Assembly (NCBI GenBank): GCA_964014485.1
Contig: CAXHAT010000199.1
Location: forward strand, 1 to 14,515
Direction: 5' to 3'
Length of the DNA: 14,515 nt
DNA from: an uncultured Deferribacteres bacterium
GTDB taxonomy: Bacteria; Zhuqueibacterota; Zhuqueibacteria; Zhuqueibacterales; Geothermadaptataceae
Each line of letters opens with the position of its first letter. The stretch's first letter is position 1. This document shows, piece after piece, positions 1 through 14,515 of this stretch. Both the position numbers and the translations under genes were made by a program. Below the pieces are notes generated by a model, which saw only the letters and a list, made by a program, of their open reading frames with translations, did not search any database and was not told the DNA's origin.

Positions 1-17
1 ATGTGTTTAAGAGACAG
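1..17 (+). other. Probable Tn5/Nextera mosaic-end adapter remnant (artefact)
   Basis: ATGTGTTTAAGAGACAG matches 16 of the last 17 nt of the mosaic end AGATGTGTATAAGAGACAG, exactly at the sequence start. Confidence 0.8.
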
Positions 18-124
18 CCTATAAGCCGGAAGACGAAGATTATGACAAACTTCTCAAGCACGTCGGCGGCTTAAAAAAGGGAGAAACCAAGGTCGTCCCG
101 CCAGGATTTGTTGAAAACTTATGA
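18..124 (+). CDS. 3' fragment of a hypothetical protein (5' truncated)
   Basis: Open frame from 20 reads YKPEDEDYDKLLKHVGGLKKGETKVVPPGFVENL and stops at TGA 122-124. Protein-like composition; not in the ORF track. Confidence 0.6.
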
Positions 125-253
125 GACAGGCTCCAGACAAGCGCCTTAATCTTTGTTTTTCGCGTTTAGTTGTTTTAAAATAGAACACAATCAAGAATCG
201 CAGGCTTGGCATTTTCTTGCCGAACAAAGGTATAAACACGGGCAAAGCTATAA

Positions 254-670
254 ATGGCGCTTGATGTTCGCTGGAAACAACGATTTCAAAATTTTGATCG
301 CGCCGTAAAGTTGCTGCGCGAACCGATTGAACAAGGTGTGGAAAGTTTGTCGGCATTGGAACGCGAAGGGATGGTTCAACGCTTTGAATTTGCGCTTGAG
401 CTTGCGTCGAAAACGCTCAAAGATTACCTCGAAAACGAGGGCAATATGATCAATCCCATTACGCCGCGAAACGTAATAAAGGCGGCGTTCGCAGCCAGAG
501 TTATTGACGACGGCCAGATTTGGATTGACATGCTCGATCATCGTAATTTGCTTTCACATACATATGATTCGCGTACATTCGAAGAAGCCGTAATCGCCAT
601 TCGTGATCGATATCAGCCGGAATTCGAAGCGTTGCACAATTGGCTTAAGAAACGCAGCCAGGAATCATGA
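254..670 (+). CDS. HEPN-domain protein, HI0074 family (nucleotidyltransferase substrate-binding subunit; putative HepT-like RNase toxin)
   Basis: Family-typical RWKQRFQNF and EGMVQRFEFALEL..KTLKDYL segments. HEPN RX4HXY motif RNLLSHTY. ATGA overlap with the downstream MNT gene. Confidence 0.92.
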   Translation: MALDVRWKQRFQNFDRAVKLLREPIEQGVESLSALEREGMVQRFEFALELASKTLKDYLENEGNMINPITPRNVIKAAFAARVIDDGQIWIDMLDHRNLLSHTYDSRTFEEAVIAIRDRYQPEFEALHNWLKKRSQES

Positions 671-966
671 CGAGCCATAGTTTGAGCGAACGAGAATGGT
701 CTCTAATCCGCGGCGTTCTCTCTAAACATCCTGAAATTACGAGCGCCATCCTTTTTGGTTCGCGCGCCAAAGGCTTGGCCGCGCCGTCTTCCGATATCGA
801 TTTGGCGCTTGAAGGCGTTGAAGACCCGCTTTATGCTGAAGCCGTCGCAAGCGAATTAGAAGAACTGCCGCTGCCGTATCATTTTGACGTCAAAGCTTTG
901 TCCGCGATTAAATCCGAGCCGCTGCGAGAACACATCATGAGAGTCGGAGTGAAAATATACAGCTAA
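667..966 (+). CDS. Minimal nucleotidyltransferase (MNT, HI0073/MntA-like antitoxin)
   Basis: LFGSRAKG.....SDIDL matches the GSX10DXD motif, third Asp in YHFDV, 99 aa, coupled to the HEPN gene. Confidence 0.92.
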   Translation: MTSHSLSEREWSLIRGVLSKHPEITSAILFGSRAKGLAAPSSDIDLALEGVEDPLYAEAVASELEELPLPYHFDVKALSAIKSEPLREHIMRVGVKIYS

Positions 967-1017
967 TAATCTTGATGATTCAAGAACGTACTTTCTTGAA
1001 AGATATTTGGAAGGAGG

Positions 1018-2115
1018 ATGAAGAAATTGCGCAAGAAGTATCGGTTTTTGTTGATTTTTTGCTTGACCGTGCTCTGGGCGAACGTTGGAGCGCAGGACGC
1101 TCCCTTTGATGAACTTGACGGCAAATTTTTGTACGAAGATTTCGCCGGCTGCGCGCGATGCCACGGCTTGGACGGCAAGGGCGCCGTCGAAGGACTGGAG
1201 CTGGCTGACGAGCCGCCGGATTTTACCGATTGCAGCTTCAACACTCGCGAGCCGCGCAAAGACTGGCGCGCCGTGATCAACCACAGCGGTACAGCGCGCG
1301 GACTTTCCGAAACCATGCCCGCCTACGGTGAAGCCCTGAGCCCGGAACAAGTCGAAGCCATTATCGACTACATTAAAACTTTCTGCGAAGAAACTGGCTG
1401 GCCGCCGGGGGAATTGAACTTCAGAAGGCCGCAAATCACAACCAAAGCCTTCCCGGAGAATGAAGCGGTTTTTACTCAGTCTTTCGAACCGGTCAAAGAC
1501 TCGGACGTCGAAGTCGCTGTTTCAAAGTTCATCTACGAGCGTCGTCTCGGCAAACGCTCGCAGTGGGAAGTTGCGCTGCCGCTGACCGCAGGATTTGGCT
1601 CCGGCGCTTCGAGCGGCGTCGGCAACATCGAGCTTGGCCTGAAACACGTGCTCGCCTACAACCCCGCCGGGCGCAGTATTTTCAGCGGCGGCGTGGAAAC
1701 TGCTTTGCCCGCTATCAATTCCGGTGCAGGCAATGAAACCTTCGGCGTTGCGGCGTTTCTTGCCGCGGCAAAAGGCTTTGACGCTTTTGCATTGCAATCG
1801 AGCGTGAAATTCGAAGCGCCGCTGGAATCATCCAAAGGCGAGAAAGAACTATTTTGGAACACAGCGCTCACATTGCCGCTGACGAATGAGAAAAAAGGAT
1901 TCTATCCGATGGTCGAGTTCAGCGGCGTTCACGAATTGGATTCTGACGAAAATACGCTTTTAATCACGCCGCAAATTTACTTTGCGTTCGTCAAGAGCGG
2001 GCACATTGCCCTTTCTCTCGGCGGGCAAGTGCCGGTCGCTGGTCATCGTAAAAACGATTTTCGACTCGTCGCATTTTTTCTATGGGAATATGTCGACGGC
2101 GGACTTTGGTGGTGA
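1018..2115 (+). CDS. Secreted monoheme c-type cytochrome fused to a predicted outer-membrane beta-barrel
   Basis: Signal peptide ending ..VGA/QD. CARCH heme motif at nt 1150-1164 and distal MPAY Met at 1315. The C-terminal ~220 aa has about 12 amphipathic strand-like segments (WEVALP, GVGNIELGLKH, FSGGVETALP, ITPQIYF, LSLGGQVP, RLVAFFLWEY). The AGGAGG abuts the ATG, so TTG 1027 is an alternative start. Confidence 0.8.
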   Translation: MKKLRKKYRFLLIFCLTVLWANVGAQDAPFDELDGKFLYEDFAGCARCHGLDGKGAVEGLELADEPPDFTDCSFNTREPRKDWRAVINHSGTARGLSETMPAYGEALSPEQVEAIIDYIKTFCEETGWPPGELNFRRPQITTKAFPENEAVFTQSFEPVKDSDVEVAVSKFIYERRLGKRSQWEVALPLTAGFGSGASSGVGNIELGLKHVLAYNPAGRSIFSGGVETALPAINSGAGNETFGVAAFLAAAKGFDAFALQSSVKFEAPLESSKGEKELFWNTALTLPLTNEKKGFYPMVEFSGVHELDSDENTLLITPQIYFAFVKSGHIALSLGGQVPVAGHRKNDFRLVAFFLWEYVDGGLWW

Positions 2116-2116
2116 T

Positions 2117-2551
2117 GTGAACGACGAAAAAACGCTGATCGATAAAATTCGCGGTTTCATTCTGGCCATTTTTCTTTTCGCAATGCTCGGAGCCGGGACG
2201 GAACTCTTGCTGCTGGAGCATACCGAAGATTATTGGCAGCTCACGCCATTGCTTTTAATGGCGGGTTGCCTTCTCGTTCTTGGCTGGCACGCCAAGGCGC
2301 GTGCAAAAACGAGCTTGCGCGCCTTTCAGGTCGTGATGCTACTATTCATCGTCGGCGGGTTTGCCGGATTGATTTTGCATTTTCAGGGTAACATGGAATT
2401 CGAACTGGAAATGTACCCGTCTATTGAAACGACGGAGTTAATTTGGAAATCCCTCAAAGGCGCAACCCCGGCGTTGGCTCCGGGCGCGATGATCCAGCTT
2501 GGTTTGTTAGGGCTGGCGTTTACCTACCGACATCCAATTTTAAATCAGTAG
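2117..2551 (+). CDS. Hypothetical integral membrane protein (about 4 TM, 144 aa)
   Basis: GTG at 2117, 1 nt after the cytochrome stop, in frame with track ORF 1982..2551 whose 5' part overlaps the cytochrome gene. Four hydrophobic segments. ELLLLEH and LHFQGNMEFELE lie at helix ends. Confidence 0.8.
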   Translation: MNDEKTLIDKIRGFILAIFLFAMLGAGTELLLLEHTEDYWQLTPLLLMAGCLLVLGWHAKARAKTSLRAFQVVMLLFIVGGFAGLILHFQGNMEFELEMYPSIETTELIWKSLKGATPALAPGAMIQLGLLGLAFTYRHPILNQ

Positions 2552-2640
2552 AAGCTGTCCAAAAACATCGATTTTCCAATAGACTCTCATATGTTCGGGA
2601 TTAACTTGGAACTGATTTTTTTCACGTTTTGGAACAGCCC
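2552..2640. mobile_element. Degenerate MITE-like element with terminal inverted repeats
   Basis: Left AAGCTGTCCAAAA (2552-2564) and right TTTTGGAACAGCCC (2627-2640) form an imperfect IR, similar in style to the ends at 3351-3468. Confidence 0.4.
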
Positions 2641-2670
2641 CGGCTTCAAAAAAATTAAAAGGACGACGCG

Positions 2671-3330
2671 ATGAAAAATCTTGGAAAACCGTTTTTAGGC
2701 TTAATGACCATAGCGTTTTTGATCTTCTGCTTTTCTGGAGCAGTCTCCGGACAAGTCGGTAAAAACCAGGGCGCGCTCAATCCGAATTTGGCGGGCGAAA
2801 AAGAATTAGCGGCATTGCCGCACATGACCGAAGCGCTGGTAGAAGGCGTGATGGAAAAGCGTCCGTTCCTCAGCATGACGGATCTGAACGCTTACTTGAG
2901 CGAAACGCTTTCGGAAGAAGCGTGCGGTGAGCTTTACGCCAAACTTTTCGTTCCGATCAATTTGAACACGGCGACGCGCGAGGAAATCTTGCTCGTTCCC
3001 GGCGTTGGGAAACGCATGGCGCATGAGTTCGAAGAATATCGCCCGTATCGCGCGATGGCGCAATTTCGGCGCGAAATCGCCAAGTATGTTGACGATAAGG
3101 AGCTGGCTCGTCTGGCGCAATTCGTTTTCGTCCCCGTTGAATTGAACACGGCCAGCGATGAAGACATTTTGAGCATCCCGGGGATCGGCAAAAGAATGTT
3201 GCACGAGTTCAAAGAATACCGGCCGTACAAAGACATCAAACAATTTCAGCGTGAAATCGCCAAGTATGTCGATAAAAAGGAATTAGCCCGGCTTGAGCGC
3301 TATGTGACGCTGGCTGAGAAAAAAGATTGA
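2671..3330 (+). CDS. Secreted protein with three ComEA/PsbU-like helix-hairpin-helix repeats
   Basis: AAGGA RBS and signal peptide (..AVSG/Q). INLNTATREEILLVPGVG and VELNTASDEDILSIPGIG HhH units, plus a diverged first unit LNPNLAGEKELAALPHM. Confidence 0.85.
   Translation: MKNLGKPFLGLMTIAFLIFCFSGAVSGQVGKNQGALNPNLAGEKELAALPHMTEALVEGVMEKRPFLSMTDLNAYLSETLSEEACGELYAKLFVPINLNTATREEILLVPGVGKRMAHEFEEYRPYRAMAQFRREIAKYVDDKELARLAQFVFVPVELNTASDEDILSIPGIGKRMLHEFKEYRPYKDIKQFQREIAKYVDKKELARLERYVTLAEKKD
2947..3306 (+). repeat. Intragenic tandem duplication, 2 x 180 bp (60 aa)
   Basis: 2947-3126 vs 3127-3306: 41 of 60 residues identical by manual alignment. Confidence 0.9.
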
Positions 3331-3350
3331 CGGCGATTTTCACAAGTAAG

Positions 3351-3468
3351 GTGCTGCCCCCCAAAATGGTCTCTGAATGAATGGCATACCACGTGTAGGG
3401 ATTCAAAATTTTGAACCCCTACGACATGTTGTGTCTCACTCTAAAAATCTTATGTTTTGAGGCAGCCC
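3351..3468. mobile_element. MITE-like element containing a central GTAG-type REP palindrome
   Basis: Left GCTGCCCCCCAAAA and right TTTTGAGGCAGC form an imperfect IR. A 28-bp palindrome lies in the middle. Confidence 0.5.
3395..3422. repeat. GTAG-family REP-like palindrome
   Basis: GTAGGGATTCAAAATTTTGAACCCCTAC, palindromic except for one pair, with GTAG/CTAC ends. Confidence 0.75.
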
Positions 3469-3610
3469 TTCCAATTGCTCGTTCAGCCACAATTCAGTTT
3501 CAAATGATAGCTTCAATCCGGGAACTGGAATCCACTCCTTTGCACGCTCTCCCCTCCCACGCTTCCAATCAATCGGAATAAATGAAACAACATCGTTCGA
3601 GGAAGATTCC

Positions 3611-4621
3611 GTGCTGCGCAAATCCACATTATTCGCTTCTGTTCGAATAGTCCTTTTCTTGTTATGGGGCGCCGTTTTTCTCTTCGCCGGGTGCAGAAGC
3701 GACCGGCCCAAAGCGCCGCGACTCAAGGTTGTTGAAAACCGTCAGCCTGTCCCTGAGTTTTCCATTCCCAACAAAAAGCCGGGCGAAAAGTACGTCTATT
3801 TTATCGCCTTGGGCGACCAGGGAAAGGGCGGCGATCCGCAACGGCGCGTCGCCAAATTGATGGATGAGAAAGCGCAAAAAGATTCTTTGCATTTCATCAT
3901 CACCCTCGGCGATAATTTTTACGGCGACGGCGTGACTTCAGTAGAAGACCCGCAATGGATTCAAAAATTTGAAGAAATGTACGATCTGCCCCACTTGCAA
4001 ACGCCCTTCTACCCCACGCTTGGCAACCATGATCATCACGACGGCAACGGCAAGCACCAAATAGAATACGCCAAGCTCAACGACAAATGGCGCATGCCGC
4101 ATTACTACTATACTTTTTCAAAACCACTGGATAACGGCGCTTCCATCCAATTCTTCGCCATCGACACAGACGTGCTCAGAAAAAAAAGAAGATGGGACGA
4201 TGAACAGCTTGCGTGGCTCGAAAACGAATTGGCGGTTTCAACCGCAACCTGGAAAATTGTCTATGGGCATCATCCGGTTTACACATACGGCAAACACGGC
4301 GATGAAAAACGTATGATTCAGCGCGTACTCCCTCTGTTAAAAAAATACAAAGCCGACGCTTTTATTGCCGGCCACGAACACGACCGGCAATTGATTGAGC
4401 GCGACGGTATGTACTATATAATCTCCGGCACCGGATCAAAAACGCGCGACACGCGGTATGGCGAGCACACGATTTTCGCTGAGACGAATCTCGGCTTTGC
4501 CTGGTTTCGCGCGTCGGAAAGCGAGTTGCACATGCAATTCATCAACCGATACGGCGAAATTGAATACGCGCATACCTGGACGAAAGACGCCGGGGCGAAA
4601 GAATCTTTAAGTTTGCGATAA
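3611..4621 (+). CDS. Purple acid phosphatase / tartrate-resistant acid phosphatase-type metallophosphoesterase, probable lipoprotein
   Basis: All five motifs present: GDQG, GDNFY, GNHD, VYGHH, GHEH. Lipobox-like LFAGC. GAGG upstream of the GTG start. Confidence 0.9.
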   Translation: MLRKSTLFASVRIVLFLLWGAVFLFAGCRSDRPKAPRLKVVENRQPVPEFSIPNKKPGEKYVYFIALGDQGKGGDPQRRVAKLMDEKAQKDSLHFIITLGDNFYGDGVTSVEDPQWIQKFEEMYDLPHLQTPFYPTLGNHDHHDGNGKHQIEYAKLNDKWRMPHYYYTFSKPLDNGASIQFFAIDTDVLRKKRRWDDEQLAWLENELAVSTATWKIVYGHHPVYTYGKHGDEKRMIQRVLPLLKKYKADAFIAGHEHDRQLIERDGMYYIISGTGSKTRDTRYGEHTIFAETNLGFAWFRASESELHMQFINRYGEIEYAHTWTKDAGAKESLSLR

Positions 4622-4656
4622 TTCTATAAAACCGGATCATAAAGGAAGAGTTTTCC

Positions 4657-5493
4657 ATGAAAAAGCGTTCCATTGTTCTTGCCGTTATCGCAGCAATTTC
4701 ATTTGATGCGCAAACTCTGCCAAAACTGCTCGCTCAAGAGCAGAAACATTTTCAAAGCTCGGCTCTCGAAAAGCAAAAGAATATCGAAAGCGGTTCTCAT
4801 CAAAGCGCTCCGTTCTACCGCAGCCGGATTTTCAAGACGCTTGCATTTGCTGGGACGGCGATAGCCTTGCGCGAGTTTGCAGACGGCACGACAGACAAAG
4901 AATATGGCGTTGAGCAAGATTTTAAACCGTTTGGCTTGCCCAAAACCCTCTCGAATATCGGGGAGGTCTACGACGAATTCGGCAGCAAAAGATCAGTTAT
5001 TGCATTGTCCGGATCGGCGTTGGCCGGCGGTTTGGCCTTCGGAGACAAGAAGCTAAGAGAAACGTCGATTTTGATCGTCGCTTCTTTAGCGGGCACGATG
5101 GGGATCACCATGACGGGAAAAAGGATCTTCGGCAGGACGCGGCCTTACAAAGAGGTCGGGCCGCATGATTTCAATTTTCTCAAATTCAGCGCAGAGCACC
5201 AATATCAAAGCTTTCCTTCCGGACATACTTCAAGCGTTTTCGCGATGGTGACCGTGGTCGCCAAACAATATCCCAAAACCTGGGTTAAAGTCCCGGCCTA
5301 TCTCATGGGCGTCTCGGTAGCGATGCAAAGAATCGTGAGTCGAAATCACTGGGTTTCAGATACTTTTGTCGGCGGAAGTCTCGGCTATTTTGTCGCTTCT
5401 TTCGCAGTCAAGTATAATAAAAATCGTCAACGGCCGCTTGCCCTAAGACCCTTAATTGCCCCGAATCGTTTGGGAGCGTTAGTGAGCTTTTAG
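4657..5493 (+). CDS. PAP2-family phosphatase
   Basis: C1 KRIFGRTRP, C2 SFPSGH, C3 QRIVSRNHWVSD, hydrophobic helices, AAGGA RBS. Confidence 0.9.
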   Translation: MKKRSIVLAVIAAISFDAQTLPKLLAQEQKHFQSSALEKQKNIESGSHQSAPFYRSRIFKTLAFAGTAIALREFADGTTDKEYGVEQDFKPFGLPKTLSNIGEVYDEFGSKRSVIALSGSALAGGLAFGDKKLRETSILIVASLAGTMGITMTGKRIFGRTRPYKEVGPHDFNFLKFSAEHQYQSFPSGHTSSVFAMVTVVAKQYPKTWVKVPAYLMGVSVAMQRIVSRNHWVSDTFVGGSLGYFVASFAVKYNKNRQRPLALRPLIAPNRLGALVSF

Positions 5494-5545
5494 CGCTATA
5501 GGGTCATTTTCCGCCATTTCACGGCAGAACTTTCCAAAATGCTGA

Positions 5546-5898
5546 GAGCGTATTTGGAAAGCCCTTGTCTTGGCATTCCGTAGGAATCTTTTTGGGTCGC
5601 CAGGCATGAACGTTCCGACAGTTGTTGCGGAAAAGTCTAAAAAAGATGCTTACAGCACTCTCTACCTGACACTTTTTTGTAAACTGTATTCTCGAGCCGT
5701 CGAAAGGTTTCGTTTTGTCATTCTGGAAGAATCTTTGTTATCGTCCAGTACAGATCATGCTCAAAAGTTCAAGGATCGGATCAAAAAAGACGTCTCCAGC
5801 ATGACAATTCCGGCCTCTTTCGCCAGTTTTAGAACCTAAACAAAAAATGTCAGGTAGTGAATTACAGTATGACAATTTTGGACTTTCCAAATACGCTC
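5546..5898. mobile_element. MITE family A, copy 1 (141 bp core) interrupted by MITE B
   Basis: 19-bp TIR GAGCGTATTTGGAAAG(C/T)CC ... GGACTTTCCAAATACGCTC flanked by TGA/TGA (5543-5545, 5899-5901). Without the insert it aligns end to end with 10915-11055 (8 differences in 141 nt). Confidence 0.9.
5658..5861. mobile_element. MITE family B, copy 1 (204 bp) nested in MITE A
   Basis: TIR CTCTCTACCTGACACTTTTTTGT ... ACAAAAAATGTCAGGTAGTGAA. Flanking duplication TTACAGCA (5650-5657) / TTACAGTA (5862-5869). Second, inverted copy at 11447-11651. Confidence 0.9.
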
Positions 5899-6031
5899 TG
5901 AGAGAAACAAAGCAAACAAAATCGAAAATCCAAGTAGGGCAACTTTTAGCACAGCCCCTAAAACGCCCCATTCCGAATTGACTTTCAAAGCGGCCGCGTT
6001 GTACAAAACCTGAAAAATCAGGCGCGTTGCG

Positions 6032-6763
6032 ATGTCATTAAAGTCCATTTTCTTGCTCGCAGTCCCGTTGTTCTGCAACTGCGGCGGCAATAATCCGCTC
6101 TCCCCGCTTGAACTCATTAACGAGTTCAATCTCAGCATTCCCGAACCTTCAGGGCTGACACTCGGCAAAAACAAACAATCGCTCTGGGTTGTGAACGATC
6201 CCCCAAACAATGAAATCTACGAAATTACGCTTGAAGGCGCCGTCATCCGCAAGCTTAGTTTCAAAGGCGATGATCTTGAAGGCGTTACGTACGACAGCGA
6301 CAATGACGTTCTCTGGGTTGCAGAAGAGCAAAAACGCGAAGTGCTGCAAATTGCGCTTGACGGAACCGTGCTTACACGTCGCGCCGTCAACGTGGATAAC
6401 TCGAAGGATCAAGGCTTGGAAGGAATTTTTCTGAGCCGAACGGGAACATTGTGGGTGGTAAATGAAAAAAAACCGGGCAGACTGATCTCTCTAAATACAA
6501 ATTTTCAAATCGACGGAGAATTCCCTCTGAATTTCGCCAAAGATTATTCCGGACTTTGCCAAGCTGAAAATGAACGGCAAATCTGGATCATCAGCGATGA
6601 AAGCGAAAAACTTGTGCTGTGGGATAAAGATTCCGGGGTCAAGAAAATGTACGAGCTTCCCTTCAAAAAAGCCGAGGGCGTTGCAGTCGACTCCGCCCAA
6701 AATCTCGTTTATATCGTGAGCGACAGCGAAGAAAAGCTGTACATATTCAGGCTAGGTCATTGA
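6032..6763 (+). CDS. SdiA-regulated/YjiK-like beta-propeller protein, possible lipoprotein
   Basis: Repeating blades EPSGLT..LWVVND, DLEGVT..LWVAEE, GLEGI..LWVVNEK, DYSGL..IWIISDES, KAEGVA..VYIVSD. Short signal ending in FCNC. Confidence 0.8.
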   Translation: MSLKSIFLLAVPLFCNCGGNNPLSPLELINEFNLSIPEPSGLTLGKNKQSLWVVNDPPNNEIYEITLEGAVIRKLSFKGDDLEGVTYDSDNDVLWVAEEQKREVLQIALDGTVLTRRAVNVDNSKDQGLEGIFLSRTGTLWVVNEKKPGRLISLNTNFQIDGEFPLNFAKDYSGLCQAENERQIWIISDESEKLVLWDKDSGVKKMYELPFKKAEGVAVDSAQNLVYIVSDSEEKLYIFRLGH

Positions 6764-7333
6764 AGGCGCGCTTAAACCTCGCGGCTCATTTTTGCCGTCA
6801 AACCAAAACGATTTCAAGTCCAAGGGGATAACGTCATCAATTGCAAGAGCGCGGTCTGCATGGAGATTGTACGCGCTGAGCAACTCATCCATGTTCTGCC
6901 GGAATTTATTTAAAAGAGGCTCGGATTGCCGCCCGCTGTTGAGCTCATGCCGTACTGTTACGATCAAATCGCCGATTTTTTCACTGTAATAATTACACAT
7001 AGAAACGTGAATCAGGTTATCAACCAAAGCGGAAATTTTTTCTTCATTTCTGTTTAGCGCATCCGCTGCTTTTTTTTCATTAAAGCTCGCCAGCCTCTTT
7101 TGTAAACTTTTGTTCACGCCAAGATAGGAGAATTGCGAGCGCGGCTTCTCGTGAAAATCGGTTTTGGGCGCGAACTCAGACATAATGTGACGTTCAGTTT
7201 TTTCACGCTCGTTCGATTCCATGCCACGATGCGATGCATAGCGCAGCGTGTTCGATTTTTTTATGTATTCGACCATAATCATCAGGTCGAAGCTGGAGAA
7301 ATATATAAGTTCAATCATGATGATCTCGTTCAT
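6752..7333 (-). CDS. Hypothetical protein (start uncertain: 7333, 7222 or 7183)
   Basis: Long open frame with a helical, protein-like C-terminal ~140 aa, downstream of and co-oriented with the two-component pair. 12-nt convergent overlap with the upstream + gene. No recognised motif. Confidence 0.55.
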   Translation of the reverse strand: MNEIIMIELIYFSSFDLMIMVEYIKKSNTLRYASHRGMESNEREKTERHIMSEFAPKTDFHEKPRSQFSYLGVNKSLQKRLASFNEKKAADALNRNEEKISALVDNLIHVSMCNYYSEKIGDLIVTVRHELNSGRQSEPLLNKFRQNMDELLSAYNLHADRALAIDDVIPLDLKSFWFDGKNEPRGLSAPSMT

Positions 7334-7688
7334 TTATTTTCATTCCTTTTGACGTCGAATAACTCGACGTATAACATGTTTCAATTGTCATACCTTCGGA
7401 ACATCAGCTTTGCGCTTCATCATTCCTTCGTTGCCATACTTTGGGAAACGGCCCTTATGAAATGCGAGAATAATTTCCAAAGCTTTTCATCAGCATTCCA
7501 AATCCCAGACCGCAGTGTTCGAAAACATCAATTTACCTTTATGTTGAAGGTAGCTCGACTATCTGAAACTCAACTGAATTGGCAAAACACAATGACCGAT
7601 GCAAAAGCGTCCTGCATACAGAACTCCATCTCGAGTTCGACACGGCACTCAAACAAGATTTCAAAAAGGAATATCAGGGCAAAATTGG

Positions 7689-9101
7689 TTAAAACGAAGG
7701 AGTGTTTTTGGCGGGAAAAGTGACGGTTACCGTCGTGCCTTTGGCGAGTTCGCTGGCGACTTTGATTTCTCCGCCGTGCGCATGAGCGATCCATTGGCAA
7801 ATGGCCAAGCCAAGCCCGCTGCCGCTTTTAGTGGAAGTTCGAGCTTTGTCGGATTGGTAAAAACGATCAAAAATATAAGGTAACTCTTCCTCGGAAACCC
7901 CCGAGCCGGTATCCGACACAGAAAGCGATACTTCCTTTTCAGATGATTTGAGCCGAAAATCGATTCGGCCTCTATTTGTATTTTTAATGGCATTGTCTGC
8001 AAGGTTTAAAACGAGACGGCGCAAGAGTTCCGCCCAGCCGGAAAACTCAACGGCGTCACAATCGGTGTGAATAGAAATCGGACGGTCGCCGACGAGAATT
8101 TCCGCATCTTCCGCCACTTCGGAGATGATTTGATCTAAACGAAACTTCTCTTTCTGAATTGGATAATTACCTGCGTCCGTTTGCGCAAGCAGCAGGAGAT
8201 TATCGACGATCTGACTCATATAAATGACACGATCGAGCGTCTTGCGTAACGCTTCGCGCACATCTTCCGGCAAATCTTCTCGCTGGTACAGCAACTCCAC
8301 ATCGCCCCGCTGAATGGTCAAGGGCGTTCGTAGCTCATGCGCCGCGTCCTGGGTGAATTGCCGCACGCGTTTCACGCCGTCTTCAATCCGTGAAATCATC
8401 AGGTTTAGCGTATCCACCAAAACGCCGAATTCATCTTTTCCTGCGTATTCGGGCAGACGATTGCCGAGGTTTTTCAACGATATATTTTCAGTCGCTTTGG
8501 CGGCGGCCACAACCGGCTTCATTGAAAGGCGCGCTAAAACCAGCCCTCCCAGAAGGACAAGAACCAACGTAACCGGCGCGCCGACTAAAAGCATCTCTCG
8601 AATTTCATCGGCAATTTCATAAAAAATCTGGTTTGGCATGCCGACGATCTGAACGCCCCATTCATGCTGAGTTACGTGAGCGCGGTACCGTCTTCCTTCA
8701 ATATGCAAATTGTAAAAGCCATCCTCGTTGGAGAGAAAGTCGCCCTGATGAATAAGCCGATCAAGATTGTGCTCCCCGCCTGCCCTAATAACCAACTTCT
8801 CCCCCGCCCTATGAATAGCGAAAATTGAGAACTGCCGCTTGTTGTCATACAAATCATGCAAGTCTTCGTCAAGTTCTTCTCGCAGCGTGTCAAATTCCGT
8901 TCCTGCCGCACTCGTCAACTCGACGTATTCTTCGTCCATCAAGTCCAATGATGATTTTTTCTCGCCAATCAGCGATTTATCCAACTCTTCATTCAAACTG
9001 ACATACAACGCAACGCCGCCGCTGACCAGCACCAAAACCAGTACGACAAAAAAAACGAGTGTGATCAGTAACGTAAGCCGAGTGCGGATTGAAAGTTTCA
9101 T
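7689..9101 (-). CDS. HAMP-domain sensor histidine kinase (HisKA, CusS/CzcS-like architecture)
   Basis: Two TM helices, HAMP, H-box AAHELRTPL, N-box NLADNAIK, DTGSG, IFDRFY, GSGLGL. Confidence 0.95.
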   Translation of the reverse strand: MKLSIRTRLTLLITLVFFVVLVLVLVSGGVALYVSLNEELDKSLIGEKKSSLDLMDEEYVELTSAAGTEFDTLREELDEDLHDLYDNKRQFSIFAIHRAGEKLVIRAGGEHNLDRLIHQGDFLSNEDGFYNLHIEGRRYRAHVTQHEWGVQIVGMPNQIFYEIADEIREMLLVGAPVTLVLVLLGGLVLARLSMKPVVAAAKATENISLKNLGNRLPEYAGKDEFGVLVDTLNLMISRIEDGVKRVRQFTQDAAHELRTPLTIQRGDVELLYQREDLPEDVREALRKTLDRVIYMSQIVDNLLLLAQTDAGNYPIQKEKFRLDQIISEVAEDAEILVGDRPISIHTDCDAVEFSGWAELLRRLVLNLADNAIKNTNRGRIDFRLKSSEKEVSLSVSDTGSGVSEEELPYIFDRFYQSDKARTSTKSGSGLGLAICQWIAHAHGGEIKVASELAKGTTVTVTFPAKNTPSF

Positions 9102-9775
9102 TCGCTATGATCCCTGATCGAGTAGCCGCCGTTTCGTACAGTATGAATGAGTTTGGGGCCGCCGGGAATTTCGATTTTTTTCCGCAGACGTCGAATGTAA
9201 ACTTCGATCAAATTATAATCGCTGGAAAAATGGAAATCCCACACATGCTCCGCGATCATACCCTTGCTCAAAAGCCGGTTCTTGTTTCTCAACAAATATT
9301 CCAGAACTGCGTATTCACGGTTCGTGAGTTCAAGGAGCGTTCCCTTTTTTCGAACTTCATGGGAAACCGTGTCCAGCGTCAAATCTCCAGCGCTCAAAAC
9401 CGGCGATTTTGTGGGCGCTTGTCTCCGCAATAGAGAGCGAACGCGAGCGCGCAATTCCGCAACCGCGAACGGTTTGGCCAAATAATCGTCGGCGCCGGCG
9501 TCCAGACCGGCTACGCGATCAGGGACTTCCCCCAGCGCCGTAAGTATCAAAACCGGAGCTTGTACGCCTTCTTCACGAATCGATTTTAACACGTCTATTC
9601 CGTTTTTTCCGGGAAGCAGAATGTCCATGATGATCAAGTCATAAGATTCCGACAATGCCTGTTCTTCACCTGTCGCCCCAGTGGCCGCCAGATCTACGGC
9701 ATGTCTCTCGTCAACCATGACTTTTTTGACGAAATCCGCGATGTCACGGTCGTCTTCCACAACCAGAATGCGCAT
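9098..9775 (-). CDS. OmpR/PhoB-family response regulator (CusR/CzcR-like)
   Basis: MRILVVEDD, MDILLP phospho-Asp, GADDYLAKPF, winged helix NLIEVYIRRLRKKI..IHTVRNGGY. 4-nt overlap with the kinase gene. Confidence 0.95.
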   Translation of the reverse strand: MRILVVEDDRDIADFVKKVMVDERHAVDLAATGATGEEQALSESYDLIIMDILLPGKNGIDVLKSIREEGVQAPVLILTALGEVPDRVAGLDAGADDYLAKPFAVAELRARVRSLLRRQAPTKSPVLSAGDLTLDTVSHEVRKKGTLLELTNREYAVLEYLLRNKNRLLSKGMIAEHVWDFHFSSDYNLIEVYIRRLRKKIEIPGGPKLIHTVRNGGYSIRDHSE

Positions 9776-9826
9776 ACTTGACTACCAAACGAATAAATAA
9801 CTTTCATCATTTTTGTGAAAATATTC

Positions 9827-9854
9827 AATATATCTGCATTCTTCACAGAATCAA
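9827..9854 (-). promoter_or_regulatory. Possible sigma70-type promoter for the two-component operon
   Basis: On the - strand TTGATT-16 nt-TATATT, about 50 nt upstream of the response-regulator ATG in an AT-rich stretch. Confidence 0.25.
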
Positions 9855-9998
9855 GTAAAGCGCTACTAACATTCGTTTGTTGCGCTTCCGTGATTGATTG
9901 ATTGGAATAAAAAAATCGGCTTTGGAACTATTGAAATCGGGCGTGAACTACAAGCGCCGCACCGTATTGATTGATAGGTGCAACAGCGCTGTGGCAGG

Positions 9999-10911
9999 TC
10001 ATCCCGTGGGCTGGCCGTGATTAACTGCGCTATTTCCGTCAGACAACAACTCCAAATATTCTGAAGTCAATTGTGCGGCAATCACTTTTATGTCGAAGTT
10101 TTCAACGGCGCGTTTGCGTGAGGAGAGTCCAAAATTCTTGCGGAGTTCCGGTTGCTGAATCAGTCGTAAGATCGCGTCGCTTAGGGCTTGGCTGTCATGA
10201 ACCGGCGTAAAATAACCATTGACTCCTTCGACAACGACTTCATTGCACCCCGGCGTGTCTGTTGTAATGATTGGCAAAGCCATGGACGCTGCTTCGAGTA
10301 AAACGCGAGGCACGCCTTCTCTATAGGCCGACGGCAAAACAAAAACGTCCGATTCCGCAAGGACGGCGGGAATATCCTGCAGCGGCCCGGGCCAGGTAAC
10401 GTATTGCTTCAATCTGCTCAACCCCTGCTGATCAAGCCGGTCTAAACTTTCTGAGTCTTCGGGGCCGACGAGTAGAAAGCGAACGTTCGAGCAATGATTG
10501 GTGATCGTTTCGGCGGCGACCACAAAATCCAGCACGCCTTTTGACCGGATGATTCGCGAAATCATCGTGATAGTAACTTCCCCCTGCTTCAGCCCCAGTT
10601 CCCGTCTTAGGTTTTCACGGTTTTCCTGAGTTACACGCTCCAAACAATACCGCGCGGTCGGTACGCCAGAACCGACGATGACGTTCGTTTTTTGTTTTTT
10701 AACCACGCCTGCATCAATGAACTGACGCGCGTCTTGATGATTCTGAAAAAGCGTCTTTTCTGAAAAGCGACAAGGAAGTTTTTGCAAGGACTGGTAGCTT
10801 GACCAATTGAACGTCCATGTTCGCATTTTTGGCTGGATTGGCTTGGCGGCTCATCTCGTAGCACGCATACTCAAATCCGTGCTCGTTGAACTTGTCAATC
10901 AGAGCTGGTTC
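9999..10911 (-). pseudogene. Glycosyltransferase family 4 (GT-B) pseudogene: 5' truncated, internally deleted and frameshifted
   Basis: C-terminal part intact (TLFQN..D, RIIRSKG, REGVPRVLLEA EX7E motif). An out-of-frame segment 10911-10825 (EPALIDKFNEHGFEYACYEMSRQANP) resembles the GT4 N-domain SR..NP region. MITE A abuts at 10912-10915. Confidence 0.75.
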
Positions 10912-10914
10912 TAA

Positions 10915-11055
10915 GAGCGCATTTGGGAAGTCCTTGTCTTGTCATTCCGTAGGAATCTTTTTGGGTCGCCAGACATGAAAGTTCCGACAGTTGTTGCGGA
11001 AAAGTCTAAAAAAGATGCTTACAGCATGACAATTTAGGACTTTCCAAATACGCTT
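10915..11055. mobile_element. MITE family A, copy 2 (uninterrupted, 141 bp)
   Basis: Same TIRs and body as 5546-5898, with a single TTACAGCA where copy 1 has the insertion. Preceded by TAA. Confidence 0.9.
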
Positions 11056-11146
11056 TCCCCCCCTAACCCCCCTCAAAGGGGGAACGCATCGAATCCCGCA
11101 AGGGATTCGCTCGAAAAGTCCCCCTTCGAAGGGGGATTTAGGGGGA
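11056..11146. repeat. REPIN-like three-hairpin palindromic element (C/G-run type)
   Basis: TCCCCCCCTAACCCCCCTCAAAGGGGGAA and its inverted partner TCCCCCTTCGAAGGGGGATTTAGGGGGA enclose a perfect hairpin CGAATCCC-GCAA-GGGATTCG (11090-11109). Confidence 0.8.
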
Positions 11147-11245
11147 TGTTTCAAACGTTTGCGTCCATGATAGCAGTCAATTATGGCAAAAATGCAGGTT
11201 TAACGGGTTATCCACATTTTACCGAGCGTTATCTTGACGCGTATA

Positions 11246-11264
11246 CGCCTGCGCGGGAATGACG
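11246..11264. repeat. Degenerate GGAATGAC-type REP half
   Basis: CGCCTGCGCGGGAATGACG resembles the widespread ATTCCCGC..GCGGGAATGAC palindrome; the left arm is decayed. Confidence 0.45.
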
Positions 11265-11446
11265 TAAAAGTGACGTTTCTCAGGGGCTATTGGGGAAACT
11301 TCCGAGAGTGCGGAACATCAATATTTGCTTCTTGTCGCGAGAGTGAAGAAACGGAATCTCGATCGAGGGCTGACAACAATTTTCCATGCAACCAAGTTCG
11401 ATTCGGATCTTCCAGCGCTTTTTTTCTCGCAGTTTTATACTCAAAA

Positions 11447-11651
11447 CTCTCTACCTGACACTTTTTGTCCAAGCTTCCCAAACTGGTAGAAAAGGCCGAA
11501 ATTGTCATGCTTCAAGCATCTTTTTTGATCCAACCCTTGAACTTTTAGGCATGATCTACACTGGGCGATAACAAAGATTCCTCCAGAATGACAAAACGGG
11601 GCCTTTTGACAGCTCGAAAATGCAGTTTACAAAAAAGTGTCAGGTAGAGAA
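11447..11651. mobile_element. MITE family B, copy 2 (205 bp), inverted relative to copy 1
   Basis: TIR CTCTCTACCTGACACTTTTTGT ... ACAAAAAAGTGTCAGGTAGAGAA. Reverse complement aligns end to end with 5658-5861 (roughly 85% by eye). Flanks TACTCAAAA / TCCTCGAAA look like a decayed 9-bp duplication. Confidence 0.88.
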
Positions 11652-11826
11652 TCCTCGAAATAGAAAAACCAGCTCTCAAAATTTCCTACGGATGAGAAAA
11701 TCTTTGGCGACGTTCTCAAAAGCGAGAAATGTACGTCTCGATTTTTGACGCTTTCGACATGCAAAATTCGATGGAAAATTCGCCGTCAACCGAGCCAATT
11801 ATTTGTGAAAAATTGCACCGATCTGA

Positions 11827-12693
11827 TTAATCCCCTTCCTCGAATTTTATCTGGCAGTCGGGACACAGGCCGTGGGTAAAATCGGCGTCCGCGTGCTTCT
11901 TAAAATAATCTTCGAGACGATTCCAGAAGCCTTTATCGTCACGAATTTTCTTGCAATCCGCGCAAATCGGGATCAAGCCGCTCAAGGTTTTAACTTGCCC
12001 TAACGCTTCACGCAATTCAGCGATTAAGTCTTCACGTTCAAGCAGGTGATTTTTGATATTCAACCCCATGGGGCGAAAGACCAACAGAGCCATCACCAGA
12101 AGCGCGATGACGGTAATGATCATCACGGAACGCTCCAGTTTTTGCAAATTCGAGATACCGGTTTCGCTCTCATTTTGGTACTGTTTTACGACTTCGTTCA
12201 ACGGATGCAGCAGTTCCGAATTCGCGGCGGCGAGAATATTGGCTAATCGAGAGTTTCCGGATAACGCTTCACGTTTGTCTAATTGCGAGAAAGCCCGACT
12301 TTCAGCCAGAAATTCTTGTAATTTTTCCTTCAATAAAAATGGTTCTTCGAAATAAATTTTTCTCACTTCCGGGGAAGGACTCCCAGGCAGATTCATGGCT
12401 GCATCGCCGCTGATCAGCGCCTGTATCGATTTTTCCATGAGATCGATTGCCGCCAGCAGTTCCCGCCGTGCAGCGCCCTGAGCGTCAAGAGACGATCTGT
12501 ATGTGAGCAAAGTCGCGTTGAGCGCAATGCGTTGCAATAACATGCGCTGACGACCACTCACATTGATGATAGCCGCTCGGTTTTGTTCAGCTCTTATTTT
12601 TTCCTGGAGAATGTAGTCGGAAACAATTGCGACGGCTGCGAGGACGCTAAGAACGAAGACGTACCTAAGCGTAATTGTCTTAGTAAAACTCAT
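11827..12693 (-). CDS. Membrane sensor: PilJ/NarX-like four-helix domain plus C-terminal Cys-rich putative Zn-binding domain
   Basis: TM1, P-box-like IINVSGRQRMLLQRI, TM2, coiled coil, then LIPICADCKKIRDDKGFW..FTHGLCPDC. No kinase, MCP or GGDEF domain. Confidence 0.85.
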   Translation of the reverse strand: MSFTKTITLRYVFVLSVLAAVAIVSDYILQEKIRAEQNRAAIINVSGRQRMLLQRIALNATLLTYRSSLDAQGAARRELLAAIDLMEKSIQALISGDAAMNLPGSPSPEVRKIYFEEPFLLKEKLQEFLAESRAFSQLDKREALSGNSRLANILAAANSELLHPLNEVVKQYQNESETGISNLQKLERSVMIITVIALLVMALLVFRPMGLNIKNHLLEREDLIAELREALGQVKTLSGLIPICADCKKIRDDKGFWNRLEDYFKKHADADFTHGLCPDCQIKFEEGD

Positions 12694-13479
12694 TTAATAA
12701 GCCCAAACCGGTAAGTTGTATTCCAAGCGCGCTCTTTGTGCAATGCGCTCCAGTTCCTCCATTTCTACCCTGGCCACACGATTATCAACCGGCTTTCGTG
12801 CGATTGAATATATGTGAACTTCAACAGGCTGGATAGTCTGGAGCTTTCGCATCCAGCGGTCGATTTCTTCGCTCCCGGAATTGTCCACCAAGCCGCGAAC
12901 AAACATGGTCTGAATGGTCGTCGGTGCGGCAAGAGACAGCGTTTCCACCGCAGCCACAATTTGGCTAAACGAGATTTCCTGGCTGGCGGCGTTGATCGCC
13001 CTAAACGTCTCCTCGCATCCGGCGTCCAGTTTAATGTAGCGCGAATCGAGCTTCAGCAACGCTTGAAAAATGGCGCTATTTTCCAAAGTGGCGCCCGTTG
13101 AAAAAACGCCGATTCTGACCTCGGGGCAAAATTTATCTCTTATCTTGATGACTTCATCAACCAGCTTGGGAAAATTCGGATGCAAAGTGGGCTCGCCGTT
13201 TCCGCAGATACTGATTCCATTCAGCGCTTGCGCTCCATTCTTTCGCCCTTGCAATTTTTCTTCAAGAGCGGCGCAAATTTCTTCGACGGTTGGCAGCGGG
13301 CAGCTTTCCGGGATATGCAGGCTTTGATATTTGGTCGCGCCGTCCTGGCAGTACGGGCAGTTAAACGGGCACCATTTGTTTGAACGATGCAGGGGGTTAA
13401 TACCCAATTCGTACCCGACGCGTCTGGAATGCAGCGGGCCGTAAACCAGGTTCTTTGGAAAGTTTTTGCTGAATTTCAT
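12694..13479 (-). CDS. Radical SAM protein (COG0731/TYW1-related bacterial family), 261 aa
   Basis: VYGPLHSRRVG..LGINP, CPFNCPYC (CX3CX2C), GNGEPTLHP, KLDAG, QTMFV. ATG 13479 with AAGGA RBS is preferred over the track start 13572. Confidence 0.9.
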   Translation of the reverse strand: MKFSKNFPKNLVYGPLHSRRVGYELGINPLHRSNKWCPFNCPYCQDGATKYQSLHIPESCPLPTVEEICAALEEKLQGRKNGAQALNGISICGNGEPTLHPNFPKLVDEVIKIRDKFCPEVRIGVFSTGATLENSAIFQALLKLDSRYIKLDAGCEETFRAINAASQEISFSQIVAAVETLSLAAPTTIQTMFVRGLVDNSGSEEIDRWMRKLQTIQPVEVHIYSIARKPVDNRVARVEMEELERIAQRARLEYNLPVWAY

Positions 13480-13657
13480 CGCGGTCCTTTTCAAGTTCAA
13501 GCAGGCTTTTGGCGGTCGGATCAGATCAGAAATGCTGGTTGTTTTACGAAAATCATGCCAATTCCCGCTCAATACGCCGAGATAAAACGCAGAAATCCTT
13601 TTCAGCTAAAGCATTGAGATAGAAAAAGTCAGTGTTTGTATTGGTCCCCCCCCCTTG

Positions 13658-13679
13658 GCGAGCAGGATGCTTGCGCAAC
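13658..13679. repeat. Single REP-like unit
   Basis: GCGAGCAGGATGCTTGC hairpin followed by GCAAC, resembling GTAG/GTTG-type REP units. Confidence 0.4.
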
Positions 13680-14037
13680 GTTGCACCCCTCGTATTCTGG
13701 CCTGAATAGCGCGCGCATACGCAACATCATTTTCAACATTGCGCCTGGCGATTCATTTGTGGAAGATGGATCGTTCACTTTTGTGGCTTAGTGCGGAGAT
13801 GTGAAGGTTGGAGGGCTTCCCGGAGTCCTTTAATTCAAAAAGCTTGAAGCCCGGTTTACTCTTGATGAGTTTCAGGGCTTAAGTTCTATCGGCTTGAGTT
13901 CTCAATTTAGTTCATCTCAAAGCTCCTGCACCTGCAGTTCGAAAGTCTTGTCGCAACAGCTTCGGTTTTTTGAATCGTACATTTTGCAATCGCGCCTTCA
14001 GGGGTTCGACACGAACTCATTTTTTTCTGGGTATATT

Positions 14038-14074
14038 CTAACTCTGACAGGGTTTGGAGCCCTGTCAGAGTTAG
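14038..14074. repeat. 37-bp REP-like palindrome
   Basis: CTAACTCTGACAGGG-TTTGGAG-CCCTGTCAGAGTTAG has perfect 15-bp arms and no U-tract on either side. Confidence 0.75.
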
Positions 14075-14152
14075 GTCGATTATTCGTGTATGCCAAAACC
14101 GCAAGCGCGGTTGGAAAGTGAAGCAATCACACAAATCATCTAGAACAAGGCT

Positions 14153-14515
14153 GTAGAGTAGGGCCCTGGTGCAGCGTTGCCGCTTTCCCAACGCCCCCTC
14201 ATCAAACCCCGTGCATGAGGTTTTCCCTCACACGGCTTACCGATTGTCTTTAAGCCAAAGCGTTTCTCGGATGTTCAAACAACGAGGCATAGAGCCGTTT
14301 GCGTTTCTGGTAGTAAACACGGACGACATTCATCAGCCCGTATTTGCGTTCCCAGTAGGCAGGATTCCAGCTCTTCCATTTGCCAACACGTCGTTTGATC
14401 CCGCTGCTGCGAGCAACTTTTGCCCGAACATCCATCATCCTTAGCCACTTGACCGAGTACCTTCTGTAAGTCACTGACCTTTAAATTCATGTCGCTTAGC
14501 CTTGAAAGCACTAAC
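14153..14515 (-). mobile_element. Group II intron, 3' portion (domain IV remnant, V, VI); continues beyond the window
   Basis: - strand domain V AAGCCGTGTGAGGGAAAACCTCATGCACGGGGTTT (14238-14204, AGC triad), then GATGAGGGGG, a domain VI hairpin and terminal ...CCCTACTCTAC ending at 14153. Confidence 0.9.
14250..14490 (-). pseudogene. Internally deleted group II intron reverse transcriptase/maturase remnant
   Basis: ATG 14490 gives MNLKVSDLQKVLGQVAK, like the IEP N-terminal KVRELQRKLY.AAK pattern. It joins out of frame near 14430 to VRAKVAR..GKWKSW..YWERKYGL, like a maturase tail, stopping 11 nt before domain V. No YADD motif. Confidence 0.7.

Follow-up and report, generated by a model that had tools for sequence, protein, structure and literature searches.

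The window, that is, the whole stretch of 14,515 nucleotides analyzed here, contains an intact gene whose product joins an N-terminal class I cytochrome c to a predicted outer-membrane barrel, followed after a single nucleotide by the gene of a small membrane protein (Table 1). The N-terminus of the fusion protein, read by eye, is basic and hydrophobic and carries a cleavage site of the VGA/QD type. As a minor point, an in-frame TTG at 1027 offers an alternative start with better Shine-Dalgarno spacing than the ATG at 1018. A scan for promoters and terminators upstream of the gene returned nothing useful. Contigs from a public run, possibly of the source sample, matched the ORF without differences in the listed pieces, which covered 1018-1669 and 1702-2017. 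At the edge of the window, bases 1-17 do not match the contig of that run, whose sequence runs on differently; they resemble a transposase library adapter end and are probably an assembly remnant.

Table 1 Features of the fusion gene and its neighbors in the window.
Feature	Position	Strand	Basis or remark
Cytochrome c-barrel fusion gene (P0001)	1018..2115	+	Intact ORF, 365 aa
Probable Sec signal peptide, residues 1-25	1018..1092	+	Sequence by eye; modelled helix over residues 2-21
Class I monoheme cytochrome c domain, residues 33-123	1114..1386	+	Pfam, superposition on 7o38, conservation
CXXCH (C45/C48/H49); distal Met100	1150-1164; 1315-1317	+	Within cytochrome domain
Predicted lumen plug, residues 124-148	1387..1461	+	Aligns with FapF plug and Pput2725 N-terminal plug
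Predicted 12-stranded COG4313/FapF-type outer-membrane barrel, residues 149-357; polar, acid-rich lumen	1462..2088	+	AF2, Foldseek, superposition
Conserved aromatic tail, periplasmic side; predicted cytochrome contact R77-D360	2089..2115	+	Conservation, coevolution
144-aa membrane protein of no known family, two invariant His	2117..2551	+	1 nt past fusion stop
Probably secreted helix-hairpin-helix (HhH) repeat protein	2671..3330	+	Pfam HHH_3; travels with 144-aa gene
Nucleotidyltransferase substrate-binding/HepT-like and Polbeta NTase pair, toxin-antitoxin-like	254-966	+	Similar pair flanks fusion in L098
Probably exported metallophosphoesterase and PAP2 phosphatase	3611-5493	+	Each near fusion in 5/128 loci, mainly sister family
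193-aa protein of no known family	6752-7333	-	Homologs near fusion in L104, L106
OmpR-type two-component pair	7689-9775	-	Best match heavy-metal sensor family TIGR01386/TIGR01387, below cut-off

Pfam models PF13442 and PF00034 matched residues 34-121 of the fusion above their cut-offs, and no Pfam or NCBIfam model matched its C-terminal two thirds. The protein has exactly one CXXCH, as do 118 of its 120 best homologs (the other two are gene calls starting at the distal Met), and M100 was kept in all 120 aligned homologs. The domain superposed on a Kuenenia cytochrome (7o38) with a Z score of 12.3 and an rmsd of 1.8 Å over 80 residues, and L38 coevolves with I115, as tested for the crossing N- and C-terminal helices of class I proteins. 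With its CXXCH, a distal Met approximately 50 residues on, the Pfam matches and the 7o38 match, the domain is a class I His/Met cytochrome c. The ORF reading, Pfam and the conservation of M100 thus bear out the signal peptide, single CXXCH and distal Met described in an earlier note on this DNA, which had also suggested that two extra Cys could form a disulfide. Of the 366 full-length relatives, 334 retain both of these residues, C72 and C123, 31 have neither and 1 has a single one. Because of this joint retention and loss, and because the pair ranks 18th among coevolving pairs, the alignment makes a C72-C123 disulfide likely.

The fusion was modelled with AlphaFold2 on the family alignment. 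The model has a helical cytochrome domain and 12 strands over residues 149-357, with a mean pLDDT of 91.9 and a pTM of 0.84 (whole chain); alternating polarity is clear in 10 of the 12 predicted strands, and W356 and W365 in the aromatic tail region are conserved. In the Foldseek ranking, the top matches were FapF, with an E value of 5.7e-9, and Pput2725, a COG4313 channel, with 8.8e-9. In superpositions (VIA), FapF (5o65) aligned with model residues 131-358 over 216 residues (Z 22.4, rmsd 2.6 Å), and Pput2725 (4rl8) aligned with model residues 139-358 over 214 residues (Z 21.1, rmsd 2.5 Å) on residues 1-268 of its chain, plug included. The model therefore agrees with the earlier note on about 12 strand-like segments with an aromatic tail and on an outer-membrane barrel rather than a soluble fold in the C-terminal part; taken with Pfam, it upholds the architecture proposed there, in which a complete class I cytochrome is joined to a 12-stranded barrel of COG4313-like type. 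The Pro-rich segment that the note took for a linker (residues 124-148) is indeed present, but it would be a plug instead, because it superposes on the N-terminal segment serving as lumen plug in both solved proteins. In the available text on FapF and Pput2725, this plug enters the lumen from the periplasm (PMC5557850; PMC4493636).

The predicted plug is the most conserved stretch of the fusion, with a mean top-residue frequency of 0.70 versus 0.45-0.55 for the strands, and the extracellular loops except L3 (the PTG loop) are its least conserved parts (0.18-0.39). Conserved acids (E149, E174, E184, E227, E266, E277, and E300) face inward in the predicted barrel. An acidic lumen does not point to a metal, since Pput2725 has one too and, in the available description, is thought to pass hydrophobic molecules (PMC4493636). 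The window's barrel had no PF13557 match at E 0.01, and 23 of 33 family barrels did match (best 2.9e-10); in the Atlas, the fusion's barrel lies among PF13557 models, and its neighbors carry PF13557 in 20-81% of their members. The PTG and GxGD motifs were retained widely among the 366 relatives (P in 355, T in 301, G in 340, and D in 343). The window's copy has lost several residues typical of the family, with P-A-I for PTG, N203 for D and S327 for R.

Mean-field coevolution was run on the 366 full-length relatives, a shallow alignment with an effective size of 230. Among the top-ranking pairs, R77-N148, P79-A323, G95-V325, and R77-D360 link the cytochrome to the barrel part at ranks 3, 4, 7, and 14, respectively. 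Of the 10 strongest cytochrome-barrel pairs, seven involve the periplasmic rim (background 26%), and R77-N148 and P79-A323 remained at ranks 3-7 in three 70% subsamples. Since 17 of the 30 top barrel pairs in the control fell on neighboring strands, versus a background of 22%, the docking signal in the alignment is real but noisy. The cytochrome is likely to dock on the periplasmic rim of the barrel, as predicted from these pairs, with a docking face that includes the loop before the distal Met. Furthermore, the plug coevolves with both the cytochrome and the barrel (R77-N148, F135-G253, and I140-V351). With a single heme on the predicted inner rim and a plug above it, direct electron transfer across the outer membrane by the fusion is unlikely, which weakens the trans-outer-membrane electron conduit put forward in the earlier note. 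A redox-coupled channel, the other reading offered there, would fit the model better as a proposal.

The protein search returned 261 relatives among 7705 candidates, the best of them 50-60% identical over their full length; named best relatives came from candidate division KSB1, Ignavibacteriales, Bacteroidota, and Binatia. A KSB1-like host is therefore probable, and the best-matching DNA run carries the label marine metagenome. A plug and barrel profile found 5744 proteins among 8000 scored, and 308 of the 50%-identity representatives had E values of 1e-30 or better. Metagenomes held at least 536 relatives among the 598 pattern matches listed; the patterns were taken from the plug, so barrels with another plug would be missed. 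Members of the family number in the hundreds to thousands among environmental sequences, belong to uncultured bacteria of soil and sediment across many phyla, and are annotated as no more than "cytochrome c" or "hypothetical". The fusion also occurs, with a pentaheme cytochrome, in one record titled Eubacteriales (L007), a group whose members normally lack an outer membrane; this copy groups with Aminicenantes copies, and the record is possibly mislabelled or a mixed bin.

Retention of the heme was read from two counts. With plug and barrel as the query, 104 of the best 120 proteins had the CXXCH, and the remaining 16 have their start within the cytochrome domain, so the homologs do keep the motif, as the earlier reading implied. 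Among the 80 metagenome loci kept, the heme motif was present in 75; of the other five, 3 are cut by the contig end, 1 contains a frameshift, and 1 has a damaged motif. No intact hemeless form of the fusion was seen among these 120 proteins and 80 loci. The 366-sequence set was chosen for CXXCH and the plug motif and is therefore no evidence for heme conservation, and 46 of 80 GTDB loci matching the cytochrome domain alone were dropped from all counts. Hemeless PF13557 paralogs adjoin the fusion in 8 loci and are a plausible source of its barrel. In the window's phylum, the fusion occurred in 13 of 167 genomes, all within the window's order, and was found in 12 of 19 genomes of the sister family and 0 of 9 of the window's own family. 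Two of the 13 copies in the order are broken. The copy in G162 is interrupted, and at L106:7530-8712 (G161) the C-terminal third of the fusion stands alone, directly after a hemeless barrel-like gene.

A pentaheme cytochrome was adjacent to the fusion in 56 of 128 loci, 21 of them among the 34 GTDB loci and 35 among the 80 from metagenomes. We placed 112 of the 128 loci in a FastTree phylogeny with a midpoint root, in which "branch" does not denote a rooted clade; the remaining 16 were left out as truncated or frameshifted sequences, as exact duplicates, or because they failed the length filter. All 51 pentaheme-linked rows fell on one side of a branch with support 100. That side comprises 71 rows (51 with the pentaheme, 9 without, and 11 too short), and the window's side comprises 41 rows, none with the pentaheme (28 without and 13 too short). 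No close pentaheme was adjacent in the window or in 13 loci of its order. Likewise, none was found in the window's genome, which is 97% complete and has distant ones alone (best E 3.6e-18), or in any genome of the order that carries the fusion (13 genomes, best E 2e-21). Conversely, a close pentaheme without the fusion was found in 6 genomes of the window's own family. These two patterns led us to reject an obligate link between fusion and pentaheme in the window's branch. Among 13 other fusion-bearing genomes, whose completeness is unstated, 10 had no pentaheme match at E 1e-10, 2 had distant matches and 1 had a close one at a contig end. The window's copy, where the fusion persists without the pentaheme, indicates that the fusion and not the pair is the core unit.

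The partner pentaheme has the fold of c552 from T. tepidum (5ze8, E 4e-15), and the ExtKL model matched 25 of 33 partner pentahemes. In the 33 aligned partners, an invariant Tyr stands where MccSep has selenocysteine, and no invariant Cys was found outside the five CXXCH motifs. We rejected an assignment as an MccSep/ExtKL polysulfide reductase, as the partner has neither Sec/Cys in the Ig-domain loop nor the heme-ligating Cys. In relatives (L188-L192, L202, and L203), pentahemes of 620-745 aa end in a tail that by eye resembles a type IX secretion signal, which suggests secreted members of the PHC family.

No dominant substitute partner was found outside the pentaheme branch, where 118 neighbors gave no dominant family and most were unrelated. 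Downstream of the window's fusion, the 144-aa protein belongs to a family with 1563 matches whose two His were invariant in 120 of 120 relatives, and we infer a candidate small cytochrome b or a metal site; this unannotated family is a candidate link to the inner membrane. Its gene and the HhH gene lie near the fusion in 10 of 128 loci, in both branches (two being near-duplicates). The two are no obligate partners of the fusion, because the two-His protein was present in 8 of the 34 fusion-bearing genomes tested, and the HhH gene, present in 12 of 29 genomes of the order, occurred in 8 of 13 fusion-bearing genomes and in 4 of 16 others. A PsbU-like role considered for the HhH protein was dropped, as a PDB search gave ComEA-like matches alone. 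Other loci encode, next to the fusion, a protein with a type-1-copper-like motif (6 of 9 adjacent homologs), and 2 loci of the window's order have cytochromes with 20-28 hemes as neighbors. At L101:1673-6529 and L102:11339-14883, these cytochromes are arranged in tandem and accompanied by a Haem_bd protein, which is reminiscent of PCC3 clusters.

The window's genome encodes cytochrome c assembly genes, three heme-copper oxidase-family subunits, and 17 ORFs with three or more CXXCH motifs. A search of it for PF13557 and MtrB/PioB gave no match, but as the controls also fell below the cut-off, this absence carries no information. Elsewhere in the same genome (G000:C29:42752-49841, L227), genes for an octaheme cytochrome, a 547-aa protein (no Pfam match, C-terminal Phe), and a 1215-aa decaheme cytochrome with LVIVD repeats form a possible porin-multiheme cluster.

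We tentatively favor, at slightly less than even chance, a redox station under a gated pore, in which a heme predicted at the periplasmic mouth would trade single electrons with an entering small solute and use swappable periplasmic partners. The heme motif, distal Met, family-wide fusion, and gene neighbors are read from the DNA directly, and the barrel, plug, and periplasmic docking enter as predictions. A small solute would enter the acidic vestibule or a lateral gate of the plugged barrel. Across the plug, it would swap one electron with the His/Met heme, which in turn would pass electrons to or from a periplasmic carrier supplied by the lineage. A heme that is presumably six-coordinate (His/Met) would suit electron transfer rather than catalysis, and the solute would have to come part-way in, as proposed for Cyc2. 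In one branch, the swappable partner would be a pentaheme resembling ExtKL and c552; in the window, the two-His membrane protein co-translated with the fusion is the most likely candidate, and other loci would use cupredoxin-like proteins or 20-28-heme cytochromes.

Alternatively, the barrel could be an ordinary COG4313-type uptake channel or a mere anchor, with the cytochrome tethered to it as an electron carrier that serves an enzyme of the periplasm acting on the imported molecule, so that the heme never meets the solute. The family matches COG4313 channels in fold, plug, and GxGD/PTG motifs, hemeless PF13557 paralogs sit next to the fusion in the 8 loci, and the pentaheme partner is enzyme-like in its invariant Tyr; in the available text, Geobacter ExtKL is clustered with a porin, ExtI (PMC11976967). 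This account is harder to reconcile with the window's branch, where none of 28 informative loci has an adjacent enzyme partner and the 13 genomes of the order lack a close pentaheme. The predicted docking, conserved and with the Met-loop face held tightly against the pore mouth, also goes beyond what a tether would require, and we place the account on the unlikely side while giving it real weight. We think improbable a redox-gated or redox-sensing channel, in which the oxidation state of the heme or the C72-C123 disulfide would control the plug. The plug directly follows C123 and coevolves with cytochrome and barrel, similar OmpR-type pairs (best matching, below cut-off, a heavy-metal sensor family) occur in 6 of 14 loci of the order, and the FapF plug is described in the available text as regulated by a periplasmic N-terminal domain (PMC5557850). 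However, 31 of the 366 relatives have no such disulfide, and redox carriers as neighbors imply a flow of electrons and not a switch. Reduction alters the shape of class I cytochromes little, which likewise speaks against gating.

Electron transfer to solid minerals or electrodes through a true trans-membrane conduit would have to hop via aromatics of the plug and wall, and conserved ones exist (W83, W128, F135, F145, W356, and W365), as do giant multiheme cytochromes beside 2 loci. Nevertheless, there is one heme, predicted at the periplasmic rim; the poorly conserved extracellular loops leave no conserved outer docking face, and an extracellular cytochrome is not a regular neighbor. Keffer et al., in the text available, made the same distance argument for Cyc2, where the solute must enter the pore (10.1101/228056), and we regard a conduit as quite improbable. 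Display of the cytochrome on the cell surface by an autotransporter-like protein is hardly credible. Autotransporter barrels are also 12-stranded and matched at Z 14-17, but FapF and Pput2725, which keep their N-terminus inside, score higher, the model has no pore-spanning helix, and the cytochrome contacts map to periplasmic turns.

Returning to the redox station, we lean slightly towards oxidation of the incoming solute (a metal ion or a small redox shuttle) over its reduction, because His/Met class I hemes are usually high-potential, cupredoxin-like neighbors occur, and three heme-copper oxidase-family genes are present. In the pentaheme branch, the oxidative direction is disfavored because the characterized relatives of the pentaheme are low-potential or reductases in the available accounts (PMC11976967; 10.1101/2025.11.18.688581). 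In a bolder form, which we consider rather unlikely, the family would be a second, independently evolved class of single-protein outer-membrane oxidoreductases. Through a plugged 12-stranded barrel, a reduced metal ion or a small shuttle would reach a His/Met heme of high potential. The carriers downstream would be interchangeable and could be the pentaheme, a cupredoxin, giant multihemes, or a membrane cytochrome b with two His that connects to the quinone pool. If true, this would give KSB1, Acidobacteriota, Binatia, Gemmatimonadota, and Ignavibacteria a route of extracellular electron uptake missed by Cyc2/Mtr searches. The protein, one chain of 340 residues, is open to direct testing by the expression and assay methods that are standard for Cyc2.

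In the open-access literature (main texts), our searches returned no description of a 12-stranded or COG4313/PF13557 barrel joined to a cytochrome. The available portions of surveys of Fe oxidation (PMC13741234; PMC10654088) and neutrophilic extracellular electron transfer (EET) (PMC5566968), of a peat EET study (10.64898/2026.05.27.727921), and of a Cyc2 study (PMC13647500) name only Cyc2/Cyt572-type fusions or separate porin-multiheme clusters. The described cytochrome-porin fusions, Cyc2 and Cyt572, are both 16-stranded according to the text available (10.1101/228056; PMC13741234), and the present family is a separate fusion on a different barrel.

Set beside the accessible parts of the published descriptions, the fusion resembles the Cyc2/Cyt572 Fe(II) oxidases in its signal peptide, N-terminal one-CXXCH cytochrome, and fused outer-membrane barrel, and in a heme predicted to be periplasmic, so that a solute must enter the pore (10.1101/228056; PMC13741234). 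It differs in having 12 predicted strands of the COG4313 type rather than 16 of the OprO/P type, a full class I domain with a distal Met rather than a short one, and, in the model, a separate peptide plug. The Cyc2 motif is AxPxFAR[Q/K][T/Y] upstream of CXXCH with PxL after it, as given by Keffer et al. (10.1101/228056); PxFAR or CXXCH-PxL occurred in 0 of 366 relatives, the window's protein included. An NCBIfam scan of the fusion listed no Cyc2 model, and NCBIfam may hold none. Given the absent motif, the 12 predicted strands, and the 12-stranded top matches, we rejected an assignment to Cyc2, in accordance with the earlier note, which had described AxPxFAR as absent here. The family is a cytochrome-porin fusion independent of Cyc2.

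With the COG4313/PF13557 channels (Pput2725, SphA, and TcpY; PMC4493636) and FapF (PMC5557850), as far as the available text describes them, the fusion shares the modelled 12-stranded barrel and a plug entering from the periplasm at the N-terminal side, as well as an acidic lumen and, in most of the 366 relatives, the PTG motif at the base of loop 3. Its heme domain sets it apart, as Pput2725 has none in that place and FapF has a coiled coil, and so do the decayed PTG and missing PF13557 match of the window's barrel. The pentaheme branch is like the Geobacter ExtI-ExtKL (MccSep) and PHC systems, including T. tepidum c552, in placing an outer-membrane channel gene beside a periplasmic pentaheme with an Ig-like domain, as outlined in the accessible text (10.1101/2025.11.18.688581; PMC11976967). 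Unlike those, the partner carries Tyr in place of the selenocysteine and lacks conserved Cys apart from those of the heme motifs, the channel has another fold and its own heme, and the window's branch is without the adjacent pentaheme. The MtrAB, MtoAB, PCC3, and PCC4 conduits, in the portion of the survey available, also combine a barrel with cytochromes and sometimes a His-bearing inner-membrane protein (PMC5566968); they use large barrels threaded by separate multiheme wires, whereas the fusion offers a small barrel, predicted to be plugged, with one fused heme.
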